A stretch of DNA of 64,000 nucleotides from Phycisphaerae bacterium (GTDB lineage: Bacteria; Planctomycetota; Phycisphaerae; UBA1845): the NCBI GenBank assembly GCA_963666835.2, contig CAXXGO010000006.1:1408001-1472000 (forward strand), written 5' to 3'. The position numbers and the translations under genes were made by a program. Of this stretch, positions 1-64,000 are shown piece by piece (the stretch's first letter is position 1; the number at the start of each line of letters is the position of its first letter). The notes below the pieces were generated by a model. The model ran no database searches. It had not been told where the DNA came from and worked only from the letters and a program-made list of their open reading frames with translations.

Positions 1-366
1 ATTCTGAACTGCAAGCCGGTCAATCCGCACGTAAAGTATCTGGGAGACTTCCTGATGCGCTCATTCGCCCACGGGCGGCACGGGCGCTATCTCGAGTCTC
101 TGCGGGCCGATCCCGTACATCGGGCGTCGTGGAAACCCGAGCAGAAGCACACCCTGACGGTCCGCGTCGAAGGGCGCGGCTCCGTAGAGCGGCAGGCCGG
201 TCCCGCCGGCGACGAAGCGGGCGAGAAGTATGAACTTACGGCCAAGGCGCTGCCGGGCTGGTCGTTCGCCGGTTGGAACGGCGGGCTTGTAGGGTCTCAG
301 AACCCGGCCAGTATCGTGCTTACGTGCGACAAGACGGTGACAGCTACCTTTACGGAAGAACTCTAG
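1..366 (+). CDS. 5'-truncated CDS: probable C-terminus of LpxA (acyl-ACP--UDP-GlcNAc acyltransferase) followed by a divergent InlB B-repeat-like domain
   Basis: Frame +1 is open from base 1 (ILNCKPVNPHVKYLGDFLMRSFAHGRHGRYLESLR), resembling planctomycete LpxA C-termini. It is followed by HTLTVRVEGRGSV..LTAKALPGWSFAGWNG..SQNPASIVL..DKTVTATF, a bacterial-repeat pattern. Confidence 0.5.
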   Translation: MLNCKPVNPHVKYLGDFLMRSFAHGRHGRYLESLRADPVHRASWKPEQKHTLTVRVEGRGSVERQAGPAGDEAGEKYELTAKALPGWSFAGWNGGLVGSQNPASIVLTCDKTVTATFTEEL

Positions 367-387
367 GAGCCAGGAAAGAGGTCCATC

Positions 388-1425
388 ATGCAGCAGCCTT
401 TGCGAGTTGCCGTAGTCGGCGTCGGCCACATGGGGCGGCATCATGCCCGGGTATATAGCGAGCTGGAAGGATGCGAGCTGGTGGCTGTGGTCGATAAGAA
501 CCTCGACCGGGCACGCGAGATTGCGGGCAAGCACGGCGGAGAGGCCGTGGCGCGGGTGGCGGACGTAAAGGGCGATCTTGATGCCGTTACCGTGGCAGTT
601 CCCACGGTCTATCACGCCGAGGTGGCGATCCCGCTGCTGGAACGTGGCGTAGCGGTGCTGGTGGAGAAGCCCCTCGCCCCGGACCGCACCAGTGCCAAGC
701 AGTTGCTCGACGCCACCCGCAAGCACAATACTCTTTTGCAGGTCGGTCATTCGGAGCGGTTCAACCCGGTCGTCCAGGCGATGCTGCGAATGGAACTGAC
801 GCCCCGGTTTATCGAGACGCACCGGATCAGCCCGTTCACTTTTCGAAGCGCCGATGTGGGCGTGGTCTTCGATATGATGATCCACGACATCGACATCGTG
901 CTGCATCTGGTCAAGCAGCGTAAGTACAGTATCGATGCCGTAGGCGTGGCAGTCTTGGGAAGCTGTGAGGACGTCGCTAACGCCCGGGTGCGGTTCGGCG
1001 ATCAGGCGGTGGTGAACATGACCGCCTCGCGTTTGGCCCTCAAGACCGAACGCAAGATCCGGGTGTTCGCTTCGATGGGCTACCTTTCGATGGACTATCA
1101 GAAGAAGAGCGGGGTGGCGATTCGCCTGGCGGACAATCTCGACCTGGTCCGAATGGCTCGGGAGCGCGACTTTGAAGACCTATCTCAGATGGCGAACTTG
1201 GATTACGGGTCGATGGTCAACATCGAACCGCTCCAGGTGGACGACGTGGAACCGCTGCGCAAGGAGATCGAGTCGTTCCTCGAATCCGCACGAACCGGTG
1301 CGGACATCGGCGTGAGCGCTGAAGAGGGTTACGCCGCCGTGGAGATGGCCGAGCGCATCACCAACGCCGTCCACGAGCAAGACTGGGCCAGCAAACTCCA
1401 ATCCGTAGACACGCCGGACGTGTGA
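388..1425 (+). CDS. Gfo/Idh/MocA family oxidoreductase (GnnA-like UDP-GlcNAc 3-dehydrogenase candidate)
   Basis: VAVVGVGHMG Rossmann motif, LVEKPLA, VGHSERFNP, DMMIHDID; RBS-like GAGG upstream. Confidence 0.85.
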   Translation: MQQPLRVAVVGVGHMGRHHARVYSELEGCELVAVVDKNLDRAREIAGKHGGEAVARVADVKGDLDAVTVAVPTVYHAEVAIPLLERGVAVLVEKPLAPDRTSAKQLLDATRKHNTLLQVGHSERFNPVVQAMLRMELTPRFIETHRISPFTFRSADVGVVFDMMIHDIDIVLHLVKQRKYSIDAVGVAVLGSCEDVANARVRFGDQAVVNMTASRLALKTERKIRVFASMGYLSMDYQKKSGVAIRLADNLDLVRMARERDFEDLSQMANLDYGSMVNIEPLQVDDVEPLRKEIESFLESARTGADIGVSAEEGYAAVEMAERITNAVHEQDWASKLQSVDTPDV

Positions 1426-1579
1426 AACGGGGCTACCGCCCTTTCGCCCTATTGCGCATGACCCCTGCGCTGACCACTCCTGCCAAGTCAGGATGGGACT
1501 CGATAACCTCATTCGTTCCCGGCGCACCAGAATGTGCGCCGGGTCGTTGGGGTTCGTAAGTCACCTTCGCTGCAGCCGA

Positions 1580-4432
1580 TCAGTCCGCCGCCATCCGGCG
1601 GGTCCCGAAGTAGACCTTTCCGGCCGAGAGCATGAGCAGTGCCAGCACGAGCAGGCCCCATTCCGACATCGTCGGGATAGCGGCGCCGCAGTTCGGTCCG
1701 TAGACCGTGTCGTCGACTCCCGGGCACATATCGCAAGGGTCGGCCACGCCGTCGCCGTCACTGTCCGTCGAGCAATCTTCGCCGATATGGAAGTTCTCGG
1801 CGGCGTCGGGGCAGACGGCCTGCAGGGTCAGATCGCACGTGCCTATCCCGTAGAGGTTGCAGCAGGCGTGACACAAACCGTTGTCCGGGTGAGTGACCGC
1901 TCCGGTCAGCTCGTTACAGATGTCTTCCGTACAGGGATCACCGTCGTCGATAACCGTGAGCGTGCCGTCCGTCGGATTACAGCAGTAACCCGCGGGGATC
2001 GGCTCGATTATCTCGATCACCTGTTCGCAGGTTGCCGGGATTCCGCACTCGTCCGTGGCCGTCCACACCCGGGTGGTGTTCGTAGTCGTGGGACAGTATT
2101 GCACGTGTACCGGGGCCTGGTCGGCGTAATCGATATCAGGCACCGTCCCGCAGTCGTCGTCGGCCGTTGCCTCACCGGTGGCACTCGGATCCGATGGATC
2201 CGGCAGAGTGACCGAAGCGTCGGCGGGGCACGTGATGTCCGGTGCGGTCGTGTCCTCGATGGTGAACGTGGCGGCCGTCGAGGCGTCGTTCATGCAGTCG
2301 TCGGTCGCGGTGAACGTGACCAAGGCCGCACCGGTCGCCGCGCAGCCCGCCGTCAGGCCGGCGTAGTCATCACTCCACGATACGCCGCCGCAGGCGTCAC
2401 TCGCCGCCGCTCCGCCGTAGGCCGTCAGCCAACCGGAAAGGTCAGCGGCGTTGCCGGCGCCGTCACACTCGACGGTAAGGTTGCCGGCGGCGGTATCGAT
2501 CGACGGGGAGGTAGTGTCGGCCACAGTTACCGTTGCCGAATGGGTCTCCTGGAGGCCGCAGTCGTCCGTTGCGGTCCACGTTACATAGGCCGACCCGGTC
2601 GCGCCGCAATCGTCACTTAAGGCGACGAAGTCGTTTGTAACGATCACTCCGGCGCATTGGTCGGTCGCGGCGGCACTGTTGAGCCAAGCCTGAACCTCGG
2701 CCGTGTTGCCGGATCCGTCGCACTCGAAGGTCACATTCGTCGGTGCGGTCGTAAACACCGGGGGAGTCGTATCGACTATCTGCACCGTCGCGGAGTGGAT
2801 GGTCTGCAGGCCGCAGTCATCTTCGGCCGTCCAAGTTACCAAGCTACCGCCGGTGTTGCCGCAACCGGGAGAGATCGCGACGAAGTCGTTTGTTATCATC
2901 ACTCCGCCACAGACATCGCTTGCGGCTGCGCTGTTCAGCCAAGCCTGGATGGCCGCGGTATGGTCGGTGCTGCCGCATTCGATAGTCAGATTCGTTGGGG
3001 CGAACGTGAAAGAAGGAGCCGTCGTATCGACCACTGTTACGGTGGCGGAATGAGTGTTCTGCACGCCGCAATCGTCGGTGGCCGTCCACGTTACGTAGGC
3101 CGAGCCGGTTGCCCCGCAGTCATCGCTCAGACCAACGAAGTCGTTAACCACGGTTACGCCGCCGCACGTGTCGCTGGCCGCGGCACTGTCGAGCCAAGCC
3201 TGAATCTGGGCGGTGTTGCCGGCCCCGTCGCACTCGAACCACACGTCGCCCGGTGTGGAAGTGAATACCGGCGGAGTAGTGTCAACGACTGTCACTGTTG
3301 CCGAGTGGAAGGCCTGGGTTCCGCAATCGTCGGTGGCGGTCCAGGTGACCATGGCCGAGCCGGTGGCCCCGCAGTCGTCGGACAAGCCGGTATAGTCGTT
3401 CGTGACGACTGCCCCACCGCAGGTATCGGTGGCCGCGGCACTGTCGAGCCAGGCCTGAATCTCGGCCGTGTTGCCGGCCCCGTCGCACTCGAAGGACACA
3501 TTCGCCGGGGCGGTGGTGAACACCGGGGGCGCGGTGTCAGTAACCGTCACCGTTGCGCCGCAGGACACGGGCGGCGATATGCCGTCGTCAACCGTGAGGG
3601 TGACGTTGCACGTGAGGGGGCAGGGCGTAATCGAGTCGACGGTCAGCGTCGGGTTGACGATGGTGTCGCTGTCAAAACTGCCGCCCGGGCAGTCCGTTTC
3701 CCACAGGTAAGTCAGGTGACCGCAGTCATCGCCGGACCCACTGCCGTTGAGCGGGATGTCAGTGGTTGCACCCTGACACTCTGCGCTGTACGGACCGCCG
3801 GCATCACAGGTGGGCGGGGTGTCCGATCGGTAGAACACCTCGAGATGGACATCGGATATGCAGGAGACCCCGTCGATCACGATGGCCAGTTGATTGACCC
3901 CACCGTAGTTGTAGCCGGTCATCCCGCAGGGCGAATCCGGTCCGACGATGGTGAACGGATCGCAGAACCCGCAGGGACAGGTGCCGGTCTGGAAGGCGTG
4001 CCCCAAGGCAATCCCGTTGATGTTCACGGTGGTCTCCCCGGTTCCGCCATATACGGTGGAACAGCCGACGCCGTTGACCGTGGCCTCGATGCGGGTGGCG
4101 TAGTGACCTGCCGGAATCGGGTCGACGAACCCGACCGAGGTCGGCCAGCCCCAGCCGGGATATGCAGGCAAATACGGCGAGCAGGCGTAGTCGCCCATCT
4201 CGTCGCAGACCCAGCAGTCCGGGTAGCCGGTGTGATACCCGTCGACCTCGATCACGACCGATCCGACGCCCGTTTCAATGCCTTCGTCCGGGTCGGAATC
4301 GATGTACGGGACGTTAGTACTGCCATCTCCCGTGCCTGCTGCGTTGTCACCCAGAGCCGGCGATGTGGAGCCTGCTACGCTCCAAAGCCCCAGCAACACC
4401 AAAGCCGCAATCTGCATCCGCGTTGTCTTCAT
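1580..4432 (-). CDS. Secreted Cys/Asp/Thr-rich protein with HYR-like tandem repeats and an IPTL-CTERM sorting signal
   Basis: N-terminal signal peptide; about five ~85-aa repeats (DTTPPVF..ECDG.GNTA..QAWL.SAAA.D.CGG..VTWTATDDCG); C-terminal AIPTMSEWGLLVLALLMLSAG..RR. Confidence 0.85.
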   Translation of the reverse strand: MKTTRMQIAALVLLGLWSVAGSTSPALGDNAAGTGDGSTNVPYIDSDPDEGIETGVGSVVIEVDGYHTGYPDCWVCDEMGDYACSPYLPAYPGWGWPTSVGFVDPIPAGHYATRIEATVNGVGCSTVYGGTGETTVNINGIALGHAFQTGTCPCGFCDPFTIVGPDSPCGMTGYNYGGVNQLAIVIDGVSCISDVHLEVFYRSDTPPTCDAGGPYSAECQGATTDIPLNGSGSGDDCGHLTYLWETDCPGGSFDSDTIVNPTLTVDSITPCPLTCNVTLTVDDGISPPVSCGATVTVTDTAPPVFTTAPANVSFECDGAGNTAEIQAWLDSAAATDTCGGAVVTNDYTGLSDDCGATGSAMVTWTATDDCGTQAFHSATVTVVDTTPPVFTSTPGDVWFECDGAGNTAQIQAWLDSAAASDTCGGVTVVNDFVGLSDDCGATGSAYVTWTATDDCGVQNTHSATVTVVDTTAPSFTFAPTNLTIECGSTDHTAAIQAWLNSAAASDVCGGVMITNDFVAISPGCGNTGGSLVTWTAEDDCGLQTIHSATVQIVDTTPPVFTTAPTNVTFECDGSGNTAEVQAWLNSAAATDQCAGVIVTNDFVALSDDCGATGSAYVTWTATDDCGLQETHSATVTVADTTSPSIDTAAGNLTVECDGAGNAADLSGWLTAYGGAAASDACGGVSWSDDYAGLTAGCAATGAALVTFTATDDCMNDASTAATFTIEDTTAPDITCPADASVTLPDPSDPSATGEATADDDCGTVPDIDYADQAPVHVQYCPTTTNTTRVWTATDECGIPATCEQVIEIIEPIPAGYCCNPTDGTLTVIDDGDPCTEDICNELTGAVTHPDNGLCHACCNLYGIGTCDLTLQAVCPDAAENFHIGEDCSTDSDGDGVADPCDMCPGVDDTVYGPNCGAAIPTMSEWGLLVLALLMLSAGKVYFGTRRMAAD

Positions 4433-4911
4433 CGGTAACGCTCCCTCCGACTACCCGTGCGGCCGCCATCGAAACGACATGTCTACCGCGCCCTGCGGCG
4501 GCGGCTGCACAAAGCCATCCTGTTTCGCAAAGTATGAACTGCTCTTGATGCCCCTTACGCCCGAACAGCCTCCGCCGAATCGGCGGACGAGCCCGCTCGA
4601 ACGAGGCTTCAGCCTTCTTGCTTCCCGATCCCGAATGCCGCCAGTGCGCATTAAAGAACTGTAGACCGCGGCGGCCCTGTTCTCCCGATAACTAGGGAGA
4701 GCAACCTCCCGAATATAAGGAATCAGCGGCTGTGATTCAAGTAAAAGCGCAGATCTATCGTAAGTGCTGCTAAGGAATGTACTTACCGGAACCGGGCGGG
4801 TCCGCAAGATTAGGTTGGAATCGGGGTCTCGGCCGCAATCCGGGCTACCGCGCGCACCTCCCACCGGTCGGGCACATGCTGGGGTTAAGGAGTAAGCGAG
4901 CCTTAGGGTGC

Positions 4912-5190
4912 CTACTCTTCCGCCGGGGGAGCGACGTTGTCCTCTGGCTTCCAGTTGCGCTTGGTCGGCTTGACGACCAGGCCCATGCGGATGGCCTTGG
5001 CCGATACCTTGATGCGGCAGACTTTGCCGTCGACGACGGCGCGCACCCGCTGGATATTGGCTTTGAACTTGCGCTTCGTGATGCCGGTGGTCTTACGGCC
5101 GACGCCGCCCAGATACTTCGCCTTACCGCGCCGAGCGATCGAATTCCCTGCTCGGGTCTTCTTTCCGGTGAAGAAACAAACACGCGACAT
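4912..5190 (-). CDS. rpmB: 50S ribosomal protein L28
   Basis: MSRVCFFTGKKTRAGNSIARRGKAKYLGGVGRKTTGITKRKFKANIQ; start moved to the ATG at 5190. Confidence 0.95.
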   Translation of the reverse strand: MSRVCFFTGKKTRAGNSIARRGKAKYLGGVGRKTTGITKRKFKANIQRVRAVVDGKVCRIKVSAKAIRMGLVVKPTKRNWKPEDNVAPPAEE

Positions 5191-5423
5191 ACAACACCTC
5201 AAGCCAATCGGATAACCAGTTCCAGCGTCTGCCCGGATACGGGCAGGACCAAGCACTATATCCGATCAGCCCGGCGTGGCAATAGGGGTGATGCGGACAA
5301 TTCACATTTGTGGCAAGTTATAGGACCTTGAGCCCGCCGTTTGTTTCTGCGGCAACGGGGCGGGTTCCCGGGCAACGCCAACCGGATTGGCTCGGGATGC
5401 CGCGGATTCAACGCTCGCGGGGG

Positions 5424-6428
5424 TCAGCGTTTGTCGTTTGGTGTTCCAGAGTACCCATGGGGGTGCGCGCGATGCCAGTTCCACGCGGTCTCGATGGTCT
5501 TGCGGATATCCGCGTATTGAGGATGCCAGCCCAGCTCGGTTTTCACCTTGGTCGGGTCGGCGTATAGCTCGGGTGGGTCGCCCTCGCGGCGGGGGGCGGG
5601 GACGGCCGGGATATCGTGACCCGTAACATCCCGGGCTACGTCGAGCAGCTCCTTAACCGTAACGCCCATTCCGGTGCCGACGTTGTAGCAGCGGAAAACA
5701 CCTTCCTTTTGGCTATCGGCGGCCACGCGATGCACTGCGGCCAGGTCTTCGACGTGGACGTAGTCGCGCACGCATGTTCCGTCGGCTGTCGGATAGTCGA
5801 GTCCGAAGATCTTCACCTCTTCGCGCTGTCCCAGCGCTACCTGCAGCACGACCGGGATGAGGTGAAACTCGGGATTATGATCTTCGCCCAACATGCCGTC
5901 GGCCGCGGCGCCGGCGGCGTTGAAGTAGCGTAACGCGGTGGACCCGAGTCCCCACATCGCGGCGCTGTCCTGCAGCGCCCATTCGATGACGAGTTTCGTT
6001 CGTCCATAAGGATTGATGGGATCTTTCGGCATGTCTTCGGTGATCGGCACGGACGCGGGGATGCCGAAGGTCGCACACGTTGAGCTGAACACGAGTTTCT
6101 TGACGTCGTGGCTGCGCATTAGCTCCAAAAGAGAGATTGTGTTCACTATGTTGTTGCGATAGTACTTGAGGGGCTCACGTACCGATTCGTTAACGTCGAG
6201 CAGGGCGGCGAAGTGCATTACCGCATCGAAGGCGCCTTCGGTGAACGTGCGATCCAGCGTCTGAGTCTCGGCCAGGTCGGCGACTACCAGTTTGGCTCGC
6301 GGATCAACCGCCTCGCGGTGTCCGCCCACGAGGTTATCGTACACCGTTACGGCATGCCCGGCGTCGCACATTGCCCGTACGCAATGACTGCCAACGTACC
6401 CTGCCCCGCCCGTTACGAGTAGATTCAT
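5424..6428 (-). CDS. galE: UDP-glucose 4-epimerase
   Basis: LVTGGAGYVGSH, FSSTCATFG, PYGRTK (YxxxK), LRYFNAAGA, DGTCVRDYVHVEDLA. Confidence 0.93.
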   Translation of the reverse strand: MNLLVTGGAGYVGSHCVRAMCDAGHAVTVYDNLVGGHREAVDPRAKLVVADLAETQTLDRTFTEGAFDAVMHFAALLDVNESVREPLKYYRNNIVNTISLLELMRSHDVKKLVFSSTCATFGIPASVPITEDMPKDPINPYGRTKLVIEWALQDSAAMWGLGSTALRYFNAAGAAADGMLGEDHNPEFHLIPVVLQVALGQREEVKIFGLDYPTADGTCVRDYVHVEDLAAVHRVAADSQKEGVFRCYNVGTGMGVTVKELLDVARDVTGHDIPAVPAPRREGDPPELYADPTKVKTELGWHPQYADIRKTIETAWNWHRAHPHGYSGTPNDKR

Positions 6429-6784
6429 AGCTGCTTCCGTGCGTAAGATCGACCTGGAATGCCGTCTCCGCCTTGTTATTCCCGGTGCCCCGAACGGTTT
6501 CTGATCCCGTCCGCAGCGCACCGGTTATTTATCGGTTCTGGGGTGCTATTCCGAAGAACTCCGGGCTTCGCCTGATCGGCGGAACCCGCCCCCGCGATCA
6601 CGCTACTACGATACCGCGAGGGGTGCTTTGTTGCGATACCCCGATGGTTGGTTCGTTAGCCAGGCCGCACGGGCCTTGCGGTGCCGACGGCTCGACCACG
6701 GCGGATTCTGCTACGAAGGGCCTGCGTGAGGGCTCTGGCCGGGGCCTTACCTTTCGGGGCCGGCGCCCGGTGTCGCCGGGGCGG

Positions 6785-7057
6785 TCACTCCGTGACGATA
6801 TCGGCCAGCCGGGCGATGCTGATTACCGCCGACCGCATTACGACCAGGCGGCGCCGGTTGACGGCTACGCCGTCGCGGTGGGCTTCGGCCAGGTAGACTT
6901 CTTTGTTGGCGTGCCCATCGCGACAGTCGTGAATATCGGCATCGACCAGCACGAAGACCGCCTCGGTGGCCTCCGCCAACGTTCCGATGTACAGGATCGG
7001 GGTGACGGTATCGAGTACGACGGCCTGGTTCAACATTTCGTCAAGCGGCTCGCTCAT
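6785..7057 (-). CDS. Small hypothetical protein, possible Sm/LSm-like fold
   Basis: 90 aa; VVLD..YIGTL..FVLVDADIHD..RRLVVMRSAVISI pattern resembles Sm1/Sm2 motifs. Confidence 0.6.
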   Translation of the reverse strand: MSEPLDEMLNQAVVLDTVTPILYIGTLAEATEAVFVLVDADIHDCRDGHANKEVYLAEAHRDGVAVNRRRLVVMRSAVISIARLADIVTE

Positions 7058-7063
7058 CGTTCT

Positions 7064-7086
7064 AAATAGGGGACAGTCACCTATTT
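7064..7086. repeat. Imperfect palindrome (REP-like) at the RAYT 3' end: AAATAGGGGACAGTCACCTATTT
   Basis: Self-complementary arms. The half AAATAGGTGACTGTCCC or a close variant recurs at 7835, 8145, 8196, 8276, 13036, 13103, 13300, 17084 and 17120, and inverted at 16792. Confidence 0.85.
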
Positions 7087-7797
7087 ACCGGTTCCTTTCT
7101 GTATGACCGTCGTGCCTTCTCCGTTGGCACGTGGCTTCCTGGGGCGGCCCACGGGTAGGGGGCGGAGCCGACGGTTCAGCTTATGTTCAAGCTTACTCAA
7201 GAACGAGTCGCTGGCCAGCGGTCGTCCGCGGTGGGTGCATCTGCGCAGCTTGGTGGAGTCCTCCGGGTCGTCGGGCTCCCGCAGGACTTCCCGCCACTTC
7301 TCCGGCTTCCATTCGGCGGCCCAGGCGGTCAGATCAAGCTGGCCGCTGGGGTCCGGCTCGCCGACGTGGGCGGGCGCGCTCGACCACGGGTATCGCCACG
7401 GCAGGCGGACGATCTTCGCCCGGACGGGGTTCCGCTCGACGTACCGCATCGCCCGCCACAGGTGCAAGTCGTCGAGCGTGCAAGAGTAGAAGCGATTCTG
7501 CCACAGATGTCCGCTCCTGCGGTGGGTACGGTTGATGTATTGGGTATACCGGAAATGAGCCCGGCCGACGGCCTTGGCGAGCGACTCTTCGCGTGCGGGC
7601 ACGGCGATGAGGTGCAGGTGGTTGGTCATCAGGCAATAGCCGAGTACCGGAAGGCCGAATCGCTGCGACTCCTCTCGGAGCATTGCCAGATACACGCGGC
7701 GGTCATCGTCAGTGAAGAAGACGTCCTGCCGGTTGTTCCCGCGCTGGACCACATGGTGCGGCATCTGCGGCATCACGATTCTGGCAACCCGAGGCAT
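7081..7797 (-). mobile_element. REP-associated tyrosine transposase (RAYT, Y1/HUH family)
   Basis: MPRVARIV..PHHVVQRGNNRQDVF..YCLMTNHLHL (HUH)..GHLWQNRFYS..RYVERNPVRA..YPWSSA; flanked by inverted palindrome halves. Confidence 0.92.
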
Positions 7798-7860
7798 AAG
7801 CTTGATCCTACGAGTTCCGGCAGGCAACGTCAAGAAATAGGTGACTGTCCCGGGTTTTTG

Positions 7861-8326
7861 GGAAATGAGCCCGGCCGACAGCCTTGGCGAGCGACTCTTC
7901 GCGTGCGGGCACGGCAATGAGGTGAAGGTGGTTGGTCATCAGGCAATAGCCGACAACCTGCAGGCCGAATCGCTGCGATTCCTCTCGGAGCATTGCCAGA
8001 TAGACGCGGCGGTCATCGTCAGTGAAGAAGACGCTCTGCCGGTTGTTCCCGCGCTGGACCACATGGTGCGGCATCTGCGGCATCACGATTCTGGCAACCC
8101 GAGGCATGAGCTTGATCCTACGAGTTCCGGCAGGCAACGTCAAGAAATAGGTGACTGTCCCGGGTTTTTCACGAGTTCCGGCAGGCAACGTCAAGAAATC
8201 GGTGACTGTCCCGGGTTTTTTCTGGCAACCCGAGGCATGAGCTTGATCCTACGAGTTCCGGCAGGCAACGTCAAGAAATAGGTGACTGTCCCGGCTTTTT
8301 GTCCCGGCTTTTTGTCCCGGCTTTTT
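7861..8326 (-). repeat. Three nested partial duplications of the RAYT 5' end (301, 42 and 72 bp) plus gtcccggcttttt x3
   Basis: 7861-8161 matches 7551-7851 with several substitutions; 8171-8212 matches 7810-7851; 8221-8292 matches 7780-7851. Confidence 0.9.
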
Positions 8327-9022
8327 CCAGGAGGCCTCCGGTCGGACGTCCCCTGCCCAGTCTACGGGATTATCCTTAAGTGGATCCCCGGCACCCTCGT
8401 CGGCCCAATGGGACGTCTTCCGGAAGTTGCGAGTTGCCCCAACACATATGGGGTTTTCCTGGCAAGGGAATAAACTCTTTGACATATGCCTGACGCACAT
8501 ATAGCCGGTGACGCCGCAATATCGCCGTTTCAGTGACCCAGATGGAGGTGCCCGCCCGTTGAGGGCGGTGTATGGTAAAGGAGCCAAAAATAGTCGCCTT
8601 CCGGGACTGTTCAACTTGTGGCTGTCTTTCGACGAACTTGTTTATAGTCAAGTCCCGCGAAAGTCCAACTCCCGTGTTTAAGCGAGAGCAGACTTGATGG
8701 ACTCGGTTGTGTCGTTGTATGGGCCACTCATATGCCCTGCGGTTAGGAAAGACCGGGCCCAGAGGCGTGGGGACGGCAGAGCATTCGCCGAACTTGCTGA
8801 ATGCCCGAGCGAAGCCCATACGAATGACTCGGGTGTTGTTTGACGCGGCCCGTGGCGTCTATGGGGCGTTGTTCATACAGACCTGATATTCGCCGGGCAG
8901 TGCGGGGTCATGTTGTTGCACGGCCATATTCAGGCAAGAGGCTCGCGGAACATCCCGCGATCTCGGTTGATGGGGATCTTGCTAGAAAACCAGTCTCGTT
9001 TTGTGATAAAGGGGTTCGGATT

Positions 9023-11722
9023 ATGGCTACGAGTCTTACTATAGGGAAGAAGATCGGCTTGGGGTTTGGGGTGGTGTTGGCCCTGTTGGCGGCTGTGGTG
9101 ACGATCTCCTACAGGAGCGTTGTGAAGATCGGCGACAGTATTCCCGGTAAGATCCTCGATGGCAATTTGGCTCAGAATGAGGTGGACCACCTTAACTGGG
9201 CTAACGAAGTTAGTTCGTTGCTGACCCACGATGACGTTACCGAGCTGTCTGTCGAAACGGACGGGCACAAATGCGCTTTCGGGAAGTGGCTGTATGGCGA
9301 TGGTCGGCAGGATGCTGAAACGCTAGTCCCTTCGATTGCGCCGTTGTTGGCAGAGATCGAGGAGCCCCACGCAGAACTGCATGCTTCCGCTATCGAGATA
9401 GGTGAACACTTCAAGCAAGCTGATGCGACGCTGCCCGGGATTCTGGCGGAGCGTGAGGTGGATCATCTCATCTGTGCCGACAAGGTCAACCGCTTGTTTC
9501 TGAAGAACCTGGCCCAACTCGTTGATGTCCCCACGGACCCTCACAAGTGTGCGTTGGGGGTGTGGCTGGAAAGCGAGCAAGTCCGTAAGGCCTCAGAGGC
9601 CGACCCCGAGCTCGCCCGCTTGTTCGAAGCGCTGAAAGAACCGCACGCTAGAGTACACGCCTCCATCGCAGATATCCAGAATGCCTACAAGCCGGTGCAT
9701 CCCGGGTTGACCGACACCCTTAGGCTCCGACTCGACGATCACCATCGGTGGGCTGCGATGATTTCTGATGGGCTTCTCAATAACCAGAAGGTCGAAGTTG
9801 AAGTCGACCCGACCCAATGCGCCTTCGGCAGGTGGCTGGCGGGGGACGAGTGCAAGCGATTATGCGCCGAGTGGCCGGAATTCGATGCGGCCGTCAAAGA
9901 GATCACCGAATATCATAATCAACTGCACACCTCGGCCGGGCAGATTGCGCAGAAGTGGAGAAAAATCCACGCCGGACTCGAGGGGAAGCTGAAGAGTCAA
10001 CTCGACGACCATCGTCGATGGGCCGCGGAGGTAAGTACCGCGCTTTTGACCAACCGGAAGATCGACGTGCAGACCGACCCGACCAAGTGTGCGTTTGGTA
10101 TGTGGCTGGCCGGGAGCGAGTGCCGCGAGCTTTGCGATGAGTGGCCCGAGTTTGCCGACGTGATCGAAGAGGTGCGAGTACACCATGATAAACTCCATGC
10201 ATCGGCCGCCAAGATCGCCGAAACGGCGGATCGCGACGGCAAGATCAGGATCTACGAGCAGGAGACGCTTACCGAGCTGGATGCGGTCAGTGAGCATTTC
10301 GAAGAGGCGATTGCACTCGAGGACCGCAATGTGAAGGGTAGTGAGGAAGCGGAGCGGATCTACCGGACTGTGACCCTGCCTGCGCTGAGCGCTGTGGCCG
10401 AGTCCTTCGACCACGTAATCGGGCTCGAGGAGAAGTTGGTCGAGGCCAACCACAACGCCCAGGAGATCTTCGAGGGACAGACCCTGGTAGCGTTGGATCA
10501 GATGCGAGATGCGATCCACGAATGCCGCGACCACGCCGTGGATGCTCTCGAGGGCATGCATCATGCCCAGCATACCTTCGCGTTGAAGACTATGCCCAGT
10601 CTCCAGAATACGCAGAAGCTACTCCACAACATCCGCGAGGAGGTTAAGCGGAACGTCATGAGCGACGAGGCCGTGCTGGCTGCGGCCCGGGATACCAAGG
10701 AGAACGTCACCCTCGTTGGGGTCATTGCCGTCCTTGGCGGCGCTTTGTTGGCATTCTTCATCGCCCGCGGGATCATCAAGAAGTTGACCCGGATTATTGG
10801 CGGGCTCAACGATGGGGCGGATCAGGTCAACGCCGCCGCCGGGCAGGTGTCGAGCGCGTCCCAACAGCTTGCCGCAGGGGCGAGCGAACAAGCATCGTCG
10901 CTGGAGGAGACGTCCAGTGCCCTGGAACAGATGGCGGCTATGACTCGAACGAATGCAGCCAACGCCAAGGAGGCTAACGAATTGTCCGCGCGGTCTCATC
11001 GAGATGCCGGTAGCGGCAACGAGACCATGGGGGCGATCTCGGAGTCGTCCGGCCAGATCAGCAAGATCATCAAGGTGATCGAGGAGATCGCTTTCCAGAC
11101 TAATCTGCTGGCGTTGAATGCGGCCGTGGAAGCCGCCCGGGCCGGGGAGCACGGCAAAGGGTTTGCTGTGGTCGCGGATGAAGTTCGCAATCTGGCGCAA
11201 CGTGCGGCCCAGGCGTCTCGGGAGATCACCGGGCTCATCGAGGACTCGGTCAGCAGAGCGAAAGAGGGCACCGATGCGATGCAGGCGATCGTCGGCGGGG
11301 TGGCCAAAGTGAGCGAACTGATCGACGGTATTGCCACGGCCAGCGAGGAACAGGCCCAGGGAGTCGATCAGGTCAACACGGCCGTGTCCCAGATGGACAA
11401 GGTCACTCAGCAGAACGCGGCCGGAGCGGAGGAATCCGCTAGTGCGGCCGAGGAGCTCAGCGCGCAGGCGGCTGCAGTAAAGAGCATGGTGGACGAGCTG
11501 TCGGCGATGGTGGGCGGGAACAAACTTCGGAGTACGGCGCGCCCCGTACGCTCGCCGAAGCGGAACACGCCGGAGCGGCATTACGGCTCAATAGAGAGGC
11601 GATTGCGGCGGGGGCCGTGCGCCAAGGCGGCGGGCGATCTTGGCGAAACGAAGCTGATGGACCAAGGTGGATTCACTGATGAACCCCTCTTGGCGGACAG
11701 CGCGGAGCTGCAGGAATTCTGA
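9023..11722 (+). CDS. Methyl-accepting chemotaxis protein with four CZB (chemoreceptor zinc-binding) domains
   Basis: TM1 ([18 protein letters not shown]); 4x DH..W..C(A)(F/L)G.WL..H..(L/V)H; TM2; signalling domain [37 protein letters not shown]; start at ATG 9023. Confidence 0.92.
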
Positions 11723-12024
11723 TAGAAGTTCTCAGAGTCATGGTCTTTGGGGGCGCCGGTTTCTCCGAGTTTCTCCGGCGTCCCCTTGGCCTGACCCTCG
11801 CGACGGGAAGCAGTCCCCGATTCACCCTTACCGATACCCGCCAGCCGTTGATCTCGTCACTTCGCGGAAGCACGCCGGATACTAGCCGCGTCAGCCCGGT
11901 CGGGTTCTGCCTACTGGGTTTGGCCAGCAGTGGCTTCTCCCTTGTTGTCGATTATCATGTATCGATCATAGAATGTCCTCTCCCCCGCCCAAACGTGATG
12001 GGGAGAGGCTGGGGAGTCTCACCG

Positions 12025-12888
12025 GTGCCTGACGAAACTGCCATTCCGGCTCGGATTCACGTTCTGCTTGCCCGGAACGCCTCCACGGGGGTAGTTATCC
12101 GCCGAGGGCCGTCGAAGAGGGTCTGCACTATCGGCTGGCATCGACGAACCGACGAGTTCAAGGTTGGTCAATGGCTCAAAGGGCGAATCTACGAACGGCG
12201 GAGCGACCTGTCGCCTGATGGAAAGTACCTCATTTACTTCGCTATGAACGGGGCGTGGAAGTCCGAGACGCAGGGGTCATGGACTGCCATCTCGCGGGCA
12301 CCGTATCTCAAGGCGGTCGGGCTCTGGGCCAAGGGTGATTGCTGGCATGGGGGTGGGTTGTTCACGGCCGACGATTCCTACTGGATCAACAGCGGCCCGT
12401 ACCCTTATCGCGAGATAAGAACGCCGGATTGGCTGTGTCGGGTGGGCGACTATCCTGGTCAAGGCGACTACGGTAGCGAATGCCGCGGGGTCTATTACCT
12501 GCGCCTGCAGCGCGATGGGTGGACACTCGTCGCTCAGTGCCGTGTTGCCAAACGCGATACGATCGACGTGTTCGAGAAACCGATAGATGCAACGTGGACT
12601 CTCCGGAAGCTTGCCCGAGTTAACGCAGACGATCGCGCCGGTAACGGCGGCTATTTCGATGAACACGAGCTGGTGAACCGGAATACGGGGGCCGCGACCG
12701 ATTGCCGTTCCTGGGAATGGGCGGATCTTGATGGGACGCGGTTGGTGTGGAGTGACGTCGGCAAGCTCTACGCGGGGCGGGTTACCGAGGATGGTTTGGG
12801 GCAAACCACGCTACTCTGCGATTTCAACCCGATGGAGTTTGAGCCTCTTACGGCACCGTATGATGTCGATGGCTACATGCGTGAGTGA
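12025..12888 (+). CDS. Hypothetical protein
   Basis: Protein-like from GTG 12025 (PARIHVLLAR..RRGPSK..GQWLKGRIYERRSDLSPDG); the upstream part of the ORF call looks non-coding. Confidence 0.7.
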   Translation: MPDETAIPARIHVLLARNASTGVVIRRGPSKRVCTIGWHRRTDEFKVGQWLKGRIYERRSDLSPDGKYLIYFAMNGAWKSETQGSWTAISRAPYLKAVGLWAKGDCWHGGGLFTADDSYWINSGPYPYREIRTPDWLCRVGDYPGQGDYGSECRGVYYLRLQRDGWTLVAQCRVAKRDTIDVFEKPIDATWTLRKLARVNADDRAGNGGYFDEHELVNRNTGAATDCRSWEWADLDGTRLVWSDVGKLYAGRVTEDGLGQTTLLCDFNPMEFEPLTAPYDVDGYMRE

Positions 12889-13316
12889 AACGGAACTCTG
12901 TCGAGGAACTGTCAGGGTGTTGACGGCCACTGCCCGTAAGTCTCTCTCCGGCACAACGTCAGCCCCGCCGAACTTGCCCCGGATATCGTTCATGGTTTGG
13001 TCGAATCGAGGGTCGGTTCCTGAAATACCGGATCTAAATAGGTGACTGTCCCGTGTTTTGTCGGGTTTTGTCCCGTCCCGGGTTTTGCCCCGGTTTTGCC
13101 ATAAATAGGTGACTGTCCCCGGTTTTCTCCGGTTTTCTACATGCGTGAGTGAAACGAAACTCTGTCGAGGAACTGTCAGGGTGTTGACGGCCACTGCCCG
13201 TAAGTCTCTCTCCGGCACAACGTCAGCCCCGCCGAACTTGCCCCGGATATCGTTCATGGTTTGGTCGAATCGAGGGTCGGTTCCTGAAATACCGGATCTA
13301 AATAGGTGACTGTCCC
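12873..13316. repeat. 180-bp direct repeat (12873-13052 / 13137-13316) ending at the RAYT palindrome half
   Basis: Near-identical copies; the spacer holds a third AAATAGGTGACTGTCCC and ccggttttg stutters. Confidence 0.92.
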
Positions 13317-13370
13317 GGGTTTTGCCCCGGGTCTTGCCGGGTTTTGTAACAGGCAATCGTTTGCGGGCGA

Positions 13371-16300
13371 CTATTCGTTTACGTCCAGCCCGCTGCCGAA
13401 GGCTTGCTGGAAGATTGCCAAATCCCGGAGATCCACGTCGCCGTCTTGGACAAAATCGATCCAGCCGCAGCAGGGATCGGCATACAGCGGAGGCTCGCAC
13501 GGCGAGGGGTCACACGGATCCGTTACGCACACGAGCCAAGAGGGCCAATCGGGCAGGTTGATGATGCGATCATCGCTGAAGTCGCCGCGCACGTCACATT
13601 CGTCGGGGTGGGCATTCTCGTTGCAGTCCGGTGCACCACCAATAACGATCTCCTCCGTATCACTTTGATGGTTACCGTTGCAGTCGTTGAAGCAGGTAAT
13701 GAGCATCTCTCCGCTGCCTTGGGCACCGTTGTAGCCGCCGATGCGGATCACATAATCGAAGCCCTCTTCAACCGGAAACTCGACAAGAGACCCGAGGCCA
13801 CCGCACTCGTCATCGTTGCATCTCCAAGCCGCCGGCGCCGTGGGACAGGCGCCTCCGTCGTACACTGCCAGCTTTGTGTTGTACGCGCTGGCGCACAGAT
13901 CAACGGTGGCTAGACCCTGGCAGGACGACGTATACCGGTACCATACGTCGTTCTCGACATGAGTGTATCCCGAGAACTCACAAGCTTCCGGTTCATCCGG
14001 TCCGTCGGTCGTGGCCCCCGTATTGCCGAAGAAGTAGTGGCCTTCCGTGAGGGAGGTCGCGTCGGCACAGTCATCGTTGCTCGGCCAGATACGCAGGGCA
14101 AAATCGCCGCCGGCGCACTCGGGATTCGTGATGTCGTTGTTGCACACGTCGGCGTGAATCGAATAATCGCCGGCCACTTCGGGGACTCCCGTCACCAGAC
14201 CGCCGAAGTGATGCACCTGCAGACCCGGCGGGACGCCATTGGCGGCAACAAAGCGCTGACCGCAGCTTCCATGGTACTGTAGCTGGGTCTCATACGGCTG
14301 CCCCTGGAATCCGTCGGGAAGCGTCCCACCGTAGACGGTAAGCGGGTCCGCCACCTCCGCCACCCGTAACGGGAATGTCCCCTGATACAACGGCTGCACA
14401 CCGTAACCGGCGACACGGATGCGGACCTCCTGATCCTGTAGGACGGAAGCGATGGCCGCCGAGCGAAGACCGCAGTCCACGGTCTGATCCGCGTAGTTGT
14501 CGTTACACGTGATCTCCGAGCCGCTGCAATCGTCGTAGAGACTGATCACGGAGTTGACGAGTGTGCCTTGATCGATCTGGCACGTATCCACCCACAGCTC
14601 GCCGTCGCAGCGCGGGGCGTAGGTAAACCACACGTCACTGCTGGTCGGAGCACAGTAGGTCCCGATCGTGCTCGTGTTGGCTCCGGTGTTGTCGGCGATT
14701 GTGGTCCCCTCGGAAACCGGGAAGGCCTCCTCGCATATTTCGTTGGCCGGGTTGCAGTTTACGTTCGGTGTGCAGGTTCGGCCCCTGGAGAGGTTCAGTC
14801 TGAAGGGGCCGGCTTCGTCCTCGTAACCGTGGACCAGAATGTGGTAGATCATCCCGGGGGCCGCGCACCAGGATACTGATGATTGCACGCCGCAGGCGTC
14901 GTTGTTGTACCCCACGCAGGTCAATCCGCCGCAGCCGCTGCAGAAGACCGTGATTCTAGTGTCGAAGTCCGCCAAACCGCAGGTTGAGGCAGTCATGGTC
15001 GTGCCCGTGCCCAGGACCTTGTACCACACGCCGGGAGCTGTCGGCACGGTATCGGGCTGGTCATCGCAGACGGCGCCCGTGTCCACGGTCATGCGGCCGG
15101 TATTGCCGGGTGTGACAGAGGGGATGGTCGTGACCTGAACGGCGTCGTCGCAGTCGTCGTTGATCGGCAGAAACTGGTGCTTGAGAGTCAAAGGGTATCC
15201 CTGGTCATCGGCCCCACCACCGACCTGGATGTAGTAGGTCTGGCCGGCATTCAGGCGCAATGCCGGAGGCATGACGCAGGGCCGGTCGCAGTCGTCGAGC
15301 TCGGGGCAATCGGTCGCGCAGATTATCTCATTGGACTCGGTTGCCGGGCAGCCGGTGTGCACGGCGATGAAAGGATCCAACAAGAGAGACCCGGTATCGC
15401 ACAGATTGAGGTAAAGATACCCCTCCACCGGGGCGCTGTACTTGTACCAGACGTTGACGCTTGGTTCGAACGAACTGGCGCAGCTATGGGGTGCGTCGCT
15501 TACGGCCTGGGTGGTTGATCCGGTGACCTCGTACACGCCGGTGAAGACGTGGCGCGGCAGCACCGTATGGTTCGGTGTGATGTTTTGGGCGCTGCCGCAA
15601 ACGTCGTTATCCGGCGGGTTGGGACGCAGGTCTGCCCACCAGATCCATTCCTGCCCATTGGGGTGAATTCCCCGTCCGGCCATTTGTTTACCGTCACCGG
15701 AGATACGAAACACGTCAATGAACTTCCATCCTGCTATTTTGGGAGCCAACCCGGCGGCTTGCAGCACCTGTTCGATGAGCTGCGGGGGGGGGCCGACAAC
15801 CGTTCCCAGATGACACCACGGCTGCCGGACGATCCCCCGATCAGCGAGCCGTCGCGGTTCGTGCAATAGGCTTTGCCGTGTATATCACCCGGCACGAACA
15901 GAGGTAGTATGGTCATAGCGCGTGTAGAGATGGTCCAGTATACGGGGTAATTGGGGTCGTGGTCGGAGTTGATGTAATGGCCCACGACGTAGGCGCCGTT
16001 GCCGGAGATGCCGGCGACAAGAGAACTGTCATCCGGCCCGCATGGACGGGTGTCCTCAAGCTTGTACAGCGTTCCACTGATCGACACGACAGGGCGAAAG
16101 TAATCGCCCAGTTCCCCGCTTACGCCCGCAATGACGCTTCCATCGTCTGAGACGGCGACCATGAAGGAGTCCTCATCGGCACCGTATCCGCAATCGCCGG
16201 CATCCAACCTGCCCAGGTCGGAGATGTTGCCGTTTTGCCACCGGACACCGCGGCGCCAGTACTGCATGAAGGCGGGAGATTCTTCATAGTCGTACCCGAC

Positions 16301-16753
16301 GACTACAGTACCGTCCGGAGTGCTGTCCTGCGGATAGGACTGATCATGCAGTCGCGGCCACTCTGTGAATCCACCTGTCTCATACACAAACGGCTTGACG
16401 TCGTCGATCGGCCAGTTGACCACATGATGCACGCCGGTTTGACAAGCCATGAAGATCTTCGAACCTGTCGCGTTTACTGCACGAGCGAGGCACCCCAGCC
16501 AGTCGGATGCCTGCGAAACGGGAAACGGAAGCCACTCGAGACCGTAAGTTGGCGTCCATCGAAAAGCCTCACGGGCTCCAGGCGCGGGTGACGGCCTGTC
16601 GCCGACAATCACTTGGCCGTTATCGGACAGACCGAAGCTGCGGCCTGCCGGGGAGTTGGGGACGACCGCACGGAAATCGGACGGGTACGCCTGCGTTCCT
16701 GCCAGTGCAGCCAGAATAGCCGCCACAATCGGGCACGGCCGTTTGTTACCCAT
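13371..16753 (-). CDS. Large secreted Cys-rich protein (HAF-like repeats, NDxC..A beta-sandwich repeats, dockerin-like C-terminus), split by a frameshift at a C9 tract
   Basis: ORF 15734-16753 has a signal peptide and S.DG.V(I/V)VG / AFRWT repeats. ORF 13371-15866 continues in another frame with PPDNDVC/NDDC..DVWY repeats and DGDVDLRDLAIFQQAFG. G9 at 15784-15792. Confidence 0.75.
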
Positions 16754-16791
16754 CGCCTTGCTCCTCTTATCAGAATAACCGGAATAACCGG

Positions 16792-17136
16792 GGGACAGTC
16801 ACCTATTCACCGGCTCCTTTCTGTATGACTGTTGTGCCTTCTCCGATGGGGCGCGGTCTTCTGGGGCGACCCACGGGTAGCGGGCGGAGCCGACAGTTCA
16901 GCTTATGCTAGATCTTACTCAAGAACGAGTCGGTGGCCAGCGGTCGTCCGCGGTGGGTGCATCTACGCAGCTTGGCCGAATCTTCCAGGTCGTCGGGCTC
17001 ACGCAGGATTCCCCGCCGCTTTTCCAGCTTCCATTCGCTGGCCCATGCGGTCAGAACAAATTGATGGGTCTGGCCATGTCAACAAATCAGTGACTGTCGC
17101 GGGTTTAACGTAATGCCATAAATAGGTGACTGTCCC
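16792..17136 (-). pseudogene. Internally deleted, degenerate RAYT copy retaining both palindromic ends
   Basis: 16810-17055 aligns with the RAYT 3' end (7088-7333) and has an in-frame TAG; bounded by gggacagtcacctatt and aaataggtgactgtccc. Confidence 0.85.
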
Positions 17137-17254
17137 CGGTTTTGCACCGGTTTTGCACAGTCCCCGGTTTTGCACAGTACCCAGTCGCAAACCGGTCCTA
17201 CGGACTTCCCCCACGGCTAAAGCCACGGGCCACCCGACCGAGGGTGACGTATTG

Positions 17255-19135
17255 CTAGTGCTTACTCTCAAACGGTATACGAAGGTGGTAGACGCCTCGT
17301 TCGAGGTCGCTTTCGACGGCGAAGCCGCATTTGTGGAAGACGCGGAGCATTCCGTGGTTCTCGGCCAGCACGTCGCCGGTAAAGCCGGCGATGCCGTTGA
17401 TGCGGGCGGCATCCACCAGGGATCTTACCAGAGCCGTTCCGACCCCTCGCCCCTGCCAGTCGTCGCGCACCAGGAAGGCCGCGTCGGCGAAGTTCGTGCG
17501 AAGGTCTTTCCCATAGTGGGCGATGCCGATGATCTCCCCACTGTCAGTGGAATCGGTGAGCATGACCAGGGCCATGTCCGCCGCGTAGTCGACCCGCAGG
17601 AACTCCTGCAGCTTCTCGTGGGGCAGGGCCTTGATCATTCCGAAGAAGCGATGGAGGACCGACTCGGGCGACAGCTTGTAGAACAGGTCGCGCAGAAGAG
17701 ACTCGTCGGTCAGCTTGAGCGGCCTGATGAACGCCTTGGCGGAGGCCTTCAAGGGCACCCACCGCTCCAGATCTTCCGGATAGACCGGGTTTTTCTCCGA
17801 CAGTTCCATCTGATCGGGGTAGACCAGGTTTCGACCCTTGGCCTCGGCCAGCAGCCACGACCGGAACTTGGGGTGAGCGACCTGAATGAGCGCCATCGCT
17901 CGCTCGCGAATGTTCTTTCCATGGAGGTAGGCCGCGCCGTACTCGGTGACTACGTAATGCACATCCCCGCGACTGGTGACCACGCCCGCCCCCTGCTTCA
18001 GGAAGGGGACGATGCGCGAGTACGTATCGCCGGCGGCCGTGGACGGCAGGGCGATGATGGGCTTGCCACCCTTGGATCGGGACGCGCCCCGCACGAAGTC
18101 GACCTGGCCGCCGATGCCGCTGTAGAAGAGCGTTCCGAGTGAGTCGGCGCAGACCTGGCCGGTCAGGTCGACCTCGATTGCGGCGTTAATGGAAATCATC
18201 TTGTCGTTCTGGGCGACGATGAACGGGTCGTTGGTGTACTCGGTGGGGTGAAACTCCACCTGGGGGTTGTTGCTGATGAACTCGTACAGTTTTTTCGACC
18301 CCATCACGAAGCTGGCCACGATCTTGCCGCGGTGGAGGGTCTTCTCCGTGTTGGTGATGACGCCCTGCTCCACCAGGGGGATGATGCCGTCGCTGAACAT
18401 CTCCGTGTGGACGCCGAGGTTCTTGAAGTCGCCCAGATAGTGCAGCACGGCGTCGGGAATCGTACCGATCCCGAGTTGCAGGGTCGCCCCATCCTCGACC
18501 AGATTGGCTATGTGCCGGGCAATCTGCTTGGCCAGGTCATCCGGCTCGCCCTGACGAGCCTCGAAGAGCGGCTCGTCGCTGGGTACCAGCATGTCGATGT
18601 CGCGAACATGAATGAAGCAGTCGCCGAGGGTCCGGGGCGCCTGACTGTTGACCTCTGCGATAACCACCCGGGCCGACTCGGCTGCGGATTTGACGATGTC
18701 TGTCGACACGCCATAGCTGCAGTATCCATGCGAATCGGGTGTACTGACCTGAATAAGGGCCACATCGATCACCACGCGCCCGGATCGAAAGAGGGCGGGA
18801 ATCTCGCTCAGGAAGATTGGGGTGTAATCTGCCCGCCCCTGGGCGACCGCGTCGCGCACGTTCGGGCCGATGAAATAGGCATTATGGCGGAACCGGTTGC
18901 CGAAGCGCGGTTCAGCATAGGTGGCCACCCCCAGGGTGAGGATGTGGACGATCTCGGTATCGCTGAGATCCTCCCGAGCGGACAACGCCGCGACCAGACT
19001 CTGCGGCTCACCGGCTCCGGAACCCACGAAGACCCGCTGTCCGTGTCGTACGGAAGCTACTGCCTGATCGGCAGTTACGATTTTCTCGGCGTACTGGTCC
19101 TGCCACGCTGGCGATTCCGTAAAGGTCCCGCTCAT
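17255..19135 (-). CDS. Acetyl-CoA hydrolase/4-hydroxybutyrate CoA-transferase family fused to a C-terminal GNAT domain
   Basis: GRADYTPIFLSEIP, DGATLQLGIGTIP, LGVHTEMFSDG, SGIGGQVDFVRGA, VVTEYG; C-terminal DDWQGRGVGT..NHGML..F.KCGF. Confidence 0.9.
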   Translation of the reverse strand: MSGTFTESPAWQDQYAEKIVTADQAVASVRHGQRVFVGSGAGEPQSLVAALSAREDLSDTEIVHILTLGVATYAEPRFGNRFRHNAYFIGPNVRDAVAQGRADYTPIFLSEIPALFRSGRVVIDVALIQVSTPDSHGYCSYGVSTDIVKSAAESARVVIAEVNSQAPRTLGDCFIHVRDIDMLVPSDEPLFEARQGEPDDLAKQIARHIANLVEDGATLQLGIGTIPDAVLHYLGDFKNLGVHTEMFSDGIIPLVEQGVITNTEKTLHRGKIVASFVMGSKKLYEFISNNPQVEFHPTEYTNDPFIVAQNDKMISINAAIEVDLTGQVCADSLGTLFYSGIGGQVDFVRGASRSKGGKPIIALPSTAAGDTYSRIVPFLKQGAGVVTSRGDVHYVVTEYGAAYLHGKNIRERAMALIQVAHPKFRSWLLAEAKGRNLVYPDQMELSEKNPVYPEDLERWVPLKASAKAFIRPLKLTDESLLRDLFYKLSPESVLHRFFGMIKALPHEKLQEFLRVDYAADMALVMLTDSTDSGEIIGIAHYGKDLRTNFADAAFLVRDDWQGRGVGTALVRSLVDAARINGIAGFTGDVLAENHGMLRVFHKCGFAVESDLERGVYHLRIPFESKH

Positions 19136-19582
19136 CCTCTGCTCCCCATGCGATATCAAGCCATGGCGAATGCGGTTGCGCGCCGCGCGCCACCGCCTTC
19201 TTACCCTACCCCGGGAGATTAAGCGGCAATCTTCATGCCGGACTGAGATTGGCTAGCCGTAATGGCTTGTTCGAATTCGGAGACCGTTAGGAGCTGCGGC
19301 ATGGAAAACAAGCCTGTAAAAAGCGGGGAAAGCCCTTAGCGGATGGGTGTGAATCCGGGACAGGCGCACTTGCCGTGGGTTGGGCGGGCGTTATGATGGC
19401 TTCGCAGGCTCCGGCGTGAGGCCGTCGCGGAACAAGTGACCGGCTCGGACGCCGGGCGCGTGGGCACCCACGCTGGTGGCGGTCGGTGCCGATGGGGGAG
19501 GTCCAACCCTCATCCACAACTCTGAAAAGTGATTAGTGTTTTGCGGTCCGCGACCCAGTGAAGGAGAAAGGGAGTATAACCC

Positions 19583-20953
19583 ATGATCAAATTCGGACCC
19601 GGCAACCTGCGGATCCCCCGGTTTGAGAAGCCGGTCTATCTGGTCGCAGGGGGTCTTACCGACTTCAGGAAGAAGTACCCGGAGAAGAACACTTCCGAGC
19701 TTTGCACGGAAGCTCTCCGGATGGCGGTCGAGGAGAATGACCTGAAGGTCTCCGCGGAGGAGTTTCGCCGCAAAGTGAACTGGTGCGTGTATTCCCAGTT
19801 CGCGGACCACTTCGGGGATCAGCTTCTGGCCGCCTCTAAGATCCATGACTATCTAGGATTCGACCCACTCGGCAACATCGAGGTCAAAACCGGCGGCGCG
19901 ACCGGCGGTTCTTCCGTGCTGGCGGCCGCGCAAGCGGTGGCCTCGGGCTACGCGGACTGCGTACCGGTCGTCGGCTGGGAGCGCATGGACGATGTCAGCA
20001 CGAAGGTCGGTAACTCGTACATCGCGAGTGCCGCGTGCAAGGATTTCGAGTCTGAGCTGGGCTGGATGTACGCGGCGTATTACGCGTTGATGGCTCAGCG
20101 GTATCAGTACGAGAACCAGGTGCCGCACGAGACGCTCGCCAAGATCGCCTGCAAGAACCGAGAGTACGCCGTGTATTCACCCTTCTCGCAGAGCCCGGGC
20201 AAGTACACCGTAGAAGACGTGTTGAAGAACGAGGTTGTGTCCGACCCGCTCACGTTCCTCGAGTGCTGCGTGATGAGTGTCGGATCAGCGGTTCTGATCC
20301 TCGCGGACGAGAAGACCGCATATGAGCTGACCGATACCCCGATTCGGCTTAAGGCGATCTGCGGTGGCTCGCACACATTGCGGACGGCCGACCGGCGAAA
20401 CATGCCGATCCTTCTGCTGCCCAATGAGACGGAAGAGACCTACAAGAACTACTTCAACGAGCGCTGCACTGAATGGCCGGGCTTCAGTTCGTTCTTGGCC
20501 GCCCGCATGGCGGCTTACCTGGCGTACAACATGGCCGGGATCAAGGACCCGGTAGAGGATTTCGACCTGCTGGAGACGCACGACGCGTTCACGATTAGTG
20601 ACATTCAGACATACGAGGATATCGGGCTGCGTCCTTACGGTCGCGGTCGCGAGTTCATTGAGTCGGGTGACGCGTACTTCGAGGGCAGGCTCCCGACCAA
20701 CCTATCGGGCGGTCTGATCGGCTCCATGCACGCGGTGGGTGCCACCGGGATTTTCCAGATCATCGAGGTGCTCTGGCAACTGCAGGGCAAGTGGGACAAG
20801 TTCCACGCAGACCCGGAGATGTGGACCCGGTTCGGCAAGAAGAAGCCCGCCGAGTTCCGCAGTTTGCAGGTGAAAGGCCCGAAGCGCGGCTGTGCAATCA
20901 GCCATGCCGGAACCGGTAGTCACGTAACGTGCTCGATTCTGGAGAAACCGTAG
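19583..20953 (+). CDS. Thiolase-fold protein (SCP2/archaeal-type), lacking the N-domain catalytic Cys
   Basis: VVGWERMD, PLTFLECCVMSVGSA, LETHDAFT, PTNLSGGLIGSMHAVGATG; KTGGATGG at the usual CAxG position. Confidence 0.88.
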   Translation: MIKFGPGNLRIPRFEKPVYLVAGGLTDFRKKYPEKNTSELCTEALRMAVEENDLKVSAEEFRRKVNWCVYSQFADHFGDQLLAASKIHDYLGFDPLGNIEVKTGGATGGSSVLAAAQAVASGYADCVPVVGWERMDDVSTKVGNSYIASAACKDFESELGWMYAAYYALMAQRYQYENQVPHETLAKIACKNREYAVYSPFSQSPGKYTVEDVLKNEVVSDPLTFLECCVMSVGSAVLILADEKTAYELTDTPIRLKAICGGSHTLRTADRRNMPILLLPNETEETYKNYFNERCTEWPGFSSFLAARMAAYLAYNMAGIKDPVEDFDLLETHDAFTISDIQTYEDIGLRPYGRGREFIESGDAYFEGRLPTNLSGGLIGSMHAVGATGIFQIIEVLWQLQGKWDKFHADPEMWTRFGKKKPAEFRSLQVKGPKRGCAISHAGTGSHVTCSILEKP

Positions 20954-21082
20954 GAACGGAATTCCGGACGCCCGACGGCGGGCAGGCCGGACGTCGGTCC
21001 GGCTGACACTTCGGTGTCATTCACAAGTGGAGTTTTCGCCGTCTGTCGTTCATGATTCGCTATTCATCGAGAGGTCAATACT

Positions 21083-21556
21083 ATGGCAATTGAATGGCCC
21101 ACCACAGCATGCGAAGTGCTGAACGATGATCCGTTGATCATCAAGAATGCCAAGACGTGGCATCACTCCCACAGCTACGGCGGCTGGGGGAAGTTCTTCA
21201 AGGGGCTGCGCGAGAAGAAGCTTTTCGCCACGCGCTGCACCAATCCTGAGTGTGAGGAAAACCGGCTGTGGCTGCCGCCCCGTTGCGAATGTGTCGATTG
21301 CTGGCACAAGACCGAATGGGTCGAAGCTCCCCAGCAGGGGCGGATATACACCTTCTCCACGGTGACGTACCCGGGCGAGCTATTCAAGCTCCCGGCCGGC
21401 ACGCCGCTGATCAGCATCGAGATCGAAGGGGTCTGCACCAAGCTGATGAGTTGGTTGAAGGAAGGCAAGCCCGAATTCGGAATGCCGGTGAAGGCCGTGT
21501 TCAACACTGCTAATCCGACGAACACGATCCTGGACCTGGCTTGGGTGCCGGCTTAA
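21083..21556 (+). CDS. Zn-ribbon/OB-fold protein (DUF35)
   Basis: FFKGLREKKLFATRCTNPEC..LPPRCECVDC..WVE..GRIYTFSTV..GMPVKAVF. Confidence 0.9.
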   Translation: MAIEWPTTACEVLNDDPLIIKNAKTWHHSHSYGGWGKFFKGLREKKLFATRCTNPECEENRLWLPPRCECVDCWHKTEWVEAPQQGRIYTFSTVTYPGELFKLPAGTPLISIEIEGVCTKLMSWLKEGKPEFGMPVKAVFNTANPTNTILDLAWVPA

Positions 21557-21597
21557 CGTCACCCTAAACGAATTGTGACGCAGGTAGCAGTTGACGC

Positions 21598-21633
21598 CGC
21601 CCGGCAAGGGACCCTTGCCGGGCGGTGTTTTGT
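21598..21633. terminator. Probable (bidirectional) intrinsic terminator
   Basis: ccgcccggcaaggg-a-cccttgccgggcgg inverted repeat followed by tgttttg, between convergent genes. Confidence 0.7.
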
Positions 21634-21693
21634 TGACGTGATAGCTGATCCTGACGCCATCGCGTCCGGCCTTGCCTGCTTGATCCTCGTGTG

Positions 21694-22347
21694 TCAGAAT
21701 CGCTCGTTTCCGAATTCGGCACAGTACGGTTTTTGGCGTATCTGTGCGGACGTGCGGTTCAAAGCGTGAAGTACGTATCCTGGAAGCACGACCCTCCACG
21801 GGCCATCGCCACATAGGCCGAACTTGGGCAGCAATCTCGATTGTTGACCAGCCATCGGGTAGATGGCTGCGATGGTATGCCGGTCGACCTCAGGCAGTTC
21901 TGCCGCTTCGATCTTCAGCAACTCAATACTCACTTGGCGGTAACCGTCGAGGACAAACCCCACACAGCTATATCGGCGATACCTGCGCACCCGAGTGTTT
22001 GGATCCACCTCATCTTTCCAAGGCGGATCGACAACATATTGGCGCGTCCTTTCGGCTCCAGCAGTGTGATACTCGTCAGCGACCTCCGCGATCCATGCCG
22101 ATAGTTCCTTGATCTCATCACTGGTCAGCGGAACATGTCCTGCTACATGCACCTTCATTGCCTCTCCACGCCCGAGTGGCGGCCGCATGTGAACGGCGTA
22201 TACATCGTCCTCTGCTTCGGCAGAGCATCTATCTGCGTCGTGCAAACCAACGTGCGCTATCAGGCGACGTTCCTTGTCGGCATACATTCCGATTACATCG
22301 TACCTGGATAGGGTATGCGGCCCGCGGGCAAGATCAAGAATGGGCAT
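21694..22347 (-). CDS. Hypothetical protein, probable permuted NlpC/P60 (papain-like) cysteine hydrolase
   Basis: YDVIG..IAHVGL (His) precedes QY..RRYSCVGFVLDGY..IEL (Cys); GGAG RBS before ATG 22347 (alternative TTG 22374). Confidence 0.6.
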   Translation of the reverse strand: MPILDLARGPHTLSRYDVIGMYADKERRLIAHVGLHDADRCSAEAEDDVYAVHMRPPLGRGEAMKVHVAGHVPLTSDEIKELSAWIAEVADEYHTAGAERTRQYVVDPPWKDEVDPNTRVRRYRRYSCVGFVLDGYRQVSIELLKIEAAELPEVDRHTIAAIYPMAGQQSRLLPKFGLCGDGPWRVVLPGYVLHALNRTSAQIRQKPYCAEFGNERF

Positions 22348-22370
22348 TTGGCACTCCGGAATGCATAGAC

Positions 22371-23432
22371 TCAATCCGCCCCAAGCACATCAATCGCGCG
22401 GTTAAGCAAGGCGCGAGGTGCATCCGGAACCACAGCAGTTCGATTTGCCCAGACCTCTCGCAGTTCACACAGCTTGCGACGCAGCCGCCGCACGAACCAC
22501 GCGGCGCCCAGATCCCGGGCAATACTCACTACACGGCATGTTTCGCTACTTGCCATCGCGGCCAGGGCGTAGATGGCAAGGTGCGCCATGGCGGCGCTCT
22601 GGCTTACTGTAATGGCGTACCGATTCAGTAGGGACTCCGCGATCTGGGCAACTTCCTCTGCAAGATCCGCGTGCCGGTCCACATCCATCGGGGGCTGCGC
22701 TTCAAAGATGCGACCAAGCATCTTGACGGTCACGAGACTCGTCTCGACGGAATGACCCGGTTGCAGTAACGGGTGCAGAGAGTCGGCATCATCCGGGGCT
22801 AACATCGAGGCACCCGTGCGAATCGCAGCCAACACGACTGCCTCGTCGTGAGGGTCAGTGCTATCACGATACCGTTTCGCAAAGTTCAAGAACCAGGGCG
22901 CGAGTCGGCTGCTATCGTTAACGGTGAAGCTTGTGTCCTCAGCGAGCAGGATCATCTTACGCAATCGAGGCAGGTCTGATTGGGCATCCGCCTGGAGGAT
23001 CTCCGCAGCAAGTACCGCCGGAGCCCATAACGAGATGTCATCCGCATTGGTTTCGCTGTCCCGACCATGCAAAGGCCTCTCAACTGCGGCGGACTCCGCC
23101 AACACCATACCGGCAGCGGTCCTCTCGTCCCAACAACTGCCACGGTTCGACCTCCCGCATTGCTGCATCAATGCTACTATATCCGAAAGGCTGAATGCTC
23201 GGCTCGCCCCGTAAGATGGCGCGTCAATCCCGTCTGACTGGATGTCCCCGCCACGCTTCCGGATTCCACTTACTGCTCCCCACTCGCCTTCGACATGCAA
23301 TTGGTCTTGTGCAGGACTACAGAATCTATAGGGACCATACCCGTACTGCCAATCTGGCCCATCTGAAACCCGACGGCCTTCTAGTTCCGTTGATGGTGTT
23401 TGTCCCTTTTGACCTTCGATTGCATCAGACAT
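22371..23432 (-). CDS. Hypothetical protein with a helical (HEAT-like) C-terminal region
   Basis: 353-aa ORF, 8-bp overlap with the upstream gene; amphipathic Ala/Leu-rich helices. Confidence 0.65.
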   Translation of the reverse strand: MSDAIEGQKGQTPSTELEGRRVSDGPDWQYGYGPYRFCSPAQDQLHVEGEWGAVSGIRKRGGDIQSDGIDAPSYGASRAFSLSDIVALMQQCGRSNRGSCWDERTAAGMVLAESAAVERPLHGRDSETNADDISLWAPAVLAAEILQADAQSDLPRLRKMILLAEDTSFTVNDSSRLAPWFLNFAKRYRDSTDPHDEAVVLAAIRTGASMLAPDDADSLHPLLQPGHSVETSLVTVKMLGRIFEAQPPMDVDRHADLAEEVAQIAESLLNRYAITVSQSAAMAHLAIYALAAMASSETCRVVSIARDLGAAWFVRRLRRKLCELREVWANRTAVVPDAPRALLNRAIDVLGAD

Positions 23433-24150
23433 CGCTCGGTCCCTTCTGCATACCGCGAGTCAGCGGAAGATTGGGGACACGCCCAGGCAGCCAAGTCTCT
23501 ATGGATTGACCGAGAACGTCGAGTTTGCCTTTTGCCTTCTTGGCCTTCTCTGCAACTTCTACCACCTGCTCGTATGTCAGCTCTGCTTCGAAGGACTTTG
23601 GCAATCCGTCCTCACCAGTGGCGATGATATGCAGACGCGTGTACGGCATCATCCCCTCAAGCTTCTCTCGATTCCGATCGAAGATCGGTCTTAAGTCGCA
23701 GATCAACTCGACCGTCTCAAGTTGCTGCCCGGTCGTTTTCGCCAGACGCTCGGCCTTGCGATAACGAACCAGAGCAGGGTAGGGTTGGATCAATTCACCC
23801 AAAGCTTGCGTCAACCGGGTGAGTGTGTCCTCGTCGCAGGGCGGATGCTCCTCGTCAATGGCCTGCTTCAAGTCTCCGATGATACGCTCCACGTCTGAAG
23901 GCATAAGGTTTCGGATTGCTCTTCCCACCGCGTCCGCCGACTTACGGTCTTGGATGACCTCGTGGATCGATGTGAGCAGACTTCTGAGATCTAGAAACCT
24001 ATCGGCTTTGGCCAAATGCTTCCGAATCCCTTGGATCTCTTCGTCCGATAAGCTAGCGATGGTCTTTAGGTCGTCCACCATGCCCGGGATGGAGCTTGGG
24101 CGCTCAAGGAACGGCGAGTAACCTCGGATGAACATGACTGGCTCTGGCAT
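23425..24150 (-). CDS. Hypothetical protein with a COMM-domain-like C-terminus
   Basis: Helical N-terminus, then KAERL..QLETVELICDLRPIF..MPYTRLHI..KSFEAELTYEQVVEVAEKAKKAKGKL (three strands plus a long helix). Confidence 0.6.
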   Translation of the reverse strand: MPEPVMFIRGYSPFLERPSSIPGMVDDLKTIASLSDEEIQGIRKHLAKADRFLDLRSLLTSIHEVIQDRKSADAVGRAIRNLMPSDVERIIGDLKQAIDEEHPPCDEDTLTRLTQALGELIQPYPALVRYRKAERLAKTTGQQLETVELICDLRPIFDRNREKLEGMMPYTRLHIIATGEDGLPKSFEAELTYEQVVEVAEKAKKAKGKLDVLGQSIETWLPGRVPNLPLTRGMQKGPSDV

Positions 24151-24457
24151 GATCTTCTATCCCCGGTTTTCGCCCTCGAAGCGGGCTCTTACCTTGTGTC
24201 CGATTGTGCAACGCTGTGAAATCTAAGTAATTCCGCCACATCACTCCGCCGAATACTAGGCCGCGTCGGACTTTTGGCAACCCCTCTGAATCATCCGACA
24301 GCGACGGTGTACATCGCAACAACAAACGACACAGATAGACGCCTGGGTCTGCGATCACCAAGAGGACCGCGGGAGCGTTGGCAGAAGCGAAGGCAACCGC
24401 ATTGCGCAACGGGCGTCTGATTTAGCTGATAGGCGTCGCGGCGTTCTCCTTTCTCGC

Positions 24458-25276
24458 CTACTTACCGCCGGCGCACATGGGGCGGAGGGCTTCGAACAGG
24501 CGGCGGCTTTCGCGGCAGGCGCAGTCGCACGGGTCACACACGAAGAACGCTCTATCGCCCCGGCCGCGGGTACGCCGAAGAAGCCGGCCGATCCTCCGTA
24601 CGCACTCTTCGGTTTCATCGGTGGCTTGGCTTGCGGCGGTGTTCACGATTACGACGTCGCTTTCGAGTAGTCCGTGGTACGGTTGTTGGAGCTGGACGCG
24701 TGTCGCCAGCTCGTCACCGAGCGGAGAACAGAGGAACGCCTTCATTTGCGATCGGGTGAGCATGTCACGCTGCTCGGGAGGTTGCGGCTCGTCCATCGTC
24801 GTGCCGGCGTCGAGCCCGAACATCTCCGAAGCGAACGCATGCGTGTCGTCCAGAATCCGCTCAAACTCGGTCGCCGCACGCACCGGGTCCCGGAACACGA
24901 CATCCAGTCTCGTCGGGGTCGGCATGACGAAGACCCGGTAGTCGTAGGGGTAGGCGTAGCGTAGGGCCGCGTCGGCGTCCGCCTCTACGGCCACAGACCC
25001 GAAACGGTCGACGCGATGTATGGCGGTCAGCGCGTCCGGCAGGACTTCGAAGACGTGATCCGCGTCGTAGTCGATCCACCGAGCGCTGGCGATACCCCAC
25101 TTTCGCGGAGAGCTGGCCCCCTTGGTCGGCGGGAATTTGTCGCCCCCTTTTCTGACCAGGCGGATGTAGTGTGGACGATGCGCCCACAGCCGATCGACCA
25201 TTGTCCGGATGACGGCGCTCTTTCCCGAGCGTCTAGGACCACTGACAAACGTTACACCCAAACCCATATTCGCCAC
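24458..25276 (-). CDS. Hypothetical P-loop-containing protein
   Basis: VTFVSGPRRSGKS Walker A-like motif; LESDVVIVN resembles SIMIBI GTPases. Confidence 0.65.
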   Translation of the reverse strand: MANMGLGVTFVSGPRRSGKSAVIRTMVDRLWAHRPHYIRLVRKGGDKFPPTKGASSPRKWGIASARWIDYDADHVFEVLPDALTAIHRVDRFGSVAVEADADAALRYAYPYDYRVFVMPTPTRLDVVFRDPVRAATEFERILDDTHAFASEMFGLDAGTTMDEPQPPEQRDMLTRSQMKAFLCSPLGDELATRVQLQQPYHGLLESDVVIVNTAASQATDETEECVRRIGRLLRRTRGRGDRAFFVCDPCDCACRESRRLFEALRPMCAGGK

Positions 25277-25557
25277 GCACTCCGCATTCCGTACGAACGT
25301 ACACCGCCGATTCTAAATCATAGGCGCCGAATCGGCCCCGAGCCACGCCGGTACGGGCAATGTTCCCGGACTCGCGGCACGATCATGTCACAACGGACGT
25401 GAAAGCTGTTATCCCGCAGAGTTATCGGAATGCCAGTTACTGTCCGGGTTGCGTTCATAGGGGAAAGTGCTCGACTCAGGACGCCGGCCGAATCGTTACC
25501 GGGGTGAGCCGTCCGGTTGTTTACCGATGCCGGGATGGCGGGCCTGCTCCCGGCAGT

Positions 25558-26178
25558 TCATGAGCCGGACGCTGCGAATCCTGCGGGCTGGTCTGCTTCC
25601 GACTTTGCTCGCCGCAGGGCGAGGATCAACTCGACCTCGCCGGTGGTGCGTTCGGCCTCGCGAGCGATATCCGCAATCGGCAATCCGCCGTCTGCCAGGC
25701 GATAGACGAGGGCATGTCGCTCGTCCGGCACCTCTTCCGTCGGGGGCGAGGCTGCTCCGTCGTCCTCGCTTACGGTTACGTCCAGCGCATCTCCGGTGCC
25801 GACGGTCCGAGCCAGGCGAGAGAGCTTCTCGATCCGCTCGTCGGCGTCCCGGATCACCGTCTCCAACTTGGCGAACCGCGTGTCGATTCGCCCATGAATC
25901 TGCCGGGCGAGCTGGTCCAATTCCAACATCACCCGCTCGACATCATGTCTGACGGCGGACTCTCTTTGCAGGTCGGCATACATCTCGCGTGCGGAGGTCC
26001 GCGGAGCCGTTCGGCGGACGCGCAGCCGGCGATACGTGGAGATCATTAGTATAGTCAGCCCTCCGACGGCGAGAGCCAGCATGATGAGCTGGGAAGTGCT
26101 CACCGGATTCGCCCCGAAGGATGCCGCCAAACCGGCAGAGGCCGCGTTAGAACTGGTCAACGGTATCGTGACGTCCAT
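25558..26178 (-). CDS. Membrane-anchored coiled-coil protein with a C-terminal HTH (DUF6115/DUF2802-like)
   Basis: TM segment, coiled coil, VYRLADGGLPIADIAREAERTTGEVELILAL. Confidence 0.75.
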   Translation of the reverse strand: MDVTIPLTSSNAASAGLAASFGANPVSTSQLIMLALAVGGLTILMISTYRRLRVRRTAPRTSAREMYADLQRESAVRHDVERVMLELDQLARQIHGRIDTRFAKLETVIRDADERIEKLSRLARTVGTGDALDVTVSEDDGAASPPTEEVPDERHALVYRLADGGLPIADIAREAERTTGEVELILALRRAKSEADQPAGFAASGS

Positions 26179-26260
26179 GCCACACCTTCCGGTTCCTTCA
26201 ATGCCCGGGTCACATCCTCCGGCGACCCGTTTGATTGGCCGTTACTCGTACGTCCGCTTG

Positions 26261-27445
26261 TTAACCCGAGGGATCCGTCTTGGCGCTCCATGCTGCGTTG
26301 GCTGCGGCGACAACCTGACGGAGCGGCACTCCATGCCGCTCGGCGGCGGCTCGACAGTCCTCGTACTCCGGACTGGCGGTAATCAACCCGCCGCCCTCTC
26401 CGACTTTCATACGCAACTTGCCGTAGGTTGTTGACACGATCTCGTGGTGGCGGCACAGAATCGTACGTTTTGTCTCATGCCGACGTATACCGAACGTCGG
26501 CGTCTCGGCAAACAGGACCCTCTCCAGAGCCGAGACTCGTCCGGGTTCGCAAAGAACGGTCAATACCACGCCCGGACGGGACTTCTTCATCTGTATCGGC
26601 ACGGCATACGCGTCGAGTGCACCCTCGGCCATCAGACGCTCGATGCAGTAGCCGATCGTCTCCGCTGAGACATCGTCCAGATTAGTTTCCAGTACTGTTA
26701 CCCGGTTGGTGTCGGTATTGCCGGGGATGTCCCCGACCAAGACGCGCAGGATGTTCGGACGACCACGACCCTCCCGCGTGCCGGCACCGCAACCCACCGT
26801 CCGCAGTGTCATGGCCGGCGGCGGCCCGAATGCCGCCGCGAGAGTACTGAGCAACGCTGCTGCGGTAGGTGTGACCAGTTCGCCCACTTCGTCACCCGGA
26901 CAAACCGGTATATCCTTGAGCAGCTCGATCGTGGCCGGCGCCGGCACCGGCAAGGTGCCGTGGGCGCACTTGACAGTTCCCGAGCCGATCGCCACCGGGG
27001 AGCAAGTTACTTGTTCTACGCCGAGCAGCTCGAGAGCCAACACCGCTCCCACGATGTCGAGGATGGAATCGACCGCTCCAACCTCGTGGAAGTGGACTTT
27101 CTCGATATCCGAACCGTGTACCGCCGCCTCGGCTTCGGCCAGTCTCCGGAACACTCGGCTCGCTTTGTCCTTAACGGAATCGGACAGGGTGGAACCCGTG
27201 ATGATCCCCAGGATGTCCGCCAGGTGCCGGTGCGGCTGATCGGCCGGGTCCTCCAAGTCCACTTTGAAACGAGTCGCGGCGAAACCTTGCTTATTGGCTC
27301 GCTCGATTGAGAGCGTGTGCCCCCCGATCGCGAGACCGGATAGTCCGGCACACAACGCCTGCCTTGGCGCGCCGGCCGCTATCAGCGCGGCCACGATCAT
27401 ATCGCCGCCGGCGCCGCTAAAGCAGTCGAAGTGCGCGACTTTCAT
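26261..27445 (-). CDS. larC: Nickel-pincer cofactor biosynthesis protein LarC
   Basis: FDCFSGAGGDM, VHFHEVGAVDSILDIVG, HGTLPVPAPAT, ETNLDD, MKKSRPG, PEYEDC. Confidence 0.93.
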   Translation of the reverse strand: MKVAHFDCFSGAGGDMIVAALIAAGAPRQALCAGLSGLAIGGHTLSIERANKQGFAATRFKVDLEDPADQPHRHLADILGIITGSTLSDSVKDKASRVFRRLAEAEAAVHGSDIEKVHFHEVGAVDSILDIVGAVLALELLGVEQVTCSPVAIGSGTVKCAHGTLPVPAPATIELLKDIPVCPGDEVGELVTPTAAALLSTLAAAFGPPPAMTLRTVGCGAGTREGRGRPNILRVLVGDIPGNTDTNRVTVLETNLDDVSAETIGYCIERLMAEGALDAYAVPIQMKKSRPGVVLTVLCEPGRVSALERVLFAETPTFGIRRHETKRTILCRHHEIVSTTYGKLRMKVGEGGGLITASPEYEDCRAAAERHGVPLRQVVAAANAAWSAKTDPSG

Positions 27446-27461
27446 TTTGACCCTCGGTGTC

Positions 27462-29375
27462 CTACTTGCTCGCTACGTTCTTCGGATAACCGAGCTTGCT
27501 CAGAGACCCCGCTATCTCATCGAGAATCACGGGGTCATCGATCGTCGCCGGCATGCGATACTCGGTACCATCCGCAATCTTCTTCATGACCCCGCGGAGG
27601 ATCTTGCCCGACCGCGTCTTAGGTAGACGTTGAACGACGGTGGCGGTCTTGAAGGCGGCTACCGGACCGATCTTCTCGCGGACCATTTGAATCACCTCCT
27701 TGGTGACTTCGCTGTGATCGCGATCGACCCCGGCTTTCAGAACGATGAAGCCCACCGGGATCTCGCCCTTGAGTTGATCGGCCACGCCCATGACGGCGCA
27801 TTCCGCCACGTCCGGGTGGGAGGCCAGTACTTCTTCCATGCCGCCGGTGGACAGCCGATGTCCGGCAACGTTGATGATGTCGTCGGTCCGGCCCATGATG
27901 AACAGATAGTCGTCTTCGTCCTTGAAGCCGGCGTCGCTGGTGATGTAGTAGCCGGGGAATTCCGACAGATACGAGTCTTTGAACCCCTCGTCGTTATTCC
28001 ACAGTGTCGGCAGGCAGCCCGGCGGCAACGGTAGTTTGACCACGATATTGCCGATCTTTCCGGGCGGCAGTGTCTCGCCACCGTCGTCCAGTACTTGTAC
28101 GTTGAAGCCGGGAGCGGCCTTGGTGGGCGAGCCGGGTTTTACCGGCAGTCCTCCGAGCCCCATGCAGTTTGCGGCGATTGACCAAGCCGTCTCGGTCTGC
28201 CACCAGTGATCTATCACCGGTACCCCGAGCCTCTCCTTCGACCAGTTCAACGTATCCGGGTCGCACCGCTCCCCGGCCAGGAACAGGGTTCGCAGGCTCG
28301 ACAGGTCGTACTTCTTCATGTAATCGCCGGCGGCGTCTTCCCGCTTGATCGCCCGGATCGCCGTCGGCGCGGTGAACAGCACGTTGACTTTGTGATCTGA
28401 GACCACCCGCCAGAACGCTCCCGGGTCCGGTGTGCCGACGGGTTTGCCTTCGAAAAGAACGGTCGTGCATCCCTTCAACAGAGGTCCGTAGATTATGTAC
28501 GAATGGCCCACCACCCAGCCGATGTCGGACGCCGCCCAGTACACATCGCCTGCGTCCACGTTGTAGACCGTCTTCATGCTCCATTTCATTGCCACCGCAT
28601 GGCCGCCGTGGTCGCGAACCACCCCCTTGGGGATCCCGGTGGTTCCGGAGGTGTACAGGATGTACAGGGGGTCAGTTGCCGCAACGGACACGCACTCGGC
28701 CGGCTCGGCCCCGTCCAGAACCGCATCCCAATCGAGGTCCCGCCCGTCCATCATATTGGCCTTGGCCTGGGGACGCTGGCGGATGATGCAATGCGTGGGT
28801 TTGGACTCGGCGATCTCGATCGCCTCGTCCAGAAGCGGTTTGTATTCGATAACGCGTTTGCCTTCGATCCCGCACGACGCCGAGACGATGATCTTAGGCT
28901 TGGCATCGTTGATCCTGGTAGCGAGTTCCTTGGCCGCGAAGCCGCCGAATACTACCGAGTGTACCGCCCCCAAGCGTGCGCAGGCGTACACGGCCACGAC
29001 TGCTTCGGGGATCATGGGCATGTAGATGATGACCCGATCACCCTTCTGGACGCCCTGGCGGCGCAATGCCCCCGCGAACGCGGCGACCTCGTCGCGGAGT
29101 TCCCGATAGGTGTATTTCCGCACGGTTTCGGTGACCGGGCTGTCGTAGATCAAGGCCGGCTGCTCTCCCCGCCCGTTCAAAACGTGGAAATCGAGTGCGT
29201 TGTAGCATGTATTGATCATTCCGCCGGAGAACCAGCGGTAAAACGGCTTGTTCGAGTCGTCCAGTACTCGGTCCCATTTCCGATCCCAGTGAATATCCTC
29301 CGCCACCTCACCCCAGAATCCCGTGGGGTCGTCGATCGATCTGCGGTAGTAGGAGTCGTAAGCCGCTTGGTCCAT
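27462..29375 (-). CDS. prpE: Propionyl-CoA synthetase / acetate--CoA ligase family
   Basis: YILYTSGTTGIPKG, DHWWQTET, GRTDDIINVAGHRLS, LPKTRSGKILR; start at ATG 29375. Confidence 0.85.
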   Translation of the reverse strand: MDQAAYDSYYRRSIDDPTGFWGEVAEDIHWDRKWDRVLDDSNKPFYRWFSGGMINTCYNALDFHVLNGRGEQPALIYDSPVTETVRKYTYRELRDEVAAFAGALRRQGVQKGDRVIIYMPMIPEAVVAVYACARLGAVHSVVFGGFAAKELATRINDAKPKIIVSASCGIEGKRVIEYKPLLDEAIEIAESKPTHCIIRQRPQAKANMMDGRDLDWDAVLDGAEPAECVSVAATDPLYILYTSGTTGIPKGVVRDHGGHAVAMKWSMKTVYNVDAGDVYWAASDIGWVVGHSYIIYGPLLKGCTTVLFEGKPVGTPDPGAFWRVVSDHKVNVLFTAPTAIRAIKREDAAGDYMKKYDLSSLRTLFLAGERCDPDTLNWSKERLGVPVIDHWWQTETAWSIAANCMGLGGLPVKPGSPTKAAPGFNVQVLDDGGETLPPGKIGNIVVKLPLPPGCLPTLWNNDEGFKDSYLSEFPGYYITSDAGFKDEDDYLFIMGRTDDIINVAGHRLSTGGMEEVLASHPDVAECAVMGVADQLKGEIPVGFIVLKAGVDRDHSEVTKEVIQMVREKIGPVAAFKTATVVQRLPKTRSGKILRGVMKKIADGTEYRMPATIDDPVILDEIAGSLSKLGYPKNVASK

Positions 29376-29717
29376 CCGTTCTCTCCTGTCTGGCTCCACG
29401 TTGTTGTCAATGCTCGGCGGTCCGTAGTCGGGCGCCGCGTAGCGTACAGAATACCGAGCCGGCGGCTGGTCCGCCAGGGTGTCGCGACGGAAGGTGCGGC
29501 GCAATCGGGTGATTCGGTTGGGGGGACGTCTCGCCGGCGGTTATGGACCGTACTTTGGCCGTTCGACGCGGGGACGGACGGGGATGCCCCGAGAGAGCTC
29601 TTAGGCCCTCCGACGATCCGGGCAGTACACCGGCCGACCGCTTCGGGCGGGCCGAACGGAACCGTTCTTACGGCAAAGTGACTATTTGCTGTCACTGGCA
29701 CCGCACTTAGGGTGAGG

Positions 29718-30374
29718 TCACGGACGAGCCATACCCTCGCGAATGGCGAAGCGAGTCAGTTCAACGCGGTCGTGGATTCCGAGTTTCGCCATCAGGTTCG
29801 CTGCGTGCCGATCGATGGTCTTCACACTGAGGTCCATTGTGGCGGCGATTTCCTTTTTGGCCAGTCCACGGGCGATGTACTGCAGGATCTCGTGTTCCCG
29901 GGGGGTCAGCGTCGAGACCCGCGTCTTGGATCGCTCGGCAAGCTTGATGGATCCGGAGTCGATAACGATGCGCGAGCGGACCTCCTCGGAGAAGAACGCT
30001 CCTCCGGCCGCGACCTCGCGGATGGCGGTTACGACAACCTCGGGCGGCTCGCGCTTGGTGATGTACCCGCTGGCCTTGGCCTGCAGGGCCTGCTCGATAT
30101 AGCGATCGTGGCAGAACGCGCTGAGGAAGATTATCCGCGCCCCGAGTTGGAAATCGACGATTCTCCGCGCCGCGTCGAACGGAATCAGGCCCGGCATGTC
30201 AATGTCCATCAGGACCACGTCGGGCTTAGAGTCCATGGTTTTCTCGATGGCCTCATCGGCTGTGCCGGCAGTTCCCACCACCGACATATCCGTCTCGCGG
30301 GAGAGTCTTTCCCGGACGGCCCCGCGCACCAGCGCGTGGTCGTCCACGATTAGAATGCGAATGTTGCTGTTCAT
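29718..30374 (-). CDS. NarL/LuxR-family response regulator
   Basis: ILIVDDHALVR, DVVLMDIDMPG, LTPREHEIL..LSVKTIDRH HTH. Confidence 0.93.
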   Translation of the reverse strand: MNSNIRILIVDDHALVRGAVRERLSRETDMSVVGTAGTADEAIEKTMDSKPDVVLMDIDMPGLIPFDAARRIVDFQLGARIIFLSAFCHDRYIEQALQAKASGYITKREPPEVVVTAIREVAAGGAFFSEEVRSRIVIDSGSIKLAERSKTRVSTLTPREHEILQYIARGLAKKEIAATMDLSVKTIDRHAANLMAKLGIHDRVELTRFAIREGMARP

Positions 30375-32962
30375 GCTTCGACCACAGCCTCCTCTACAGG
30401 TTCGGCGAACATAGATGCCGCCAGAGAAGTGAGCTCACCCATCTGAAAGGGCTTCCGCAATACGCATAGTCGTTTACCGAGTTCGTCAGAGAACTCCGGG
30501 CTTGTGCCTCCGGTGACGATGATGACCGGGAGATCGGGATAGGACGTTCGGATATCGCTCAGGCACGAGCGTCCGCTCTTCTTGGGCAGGTCCATGTCCA
30601 GCACCACCAGCCGCAAGCCCGGACCGTATTCCTCGACGAGATCCATAGCCTCGACCCCGTCCTTCGCCTGAATGACCTCGTGATGCTCCGCCCGCAGAGT
30701 TGAGGCCATGATTGACCGAATGTGCCACTCGTCCTCAACAAGCAGGACCAGCTCTCCCCGTCCGGAGGGCGTTCTGTCCTTGCGCGAACTCGGCACCACG
30801 TCCGGGGGGACCGTGCAGACTGGCAGCCAGACGGAGAAGCGCGTGCCTTTCTGACAAGCGGTCTTTACACCGATGTGCCCGCCATGGTCGGCCACGATGC
30901 TGTGGATGACCGACAATCCCAGCCCCGTACCTCTCCCGCGGCCCTTGGTGGTGAAGAACGGTTCGAAGATCCGGCCGACCTTGTCCGCGGGGATGCCGCA
31001 TCCGGTATCTTCAACCGCAAGAACCACGCCCGCGCGCCGATGGTCGGCGAAACCCAGCGGTACGCCGAGCTCCGCCCCATCCGACTCCGCGCGGACCGTG
31101 ATGTTCAAGGCGCCCCCGTCCGGCATGGCGTCGCGGGCGTTGAGCGCCATGTTCATGATGACCTGCTGAAGTTGCGTGGCATCGGCGTTGACCCACACCG
31201 CCGGTGCGGAGGCGGTATTGTCGGTGATCTCGATCCCGGCCGAGAGCACCCGACGCAGCAGCCGAGTGGACTCGCGCACCACACTCACCAGATCTACCAG
31301 GGCCTTCGTCGTAGGCACCTTATGAGCGAAGGTCAGCAAGGACTTGGTTACCCCGCTGGCCTGTTGGGAAGCCTCTTCGACGATGTCAAGCGAGCGCACG
31401 GCCGGATGCCCTTCGGGCAAGGTCTCTCTGGCCAGGTCCGTATATGCGAAGATCACGGTCAGCAAGTTGTTGAAATCATGAGCGATACCACTGGAGAGGG
31501 TGCCGACGGCATCCATCTTCTGGGCGTGCCTGAGTTGCTCCTCCAGTTCGATTCTCTCGCGGTCCGCCTGCTCGCGGGCGGTGATGTCTTGGGAGACCTC
31601 GATGACGCCGACGACTTCGTTTCGGTTGTTGCGTACCGGATGACCGCGTACGAGCCAAACACGGTCTTCGGAGATCTTCATCTTCGTTTCCTGCGACCGG
31701 CCCGTCCGGACGGCTTCAACCACGGGGCAACCTTCGCAGCTTACGCCCCGACCGTGCCACGCCTCGTAGCATTTCCTTCCGGTGACCTTCCCGCCTCTGT
31801 CACCGGCCATAGCCAGCGCCGTGCGGTTCGCCCAGATTATGTTCAGGTCCGTATCGTGATAAACGACGTATTCCTGCATTCCATCGAGAACCGCGGCCTT
31901 CTCGCGTTCGGCTATCCACAGGGCTTCTTCCGCCTGTTTGCGATCGGTAATGTCGCGAATGCTCGAACGGTGGCCGAGGCAATCTCCATCCGGGTTGAAG
32001 ATCGGCTGCCACGAGGCAGCGCACCATCGAATCTCCTCATTCTTGCGACGAATGCGAAACGAGACGTCCTCTCCGGAGGTGCGCTTGGTGACGGTTTCCT
32101 CGAAGACGCCCGCCATCCTTGCGCGGTCGTCCTCGTGGATCAACGTCCACGGATAACCCGGCATCCGCAAGCATTCGTCAACCGAATAGCCGGTGATGCG
32201 CTCCACCGCCGGGTTTATCCAGAGCACTTTTCCATCGGGGTCGACCCAGTGTTCCCAATTGAAGGAGTAATCGGCGATGGCTCGGGAACGCTCTTCGGTA
32301 GCACGCAGCGCTTCTTCCGCCTGGCGACGCTCGGTCATATCCAACACCGCCGTGATTCGCACGTCGGAGCTGTCCTTTGAGAGGGGCTTGGTGCAAACTG
32401 AAACGGGGAACAGCGTACCGTCCTTCTTGACGGCGTGGATATCATACGGCTCCACCGCGCCGGATCGAGTCCGGTCGCGCGCGGTGGCACGATCCCCTGG
32501 AGCGACAAACCGCAACAGCCGGTTCCCGACCAAGGCCGGAGTTTCCCATCCCAACATCCGGCCGAGTGCTTCGTTGACGTCGATGATCCGGTTCTCGTCG
32601 TGAATCACCATCCCCTCGAAAGTGGCATTAGCCAGCCGCCGAAACCGGCGTTCACCCCGAGCCAGGGCGTCCTGCGAACGGGCGATCGCCTGGAAATACG
32701 GTCCAATGGTAGCGACGCCGGCCAGCATAAGCGCGGAGATGGTCAGCCCGACCAGCTCGGAGGCAAGATCCGGAGGGCGAAGAACGTGCCCGGTGGCAAT
32801 CGCCGAGAGCGTAACGAGCCGACGAACCGCCGCGAAGCAAAAGGCTGTTGCGATCAACCGCCAACACAGTCGGCGGCCAGTAACTCTCACAAGCCGAAGT
32901 GCCAGAGCCGCGGCAATGAACTGGACACCGGCGGATATCGCCAACAGTATCGTCGCGAACAT
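30371..32962 (-). CDS. Membrane-bound PAS-domain hybrid sensor histidine kinase
   Basis: N-terminal TMs, 3 PAS domains, GIAHDFNNLL H-box, NARDAM, FEPFFTTKG..GTGLGL, C-terminal REC; 4-bp overlap with the regulator. Confidence 0.92.
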   Translation of the reverse strand: MFATILLAISAGVQFIAAALALRLVRVTGRRLCWRLIATAFCFAAVRRLVTLSAIATGHVLRPPDLASELVGLTISALMLAGVATIGPYFQAIARSQDALARGERRFRRLANATFEGMVIHDENRIIDVNEALGRMLGWETPALVGNRLLRFVAPGDRATARDRTRSGAVEPYDIHAVKKDGTLFPVSVCTKPLSKDSSDVRITAVLDMTERRQAEEALRATEERSRAIADYSFNWEHWVDPDGKVLWINPAVERITGYSVDECLRMPGYPWTLIHEDDRARMAGVFEETVTKRTSGEDVSFRIRRKNEEIRWCAASWQPIFNPDGDCLGHRSSIRDITDRKQAEEALWIAEREKAAVLDGMQEYVVYHDTDLNIIWANRTALAMAGDRGGKVTGRKCYEAWHGRGVSCEGCPVVEAVRTGRSQETKMKISEDRVWLVRGHPVRNNRNEVVGVIEVSQDITAREQADRERIELEEQLRHAQKMDAVGTLSSGIAHDFNNLLTVIFAYTDLARETLPEGHPAVRSLDIVEEASQQASGVTKSLLTFAHKVPTTKALVDLVSVVRESTRLLRRVLSAGIEITDNTASAPAVWVNADATQLQQVIMNMALNARDAMPDGGALNITVRAESDGAELGVPLGFADHRRAGVVLAVEDTGCGIPADKVGRIFEPFFTTKGRGRGTGLGLSVIHSIVADHGGHIGVKTACQKGTRFSVWLPVCTVPPDVVPSSRKDRTPSGRGELVLLVEDEWHIRSIMASTLRAEHHEVIQAKDGVEAMDLVEEYGPGLRLVVLDMDLPKKSGRSCLSDIRTSYPDLPVIIVTGGTSPEFSDELGKRLCVLRKPFQMGELTSLAASMFAEPVEEAVVEA

Positions 32963-33468
32963 GGGCCAGCCCTCGTACCACGGAAATCGCCGGTCGACAT
33001 CCCGATCGTCCGACGCGTTTCTGCCGTTCCAACGATGACGAGCCCGAGAGGTTGCCCTCTCGCGCACCGCCTTTCCTCCGACCCGGCACGAAGCTCACTC
33101 CAGTCCGGCCAGTCTCCGGCCGCCAGATCCGCGGGTCGGTCACACCCACAGTAGAAGATGCAAACAAACTCTCTTGTAGGACCCCAGACCGTCATTGTCA
33201 AGATAATACCGTAGTACGTTAACTTTCCCGCCAAGCCGACGAACCCTGTTGGGTCTGCGTGGATTCTGCCCAGGCGGGACCGGCATGATCTCAATCCGAT
33301 TGGGCGATCCTCGGCGTGCCGGCGTAATCCGCCGCGCGCAGTTACGTGCTCGCGCCGAGTGGCGCGCGGCATCTCGAAGGAGACGGCCAGGGTGACCGGG
33401 ATCGTGTCGGATGCCGACCGCGGTACGCCTTGCGCAGGCGAGAATCACGGCCAGCACAACGCCGACGG

Positions 33469-33870
33469 CTATCCCCACACTTCCTCATCGCCGGATTGGA
33501 GTCGCCCTAGCCTTCCTCCGGGTGTTTCACAGAACAGGATACTGCGCGGGGAACCGCATAGATCGAACAGTACCATCAACTCGCAGAACATGTCATCCAG
33601 GCTGCCCCGATCCGCCTGCGTCCACAGGCGCACGAGTTGTCCGCGATAGATGTAGGCCGTGATATGCCCGAAGTGGACCTTCAGGCATGGATCCGGGAGC
33701 CCGCGCTCCCGCGTGTAATACCAGGGCAGCATGCGATCTACGGCCCATTTGATGATCTCGCGATCCGCGTGGTTGACTATCACGGTGACCTCCACGACCT
33801 CTTTGAGGAACCCGGTCTGTAGACGCAGAAGCGCAGGGATTGTCTCCCGGTGCATATTCTCGGCGCGCAT
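33469..33870 (-). CDS. Hypothetical protein downstream of the sigma factor
   Basis: 133-aa ORF starting 21 bp after the sigma-factor stop; no family recognised. Confidence 0.45.
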   Translation of the reverse strand: MRAENMHRETIPALLRLQTGFLKEVVEVTVIVNHADREIIKWAVDRMLPWYYTRERGLPDPCLKVHFGHITAYIYRGQLVRLWTQADRGSLDDMFCELMVLFDLCGSPRSILFCETPGGRLGRLQSGDEEVWG

Positions 33871-33891
33871 GATGAACCCGGCGTGGGGTGA

Positions 33892-34671
33892 TTATGCAAG
33901 AGCATAGCGCGCCTCCGGTGATCCGAAGCGACTCCGCAGTTTTTCGATTACCTGCCGATGGATTTGACTCACGCGCGACTCGGAAAGACCCATCGCTGCT
34001 CCGGTTTCTGCCATCGTCAGGTCATCGAAGTAGTACAAGATCAGAACCGTTCGTTCCGCCGCACACAATCCGCGGCTTATGTAGTTCCGCAGCATCTCGC
34101 GGGCGACTTTCGCCCAGGGGGCCGGTTCACTGATGCTTGCGATTTCCGGTATCCCGGTGCGGTGGGCATAATCGTCGTGGTTCATCGACGGCAAGGCGCT
34201 GAACTGGATGCAGACCCCTGCCCGGGCGCGGCGCAGCAGTCGCTCGTACTCGCGGTACTTCAATCCCATGCGGGCGGCCACCTCGCGGTCCGTCACTTGG
34301 CGGCCGGTTTCCGAGCCGGCTATCTCGGCGGCCTGACAGCGAAGGCGTTCGAACTCCCGCACTGCCCGGGGCTGCGGGTCCGTTGCGCGGAGCCAGTCCA
34401 GAACCGCTCCGCTGATTCGCTTGCTTGCGAAAGTCTCGAATTTGACTCCACGGGCCGGATCGAACGTATCTATGGCCGTCCATAGCCCGTCAAACGCTGC
34501 ACTGGCGATCTCGTCGGGCGAAACCTGGACGGACAGACGGCGCGCGAGTTTCCGAGTGTGCGCTTTTATCAGGAAGCTGTAACGCACGACAAGTTCGTTA
34601 CGCGTTGCGCTATCACGAGAACGGGCGAATCGTTCCCACAGTTCACTTTGAGACCGGGCGCGCGTATTCAT
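33892..34671 (-). CDS. FliA/WhiG-family RNA polymerase sigma factor
   Basis: RNELVVRY, FDPARGVKFETFASKRISGAVLDWLR, LYYFDDLTMAETG..LSESRVSQIH; AGGAG RBS. Confidence 0.9.
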   Translation of the reverse strand: MNTRARSQSELWERFARSRDSATRNELVVRYSFLIKAHTRKLARRLSVQVSPDEIASAAFDGLWTAIDTFDPARGVKFETFASKRISGAVLDWLRATDPQPRAVREFERLRCQAAEIAGSETGRQVTDREVAARMGLKYREYERLLRRARAGVCIQFSALPSMNHDDYAHRTGIPEIASISEPAPWAKVAREMLRNYISRGLCAAERTVLILYYFDDLTMAETGAAMGLSESRVSQIHRQVIEKLRSRFGSPEARYALA

Positions 34672-35503
34672 GTTCAGGACTCCTTTCCAAGAATGGAATA
34701 CGGTTGCGATTAGAGGGAAAGGTTCGGGCCGAAGGAGCCGGCCGAGTCCGGGACTGCGTGGGGGATGATCCGCCCGAACTGCCGACCGAGCGCGGGGACG
34801 GATGACGTAACCTGATGCAACACAACGCGAAGAGCGAGGGGGTCATCGGGGTAGCCCACAGCAGTAATCCAAACCCTGATGGTGTTGCACCTCGTTAGAG
34901 TCATCATGCATCGTCTCAGCCTCCTTGCTTCGAAGATGCCGTCCGCCGGCTCGGCCGACACAGTCCGGACGACGTCGATAGCCCCCTCCTTCATGCGGAT
35001 GGAGGCGATCCTGCGAATGCTGCTCGGGTCGGCTCCGAAGACAGTGGTCAGGGATGATCCCGGTGACCATCCTGTCGTCAAACACCGACACACTTGTGAC
35101 ACTTCACTTTTCAGCAGTGAATCGGGCGATCCGTGCCCGGCGAGTCCCCACACCTCCTCGGGTGTGTTAATGGCGTGGGCTGCGCGACCCCCTCATGGTG
35201 CGCGTCACCTATAATCTACCCCATATTCTCGGACCGGCAATTGGGTAATCCTCCTCAGGGTCATGGCTCTGAACGTTCCAGCGTATGGAACCCACCCCAT
35301 CCGGCGTGCTTCGGAGGTGCGGTCCGCTACAGGTTGTGGATGTAGGGACTACTCCCCAATTTAACAGGATCAGTCCCGGGCATAATTGGTTTTCGATCCG
35401 TGTTCGAGGTGGAAGGTGGACGCGTAAACCTGAGGTCCCGCCAGACTGAGCGGGGCAGCTTTGACTACCTTCGCGAGCTCGGCGTTGGCGCTATGGTCGT
35501 TGG

Positions 35504-35896
35504 TCAGGCTTCGTTGCCGGCGCCCGGCTTATCCACGTCTGACGACGACTTTCCTGGGTGGGCCGCAGTATCGAGTGCCTCGGTGATGGCAATATGGCGG
35601 GCGAGCAGCGTGACTTCGCGCTGCAGCCGACGCAGGCGTGAATATACCATCAGGAATCCCGTCATCATGACGACAACGGCGCAATACAGAATGAGATCGG
35701 CTCCGCGACCGATGCCCAGCCTACGCGCCGCGGCTACCGTAAGCTCGGGGAAGGCCATCGCGATGCCGGCCGCGAGCCACAACAACGCCCAGAGGATCCC
35801 GTCCCGCCGGGAAACGATCCCCCGTGCTATCGCCAGGATAGTGACAATAAAAAGGCATAAGAGAATACCAAGCGCCAGGATCTGAAAGGCGTTCAT
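35504..35896 (-). CDS. DUF2304 family membrane protein
   Basis: W..LW..FPEL..AARRLGIGRGADLILY..EVTLLARHIAI; 4-bp overlap with the GT2 gene. Confidence 0.85.
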   Translation of the reverse strand: MNAFQILALGILLCLFIVTILAIARGIVSRRDGILWALLWLAAGIAMAFPELTVAAARRLGIGRGADLILYCAVVVMMTGFLMVYSRLRRLQREVTLLARHIAITEALDTAAHPGKSSSDVDKPGAGNEA

Positions 35897-36615
35897 CGGA
35901 TCATCCTGCCGAAAATGTAGTGAATCAGAATCCGGATTGCTCCGCGCGCCGACTGCCCCTTCGCCAGGGAGTAATCCGTGTAACGCACCCGAACCGGTAC
36001 CTCGCGATATTCGAGCCGGTTTTGCCTGATTTGATCGAGCAGCTCACTTGCGTGCGCCATGCGATCGAGGGTTATGTTCATCTGCTCCGCCGCCGGCCGC
36101 GAGAATGCCCGGAGTCCGTTATGTGTATCCGTCACCCGCACGCGACTGACGGCGCGCGTGAAGAGTACGGCCAGGCGCAAGAGCATTCGGCGCGAGAGCG
36201 GCATTTCGAACGTCTCGCCCAAGAACCGCGATCCCAAAGACACGTCGCAGGTGCCGGCGTGAATCGGTGCCACGAGCGCCGCAATATCATCAACCTCGTG
36301 CTGTCCATCGCTATCGAAGCTGACGATGTACTCAGCTCCGCGGGCGAGGGCAAACATGATCCCCGTCTGCAATGCCGCCCCTTGGCCGCGGTTGACCGGA
36401 TGACGCAACACGTACGTTGCGCTGTCTCGCGCTGCGGCGAAGGTGTCGTCCGTCGAACCGTCGTCCACGACAACCACGTTGGGATAGAGTGCGCGCACCT
36501 TGGCCGAAACCTGAGCAATGCAGGCGGATTCGTTGAACGCCGGCATCACTACAAACGTTCGCGCGATGACCTCGGCGGGCAGGCTATCATTCGATGGTGA
36601 TGGGCTATCCGTCAT
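35893..36615 (-). CDS. Glycosyltransferase family 2 (polyprenol-phosphate sugar synthase-like)
   Basis: VVMPAFNE, VVDDGSTD, NRGQGAAL, FDSDGQH, GSRFLG, DTHNGLRAFS. Confidence 0.9.
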   Translation of the reverse strand: MTDSPSPSNDSLPAEVIARTFVVMPAFNESACIAQVSAKVRALYPNVVVVDDGSTDDTFAAARDSATYVLRHPVNRGQGAALQTGIMFALARGAEYIVSFDSDGQHEVDDIAALVAPIHAGTCDVSLGSRFLGETFEMPLSRRMLLRLAVLFTRAVSRVRVTDTHNGLRAFSRPAAEQMNITLDRMAHASELLDQIRQNRLEYREVPVRVRYTDYSLAKGQSARGAIRILIHYIFGRMIR

Positions 36616-36946
36616 GCAAACCATCCACGTAACGCCGGCAACTGACCCCGATCCGGGTGCAAAACGCGACCCGAACGATCTTCGACCGGACATATCGTAA
36701 GTGCCAACGGGCGTACGATCTACTTCCGGCTACCAAGAGTGTTATCCGAGTTGTCGGTTTCGCCAGAACTCCGCTAAAGTAGAAGTGTGCGATGGTCGGG
36801 CGGGACGGTGGGGTTATGGCCGAAAGATCCCGTTCGGCGTAGAACGGATTGTCGACCTCGCGAGCGGCGATGGCCGCGAGAGGCGTCGGTTTGGCGAAGT
36901 GAGCACCCGTTGCGGTCCGCGATTTGAGTGATAATGGAGAGACCAC

Positions 36947-38935
36947 GTGGTTCGTAGAAGATCCCAAAAACCGGCCGATCCACCCAAGCCTCAACTGACG
37001 GAAGACGCTTCGCAGGCCGGTTGGCCCCGCCTTGCTCCGTTGTTGATCGTGGCTGCGGCCGTCATCGCGTACGCCAACAGCTTCTCCGGGGCGTTTGTCT
37101 TTGACGATACGTACCACATCGTCAACAACCCCCGCATTACCCAGCTTTCGCCGGTGACGAACGTTATTGCCGGAGCCCGCCGCCCGGTCGTCGAGCTGTC
37201 GCTGGCCGTCAACTATGCGCTGGGTGGGGGGCTCGAGAGCAGCCGCGGCTTCCACATCTTCAATCTGATAGTACACATCCTGGCTGCGATGACCCTGACC
37301 GGGGTCCTACGCGCGACCCTCGACCGGCCGGTGCTGAGCCGGCTTTTCGGGGCATCGGCAAGAACCTGGCTGCCCCTCATTGTTGCCCTCATCTGGGTCG
37401 TTCACCCGCTACAGACGCAGAGCGTGACGTACATAATCCAGCGTGGTGAGTCACTAATGGGGCTGTTCTACCTGCTGACGCTCTACTGCGTGATCCGCGG
37501 AGCGGAATCGCCGCATCGTATGATCTGGTACGCAGCGGCCGTCGCAAGCTGTGCCTTAGGCATGGGGGCCAAGGCGGTCATGGTTACGGCCCCGTTGGTT
37601 GTGCTGCTCTTCGACCGGACGTTCATCGGGGGGTCTTTCCGTGCTGCGCTTCGGCGCCGGTGGGGGCTGTATGTTGCCCTTTTTGCCACGTGGCTGGTCT
37701 TGGTTCCCACGGGGGTTGTGCGCGGTGTGCTCGGAACGAGCCACGCCCGGGCTTCGGTTGGATTCTCGTGCAAGGACTTTACGCCTTTCGAGTATCTGCT
37801 GACCCAGACCGGTGTTTTGCTTCATTATCTGAGGCTTTCGATATGGCCTTATCCGCTGTGTTTGGATTACGAGTGGCCGATTGCCCGATCGATTGGCGAG
37901 GTTATCCCGGCCGGTGCCGTTATCGTTGTTCTTTTGTTGGTTACGGCGTGGGGTCTTTGGCGCAAGCCGGTGTGGGGGTTCGTGGGGGCGTGGTTCTTCA
38001 TCATCCTGGGGCCGACGTCCAGTATCGTGCCCATTCGTGATCCTGTTTTCGAACATCGGATGTACCTCCCACTGGCTGCGGTCCTGGTTGCGATTGTGCT
38101 TGCAGGGCACGCGCTGCTCGTTCGCCTGGCTCCTGCCGGCCGGGTGCGGCAGAGGATTGCCGCGGCGATGATCGTGGTCGTAGTCCTGCTCTTCGTAGTC
38201 ATGACCCTCAAGCGCAACACCGCTTATGCCAGTGAGATGACTATGTGGGCGGATGTGGTTAACCAGCAGCCGGACAACGGTCGTGCCCGGTATAACCTGG
38301 CTAATGCACTGCTCAAGGCCGGGCGGATTGCTGATGCCATCCCCGTGTCGCATGAGGCGATTCGTCTGCGTCCCGACCACGCTCCGTCTTATTATGACTT
38401 GGGGGTGGCGTTGCAGAGGCAGAAGAAGACGGCGGAGGCGATGGACGCGTACCGCACGGCCGTGAGGCTCGATCCGGACCACGCCAGTGGCCATCTGAAC
38501 TTGGGGGTGCTACTCCGCCAATCCGGGGATATTGAAGGGGCGATCGCCGAGTATCGCGAGACCTTACGGGTGGTCCCGGATCATCCGCGGGCTTGCTACA
38601 ACCTGGGGAACGCTCTGATGATTCAGGGGCGCGAGGAGGAGGCGGTGGCGTCCTATCGCGAGGCGGTGCGGATCGACCCGGGCCATGTTAAGGCTCGTAT
38701 CAAGATCGCTAAGTCGTTGGTTCGGCGCGGTCTGATCGAGGACGCGATTCGGGAATACCAAGATGCCCTTCGGGTGCAGCCGTATCATCCGGACGTACAC
38801 TATAACCTGGGCGCAGCTTTGCTGGAGGCGGGCCGAGTCTCCGAGGCGGTCGAGTCGTTCGAGAGGACGTTACAGATCCAGCCCAGCCACAAGGCCGCCC
38901 GCGAGGCGCTGGCGGCCGTGCGGAATCAGCAGTAA
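36947..38935 (+). CDS. TMTC-like GT-C membrane protein with C-terminal TPR repeats
   Basis: YANSFSGAFVFDD..NNP, RP, HPLQTQSVTYIIQR, PLCLDY, EHRMYLP, followed by about 6 TPRs. Confidence 0.88.
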   Translation: MVRRRSQKPADPPKPQLTEDASQAGWPRLAPLLIVAAAVIAYANSFSGAFVFDDTYHIVNNPRITQLSPVTNVIAGARRPVVELSLAVNYALGGGLESSRGFHIFNLIVHILAAMTLTGVLRATLDRPVLSRLFGASARTWLPLIVALIWVVHPLQTQSVTYIIQRGESLMGLFYLLTLYCVIRGAESPHRMIWYAAAVASCALGMGAKAVMVTAPLVVLLFDRTFIGGSFRAALRRRWGLYVALFATWLVLVPTGVVRGVLGTSHARASVGFSCKDFTPFEYLLTQTGVLLHYLRLSIWPYPLCLDYEWPIARSIGEVIPAGAVIVVLLLVTAWGLWRKPVWGFVGAWFFIILGPTSSIVPIRDPVFEHRMYLPLAAVLVAIVLAGHALLVRLAPAGRVRQRIAAAMIVVVVLLFVVMTLKRNTAYASEMTMWADVVNQQPDNGRARYNLANALLKAGRIADAIPVSHEAIRLRPDHAPSYYDLGVALQRQKKTAEAMDAYRTAVRLDPDHASGHLNLGVLLRQSGDIEGAIAEYRETLRVVPDHPRACYNLGNALMIQGREEEAVASYREAVRIDPGHVKARIKIAKSLVRRGLIEDAIREYQDALRVQPYHPDVHYNLGAALLEAGRVSEAVESFERTLQIQPSHKAAREALAAVRNQQ

Positions 38936-38957
38936 GCGACAAGTCTGTGACAATGAG

Positions 38958-39043
38958 GTAGGGCAGGTCGAGGCACGAGACCTGCCGCGGTTTTCGCGTG
39001 TCGCGCGCTATTGTGGCAGGTCTCGTACCTCGACCTGGTCTAC
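38958..39043. repeat. Inverted doublet of a GTAG-type REP (GTAGGGCAGGTCGAGGCACGAGACCTGCC)
   Basis: 38958-38986 and inverted 39015-39043; further copies at 39452, 44878, 45250, 45963, 61120 and 61270. Confidence 0.88.
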
Positions 39044-39064
39044 GGCTTCCGTATTAGCCTGTGA

Positions 39065-39358
39065 GGGCGGAAGCTCCTCAGAGCCCGTGGCGCAAGCCAC
39101 GGGAATGCGGGAGCCAGGTGAACGAAGCCCCGGTAGGGGCGGCACTTGGTAAGGACGGCGTTCGATATGTCGCGCACGCGGCAGCGACGGACGTGCGAGC
39201 AGGAGTATGCGGTGTTACTAGTGCGGCACGGGCTTGCGGATGACGAGCGTCGCATTGGTTCAAGTGTCGCCCCTGACGGGGCTTGGTTGCATGGGGCGAT
39301 TCGGACCCGCGGCTGACGCCGCGGGCTCAGAAGAGCTGTCGCCCCTGGCGGGGCTGGT
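39065..39358. repeat. Long composite inverted repeat (second REP-like family)
   Basis: agcccgtggcgcaagccacggg / aagccccggtaggggcggcactt are mirrored by aagtgtcgcccctgacggggctt / cccgcggctgacgccgcgggct. Confidence 0.7.
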
Positions 39359-39566
39359 GACGCGAGGCTGAGTGTTATGAAAGCGGCACGTAGCGCGCGA
39401 GGTCGGGTGTTGTGGAAGCACGGACGTGGCAACGAGGTCTCGGCAGGTCTCGGCAGGTCTCGTACCTCGACCTGCCCTACGCCTAGTGTCGGACGGGTGG
39501 CATTAGGCAACTTGGTAGCCCGTGATTTACAGTCTCCTCGCCACGAGTGGCCTTGCGAATCGGAGC

Positions 39567-40559
39567 TCATGTTACTTCCTGGATGGTTGCCGTTGCCAAT
39601 ACGGCCATCAGCTGTGATGCCACCGCCACGGCCCAGGCGTGCGGCATGCGTAAGTACAGCTTGTATCCTCGCGAAAGCGCGTAAACCACAACCACAAGGA
39701 ACAACCATAGAACATCGGGGTCAAGCGGCCGGAAACACGAGTACGAGGCTAAGCTAAGGACGTAGCCCAGCAAGAAAGCGAGACCGACGAACGGCGCCAG
39801 CATCAAAGGTAGGGCATAGGCCCAGACACGCACCACGTGCGCAGTTCGCACTTTGCATCGGCGCATCGACTGCTGAAAGACCAGCAAGGCCAGAAACGAA
39901 CACAGCAGCCAGAGCCCGGTCGTCTCCACTATCGATGACGTTTGCCAATCGCTTAGCGCATCCCAGATGAACCCGGGCAAGTCACTTACGTTCCCGTTAG
40001 TCTGTCGCCCCCATGTGCCCAACCCGAGTCGCAGATACCACCGCGCCCGGAGCCACTCTCCAAGCCCCATGACCGGGACGAGCACCGCCCCGAACAGAAT
40101 GAAGCCGATGAAGACCTGCCCGAGAAGCGGTCGGATCTGCGGCGGGTCATGCAGGTCGAGCGTTGACCAGAGGCGTTTCGGGCGGGCGGCCAGGCACCAT
40201 GTTCCGAGCAACGACCTGACGGGTTGGTCGCGCCAACGGTACTCGAACACGAGCTTCTTGCGGCGGTGATATTCAGCCAGAGCGTCTTCCCAGGTGAATT
40301 GCGTACCGCATTCCGGGCACCGGGTCTCGGTTAGGCCGCAGAGGTGATAGCCGCACTCTCCACAGACGAGCTTCTCGAGCGGAATCGCCTCGGACCAATC
40401 GAACGTCAAGTCGCAAGCCGGGCACTGTGGCTTGCTGAGCCCACGCAAGTTGTGCCCGCACCTGGCACACGCGACGTCAAACGGGACAGCGTCCCAGTCC
40501 GGTGCGAGGGCATCGGCGTGGTTTATGATGGGTTCGCTTGCTGGAGCTGTCGCAGTCAT
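39567..40559 (-). CDS. Membrane protein with two N-terminal Zn-ribbon motifs
   Basis: CARCGHNLRGL..CPAC and CGECGYHLCGL..RCPECG, then several TMs. Confidence 0.75.
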   Translation of the reverse strand: MTATAPASEPIINHADALAPDWDAVPFDVACARCGHNLRGLSKPQCPACDLTFDWSEAIPLEKLVCGECGYHLCGLTETRCPECGTQFTWEDALAEYHRRKKLVFEYRWRDQPVRSLLGTWCLAARPKRLWSTLDLHDPPQIRPLLGQVFIGFILFGAVLVPVMGLGEWLRARWYLRLGLGTWGRQTNGNVSDLPGFIWDALSDWQTSSIVETTGLWLLCSFLALLVFQQSMRRCKVRTAHVVRVWAYALPLMLAPFVGLAFLLGYVLSLASYSCFRPLDPDVLWLFLVVVVYALSRGYKLYLRMPHAWAVAVASQLMAVLATATIQEVT

Positions 40560-40901
40560 GTCATAGCCCCCCAAACACCCCTTTGCTATAGCTTGCGATA
40601 CGCGCGCCGGCAATGGCTGGTCGATATCATCCAGAACCGCCCGCCCGCACTCGGGACACACGCCGGAGGTATTACCGGTAAGATTGTAGCCAGATTCCCG
40701 GCGGTTCTCCAACGGGTGCGACGTATCTCAGGCGTACAATTACGCGGGGAAGGTGCCGGGCGACGCACTGCGGCGGCTATCGGTGCGTAGGTGGCCTTCT
40801 GGTTGAGGCGTCGGCTTTTGCACTTGTGTTGCCACGGCGGTTTGCGGTAAGATGACGGCCTGGGGTGACAATGCGGTTCCGATCTATTGGGGAGAAAACA
40901 A

Positions 40902-41999
40902 ATGAGTGATTTCTCGGTTCGCAGACATGGTAGCGTTATGCGCGCAAGCGCGTGCGCATTGGTTGGGGTATTACTGCTCGGGTCGCTTTCCGTTCTGGAA
41001 GCGCAAACGCCGCAGAAGGACCCGGCGGCGGCGGACATTGAGCGGATACAGAAGGACTACGTCGAGGCGTATCAGCAGAAGGACTGGCCGCGGGCCGTCG
41101 AGCTGTGCCTCGAGTTCAACCGACTGGTTCCCGACAACAGCAGGCACCAGTACAACCTGGGCTGCGTTTACTCGCTTAATGGGGAGCCGGATAAGGCCGT
41201 CAAATGGCTCAATCGGGCGGCCGCGAACGGCTTCTCGTTGCTGAGGCTGTTCGAAAACGATTCTGATCTTGACAATGTGCGATCGCACCCGGGGTACTTA
41301 GAGGCGCTGGCGGTTGTTAAGGAGACCCGGGCTAAGGAGCTTGTTGCGCTGCGGGCGAAGTTCGAGAACGTGCCTATGCACGTCGTGCTTCCGCCCAACT
41401 TCGACAAGGACAAGGCCACCCCGTTGATCGTGGCCTTGCACGGAAAGGGTGGCAGGGCTACGGGGATCGCCGGCCAATGGCGTAAGCTGGCGGCCGAGAT
41501 GGGGGCGATACTCATTGCCCCACAGGCGGTGACCCGGCACGGCGGCGGGTTCAGTTGGAACAAGGCGGATACCAACTACGACTATGGAGATAACGCGGAG
41601 TTCCTGCTAGGGCTGACTGTCGAATTCGCCTCGAAGAACTATCGAATCGACTGGGACCGGGCGGTATTGACCGGCTTTTCCGAGGGGGGAGCGGTCTGTC
41701 GATCGGTCGGACCCCGCCCGCCCCACGTGTTCGCCGGCGTTATCCCGATGGGGTGTGATTATCTCCCCGAGTTCGACAAGCCCACCCCGGCCGTCGGCTC
41801 CCGAGCGCCGAGATTTTACTTCATGGCCGGGGCGCTGGATCCCGTAGTCCCGGCCGACCAACAGCGTCTGGCGGCCAAGGACTTCACGGCCGCCGGCTTC
41901 GAGACGGAGTATTTCATCTACCCGAACGTCGGCCACGCGTTCCCGCTCAACCGGGACGAGGAATTGCGGAAGGCAGTCGAGTTTGTGTTGCAGCGGTAG
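40902..41999 (+). CDS. Secreted TPR + alpha/beta-hydrolase (phospholipase/carboxylesterase-like) protein
   Basis: Signal peptide, YNLGCVYSL..A..G..DSDL, PLIVALHG, LTGFSEGG (GxSxG), GALDPVV, VGH. Confidence 0.85.
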   Translation: MSDFSVRRHGSVMRASACALVGVLLLGSLSVLEAQTPQKDPAAADIERIQKDYVEAYQQKDWPRAVELCLEFNRLVPDNSRHQYNLGCVYSLNGEPDKAVKWLNRAAANGFSLLRLFENDSDLDNVRSHPGYLEALAVVKETRAKELVALRAKFENVPMHVVLPPNFDKDKATPLIVALHGKGGRATGIAGQWRKLAAEMGAILIAPQAVTRHGGGFSWNKADTNYDYGDNAEFLLGLTVEFASKNYRIDWDRAVLTGFSEGGAVCRSVGPRPPHVFAGVIPMGCDYLPEFDKPTPAVGSRAPRFYFMAGALDPVVPADQQRLAAKDFTAAGFETEYFIYPNVGHAFPLNRDEELRKAVEFVLQR

Positions 42000-42297
42000 G
42001 CAGCCGTTGATGAAGGCAGTCTGAAGTGACGCGATGTGACACCGTGATCGGTGCATCGAAAGACGTAGCTCTTGGTCGCCGATCACTGGTGGAGTTTCGC
42101 TTTGTGACCGGGGGGCAGCTCGATCGGAGAGACGGTTCCAGGCCGGGATGTCTCACCCGCCGCTTTTGTTGCGTTGCTTGAACATGCGGCTCGATTGTGC
42201 TATCCTAATCGTTGCATCATACGGTTGGTGGAGCAGGGTCCGATTTTGACCGGCAGGGTCGGTCGTATCCGCGGGGAAACGGACGAGGGGAAGAGGC

Positions 42298-44451
42298 ATG
42301 CGTGGTTTACTATCCCGACGGCTTGTCTTGGTGGTTCTTGGTGCCGGTGTTCTCATTGCATTGTCGAACACGGCAGAGGCCGAGCCTGCGGCGGAATTGC
42401 AGAGCACGCTCGTCGCTCGTTCATGGCAAGCGCCTCCTGAGGGTCTGGATTGCCCCGCCGGCCTGATTGACAGGCGTGATGTCGTTGCCCACCCGGACCA
42501 TCGCAGTGACACTACTAATATGACGGCGCTATCCGTCGACATCGTGGACCGGTATGGCGACCCCATCACGGCATCGGCAGGGCATAGCTTCTGGGTGCGC
42601 ATCACGTTCGAGTACGTGAATCCGACTTGTGAAGACTATGCTATTCGCCGCACAGTCAATGGCTGGTCGAACACGGCGCCGGAGGGCAACTGGGGTTGCG
42701 GATACAGTGGGTCGACCTGGTGGTACCACTATTGGGGACCGTGGGTCATGCACCACGGCGGCATCTACTCGACCACCGTTACCCTCGACGCAAATAACGC
42801 CATCGCCGAGTCTAACGAATTCGACAACACCCTAACGATTGATTTCCCCGTGTCCGGGGACGTTACGGAGGAGTGGGATCTGGTGCACGCCGAGGCTGGG
42901 GTTCAGTTGCTCGGAGACGGCACCGACGTGATCGTCGGCACGATGGACGACGCTTTCGACTACATTCATCCTTGGTTTGCAGGAACCGATTCGGTTGGTC
43001 GTCCGCGGCTGGTGGCCTCTCACCAGAACGCCCTGGGCTTGGGAGGCAGTCCAGTCAACTCCTTGCACGCGACCGGAGTCATGGGCATCGTGTTGGCTCG
43101 CGGCACAAACGTTGGGGACGTCACTGGTTTGGCACCTGATGCCCGCTATGTTACGGCCGAGTTCATCAACCGCGCCGAAATACCCGGGCATCCCGTTATG
43201 CACGTGCTGGACGCGGTGGGTTTTCTTGTGGATCACGACGTCGATGTGATAAACATGAGTTGGTCTTGGTGGTCGGGTACAGGGGCGGCTTCGGAAAGCG
43301 GGGAGACGGCGTGGACGAACCTGATGGCCGATTATCTGGCGTATGACCGGAACATCGTTTGTGTGGCAGCGGTCAATCAGTTGGACGCTTATGTGCGGCC
43401 GACGGCGCCGGGCTCGTCTCGAAACGTCATCACCGTTGGCGGGCTTGACGACAGTCTTGAGCGCGCATGGGGCCAGCAAGACTACGGTCCAACACTCGAT
43501 GGCCGCTGCAAGCCGGATCTACTCGGTAACGACTCCGCCAACGCCGTAACGTCGAATCCGCATTGGAGGAACGGTATTCCCGCGGCGGAGGGTTGGTGCG
43601 GAACGAGTTTCGCGACCCCGTTTGTGACGGGTGCCGTCGCACAGATGCTCGATTACGCGAGGCATCACGGGCAGAACGAGGACCATCGAGTCATCAAGGC
43701 CGTCATTATGAACTCAGCCGCCAAGGCGTTGGACGATGACGGCAGCTCGTGGTCACATTCCGAGACGGTTCCGCTCGACAACCAACAGGGCACCGGAGTG
43801 CTCGATTTGGAGCGAGTGCATGCTATGTACTCCGCCGGTCAGCAGGCGGCGGGTACCGTGGTCGTGCCGGGCTACGACTTCGCTATGATTGTCGGGACTG
43901 CTGCCGAGCCACCGTCCGGGGGAGAGGTTGTCTATGTTCTTGGCTGTCCGGTGGCCTTTCAGGCTGAACTGGAAGCGACGCTCGTTTGGGATCGTCACGC
44001 GTTGTGGTACGACGCTAACGACAACGATGTGATCGACTCCAGTGACACGTTCTACCATGATTACTGGGACGCGCAGGACAACTTAGATCTGACCTTGTAC
44101 CGCGACGGCGTTCCGGTGGCTTCATCGTGCAGCACGATCGACAATGTGGAGCACATCTATGTTCCCGATGCTCCGCAAGGCCTCTATCAACTTGTCGTTC
44201 AGCGACTGGCGGTACCCAACTCCGGAGCCGATGAGGATTTCGCTCTGGCCTGGGATTCGACAGTCTCTTGGGCCTTCCCGGATGTGGACCACGACATGGA
44301 CGTCGATCTGGCAGACTTTGCCCGCTTTCAACGTTGCTGCCATACTTCTACAGCGGAGTGTTTGGAGGACTTTGATTTCAACCGTTCGGGCAACGTTGAC
44401 CTTGGCGAGTTTGCGGTGATCTACGCCACAATGATCGGAGTGGCTCCGTAG
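42298..44451 (+). CDS. Secreted S8 subtilisin-like peptidase with CARDB-like and dockerin-like domains
   Basis: VGTMDD, HATGVMG, KPDL, GTSFATPFVTGAVA (catalytic Ser); IAESNEFDN; C-terminal DVDHDMDVDLADFARFQ. Confidence 0.88.
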   Translation: MRGLLSRRLVLVVLGAGVLIALSNTAEAEPAAELQSTLVARSWQAPPEGLDCPAGLIDRRDVVAHPDHRSDTTNMTALSVDIVDRYGDPITASAGHSFWVRITFEYVNPTCEDYAIRRTVNGWSNTAPEGNWGCGYSGSTWWYHYWGPWVMHHGGIYSTTVTLDANNAIAESNEFDNTLTIDFPVSGDVTEEWDLVHAEAGVQLLGDGTDVIVGTMDDAFDYIHPWFAGTDSVGRPRLVASHQNALGLGGSPVNSLHATGVMGIVLARGTNVGDVTGLAPDARYVTAEFINRAEIPGHPVMHVLDAVGFLVDHDVDVINMSWSWWSGTGAASESGETAWTNLMADYLAYDRNIVCVAAVNQLDAYVRPTAPGSSRNVITVGGLDDSLERAWGQQDYGPTLDGRCKPDLLGNDSANAVTSNPHWRNGIPAAEGWCGTSFATPFVTGAVAQMLDYARHHGQNEDHRVIKAVIMNSAAKALDDDGSSWSHSETVPLDNQQGTGVLDLERVHAMYSAGQQAAGTVVVPGYDFAMIVGTAAEPPSGGEVVYVLGCPVAFQAELEATLVWDRHALWYDANDNDVIDSSDTFYHDYWDAQDNLDLTLYRDGVPVASSCSTIDNVEHIYVPDAPQGLYQLVVQRLAVPNSGADEDFALAWDSTVSWAFPDVDHDMDVDLADFARFQRCCHTSTAECLEDFDFNRSGNVDLGEFAVIYATMIGVAP

Positions 44452-44473
44452 CACGGGATGACGGGCGATGCGC

Positions 44474-44677
44474 TCACGGCGCGAGCGGATTGCCGCATCG
44501 CGGGCAAAGTGCGGCTGCCCCGGGGAGGCTGCACCCGCAAAGAGGACAGAGGGCGGCGGGAGATGCTGCGGACCACTTCATCTTTGTGATTATGTAAGCT
44601 GCAAGCGACCCGACACCCATCGATCCGACGCAGAGGAACGGTATGATCAGAAACGCGATTACCGCAGTGGAGGTCAC
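44474..44677 (-). CDS. Small membrane protein with a C-terminal Zn ribbon
   Basis: GTG start after GGAGG; hydrophobic segment then CPLCG..CPRCG. Confidence 0.5.
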   Translation of the reverse strand: MTSTAVIAFLIIPFLCVGSMGVGSLAAYIITKMKWSAASPAALCPLCGCSLPGAAALCPRCGNPLAP

Positions 44678-45093
44678 TTCGCTTTCGCCTCCAACTCCTC
44701 CCAACGGGCGGGGTGGCCCATGTCCTTTTGTGTTTAGAGCGCGTTGCGGTTTGTCGCAGGTCATACGGCGCCAAACACGTTGGACATGGGGGAGCCGATG
44801 ATATGCGCGCGCCAGTGCGGCCGGTCTCGTAGCGCAGGCATCTTGCCTGCAGTATGGTGCATAACACACGGTATCACGGCAGGTCTCGTTCCTCGAGCAT
44901 GCCCTACGACCTGGGGTCACGGTTACATCGAAGATCAACGGGGTCGTGGCGTTGTTCAACCCGCTTCGGGGTTGGTGCGGGAAGGGGCTTTGTGACCCAG
45001 GGTGGCACTGCGCGGCTACGCCGCTTCGTTTACCCTGGGCTTTGTTGTTGAACGCCTTCGGCGTACGTTCGGAAGATGCACGTCGCACATAGA

Positions 45094-45237
45094 GTAACCG
45101 TTCACGGGGTCCACACCCTGAAAAACAAGGGCTTTTCGTCGCAGTCGGTTCAGAAAAGTGCTCGAATCAGGTCCGCGGCGCCTGCAAAAACGCCGTCTGG
45201 AGAGCGCCAGGGTCGATTCGACCCCGTGAACGGTTAC
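45094..45237. mobile_element. MITE-like element, 144 bp
   Basis: Perfect 18-bp TIR gtaaccgttcacggggtc / gaccccgtgaacggttac; flanks cacataga / cacaaaga (8-bp TSD, 1 mismatch). Confidence 0.8.
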
Positions 45238-45289
45238 CACAAAGAACACGGCAGGTCTCGTGCCTCGACCTGCCCTGCGCGCTGCGTCA

Positions 45290-45760
45290 TCAAACTGTGT
45301 CTATATCCACACAGTACTCTCCCACAGGTTCCTTCAAGTTGCGGTGAGCACACGCCCAACGAATCAACTGGTCCCCATCGTAATCCGCTGGAGACAGTTT
45401 TCTCATTTGATTGTAATACGTTTCCGTGCTGATCACGCCTGAATCATGTTTCTCCGTCAACCGTCTTATCTCGTCGAACTCCAACGCGAAGACAGTACGC
45501 TCAACAAGACAGGACTGGCCTACTGTCACAAGCTCAAAGAAACGTCGGACTCGCGAGTGCCGACTCGCATCGCCTTCAGCTTCTTCGTACTGAACGTAGG
45601 ACAGGAAAACAGAGAGCACGTTCTCCAGCTTGGGCTCCAATTCCAGATCCGACTCTGCTTCGTAGTATTCGTACACGAAGCGCCGGACATCAGAGAACTC
45701 GCTTCTCCCCATCAGATAATCCCGAATACGCGACAGCAATTGCTCAAGGGTAAGCAACAT
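45290..45760 (-). CDS. Hypothetical protein
   Basis: 156-aa acidic helical ORF with a GAGG RBS, located between REP copies. Confidence 0.6.
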   Translation of the reverse strand: MLLTLEQLLSRIRDYLMGRSEFSDVRRFVYEYYEAESDLELEPKLENVLSVFLSYVQYEEAEGDASRHSRVRRFFELVTVGQSCLVERTVFALEFDEIRRLTEKHDSGVISTETYYNQMRKLSPADYDGDQLIRWACAHRNLKEPVGEYCVDIDTV

Positions 45761-46081
45761 CCTCGTCCCTTTGCATCTTCACATTCCGAGTCGCCGCCGA
45801 GCCTCGACTGCGGATACTGTTGACGCCGCGTCAGGGAACGTCATCGTTATTGAGCCCGGCTTGAAGGTGATAAGAACTCGTCTTTCATGTTGATCTTCCT
45901 GTTGCCTAACAGTAAACGGCAGAGTCACGGAGTACCGCACATTGGCCTCCTTTCATAATTACGGCAGGTCTCGTTCCTCGACCATGCCCTACGAGTAGAG
46001 AAGTGACCGGATTCTGGCACATACACGGGTCAACAAGCTAACCCTTGCCACCCGACCCGGGTCCCTCCTTTACCGCAGACG

Positions 46082-47887
46082 TCACCGCGCCTTTGCCTCC
46101 AGCTCTTCCCAGCGGGCGTAAAGGGCCTCGACGTGCTTGCGGGCGGCCTCGGACTCTTCCCAGCGCTTCTGAACCTCCGCCAGATCGTCCGCGACTGCCG
46201 GATCGGCCATCGCCCGGCGGCATTGCTCGGCGTACTCGTCGGCCTCCAGGATGGTCTCTTCCATGTTCTCGAGTTCTTTCTTCTCGCTGGCGGTCAGACC
46301 GCCGCGATCCACCCGCTTCCGCGGCTTCTTCGGCTTACCCTCAGCAGCGTCCTTGCTTCTGGCCCCGGCCGGCGGAGTCTGGTTGGCTTGCCAATGCGCG
46401 CAATCGGTATACTTGCCGACTCTACCACCGCCGTTCAGCCCCAGAATCTCCGTGGATATCCGATCGAGCATGAACCGGTCGTGGGTGACCAACACAATCG
46501 CCCCGGGAAACTCCGTCAGGCTTTCCTCGAGCACGTCGAGCGACGCGATATCCAGATCGTTCGTCGGCTCGTCCAGAATCAACACGTCGGCGGGGCGGAG
46601 CATCAGGCGGGCGATCAGAATCCGGGCCTGCTCGCCGCCCGATAGTTCGCTCACCGGCATGTCGAGCTGTTCGACGCGAAAGAGAAACCGCTTCGCCCAC
46701 GCGGTTATGTGCGTATTGCGACCGCGAAAATCGACGCTGTCGCCCGCCGGCGCCAGCGCCCGCCGCAACGGTATGTCTTGCGGGAGTTGTTCGCGTTGCT
46801 GATCGAACACGACGATCCGCAGATTGTCGGCCTGCCTGACGGTTCCTTCGTCCGGCGGCAGATCGCCCGTTAAAACTCGAATCAACGTGGTCTTTCCGCT
46901 GCCGTTCAGGCCGAGCAGCCCGAGGCGCGTTCCCGGCGTCAAGACCAGCGAAACGTCTTTGAACAGGAGCCGGCCGCCGAGCGTCTTGGCGAGCCCGCGA
47001 GCCTCCAGCAGCTTTCGCGTCTGCCGGCCGGTGCCGTCGAAGTCGATCCCGGCCGCGGCGTTTTGGGTGTTGCGGGTTTGAAGTTCGCGCAGCTCGTCCT
47101 TCAGGCGATAGGCCTCATCGATTCGCGACTTGGATTTTGAGCGCCGTGCCTTGGCGTGCGATTTGAGGAACGCCACCTCGCGCCGCACGACGTTGGTCAG
47201 CGTTACCTGCCGGGCCTGCTGAGCTTCGAGGAAGTCGGCCCGCTTCTCGATGAACTTGCTGTACGGACCTTCCACGCTGAAGAACCCCTCCGGGTATACG
47301 GGGTTGAGTTCGAGGACCCGAGTGGTTACCCGTTCCAGGAAGTAGCGATCGTGGCTGACCACCAGACAAGCGAACGGCGCGCGGAGCAACATCTCTTCGA
47401 GCCATAGGATCCCCTCGATATCCAGGTGGTTCGTGGGCTCGTCCATCAGCAGCAGGTCCGGGTTACGGATGACCGCCCGCGCGAGAGCCAAGCGCTTACG
47501 CCAGCCGCCGGAGAGCTTCTCCACCTCGGTTTGCTCCCGGTCGAACCCGAACCTGCTGAGCGTGATGTTCACCTGGGTGTCGCGTTCGTACGCTTGCGAG
47601 TATTGGTCTGCGACGGCGTCGGCCAGGACCGTCCCAACCGTAGCCTGGGCCGGGAACACGTCCTCTTGCGGCAGATATGCGATGCGGGCCGACCGGCGCC
47701 GGCTGATCTCACCGCCGTCGGTGTGCTCGAGGTCGGCCAGGATCTTGAGAAAGGTCGTCTTGCCCGCGCCATTTGGCCCGAGGAACCCGACCCGTTCGCC
47801 ATCGGAGAAACTGACGGAGAGCCCGGCGAAGAGTTCGCGGGTACCAAAGGTTTTTGAAACCGCCCGGCATGTCAACAACACGGCCAT
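46082..47887 (-). CDS. ABC-F family ATP-binding protein (Uup-like)
   Basis: Two NBDs (GPNGAGKT/LSGGW/DEPTNHLD; GLNGSGKT/LSGGE/DEPTNDLD) and a C-terminal LYARWEELE coiled coil. Confidence 0.92.
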   Translation of the reverse strand: MAVLLTCRAVSKTFGTRELFAGLSVSFSDGERVGFLGPNGAGKTTFLKILADLEHTDGGEISRRRSARIAYLPQEDVFPAQATVGTVLADAVADQYSQAYERDTQVNITLSRFGFDREQTEVEKLSGGWRKRLALARAVIRNPDLLLMDEPTNHLDIEGILWLEEMLLRAPFACLVVSHDRYFLERVTTRVLELNPVYPEGFFSVEGPYSKFIEKRADFLEAQQARQVTLTNVVRREVAFLKSHAKARRSKSKSRIDEAYRLKDELRELQTRNTQNAAAGIDFDGTGRQTRKLLEARGLAKTLGGRLLFKDVSLVLTPGTRLGLLGLNGSGKTTLIRVLTGDLPPDEGTVRQADNLRIVVFDQQREQLPQDIPLRRALAPAGDSVDFRGRNTHITAWAKRFLFRVEQLDMPVSELSGGEQARILIARLMLRPADVLILDEPTNDLDIASLDVLEESLTEFPGAIVLVTHDRFMLDRISTEILGLNGGGRVGKYTDCAHWQANQTPPAGARSKDAAEGKPKKPRKRVDRGGLTASEKKELENMEETILEADEYAEQCRRAMADPAVADDLAEVQKRWEESEAARKHVEALYARWEELEAKAR

Positions 47888-48099
47888 GGATGTTCCTGTT
47901 TGCTCGGTCTTCCGGCGATCATCACCGGAACCTCCGTTCGACGATTCACGCTAACGCGGACTACGAGTGCCGTTTCCAGTAAGGTCGTGCAGAATCTTCC
48001 CCCCTTGCCGAGAGCCTGTCCAGGTGTCGAGCTCGAAGCCTGCCTCACGGGCTAACGGCCGTCCGGGAGCGTGAGAGGGTGTGTAGAACAACGAGGCTG

Positions 48100-49035
48100 T
48101 CAGGCGGGGGCTAGTTCGTAGATGTAGTAGGAGACGAAGCACTCCCCGATGAGTGGGAGCGGCAGCAGAACCCGAGTAGCTCTGCTCAGCGGCGACCCAC
48201 TGAACCCGTGGGTCTCGCACCGTACGATACGCAACCCGGCTTCGGCTGCGCATGTTTCGAATTGCGGGCGGGTGATCTTGTTGAGGAAGGGCTCACAGCT
48301 TTGGATCGCACGCCATTTGTTGGGTTTCTTCGTGCCGGTGGCCGGGTCGCGGTCCCAGATCCGCGGGGTGAACTCCGGGTCGTCGTACAGTTCCGCGCAC
48401 GTTTCGAATAAGGTCTTCTCCGGGCAGAGCAGATGCACCCACGGAAGAGGGATCAGGGAATCCAGATGATGCCCGTACGGGCCCTTCCACGGCGACCACC
48501 AGATCCAGATCCGCCCGTTAGGGCGAAGGACTCGCCGCCACTGTCCGGCGATGGCCGGCATGTTCGGGATATGCTCCACCACGTCGAAACAGCAGATCAG
48601 ATCTACACTGGAGTCGTCGCAGGGAATGACGTCTTCCGTCTCGTTGCACAAGAACCGAATCGAAGATTCGCACGGGACGCACGATTCCCTGGCCTTGCCG
48701 ATTGCGTCGGAAGACATATCCACGCCCGTGACGCTCTTGGCTTGGTGCTCCGCGAGAAGTCGGGTTAGCTCTCCGGTCCCGCAGCCGAAATCGAGAACAT
48801 CGCGGTTGGCAATCCCCTGAACCGGGAAGTGTTCGGTCAACTGCTGCCCTAGCTCGGCCATGCGCCAGTCGCGGTAGCGTGACGTGCTTGTGGTCCGGAC
48901 GGTCTGGTCGCGCGCCGAGCCCAATCGTCGCCGAGCCCATCGCGCCGCGCGGTAGAGCAAATGCCCTCGCCACCCCAGACGCAAACGCCGCCGAGTTTCG
49001 GCGACGCGCTGCGATTGAACAGGTGTTGCTTCCAT
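48100..49035 (-). CDS. Class I SAM-dependent methyltransferase
   Basis: VLDFGCGTG, GVDMS, DLICCFDVVEHI, RVLRPNG, PYGHHL. Confidence 0.85.
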   Translation of the reverse strand: MEATPVQSQRVAETRRRLRLGWRGHLLYRAARWARRRLGSARDQTVRTTSTSRYRDWRMAELGQQLTEHFPVQGIANRDVLDFGCGTGELTRLLAEHQAKSVTGVDMSSDAIGKARESCVPCESSIRFLCNETEDVIPCDDSSVDLICCFDVVEHIPNMPAIAGQWRRVLRPNGRIWIWWSPWKGPYGHHLDSLIPLPWVHLLCPEKTLFETCAELYDDPEFTPRIWDRDPATGTKKPNKWRAIQSCEPFLNKITRPQFETCAAEAGLRIVRCETHGFSGSPLSRATRVLLPLPLIGECFVSYYIYELAPA

Positions 49036-49288
49036 GCCGTCCCTTCTTGCCGTATCCGCTTCCGGCCGGACGTCGACCCGGCATGCCCGAGGAGACCCCC
49101 AAGGAAGCGGGTGCGCAGCCAATACCGGATATCGGTTGACGGAGCCAACGGTCTGAGCAGAACTCCGGCGCCCCGATCCGGGCCAAGTTCCCATAACCTG
49201 TTTCATCGGCGTTGGGCAACGGCCGATATTCAATTGGAATGCTGTCCTGATATACCGGTGGCGGCCGCGCCGAGGGTCTGTAGACGCC

Positions 49289-50734
49289 ATGCTGTTCAAC
49301 TCCATAGCGTTTCTCATCTTCTTGCCCGTTGTGTGGGCGTGCTATCACGCGCTGCGCGGGACTTCGGCCCGGTGCTATCTGCTGCTGATCGCCAGTTACG
49401 TGTTTTATATGTGGTGGCGGGTGGATTACGTGGTCCTGCTGCTGTTGTCGACGCTGACGGACTACGCCTGCGGTCGTCTGCTGGAACGCCAGTCAGACAG
49501 CCGACGAAGGCGGCTCGTGCTCGGAGCCAGCTTGGCGGTCAATCTCGGTTTGCTCGCCGGCTTCAAGTACTGGAACTTCTTCACCGGCCAGTTGAGTTCG
49601 CTGGGGCGGCTCTTCGCTCCCGATTTCGAGCTTCCCATGCTGGACGTCGTGCTGCCGATGGGCATCTCGTTCTACACCTTCCAGACTGTCGCCTACACTA
49701 TCGATGTCTATCGGGGCAAGATCGCCGCCGAGCGGAACTTAGCCCGGTTCGCGTTGTACGTGTCGTTCTTCCCCCAGCTCGTGGCCGGTCCGATTGAGCG
49801 ACCCGGCCGGCTGCTGCCGCAGATCAACACTCCGCGCGAGGCGGACGCGAGTCAGCTTGTTTCGGGCTTGCGGTTGATGCTGTGGGGGATGTTCAAGAAG
49901 GTAGTGGTGGCTGATCGGCTGGCCATTTACGTCGACATCGTGTACGCGGACGCCGGGGCTCACAACGGAGCCCAGTTGACCTTGGCCACGGTGTTCTTCG
50001 CGGTGCAGATATATTGCGATTTCTCCGGATACACGGATATCGCCATCGGTTGCGCCCGGACCTTCGGCTTCGATTTGATGAAGAACTTCCGTCGGCCTTA
50101 TCTGGCGTGGTGCCCGACGGAATTCTGGCGGCGGTGGCACATATCGCTGTCGAGCTGGTTCCGCGACTACGTATATGTGCCACTGGGGGGATCACGGTGT
50201 CCAAGAGGGCGGGCGGGCGTGAACCTGCTGGCCACGTTTCTTATAAGCGGGCTCTGGCACGGGGCGAACTGGACGTTTGTGGCCTGGGGCGCCGTCCACG
50301 GGGTGATGGTGCTGGTCGAACGGGTGATCCGGTGGATCTTCGGCATCAGGCCGGGCTCGGCAGGCGGTGGGGCGGGGACCCGGATACTGGGGACCGTAAT
50401 CACGATGAGTTTCGTGGTCGTTGCGTGGGTGTTCTTCCGTGCGGAGTCAGTGGATTCCGCGTGGTATGTTCTCACGCACATGTTCTCGGGATGGGCTCGG
50501 CAGGGGATCTCCTGCGGTCTGTACGCAACGCACCTGATTACTTCGCTGGGGCTAATCGGCGTCGTGCTGGCGTACGACGTGTGGGAGGAATGGCGCGTTG
50601 GTCATGGTGAACGCTCTTTGTGGGACACGCTGCCCACCGCGGTACGGTGGGGCGGGTATTGGTCGCTGGCGACCTGCACGTTGCTGCTGGGGCAGCTCAG
50701 CGGCACGAAGCAGTTCATCTACTTTCAGTTTTGA
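49289..50734 (+). CDS. MBOAT family O-acyltransferase (AlgI/PatA-like)
   Basis: LPMGISFYTFQ, FFPQLVAGPIER, QIYCDFSGYTDIA, FWRRWHISLS, GLWHGANWTF, FIYFQF end. Confidence 0.95.
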   Translation: MLFNSIAFLIFLPVVWACYHALRGTSARCYLLLIASYVFYMWWRVDYVVLLLLSTLTDYACGRLLERQSDSRRRRLVLGASLAVNLGLLAGFKYWNFFTGQLSSLGRLFAPDFELPMLDVVLPMGISFYTFQTVAYTIDVYRGKIAAERNLARFALYVSFFPQLVAGPIERPGRLLPQINTPREADASQLVSGLRLMLWGMFKKVVVADRLAIYVDIVYADAGAHNGAQLTLATVFFAVQIYCDFSGYTDIAIGCARTFGFDLMKNFRRPYLAWCPTEFWRRWHISLSSWFRDYVYVPLGGSRCPRGRAGVNLLATFLISGLWHGANWTFVAWGAVHGVMVLVERVIRWIFGIRPGSAGGGAGTRILGTVITMSFVVVAWVFFRAESVDSAWYVLTHMFSGWARQGISCGLYATHLITSLGLIGVVLAYDVWEEWRVGHGERSLWDTLPTAVRWGGYWSLATCTLLLGQLSGTKQFIYFQF

Positions 50735-50761
50735 TGGTAGTGTCTAGGTAGTGGCGTAGTA

Positions 50762-52135
50762 ATGACGACCGTGTTGACGACAAATGAAGCCGTGACCGTC
50801 GGGGATTCCGCATATCCGGCCGGCCGCGTCTCCGCCGAGTCGATCAAAGAGGCGGCGCCGGTAGCACCGGTCGGACTGTTGGCCGTTGCGGCTCTCTGGC
50901 GACGGTTGGTGTTGTTCGTAGCCGGAATGGTCTTTATTCTCGGTGCCGTCGAGCTGGCTCTTTCGGCGAGTGTGGGCGGATTCAATGTCCCCCAGGGCTT
51001 CACCCGTCGGGCGCCGGCCCCGTACGTAGAGTTCTACTCGGAGCCCAACTACCACGGGGCAGGCCAGGAAGGCGAGTTCATCGATACTAATGACGCGGGC
51101 TTCCGTTACGGGCCGCTGCCGGTGGAGAAACCGCCGGACGAACTTCGGGTGTTCTTTTTGGCCAGCAGCTTCGGCTTCCGCGGTTCCACGAACGACGCGA
51201 CCATCGCCGGACAGATGGAACGGCTTCTCGCATCCACCGCAGGTGCCGCGGGTCGGCGAATTCGGGTCGTCAATGCCAGCGGCACGTCGCTTGTATTGCG
51301 TCAGTCGCTCGTGCTGCTGGTGACCAGGATTCTGGCCTATCAGCCTGACATTATCGTGGTGTTTCACGGCCCGGAGGTGCTGTACTACCCCACTGTCTGC
51401 GAGCGCCGGCCCGGGTTCCCCTTCGACTTCCGTATCCGAGAGCGCCTCCACAGCAAGCTTGCCGGGAAGCTCCCGAAGGAGGACCCGATCATCACGTTGG
51501 TAAAGCGGACCCGGCTTTTTCAGCACTTCCATCCGGATCTGGGCCGCAATGCCCAACAGACCGCGCTGGCTCGGCACAATCAGGTCATTACCATAGATGC
51601 CCCGGACCAGTACGAGCCGTACATTGATGTTGTTGCCGAAGACCTGCACAAAATCATGCGAATTGCCTCGGCCTTCGGTTGCCGCACGCTTGTCGCCTTG
51701 CCGCCGTGGCGGAGCCCGGCCCTTCTGCCTGAAGCAATCCCCCGTCTGGCCGAGCGTGTTGAGCGCGTCTGCCGCGACCACTCTGCAAAAGACGTTCACT
51801 ATGCAGACACTATCCCGCTAACCGAAGAGCTGACCCGCCGTCAGCTCTGGCGGCCCGACGGCATCCACTGGGGTGAAGCCGGCAATCGTCTGATCGCGGA
51901 ACGACTCGTACAAGCACTACGCGACGGCGGATTCTTGGAACACGGCCGGAGTGCTGACGGGACGGCTCTGCAATCCGAGGAATTCCAGTTCGGGCGACCG
52001 CAGGTCCTTCCTCCCTTACCGAAGGGGGATCGAGGGGAGTGTATTCGGGCAGCGAAAGACTTCCCCCAGCCCCTCCTTAGTGAGGAGGAGGCAAAGAAAT
52101 GCGATCATTTTCCCGGGAAGGAGCGGGACTCATGA
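50762..52135 (+). CDS. SGNH/GDSL-like hydrolase or acyltransferase partner
   Basis: TM anchor, TNDAGFR, RVFFLASS, VVNAS, PDIIV, DGIHW..GNRLIAE; the C-terminal tail runs through a palindromic repeat. Confidence 0.75.
   Translation: MTTVLTTNEAVTVGDSAYPAGRVSAESIKEAAPVAPVGLLAVAALWRRLVLFVAGMVFILGAVELALSASVGGFNVPQGFTRRAPAPYVEFYSEPNYHGAGQEGEFIDTNDAGFRYGPLPVEKPPDELRVFFLASSFGFRGSTNDATIAGQMERLLASTAGAAGRRIRVVNASGTSLVLRQSLVLLVTRILAYQPDIIVVFHGPEVLYYPTVCERRPGFPFDFRIRERLHSKLAGKLPKEDPIITLVKRTRLFQHFHPDLGRNAQQTALARHNQVITIDAPDQYEPYIDVVAEDLHKIMRIASAFGCRTLVALPPWRSPALLPEAIPRLAERVERVCRDHSAKDVHYADTIPLTEELTRRQLWRPDGIHWGEAGNRLIAERLVQALRDGGFLEHGRSADGTALQSEEFQFGRPQVLPPLPKGDRGECIRAAKDFPQPLLSEEEAKKCDHFPGKERDS
52000..52086. 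repeat. Palindromic CCCTT..AAGGGG repeat element; inverted copy at 56716-56800
   Basis: aagggggatcgagggg..cccccagcccctccttagtgagga matches the reverse complement of 56716-56800; partial copy near 58920. Confidence 0.75.
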
Positions 52136-53052
52136 TGACACGTTCTTGGCAACGTGTTCTGCGGATGACGGGATACGCTGTCCTGGCATGCTCGCTGCCG
52201 GCCGCGCTGGCGTGCTTTGTCTCGTATCGCCAGGACCAGGACTTCCTCGGCGAAATGGCCCGGCGGATCGTGGCCGGCGAGACAACCCCGGCCGCCCGCG
52301 TGTTGGCATTGTCGAATTCGATCCACCGGGATCAGGCGACGCATAAGAACGGCAGCTTTTTCGCGGTGCGAAGATGGGGTCCGACCTCGCGGCAGGTATT
52401 CGTCCACGGCGGGGACTGCGCGGACAAGTCGCGATTGTTATGTGCGTTGTTGCGGGAGCTGGACATCTCGGCCACGCCGGTTATGTGTTTCGACCCGCAA
52501 ACGGGGCTACCGACCCACACTATCGTTGAGACCGATCTGGGTGACGGCTCTCGGATGATAGTAGACCCGACGTACGACCTGTACTTCCCGAAGCCCAACG
52601 CGGCGGGGTTCTATGACCTGCTGGACTTGCGGCGCGACCCGGACATCCTGGCGAACCGGATCGCCGAGTTGTGCGCCAGCGCTCCTCCGGCCCGCGAGGC
52701 TGACGTATACTACATGCGGGCGTCGACCCCATATCACCACGTCAGCACGATAAACTGGGATCAGAACGCGTTTTCCCGCTGGACGCGCGATCGGCTTCTG
52801 CCGCTATTCGGTGATAGAGTCTATCGGTTTTCCCGCCCTGCAATCCTGGAGGAACCGAAACTGCTCGCCACGGTCACGCTGCTGACACCGGGGGTCTTGG
52901 TTATACTCTTGATGGGCTGTAAGGCGGCGATGCGATTGGCCCGCCGGAGGTGGCGAAGACTCCGCAACGACCGGATCAGCGCGGTCGCCCTGAACGGGAC
53001 GTATTCAGGTAGAGGTCTGTCGGGCGCGGAAGTGGTCTCGGATGGCAGTTAG
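52131..53052 (+). CDS. Transglutaminase-like membrane-anchored protein
   Basis: GGDCADKSRLLCALL..HTIVE..MIVDPTYD (Cys-His-Asp triad); N- and C-terminal TMs; start overlaps the SGNH stop. Confidence 0.75.
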
Positions 53053-54876
53053 CCGATGGGCGGTGGTGTGGTGGTCTTCCACGGTGGCTTGAGCCGACTT
53101 GGTCCGGCTTCGGGCGGCTTCGGGATCCGCATGGATCTGTCGTACGGCGTCAGCCAATTCAGTTCGACTCTCGTAGAAAGTAAGGTGCGCGGCAAGTTCC
53201 GTTAGCTCGGGGTGCTCCCCGATGAACTGTTCGCAGGTTCCCCGGCAGATTACCATAGCACCCGCCGCCAGCGCGTCTACAGCCCTCTGAACCGCACCGA
53301 CTGACAGCTCCGGAATCACGACGATCCCGGCGCAAGCCAGAAGCCGGCCCAAGGCTTCGCCGGAGGGGATTGGTCCGCGCCGAGTCGTGGATGCGTTCAG
53401 CGAATCAGGCCAGTTCTCCCCCCACAAAGCCACGGCGGCGCCGCTATTTGCCAGGGTTTCGGCGGTTGCCCGCCCGATTGCGGCGGGGCCGATGCGTGTG
53501 CATAGCAACTGCAGGAAAGGTGCTCGAACCACGGCGTCGGAGACGGTTACTCCGCACTCTTTCTGAGCGGCGTCGAACAGCTCCTCGGCCAAGCCGTTTT
53601 GAAAGCGGTCCACGGTCCGGGAGGCTACTTGTTGCATGGCCCGCCAGAGAGTGATCTGGCTTCCCAGGGTCAGGTTGACGGCTTCCGGGCGATCGTCGGG
53701 CAGGTCCATAAGGACGGCTATTCCCGCAGAAGCGCCAAATCGGTTCGGCGGTGCCGTTTGCGCTGCGCGGCACATGACGGGGTCTGCGGCCGGCTCGCAG
53801 CGAACGATTCGGTCGGTCGGTATCCCCGCTTCGGAAAGTCGTTCGACGAGCGTGGACGTGCCTGCAAAAACCGTATAATTGGCGAGGTTTCGTGCCGCGT
53901 GGATTGAGGCTAAGTCCACTTCGGTCGTTAGCCAGGAGGCCAGGGGCAGCGCCGACGGCAGCAGTGTCGTCAGGCGTCCGGGTCCGCAGTTGACGAACAG
54001 CACACAATCCGCGCCGGCTTCGACTATCGCCCGCATCCGTGCCGCCGGGTGACAATTGCCCGGCATATCCGGCACGCACGTTCGATGCTCCCAGCCAAGC
54101 TCGCCCAGAGATTCTTCGATCCGTTGCACATCCGCCAGGGAATGGGCGCGCGAGTCTACGCTCAGAATCGCCACGGCGGGTCGATCCGGCAGAGATTCGT
54201 AGCGCCGCCGGCGAAGCGCACCCGCCAGTGCATCGATCGCGCGCGCTTGCACTTCCACGACCGCTTCACCGGCGATCTCGATTTCCCTCTGCATCTCCGT
54301 CATCTCCACTGCGGTGAGGTGCGGGACATTAAGAAGCCTCTGTGGGAGTTCGTATCCGGGATGCGCCTCGAAGAACGTGCGTAGCCGCTCGGCGAGGTTA
54401 TCGCCGAGGATGAAGACGAGACGTCCGTTGCGCAGCAGGTTCGTGTAGTCGTACAGGTGCAGCGCCAACTTGATGGCCAGCGGATCGCGTTCTACGACGA
54501 ATACCGCACTGAAGTTCGACATGCGCTCGGCGAGCAGGTGGACTTCTAAGCCGGTGAGTATGCCGGGCAGCATCATACCGGTGTCGTCACTCTGGCGATT
54601 CCGGCACAGTGCGGGGGCGCTTATTGTCGGGGCGGAGGACCTGCCGAACCAGGTTGATCGACCGTCGGCTCCGCGAATGACGAACGTCTCGCTGCCGTCG
54701 CGGCCCTTCGCCGCCGCAATGCTTGCCGGGATGGCCACGGCACGCACTTCATCAGCCACGTCCGGCTGGAAGGAGTTCAGTGCCGCGAGATTGGCTTCGT
54801 AGAACTTGCCCTGAGCGATTGCCGGAGATTCTGCGATCTTGCAGCCGGGTTGGGCGTCGGGTGCTGCGGGCGGCAT
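53005..54876 (-). CDS. Hypothetical protein, Maf-like N-terminus with a glycosyltransferase-like (CgeB-type) C-terminus
   Basis: FYEANLAAL..P..VFVVERDP..LHLYDY..GRLVF; C-terminal ELADAV..HTTAHRL. Confidence 0.6.
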   Translation of the reverse strand: MPPAAPDAQPGCKIAESPAIAQGKFYEANLAALNSFQPDVADEVRAVAIPASIAAAKGRDGSETFVIRGADGRSTWFGRSSAPTISAPALCRNRQSDDTGMMLPGILTGLEVHLLAERMSNFSAVFVVERDPLAIKLALHLYDYTNLLRNGRLVFILGDNLAERLRTFFEAHPGYELPQRLLNVPHLTAVEMTEMQREIEIAGEAVVEVQARAIDALAGALRRRRYESLPDRPAVAILSVDSRAHSLADVQRIEESLGELGWEHRTCVPDMPGNCHPAARMRAIVEAGADCVLFVNCGPGRLTTLLPSALPLASWLTTEVDLASIHAARNLANYTVFAGTSTLVERLSEAGIPTDRIVRCEPAADPVMCRAAQTAPPNRFGASAGIAVLMDLPDDRPEAVNLTLGSQITLWRAMQQVASRTVDRFQNGLAEELFDAAQKECGVTVSDAVVRAPFLQLLCTRIGPAAIGRATAETLANSGAAVALWGENWPDSLNASTTRRGPIPSGEALGRLLACAGIVVIPELSVGAVQRAVDALAAGAMVICRGTCEQFIGEHPELTELAAHLTFYESRTELADAVRQIHADPEAARSRTKSAQATVEDHHTTAHRLTAIRDHFRARQTST

Positions 54877-54880
54877 GACG

Positions 54881-55069
54881 TTAAGCTGTCATCATGACAA
54901 AAAGGAACACCAACCAGGCGCCCCAGGCTATGGCAAACCCGACGACCGGCCACTTTGCCATCGGGGGGCCGTTCCCCACGGGAACGCTTGGATCCTCCCA
55001 GATGGTGAGGGGCTTTGCCGCCTCGTCCGTCGGGTCGCTCGTGGGATTATCTGCGTCTTGTTCGCTCAT
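54881..55069 (-). CDS. Small membrane protein
   Basis: 62 aa with a C-terminal TM, co-oriented between two genes. Confidence 0.6.
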   Translation of the reverse strand: MSEQDADNPTSDPTDEAAKPLTIWEDPSVPVGNGPPMAKWPVVGFAIAWGAWLVFLFVMMTA

Positions 55070-55159
55070 CCGTTTATTCTCCCGGGCTGAAAAGCGTAAG
55101 GGCAGAGTACCCGAATCCCGCTCCGGGGACCAGCACCTTTGCTATGGGGGGCAACGATA

Positions 55160-56530
55160 CTACCTTTCCGGCGGAATCTCGATAACCACTGGGATCTCGA
55201 TTCGCTCGGCACCCTTGATGTCGGTAGTCAAGGTCAGCACCGTTTCATGGGTGCCGGCGGGCAGCTTGTCGGCAGTTAGAACCACGTCGAGGAAACGAAG
55301 GTGGCGCAGCCGGGAACTTGCTTCCTTATCCACCGCAGCCGTAACCGCGGGGTTTGGACAGGCGACGCTCAGAATCCCCAGTTCATCGCGGGGTGAGCCC
55401 TGGACTCGAATCCGTCGACGAGTGCCGATGGGCGTACCGTCTCCGCGTAACAGAATGAGCGGTGGATCCACCATAACCGGCTCGGCGATGACCCCGAAGA
55501 CCGGGACCAGAATCATGGGCTGGTCCAACAGGTCGGTTCGAATCTCGAGCATCGTTCCTACCGGTCCGCTGGCGGCCCCCTCACGCACGGTCAGTTCGAC
55601 ATCGTATTTGGTTGCACGGCCCTTTGTTCCTTTGGTCTCGGAGGCGACGTCGAATAGCGGTCCGGCACTCGCGCTGATGATCTCGAACGGGCGCTTGTCG
55701 GTCGACCGGACCGTGACCGGTGGGAGATGCCGTCCCGGTCGCAATTCCTGCCGCGTCGCATCGACGACCTTGGGCAAGAAGGTCAGGTCGCCCACGACCT
55801 CCGCCCGGAGCGGCATACTCCGGACCCGCTTGATCCCGTCTATAGACAGGGAGATTTGGGCTTTCGTTGAGATAGCGCCGAGCCCCGCAAACTCCGTAGC
55901 TTCAAACCGAACGCGCACGCCTCGACCTTCCGGGCCATCAAACGGCTCCGCCTCGTGGGCCAACGGCACATTATCCGCGTAATTCAGCCCCAACAGTTCA
56001 ACCGACTTACGCCCCTTGCCGGGGGTGATTTCCAGCACGGTTTCCGAGGGCACCTCGCGTTGGAGCACCCGCAAGTTCAGCATGGTCGATGGTTTCGTTT
56101 CGAACAGGACCTCGATTGCGGCCGTGAACCGCAGTTTCGACTCGGCTTCCACCGGGTCGTTGGTGAACAACGTAATGCTCTTGGTCTGCTCACCGCGACG
56201 ACGGGTACTGTCGAACTCCACCTCCAGGTCCGCGGCTTGTTCGGCCGGGATGGTCAACTCGCCGCCTTCGAGCTTCACCACGGTGCATCCGCAGTCGGGC
56301 TTCACGCGACTGATGACGAGATCTTCGGTTCCGTGATTCTCCAGGTGCCATTTCACGGTGACCTTGTCCCCCTCGAGGACGGAGCCGAGCTTAATGAGGC
56401 GCTTCGCAACTACGAGGCGAGGACCCTCGAAGACCCGTCCGTCCGCTTGTTTCGGGGCTGGCGGGAGCTGACCCGTGACCGACTGCGTAACCAGCTCGAA
56501 ACAGATCATCCAGACGACTGACTGCAACAT
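55160..56530 (-). CDS. DUF1573 domain-containing protein
   Basis: LENHGTEDLVISRVKPDCGCT..KSITLFTNDP; start at ATG 56530. Confidence 0.85.
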   Translation of the reverse strand: MLQSVVWMICFELVTQSVTGQLPPAPKQADGRVFEGPRLVVAKRLIKLGSVLEGDKVTVKWHLENHGTEDLVISRVKPDCGCTVVKLEGGELTIPAEQAADLEVEFDSTRRRGEQTKSITLFTNDPVEAESKLRFTAAIEVLFETKPSTMLNLRVLQREVPSETVLEITPGKGRKSVELLGLNYADNVPLAHEAEPFDGPEGRGVRVRFEATEFAGLGAISTKAQISLSIDGIKRVRSMPLRAEVVGDLTFLPKVVDATRQELRPGRHLPPVTVRSTDKRPFEIISASAGPLFDVASETKGTKGRATKYDVELTVREGAASGPVGTMLEIRTDLLDQPMILVPVFGVIAEPVMVDPPLILLRGDGTPIGTRRRIRVQGSPRDELGILSVACPNPAVTAAVDKEASSRLRHLRFLDVVLTADKLPAGTHETVLTLTTDIKGAERIEIPVVIEIPPER

Positions 56531-57062
56531 GTTAATTCTCCCCGAGCCTGATCGGACTGCTGTCGGCCGCAGTCCCTCGTGCTGCGGATTACTGCCCGGA
56601 CCCACCCCCCGGACCGGGCTACCTAATCGTAATACGAATCGGCGGAGCCCGAGTTCGGAGCCCGCCGCCCCTGCGCCGGAAGCCGGCGGAATGCCGGGAC
56701 CGTGCTGATGCCGTTTCCTCACTAAGGAGGGGCTGGGGGAGGTTCCTCTCCGTCGGAATAAACCCCCTCGATCCCCCTTGGCAAGACGGGAGGGTCCTGA
56801 TCGACGCTATTCGAAACGTCGCTGGGACAGGTTATCGTCCTGACGCGCCTTCTGCCAGTCTTTGCACGAGCCTGTTGTATTTCAGGGTTGCCGAAACGCT
56901 GCCGGCGGGCAGGTTGGGCGGACGTACCCGTTCTGGTATCCTGCGGCTACTGGATCTCGCCCGATCGAAACCGTGTTCCGCTACCGGGCTGTGAGTGGAA
57001 CGCCGACGGCTGAGCCCCAGAGCCTGTGCGAACTCGTATTCCCTTAGCAGGTTCCGCCGACC

Positions 57063-58877
57063 ATGGACAACGTTGTGTCTGGTTTCTCGTGCCTCGCCCG
57101 CCGGGCTACGGCGTTCGTCGCCGGGGGGGTGTTCATCGTCGCCGGATACTCCCCGGCAGCCGAGCCTGAGGCCGAGTTGCCCGTAGTGCTGACGGAGGTG
57201 AGCGGCGCGGCCGGTATCGAGTTCGTGGAGACCATCGGTGACCTGGAGTTATCAAATATTGTGGAAGCCACAGGCGTCGGATGCGGGTTTCTCGACTACG
57301 ATGCCGACGGTTGGATGGATCTCTACCTGGTAAACGGTAAGTGGCTGGAGGGGCTGTCGGATCCAGGGATCGATCCGCAAGTGCGCCGCGCCAATGCTAC
57401 GGCAACCGACCGCCTCTACCGCAATCGGGGCGATGGCACGTTTGAAGACGTAACCGCCGCGGCCGGGTTGACTCGTTCGGGATACGGTATGGCGGTGGTG
57501 GCCGCGGATTTCGACGGTGACGGTGATTGTGACATATACGTTACGAACTACGGCCCGAACTTTCTGTTCGTTAACCATGGCGACGGCACGTTTACGGAGG
57601 AGGCTAAGGTTCGGGGCGTTGCCGACCCGGCGTTCAGTGTCGGGGCCGTGTTTCTGGACTATGACCGCGACGGCCGGCTGGATCTTTATGTTGGGAACTA
57701 CGTCACGTATGAGCCGGACGAAGGTCGCCAGCACACGCCGGCGGGAGTCCACAGTCCCCTGGCGTATGAAGGGCAGCAGGACCGGCTCTATCGCGGGCAA
57801 GCCGATAGAACGTTCGCGGATGTAACTGCCCAAGCCGGCGTTGCTATTCGCCCGGTGGGTCGGGCGATGGGCGTCGGGACGATCGATTATGACGACGACG
57901 GGCTTGTGGACGTTTTCGTTTCGAACGACGCGATGGAGAACTTCCTACTGCGCAATCAAGGCGACGGTACCTTTGTGAACGAAGCGTTGTTTTCCGGGGC
58001 CGCTTTCGGGGAGGCCGGTGACGCGGCGGCGGCAATGGCGGTGGAGGTCGCCGACTACGATGTCGACGGGCGGTTGGACATGCTCATCCCTGACATGAAC
58101 CGTTGCTGTTTGTACCACAATCTCGGGGATGGGATGTTCGAGGACGTCGCCACCCGTGCGGGACTCTCTCGGGTTGTAAGCGGTCGCCATAGCTGGGCCG
58201 GGGTCTTCGCGGATTTTGATCTCGACGGTTGCCTGGACGTGTATCTTGCCAACGGCAGTGCCTGTTTGTTGGAGGCTCAGCACGACTGCCTCTTGACGGG
58301 TGACGGCCGGGGGCGGTTCACCAGTGTGCTAAGCAGCAGTGGCTCCCCGGTCAGCAACCTCAGCCGCAAGTTCGTCGGTCGAGGGGCGGCTCGCGGAGAC
58401 TATGACAACGACGGCGATCTTGATCTGCTGGTTAACAACTTGAATGCGCACCCTCTTCTTCTGCGAAACGACACTCCGCGGCGTGGTCGGCATTGGCTTA
58501 TGATCAACCTCGTTGGGAAGCCGCCCAATCGTGACGCGCTCGGGGCGGTTGTGCGGTGCAGAGTGGGCGACAGAACCGTGGTCCTCCCGCGAGCGTCCGC
58601 AGGCAGCTACTTGTCTCAGCATGACTCGCGGCTCCACCTGGGGCTCGGGAGCCACGCATCGGTCAAGCTAATCGAGGTCATCTGGCCCGACGGGTCGCGC
58701 CAAGTCGAGCAGGATGTCCTGGCGGACCAAGTTGTGACGATTAGACAGGGCTTGATTAGAGACGTCTTGCCCGAAGAGGCCCAACCCGGACGGGCTCGGA
58801 GTGGTGGGGCTGCCGCTGGGCAGACTCTGAACCGGAAGTCGGAGGTGGGGCAGGCTGCGGCTCGGAACGGGGATTAG
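57063..58877 (+). CDS. CRTAC1 / ASPIC-UnbV family FG-GAP repeat protein
   Basis: Multiple DYDxDG..DLYV and RNRGDGTFEDVT repeats; NRDALGA..SYLSQHD.RLHLGLG..WPDG. Confidence 0.92.
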   Translation: MDNVVSGFSCLARRATAFVAGGVFIVAGYSPAAEPEAELPVVLTEVSGAAGIEFVETIGDLELSNIVEATGVGCGFLDYDADGWMDLYLVNGKWLEGLSDPGIDPQVRRANATATDRLYRNRGDGTFEDVTAAAGLTRSGYGMAVVAADFDGDGDCDIYVTNYGPNFLFVNHGDGTFTEEAKVRGVADPAFSVGAVFLDYDRDGRLDLYVGNYVTYEPDEGRQHTPAGVHSPLAYEGQQDRLYRGQADRTFADVTAQAGVAIRPVGRAMGVGTIDYDDDGLVDVFVSNDAMENFLLRNQGDGTFVNEALFSGAAFGEAGDAAAAMAVEVADYDVDGRLDMLIPDMNRCCLYHNLGDGMFEDVATRAGLSRVVSGRHSWAGVFADFDLDGCLDVYLANGSACLLEAQHDCLLTGDGRGRFTSVLSSSGSPVSNLSRKFVGRGAARGDYDNDGDLDLLVNNLNAHPLLLRNDTPRRGRHWLMINLVGKPPNRDALGAVVRCRVGDRTVVLPRASAGSYLSQHDSRLHLGLGSHASVKLIEVIWPDGSRQVEQDVLADQVVTIRQGLIRDVLPEEAQPGRARSGGAAAGQTLNRKSEVGQAAARNGD

Positions 58878-58965
58878 CGCCGTATTCGGGAATGCCGCAA
58901 CGGGCTTTTCACCATTAATAAGGGGGATTCAGGGGGTGCTCCGATGGCGGAGGGGCTTTCCTGTC

Positions 58966-58994
58966 TTGGTAGGGCGGGGACGAGCGAATATAAT
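58966..58994 (+). promoter_or_regulatory. Possible sigma70 promoter
   Basis: TTGGTA-17 nt-TATAAT upstream of the Rid-family gene. Confidence 0.45.
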
Positions 58995-59150
58995 GCGTTT
59001 CATTCGTGAACAACGGAAGCGGTCGGTTTCGGCCACGTTTCGCCGGGACTACGCGGAACCGGTGGCGGACCGCGCAACGTGATCAGGTCGGGTTTGATGG
59101 TGGCGTAAGATCTCGCGTCGATGCCGCCGGATGAGGAAAGGTGATAGAGA

Positions 59151-59615
59151 ATGAGCAAGAATGACAAGGAGAGAATCAAGAAGACGCCGATCGAGAACAA
59201 GAACGTCCTGTGTGAGGCGTACCACTACGAGAAGAAGGTGTCGTTCACGCGGGGGATGCGGGTAGAACTGGACAACTGCGTCATGCTGTTCATCTCCGGC
59301 ACCGCCAGCGTTACCGACGAGGGCACGTACGCCCATCGCGGCGACATCAAGGCCCAGACCCGTCGTACGTTCCACAACATCACGGGCCTGCTCGAGAGCG
59401 AGGGCGCCGACTGGCACGACATCATCCGCACCACGTGCTACCTGGCCGACTTTCGGTACTACGACGAATTCAACGAGACTCGCAACGCGTTCTACGAAGA
59501 GCAGCAACTGGACCCGCTGCCGGCCAGCACGTGTATCGAGGCGCGGATCTGCTGGCCTGAGCTGCTGGTTGAGATTGAGGCGATTGCGATGATTCCGAAG
59601 AGTCGAGCCATGTAA
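59151..59615 (+). CDS. Rid/YjgF family protein resembling the FkbO/Hyg5 chorismatase C-terminal domain
   Basis: SFTRG..LFISGTAS..GDIKAQT..PAST..ICWPELLVEIEAIA. Confidence 0.8.
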   Translation: MSKNDKERIKKTPIENKNVLCEAYHYEKKVSFTRGMRVELDNCVMLFISGTASVTDEGTYAHRGDIKAQTRRTFHNITGLLESEGADWHDIIRTTCYLADFRYYDEFNETRNAFYEEQQLDPLPASTCIEARICWPELLVEIEAIAMIPKSRAM

Positions 59616-60008
59616 CAGGTTATCAACAAGGAGTTTACGGCACCTTGGCGATCTGTCCGGAGTCTGGGGCGAACGCCCGTTTTTGGGCGATAATATGCCG
59701 CTTCGGGGCCGACTATTTCCTTGCAAAAGGTTCTTGAAGGTGGCATCATATCGCGTATAGGATCGTATGCTGTTTTCTCGTCGTGCCGCTGTCGGGCTGG
59801 GTGGCGGTGTGGCGTGCAGATCGTTGTCCCGGCAAGGGGCAGATCCATTCGGAGGTTCGGAAGGGGACAGAGGTCGCATTTCGGCGATAAGGACGGGGTA
59901 GGTCGCGAAGCGCTGGGGTGAGCCGTGTTCCAGGCCGGTGGTTGAGGATAGCACCGGCGTTCGATTGGTCGTCACGACCAAGCGGTAGCCATATTGTGGA
60001 GGCGGACC

Positions 60009-61025
60009 ATGATTGTCGTAATGGACCCCTGCAGCGCTGATGAACATATCGATGCTGTCGTGCAGCTTCTTAATCGGATGGGCGTTACCGGCTGTCCGAT
60101 TGACGGGTGTGATCATAAGGCGGTTGAAGTTCTGGGCGGTAACGGCGAGGTGGATCGCGCTGCGCTTGAGCGCGCCCCAATGGTTTCCAGGGTTCTCGAC
60201 CGTGCGGTTCCGCTTTTGGCGGGTGAGCGCAAGCCGGGCGACAGCACTCTTGCAGTTCCTCTAGGATCAGCAGCCGAAATCGGCGGCAATAAACTCGGTC
60301 TTATTGCAGGGCCTTGCAGTGTTGAAAGCGAGAGTCACCTGCTGGAAATCGCCCACGCGGTGAAGGAGGCGGGGGCGGTCGGCTTGCGCGGCGGGGCGTT
60401 CAAGCCGCGGACTTCGCCCTATGCCTTTCAGGGGCACGGCGAACGCGGGCTGGAGATGCTGGCGCGAGCGCGCGAAGAGACCGGGCTGGCCATCGTTACT
60501 GAAGTGATGCGTTGCGAGCATGTCGAACTGGTGGCACGCTACGCAGACGTGCTGCAGGTCGGTTCGCGGAACATGCACAACACGCACTTGCTGACCACGG
60601 TAGGGGCTCAGAGCACGCCGGCGCTGCTCAAGCGCGGTTGGTGCGCGAGCTTGGAGGAGTTCCTTCTCGCGGCCGAGTACATCATGTTGGGTGGCAATCA
60701 CAATGTGATTCTCTGCGAGCGCGGAATCCGCACGCAAGAGGCTTATGTACGAAACACGTTGGCGCTGGCGATAGTGCCGGAGGTCAAGCGGGTCTCGCGT
60801 CTGCCGATTATCGTGGACCCGTCTCACGGCACGGGGCGCAGTCATTTGGTGGCCCCGATGAGTAATGCGGCCGTCGCCTGCGGAGCCGATGGGCTGCTGA
60901 TCGAAGTACACAACGCGCCGAGTCGGGCTTGGTCCGACGGGTCGCAGTCGCTGGATCCGGAGCAGTTCCACGCCCTGGTGAAAGGGCTCAGGCCCTTCGC
61001 CGCTGCCAGTGAGCGCGAGCTGTAA
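60009..61025 (+). CDS. aroF: 3-deoxy-7-phosphoheptulonate (DAHP) synthase, type I-beta
   Basis: IAGPCSVES, LRGGAFKPRTSPYAFQG, QVGSRNM, LCERGIRT, VDPSHGTG, SDGSQSL. Confidence 0.93.
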   Translation: MIVVMDPCSADEHIDAVVQLLNRMGVTGCPIDGCDHKAVEVLGGNGEVDRAALERAPMVSRVLDRAVPLLAGERKPGDSTLAVPLGSAAEIGGNKLGLIAGPCSVESESHLLEIAHAVKEAGAVGLRGGAFKPRTSPYAFQGHGERGLEMLARAREETGLAIVTEVMRCEHVELVARYADVLQVGSRNMHNTHLLTTVGAQSTPALLKRGWCASLEEFLLAAEYIMLGGNHNVILCERGIRTQEAYVRNTLALAIVPEVKRVSRLPIIVDPSHGTGRSHLVAPMSNAAVACGADGLLIEVHNAPSRAWSDGSQSLDPEQFHALVKGLRPFAAASEREL

Positions 61026-61345
61026 GACCGAGCCGGTGGTTCGTCACGTGTGGCGAGTTGATGTCATGGGGTCGCCTGCTTGTGGGGCGGGGCGATGATG
61101 GTACCCGCCGGTAATCAATGGCAGGTCTCGTTCCTCGACCGTGCCCTACCTGCTGCCAGTGAGCGCGAGCTGTAAGACCGGACCAGTGGTTCGTCACGTG
61201 TGGCGAGTTGATGTCATGGGGTCGCCTGCTTGTGGGACGGGGCAAAGATGGTACCCGCCGGTAATCAATGGCAGGTCTCGTTCCTCGACCGTGCCCTACC
61301 AAGCTGCCAGTGAGCGCGAGCTGTAAGACCGAGCCGGTGCTTCGT
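61002..61345. repeat. ~150-bp tandem repeat (2 full units plus a partial unit) of the aroF 3' end and a GTAG-REP
   Basis: Units start gctgccagtgagcgcgagctgtaa at 61002, 61152 and 61303; full units end in ggcaggtctcgttcctcgaccgtgccctac. Confidence 0.92.
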
Positions 61346-61423
61346 TACTCGTGACGGGCGGGTGGCACAGTGTGCTTTCACGCCGGGGACAAGCCCCGGC
61401 GCTGCGTTGATTCGCGGGCTACA

Positions 61424-62311
61424 TCAGAGTATGCCGTCCAACCCGAACGGGCCGCAGGCCACCGCCCGGCAGTACTTGCTGACGGACTCCACCCGGAGGC
61501 GGTACTTGGCGATCAGTCGCTGAGCCCAAAACGGCATGGTTCGATCGAGTTTGATTTCAAGAACGCTGGTAGCTGCGGTAAGGCTCACCGGCGCCGCTGG
61601 GACCGGGTCCAGCAAGCTCCGGGCACGCCCGGACGACAAGCGATCGTCCAACGTGATCCGCACCCGGTGATCGGTTCGCGCCGTAAACGCCTGCCGCCGG
61701 AACTGCACGTTGACCACGGGTACCATTCCGTACATCTGCTTGACGTGAAGAAACGCGTCCAGCTCCGACGAACGCCCCGCCCAGCGCGGGTCCGTCAGAT
61801 GGCGCGATTCGAGCATCGGTTGCATTCTCTCGTACTCTGCAAGTGGCACGATGGTGACATCTTTGCTGATCCGCAGACCCGAGCGACGTTTGACCTCGAC
61901 CTTGATCGGGGAGGCCGGCTTGCCGTTGGCCAGGTACGATCGGACGCGCAACTTACAGCGCTGGGACGTACCGGCCAGCTTCTCATAGAAGCAGACCCAA
62001 TCCGCAGAATCGAGATAGAGACTGCGCACGTCGTAGTAGCCGTCCGGCTCTGCGTGGCGATCCGGTTCGACGAACGCCCGCAGATCAGTCACTAACGGGG
62101 TGCGGACACTCCGCGGCACGAGGTATTTGAACTCGTATCGCCAAACACGCGGGGTCTTGCGGCGTTTTACCGGTTCTGGGGCGCCCCGGCGACGGAGCAA
62201 TGTAGATGGGGCAAGAGCAGGAACTGACCGGATTCGAGGCTCATCGGCCACCGGAGCTGCGGTTATCAGTGTGGAAGACAAAGCCGTCTCTCCAGATTGA
62301 CCGAGAACCAC
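61424..62311 (-). CDS. VTC (polyphosphate polymerase) domain protein
   Basis: RYEFKYL, VRSLYLDS, KLRVRSY, VEVKRR, RVRITLD, VLEIK, SVSKY; start uncertain. Confidence 0.88.
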   Translation of the reverse strand: MVLGQSGETALSSTLITAAPVADEPRIRSVPALAPSTLLRRRGAPEPVKRRKTPRVWRYEFKYLVPRSVRTPLVTDLRAFVEPDRHAEPDGYYDVRSLYLDSADWVCFYEKLAGTSQRCKLRVRSYLANGKPASPIKVEVKRRSGLRISKDVTIVPLAEYERMQPMLESRHLTDPRWAGRSSELDAFLHVKQMYGMVPVVNVQFRRQAFTARTDHRVRITLDDRLSSGRARSLLDPVPAAPVSLTAATSVLEIKLDRTMPFWAQRLIAKYRLRVESVSKYCRAVACGPFGLDGIL

Positions 62312-62356
62312 CGGTACGGCGGGGCCGGCGACTTAGCACAGGCTTCAGGGACCTCG

Positions 62357-63028
62357 TCAGATCGCCAACTGGCTCTCCGGACTAATCAGCGATGGAGACG
62401 AAAGGCCGGCGATGGCCTTCAGTCGGTTTACTAACGTCTCCGGGCCGACAGCGGGACTCAAGCGTACGCGGTAGGTGTATTCGCAACCCTCGGAAGAACC
62501 TAAATCGGCGGCTCCGTGCAGTTTGCGCCACGAGAGCAGACTATCGAGCAACCGCCCGGTGTCCTCGTTATCCTCTCCGCGCTGTCGGAACACGAGGATG
62601 TACTCGCGAGGACCGGCGCCGCCGCGCGCGGCGTAGTGGACAGCAATCACGACGGTACACACGAAAATCGTCCCGAGAATCGCGAGGGCATACCCCCCCG
62701 AACCACAGCACAAACCGATCCCGATCATCAGGAACAGGTAGGCCATGTCGCGGGTGTCTTTGATTACCGTGCGGAACCGGATTATCGACAACGCCCCTAC
62801 CAGCCCTAGTGAGAGGGCAATGTTGCTTCCGATGGCCATCATAATCATGGCCACCGTAACCGGCGTCACCAACAGGGTCATGAAGAACGAGAAGGAGTAT
62901 GACGGACCGGTGTACAGCTTGCGGTAGACCGTGGCCGACAGATACGCCAACGCGAACGCCAGACAGAGATTCAGAGCAATCTGCCCGAGCGTGAAGTTGA
63001 TGTACTGAGGCGTGAAGCCGGTGGGCAT
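62357..63028 (-). CDS. DUF4956 family membrane protein
   Basis: IMMAIGSNIALSLGLVGALSIIRFRTVIKDTRDMAYLF..IGLCCG. Confidence 0.9.
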   Translation of the reverse strand: MPTGFTPQYINFTLGQIALNLCLAFALAYLSATVYRKLYTGPSYSFSFFMTLLVTPVTVAMIMMAIGSNIALSLGLVGALSIIRFRTVIKDTRDMAYLFLMIGIGLCCGSGGYALAILGTIFVCTVVIAVHYAARGGAGPREYILVFRQRGEDNEDTGRLLDSLLSWRKLHGAADLGSSEGCEYTYRVRLSPAVGPETLVNRLKAIAGLSSPSLISPESQLAI

Positions 63029-63493
63029 CGCAAAACAACTCCCGGAGGCACTAACTAAAGTACGAATCAACCAAGACGGCCGTTGGGCCTTCTTACTCCT
63101 GAGATTATCGGAGACCTCGATCGGCTAGTTGAGGTAGGTCCTATTAACGCGCCCTGTTGCGTGACACCCGGCTCTTGCCGGCGATACCCCGGGATCGAGA
63201 GGACTCCCTGCGGCGAAGGTAGGTCGGCCCGAAGCTAACGCCGCCAGACTTCAGCAAGGTGAATCGTCCGCCCGGCGGACGGCCCCGGCCGCTCACAACT
63301 CGTGACATTTGTGACATTTTTCTGACACTTGGTGGGACTGGATTCTCCGCAACTTGCGTCGTAAGATGCCCGGGTCGCCAAGTCTCTCCCTACCGGATGG
63401 CAACCGTTTGTTGTGGTCGACGAAGGGGCTTCGAATCGGGCCCCGCGTCGAATCCGCGCGGGAACGAGGCAAGGCGGCGAAACGCGGGAACCT

Positions 63494-64000
63494 ATGGCAA
63501 CTGCAACGGGACAACCTGTGTCGGACGACGGGCGGCACGAACGCCGAGCCGAGCTGCTCGGTGTGGTTACGATGGCCATTCCTGTGGTGATAACCACAAG
63601 CTCGCGCGCACTCATGGATGTCGCGGACTATGTGATGATCGCCCAGTTGGGGCTGAGTGAAGCTCAAGCCGCTATCCTGCCCGCCCAGATGATTATGTGG
63701 GTCTATATCATCCTGGGCATGGGCGTTGTGTCGCTGGTTAGCTCTTTCGCGTCACAATCACTTGGGCGCCAGCAATATCGTGAGTGCAGCACCTATGCTT
63801 GGCAGGGGCTGTACTTGGCCGCAGCCATCGGAATCACCGCCGCGGTCTTGCGTCCTCTTCTGCCGGGGCTCATCGGCCTGATCGGCCATGAACCGGCCGT
63901 GCAGGAACTGGAGCTGGCCTATTCTCGTGTGGCGCTATTCACGGCCGGTCCCACTGTGGCGGCGAACGCCCTCGGCTGGTTCTTCGTCGGAATCCACCGT
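63494..64000 (+). CDS. MATE family efflux transporter (3'-truncated by the window edge)
   Basis: Not in the ORF track: MATATGQP..MAIPVVITTSSRALMDVADYVMIAQLG..FASQSLGR..YAWQGL, open to the window end. Confidence 0.85.
   Translation, partial: MATATGQPVSDDGRHERRAELLGVVTMAIPVVITTSSRALMDVADYVMIAQLGLSEAQAAILPAQMIMWVYIILGMGVVSLVSSFASQSLGRQQYRECSTYAWQGLYLAAAIGITAAVLRPLLPGLIGLIGHEPAVQELELAYSRVALFTAGPTVAANALGWFFVGIHR

Follow-up and report, generated by a model that had tools for sequence, protein, structure and literature searches.

A rare three-gene cassette joins a bacterial COMMD-like protein to a probably helical partner and a predicted permuted papain-like enzyme: a possible module for genetic conflict

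Within a stretch of 64,000 nucleotides from a Phycisphaerae bacterium (the window, whose positions are used throughout), three short genes run closely together on the minus strand, and a preliminary description drawn from the sequence proposed that they encode a COMM-like protein, a HEAT-like protein and a permuted papain-like hydrolase in an orphan operon. The locus raises the questions of what these proteins are, whether the three genes are inherited as one unit, and what such a unit might do. The list of open reading frames (ORFs) gives the three genes exactly as claimed, co-oriented and tightly coupled, here termed A, B and C in their order of reading:

23425..24150, minus strand: gene A, COMMD-like protein, 241 aa, ATG start (ORF)
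23425..23432, minus strand: A/B junction, 8 bp common to the stop of A and the start of B (ATGTCTGA)
22371..23432, minus strand: gene B, 353 aa, ATG start, matching no known family (ORF)
21694..22347, minus strand: gene C, predicted permuted papain-like Cys-His enzyme, 217 aa, ATG at 22347 (ORF)
21694..22374, minus strand: alternative reading of gene C, 226 aa, TTG start (ORF)
21594..21628, strand unassigned: G+C-rich hairpin of 15 pairs (-32.1 kcal/mol; z -4.89; 0 of 200 shuffles as good)
24253..24280, minus strand: weak match to a sigma-70-like promoter (TTGCCA, 16 nt, TAGTAT), some 100 bp ahead of A

The start codon of B (23432-23430) and the stop codon of A (TGA, 23427-23425) lie within the same eight bases, an overlap that suggests translational coupling, and an identical 8-bp junction stands behind the A homologue of another locus, L018. 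Genes B and C meet either in a 4-bp overlap (TTG 22374) or across a 23-nt gap (ATG 22347). The ATG start is favoured because residues M10 and P11 (C is numbered on its 226-aa form) are nearly invariant in an alignment of 40 sequences and the usual homologue length is 217 aa; the motif GGAG lies seven bases 5' of this ATG. For A and B, homologue alignments favour the longer versions, of 241 and 353 aa. Of the flanking elements that had been claimed, the strong hairpin downstream is present, between C and a convergent gene ending at 21556, whereas a scan of the region for consensus terminators returned no site, as the hairpin carries no T/U tract; it likely acts as a two-way transcription stop lacking a U tract. 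The promoter match is no better than chance, the region holding two such matches against 1.2 +/- 1.2 expected. Five sequencing runs from two studies contain this DNA, and none of them is recorded as RNA. On the upstream side, the gene described as conserved-looking (24458-25276, P-loop-like) lies 307 bp from A and is outside the A-B-C unit; a search of 35 loci, 31 of them identified through A, turned up no relative of it.

The predicted structure of A identifies it as a prokaryotic COMMD-like protein, built of an N-terminal domain of the helical HN type (roughly residues 24-140) and a COMM-type domain with strands at 143-157, 164-178 and 184-192 and a long helix at 193-220. The AF2 monomer has an overall pLDDT of 70.8, with values of 80-94 across the HN domain and 54-71 across the COMM domain; we infer only that the protein may be an obligate oligomer, which the low confidence in the COMM domain would fit. 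A C-terminal tail (220-236) is conserved among homologues, yet disordered in the model. Foldseek searches of the Protein Data Bank (PDB) gave 17 matches at E <= 1e-3, the entries printed at that level all being COMMD or COMMD-like; the best was 9q6a (E 1.8e-9), with full chains of human COMMD subunits at 6e-6 to 1e-4. VIA aligned A with 9q6a at Z 10.9 over 192 residues, the next unrelated entries scoring about 4, and a profile of 40 A homologues recovered 9q6a by sequence (E 6.2e-4), a marginal match that nonetheless runs collinearly over almost the whole length (profile positions 19-216). The two proteins have the same two-domain build of helical HN part, three antiparallel strands and long helix. 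With the eukaryotic COMMD1-10 proteins (8p0w, 8f2r, 8esd, 6bp6) A shares the fold at an identity of only 11-15%; VIA scores for eukaryotic COMMD chains are Z 4.0-5.0, and superposing the COMM domain by itself on Commd9 gives a target TM of 0.71 (rmsd 3.4 A, 79 columns). The Pfam COMM_domain profile, built on eukaryotic members, matched neither A nor its 40 aligned homologues at E <= 1. A is encoded by one gene, whereas the eukaryotic Commander complex has ten COMMD paralogues, and its gene partners are B and the predicted cysteine enzyme C rather than CCDC22, CCDC93 and Retriever.

For C, the AF2 model (pLDDT 93.0, pTM 0.90) points to a circularly permuted papain-like fold of the YiiX/NlpC-P60 type. 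A VIA comparison with 48,161 chains placed 2if6 (YiiX; Z 9.0, 148 residues aligned, rmsd 4.5) and 3kw0 (Z 8.2) highest, with TseH (6v98) at Z 7.0 over 118 aligned residues; 2wp7 (DeSI), 5xn7 (RID), 7zot (PLAAT4), 7zv6 (Aichivirus 2A) and 6r99 (CLN5) follow, and individual scores include 5.4 for a DUF862 deSUMOylase, 4.0 for PLAAT4 and 3.5 for CLN5. Eight of the nine best entries belong to circularly permuted papain-like families. Since chance arrangements occur at Z values of 7-9, as the tool's own note warns, the case for the fold is made by the coherence of the match list together with the placement of the catalytic residues. His41 and Cys137 are invariant, and His62 and His203 nearly so, in 40 sequences ranging down to 32% identity; the model puts His41 on strand 38-45 and His62 on strand 56-63, and has Cys137 open helix 137-146. 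The histidine thus precedes the cysteine in sequence and the cysteine stands at a helix start, as in permuted papain-like enzymes, and C would fall in the same fold class as YiiX/YaeF, TseH, DeSI/PPPDE, RID, LRAT/PLAAT, Aichivirus 2A and CLN5. The strength of the similarity is moderate, because Foldseek by itself finds no PDB match at E <= 1e-3; viral models likewise gave none at that threshold, and a second VIA examination returned nothing beyond 2if6 and 3kw0. The two structural proposals of the preliminary description, for A and for C, are thereby borne out at the level of predicted folds.

At the level of sequence C stands apart from these families. Pfam has no match for C or for 39 aligned homologues, the Peptidase_C92 profile (PF05708, YiiX/YaeF) included, and a C-profile searched against PDB sequences gave two chance-level entries. 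The motifs of C are similar to those seen in Peptidase_C92 proteins within its order, and an hhalign comparison with eight such sequences (probability 9.6%, E 0.0033, 53 columns around the cysteine) sets Cys137 on the invariant Peptidase_C92 cysteine, though at that probability the alignment is weak. From the lack of a Pfam match and the 9.6% profile comparison, C is a family of its own within that fold class, differing from known permuted papain-like enzymes in the want of sequence-level membership, in extra N-terminal strands and in an obligatory partner gene, B. A basic RRYRRY stretch ahead of the cysteine hints at an acidic substrate. C carries no N-terminal delivery domain.

Gene B is the least recognizable of the three. 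Its alignment divides it into a variable N-terminal part (about residues 1-140), which bears an invariant D63/Q65/S66 motif, and a conserved Ala- and Leu-rich domain (about 141-353), dominated by helical periodicity and thus probably helical. Searches retrieved 561 cluster representatives (clusters at 50% identity) at E <= 1e-3, every one through the C-terminal domain. No significant match was found in Pfam, NCBIfam, PADLOC or PDB sequences, and the three family libraries are equally empty for A and C, Pfam also showing no recurrent family among their aligned members; among 43 members of the B family Pfam detected neither HEAT/ARM repeats nor any recurrent family, and the PADLOC model PDC-S70 matched five of the 43, at best with E 0.006. 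The earlier term HEAT-like is retained here as a weak lead: recognition of the window protein in the Protein Atlas was low and gave no model, and the poor Atlas model of the homologue P0273 (pLDDT 0.49) had mostly HEAT, ARM, Adaptin and Tuberin clusters as neighbours, at TM values of 0.33-0.49 that all lie under the tool's bar. As separate observations on the records of this family, the existing database gene call for B (P0224) spans 245 aa only, and the member P0415 matches the first 37 positions of the profile of a divergent A-like gene described below.

To call the operon an orphan proved mistaken: homologues at E <= 1e-3 number 103, 157 and 152 for the three proteins, more than 100 for each, and prokaryotic COMMD-like proteins are already described (Liu et al., Nat Commun 2026, PMC13392464). 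Moreover, these homologues occur together. Among 31 genome loci found through A, 27 have at least 1900 bp downstream; HMM searches place C in 26 of them and B in 24, two further loci having a B-sized ORF that clusters with B, and the A-B-C order is held in 26 of the 27. Metagenome loci found through C, 80 in all, tell the same story from the other end: B is present in 59 of the 63 that have at least 400 bp upstream. Where at least 1900 bp is available (46 loci), B precedes C in 45 and A precedes B in 34, while four have a divergent 240-aa gene at A's place and eight have neither. An hhalign comparison of the divergent gene with A (probability 6%, E 0.006, 129 columns in collinear order) is suggestive only of a relationship. 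As A or the A-like gene stands ahead of B in 38 of these 46 loci, and B ahead of C in 45, B-C represents the core pair. Identity to the window proteins falls in step across loci (Spearman 0.83 for A-C, 0.78 for A-B and 0.77 for B-C), and order, orientation and tight spacing hold down to 25-30% identity.

The length of B tends to vary with the presence of A. Where A is present (64 loci), the stretch of B preceding the conserved domain measures 140 aa at the median (range 102-194); in eight loci lacking A the median is 73.5 aa (range 42-148), and in five of these eight the stretch is shorter than in any locus with A. No fusion of A and B was detected, the A-profile matching none of up to 128 representatives of the B family. 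Prediction of a complex between two copies of A (17-227) and full-length B scored 0.00 against a mark of 0.32, a result that is evidence neither for nor against an interaction.

Dispersal of the cassette is uneven. A was found in three of 401 sampled genomes of the phylum, and A and C in none of 24 genomes of the same family. The cassette is present once in its own genome, a single copy per genome being shared with the published prokaryotic COMMD-like proteins. The G+C content of the cassette is 0.567, lower than that of the left flank (0.607) and of the right flank (0.622). In six relatives of the same family, synteny stops directly behind a thiolase/OB-fold gene pair, and none of the right-flank genes of the window occurs within 10 kb of that pair, so that no clean empty insertion site can be demonstrated. 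Metabolic genes surround the cassette in the window, and 290 ORFs picked from flanking regions contain no recurrent gene. By title, 28 of the 31 genome records with A are Planctomycetota and one is Hydrogenedentota, while some homologue protein records carry the names Desulfobacteraceae or Gemmatimonadetes; viral contigs scanned with A gave no clear relative, the one weak match covering 65 residues (27% identity, E 2e-4). A-B-C is thus a rare, patchy, GC-poor cassette amid unrelated neighbours. All three products lack hydrophobic segments and signal-like N-termini, with maximum 19-residue Kyte-Doolittle means of 0.53 (A), 1.32 (B) and 0.87 (C).

In a few loci those neighbours belong to defence systems. 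The cassette occupies the pglX-brxC/pglY slot of BREX in two lineages. In one (L037), A-B-C has PglX (E 4e-84) on one side and BrxC/PglY (1435 bits), then PglZ (E 5.5e-246), on the other. The other is represented by two loci. At L084, B-C comes immediately after a PglX C-terminus (E 1.2e-119). At L085 the 3' end of pglX is present as three direct copies (90-96% identical), each standing ahead of a cassette of its own: first Septu PtuA/PtuB, then B-C, then an AbiL/PDC-M38A-like ATPase. The slot that holds B-C there carries Septu and the AbiL/PDC-M38A-like gene in the adjacent repeat units. Elsewhere TmtA (E 1.2e-106) adjoins A (L031), and a type II methyltransferase is found at L025. Among the 49 C-bearing loci scanned, nearly all of which also have B, these five are the ones where a strong and specific defence gene stands no more than three genes away, a proportion for which there is no baseline for comparison. 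The 25 flank proteins behind these calls were picked by defence-like Pfam names and do not constitute a survey; among the other 177, PADLOC scores nine at E <= 1e-10, of generic kinds such as UvrD, methyltransferase, HIT and radical SAM, save for a TmtA fragment at L031, already counted. Unlike the Septu and AbiL-like cassettes, A, B and C have no significant PADLOC homology (no PADLOC-DB 2.0 model is matched by A or C), and most loci lie outside recognizable defence islands.

We tentatively propose, with a probability of roughly 45%, that A-B-C is a mobile cytoplasmic module for genetic conflict, be it phage defence, abortive infection or an addiction-type system. Its products would form a soluble cytoplasmic protein machine encoded by one horizontally mobile cassette. 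A would assemble a homo-oligomeric ring, by analogy with the solved bacterial COMMD-like protein, and B would be an obligate partner to C, serving as its regulator, inhibitor or adaptor by way of the conserved helical C-terminal domain. The N-terminal extension of B, which tends to be reduced in loci lacking A, and the conserved disordered tail of A may dock the B-C pair onto the ring. Once triggered, C might use Cys137, His41 and His62 to break or transfer an amide or ester bond of a target in the cytoplasm. The more specific version, a new anti-phage or abortive-infection system in which a COMMD-like ring acts as sensor or scaffold and steers a papain-like effector through a B adaptor, we regard as rather doubtful; we infer both the sensor/scaffold/effector mechanism and the anti-phage role from a genomic context that is suggestive in five of the 49 loci and uninformative in the others.

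Other explanations must be set against this one. A physiological enzyme complex, in which a COMMD-like ring and B organize a cysteine hydrolase or acyltransferase acting on a protein conjugate or membrane lipid, is unlikely in our estimation, though most loci do lie amid ordinary metabolic and informational genes and the structural neighbours of C include the lipid and conjugate enzymes PLAAT4, CLN5 and the DUF862 deSUMOylase. Such a complex would take in the eukaryote-like membrane-trafficking module of the preliminary description, and eukaryotic COMMD proteins do work in endosomal trafficking, according to PMC13392464; the same paper reports that other Commander subunits have no prokaryotic counterpart except generic folds, the three proteins are devoid of membrane segments, and the trafficking version has the fold of A as its sole support. 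The scarcity of the cassette within its phylum and family, its low G+C content and its varying neighbours further count against a physiological role.

Secretion offers a different account, in which an orphan type VI-like (T6SS) module would comprise a TseH-like effector (C), the cognate immunity protein (B) and an adaptor or chaperone (A). The resemblance of C to TseH speaks for it, as do the clustering of Myxococcota COMMD-like genes with VgrG, PAAR and DUF2169 genes (PMC13392464), TssC and PAAR genes in the window genome, and, as a lead only, an Atlas feature search with a B homologue that reached an 'Immunity protein 30' cluster at 0.87, below the 0.9 bar. Set against these, none of 202 flank proteins scanned belongs to the VgrG, PAAR or Hcp families, TssC lies about 686 kb from the cassette, and DUF2169 was not found in the window genome, which is 92% complete. 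TssC occurs in seven of 20 cassette genomes of uncertain completeness, compared with 97 of 401 in the phylum sample, a comparison that indicates no T6SS dependence of the cassette. With C lacking a delivery domain and B a signal peptide, we consider this account improbable. That the genes are mere neighbours with no joint function, A for instance riding as a passenger beside an independent B-C pair, would accommodate the eight of 46 loci with room that keep B-C in the absence of any A-like gene, and the one (L018) that keeps A while lacking B-C, its 203-aa gene behind A having no similarity to B. The overlapping start and stop codons, the correlated divergence of A, B and C, the shortened B extension in five of the eight A-less loci, and the layout conserved to 25-30% identity all speak against it and make it highly improbable.

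These results extend a recently described family. The solved prokaryotic example (9q6a/9q6c), from a Flavobacteriaceae bacterium, is an octamer (PMC13392464); that paper and a follow-up preprint (10.64898/2026.02.02.703414) state the role of the family to be unknown. PMC13392464 also notes that prokaryotic members escape sequence methods, and describes gene context in Myxococcota (T6SS-like), Chlamydia and Haloarcula with no binding partner predicted from neighbours, in which the subfamily of A, with its two fixed partner genes, differs. The words operon, papain, cysteine, defence and defense do not occur in its main text; its supplementary list has at least seven entries with Planctomycetota taxids and one from Gemmatimonadota, which may or may not fall in the subfamily of A. 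It was the only relevant paper retrieved for COMMD with Planctomycet*. Our literature searches found the A-B-C operon in no paper and no paper joining COMMD, NlpC and bacterial, and the phage-defense papers found alongside COMMD and prokaryotic topics make no mention of COMMD.

Judged from sequence, the cassette gives one bacterial COMMD-like subfamily two fixed partner genes, one with an apparently clear catalytic dyad, and because one partner is predicted to be an enzyme, function can be tested directly. Even if the role is physiological, B-C represents an undescribed family of predicted enzyme and partner, and C a new permuted papain-like family. If instead the BREX-slot context reflects its role, the cassette would add a new protein architecture to bacterial immunity and would bear on the origin of a core piece of the eukaryotic trafficking machinery. 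The anti-phage reading, if true, would provide the first function for prokaryotic COMMD-like proteins and suggest that bacterial conflict systems contain relatives of the COMMD ring of eukaryotic Commander, as they do of several other eukaryotic modules.

An ORF listing, with the overlaps checked, places three co-oriented minus-strand genes, here A, B and C, where the preliminary description had put them, followed upstream by a fourth ORF of the same orientation:

23425-24150, minus strand: A, COMMD-like gene, ORF of 241 aa
22371-23432, minus strand: B, ORF of 353 aa
21694-22374, minus strand: C, Cys-His enzyme gene, ORF of 226 aa from a TTG start
24458-25276, minus strand: P-loop-like ORF of 272 aa, 307 bp upstream of A and co-oriented with it

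A and B overlap by 8 bp, such that the start codon of B overlaps the stop codon of A. C either overlaps B by 4 bp (TTG start) or follows it after a 23-nt gap (ATG start at 22347); the ATG has GGAG 7 bases upstream and is the start used in almost all homologues, which are typically 217 aa long (residue numbers below refer to the 226-aa form). The gene call for B in a public collection (P0224) is 245 aa, 69% of the ORF; the full 353 aa are backed by homologues aligning from the ATG at 23432. Between C and a convergent OB-fold gene lies a perfect G+C-rich hairpin (21594-21628; -32.1 kcal/mol, with none of 200 shuffles folding as well), where a consensus scan lists no terminator because the hairpin has no U tract. 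The P-loop-like ORF, whose N-terminus gives weak matches to AAA_16 and AAA_22 below curated cut-offs, is absent from all related loci and does not travel with A-B-C. Farther upstream, a 206-aa protein (25558-26178, minus strand) shows sub-threshold Pfam matches of membrane type (LapA_dom, DUF3611) and of coiled-coil type (SPAM, WASH_WAHD) in its first 124 residues; its C-terminal part resembles the C-terminal domain of the SpiroCoCo family (E 2.8e-7, below the curated cut-off) and also DUF2802.

Homologues of the three genes co-occur in conserved order. Searches with A identified 31 loci in species genomes, 27 of them with at least 1900 bp of downstream sequence; among these 27, C is present in 26 and B, by HMM, in 24, with order and orientation kept, and a B-sized ORF clustering with B occurs in two further A-loci. 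Of 80 metagenomic loci kept through C, 63 extend at least 400 bp upstream and contain B in 59 cases; the 46 extending at least 1900 bp contain B in 45 and A in 34. Eight of these 46 have neither A nor a substitute for it, and four carry, in place of A, a divergent gene of about 240 aa:

L075:4234-4965, divergent 240-aa gene in the position of A, stop overlapping the start of B
L095:998-1708, the same
L100:142-870, the same
L119:476-1195, the same

The profile of this separate family aligns with that of A collinearly but weakly (hhalign E 0.006); it could be COMMD-like and strongly diverged. Divergence among A, B and C is correlated (Spearman 0.77-0.83). The N-terminal part of B has a median length of 73.5 aa where A is absent, versus 140 aa where it is present, and in five of the eight loci lacking A it is shorter than in any of 64 loci with A; from this shortening we read the N-terminal region as a putative link to A, and the C-terminal domain as a putative link to C. 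A, B and C form a unit whose core is B-C.

Two loci depart from this arrangement. L018 (768-4124, on the same contig as locus L006) is the one A-locus with A alone: its A homologue, 44% identical, is joined by the same 8-bp ATGTCTGA overlap to a DUF5678-containing 203-aa protein without similarity to B, followed by a retropepsin-like aspartyl protease and no B-C, and a convergent AbiLi-like ATPase (E 2.2e-64) adjoins the group. What looks like a decayed cassette copy (L003/L004, contig C9 of G026, a genome of the same order as that of the window) retains only pieces, residues 235-336 of B and 4-48 plus 54-88 of C, the two C pieces in different frames.

The COMM-like fold proposed for A was upheld by structure and by profile. 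A was unrecognised by the family libraries searched. An AlphaFold2 model built on 40 homologues has a helical N-terminal domain followed by three long antiparallel strands and a long helix, and Foldseek matched it to 17 PDB entries at E <= 1e-3. First among these is 9q6a (E 1.8e-9), an octameric COMMD-like protein from a Flavobacteriaceae bacterium (PMC13392464), with human Commander COMMD subunits next. An independent structural aligner scored 9q6a at Z 10.9, the next unrelated rows lying near Z 4, and the A-family profile finds it by sequence alone over nearly its full length (E 6.2e-4). These results identify A as a COMMD-like protein. Conservation of the COMM domain and of the C-terminal tail (220-236) far exceeds that of the N-terminal domain; the tail, disordered in the model, reads like a candidate docking motif.

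For C, the confident model (pLDDT 93, pTM 0.90) gave no significant match with Foldseek. An all-against-all structural search returned moderate Z scores for YiiX (9.0, over 148 residues), a Bacillus cysteine peptidase (8.2) and the T6SS effector TseH (7.0), then a deSUMOylase, the MARTX RID domain, PLAAT4, Aichivirus 2A and CLN5, all of which we take to be permuted members of the papain-like/NlpC-P60 class. In an alignment of 40 sequences reaching down to 32% identity, His41 and Cys137 never vary and His62 hardly does; the model puts the histidines on strands and Cys137 at the beginning of a helix. The class assignment draws its weight from the consistency among the hits and from where the catalytic residues lie, and both support the permuted papain-like fold named in the preliminary description: C is predicted to be a circularly permuted papain-like enzyme. 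It is not a member of the Pfam family Peptidase_C92, whose profile it does not match; a profile-profile comparison is weak, though it aligns Cys137 with the cysteine that is invariant in that family. Elsewhere in the window's genome (G000, contig C1:1672207-1672683), a large protein with an open frame of 731 aa does contain a canonical Peptidase_C92 (YiiX-like) domain (E 1.3e-17); two genomes of the same order encode comparable proteins of 718 to 737 aa.

Searches of Pfam, PADLOC, NCBIfam and PDB sequences returned nothing for B. Among 1.84 billion representatives, searched in full with its profile, there are 561 relatives at E <= 1e-3, all matching through the C-terminal domain (about positions 130-352), which is Ala- and Leu-rich with helical periodicity; the N-terminal 140 residues are variable except for the small invariant motif D63/Q65/S66. 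No family matched, and alpha-solenoids come up at TM 0.33-0.49 as neighbours of a low-confidence Atlas model made for a homologue; the proposed "HEAT-like" character of B is therefore a lead and not a finding. One B-family protein (P0308, 412 aa, on a 1582-bp contig) has a DPPY-type DNA methyltransferase motif in its N-terminal 190 residues in place of the usual N-terminus, either through genuine fusion or through a mistake in gene calling.

By distribution, composition and setting the cassette behaves like mobile accessory DNA. A turned up in three of 401 sampled genomes of the phylum, and neither A nor C in any of 24 genomes of the same family; in its own genome the cassette is single-copy, with a GC content of 0.567 against 0.607 and 0.622 in the left and right flanks. 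In six relatives other genes follow the conserved thiolase/OB-fold pair, which places the cassette where synteny breaks. No gene in the flanks was shared between loci. By title, 28 of the 31 genome records with A are Planctomycetota and one is Hydrogenedentota. A, B and C all lack membrane segments and signal-like N-termini.

Pfam identified mostly housekeeping genes among 202 flank proteins, and PADLOC, run on the same set, gave a split picture. At L037 the full A-B-C is flanked by PglX on one side and by BrxC/PglY, then PglZ, on the other, which places it inside a BREX locus; at L084 the C-terminus of PglX directly precedes B-C. At the metagenomic locus L085 (1375-7501), the 3' end of pglX (~380 nt) is present in three direct copies, 90-96% identical, each preceding a different cassette: Septu PtuA/PtuB, then B-C, then an AbiL/PDC-M38A-like ATPase accompanied by DUF3226. 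A brxC 5' fragment in two copies, 83% identical, also frames cassettes there, and the locus resembles a series of exchangeable cargo units arrayed in tandem on the BREX pglX-brxC junction. L037 further holds, between intact C and brxC, a short second C-like fragment (3687-3809; residues 186-226, 44% identical) that may be left over from a previous cassette at this position. Elsewhere TmtA adjoins A (L031) and a type II methyltransferase gene immediately precedes A (L025). The position of the cassette in a variable BREX slot alongside known defence cassettes weighs strongly as qualitative evidence; the frequency of defence neighbours overall does not, being a raw count without baseline of five among 49 scanned C-carrying loci, with L084 and L085 representing one lineage and nothing defence-specific detected by PADLOC at the other 44.

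The sensor, scaffold and effector module envisaged in the preliminary description is plausible but unproven. We put at slightly below even odds (about 0.45) the reading of the cassette as a mobile conflict module acting in the cytoplasm, where a COMMD-like ring of A together with B would organise or control the Cys-His enzyme C. A link to T6SS is an idea suggested by the Myxococcota context of COMMD-like genes reported in PMC13392464, by the resemblance of C to TseH, and by TssC and PAAR genes in the window's genome (contig C6:2117224-2118129 and 2131336-2131545, ~686-700 kb from the cassette; TssC/VipB match E 2.9e-116, with a weaker second VipB-like match on contig C1). Against it, TssC is 686 kb distant and occurs in only 7 of 20 cassette genomes versus 97 of 401 in the phylum sample, and VgrG, PAAR and Hcp families appear in none of the 202 flank proteins. 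A physiological role is conceivable but fits poorly with the rarity and patchiness of the cassette.

Prokaryotic COMMD-like proteins were described in 2026, with octameric and decameric rings solved; the authors call the function unknown and could predict no partner from neighbouring genes, at least seven dataset entries carry Planctomycetota taxids (by taxid alone) and others come from Gemmatimonadota and Desulfobacterota, a clade adjacent to eukaryotes is reported, and the words operon, papain, cysteine and defence are absent from the main text (PMC13392464). A later preprint likewise calls the function unknown (10.64898/2026.02.02.703414), and our literature search found no other paper linking COMMD-like proteins to such an operon, papain or defence context. 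By this comparison A adds a member to an established family, and C represents a new family with a fold already known. The A-B-C cassette as a whole, built around B-C, seems not to have been described before, and it makes the role of prokaryotic COMMD-like proteins a directly testable question.
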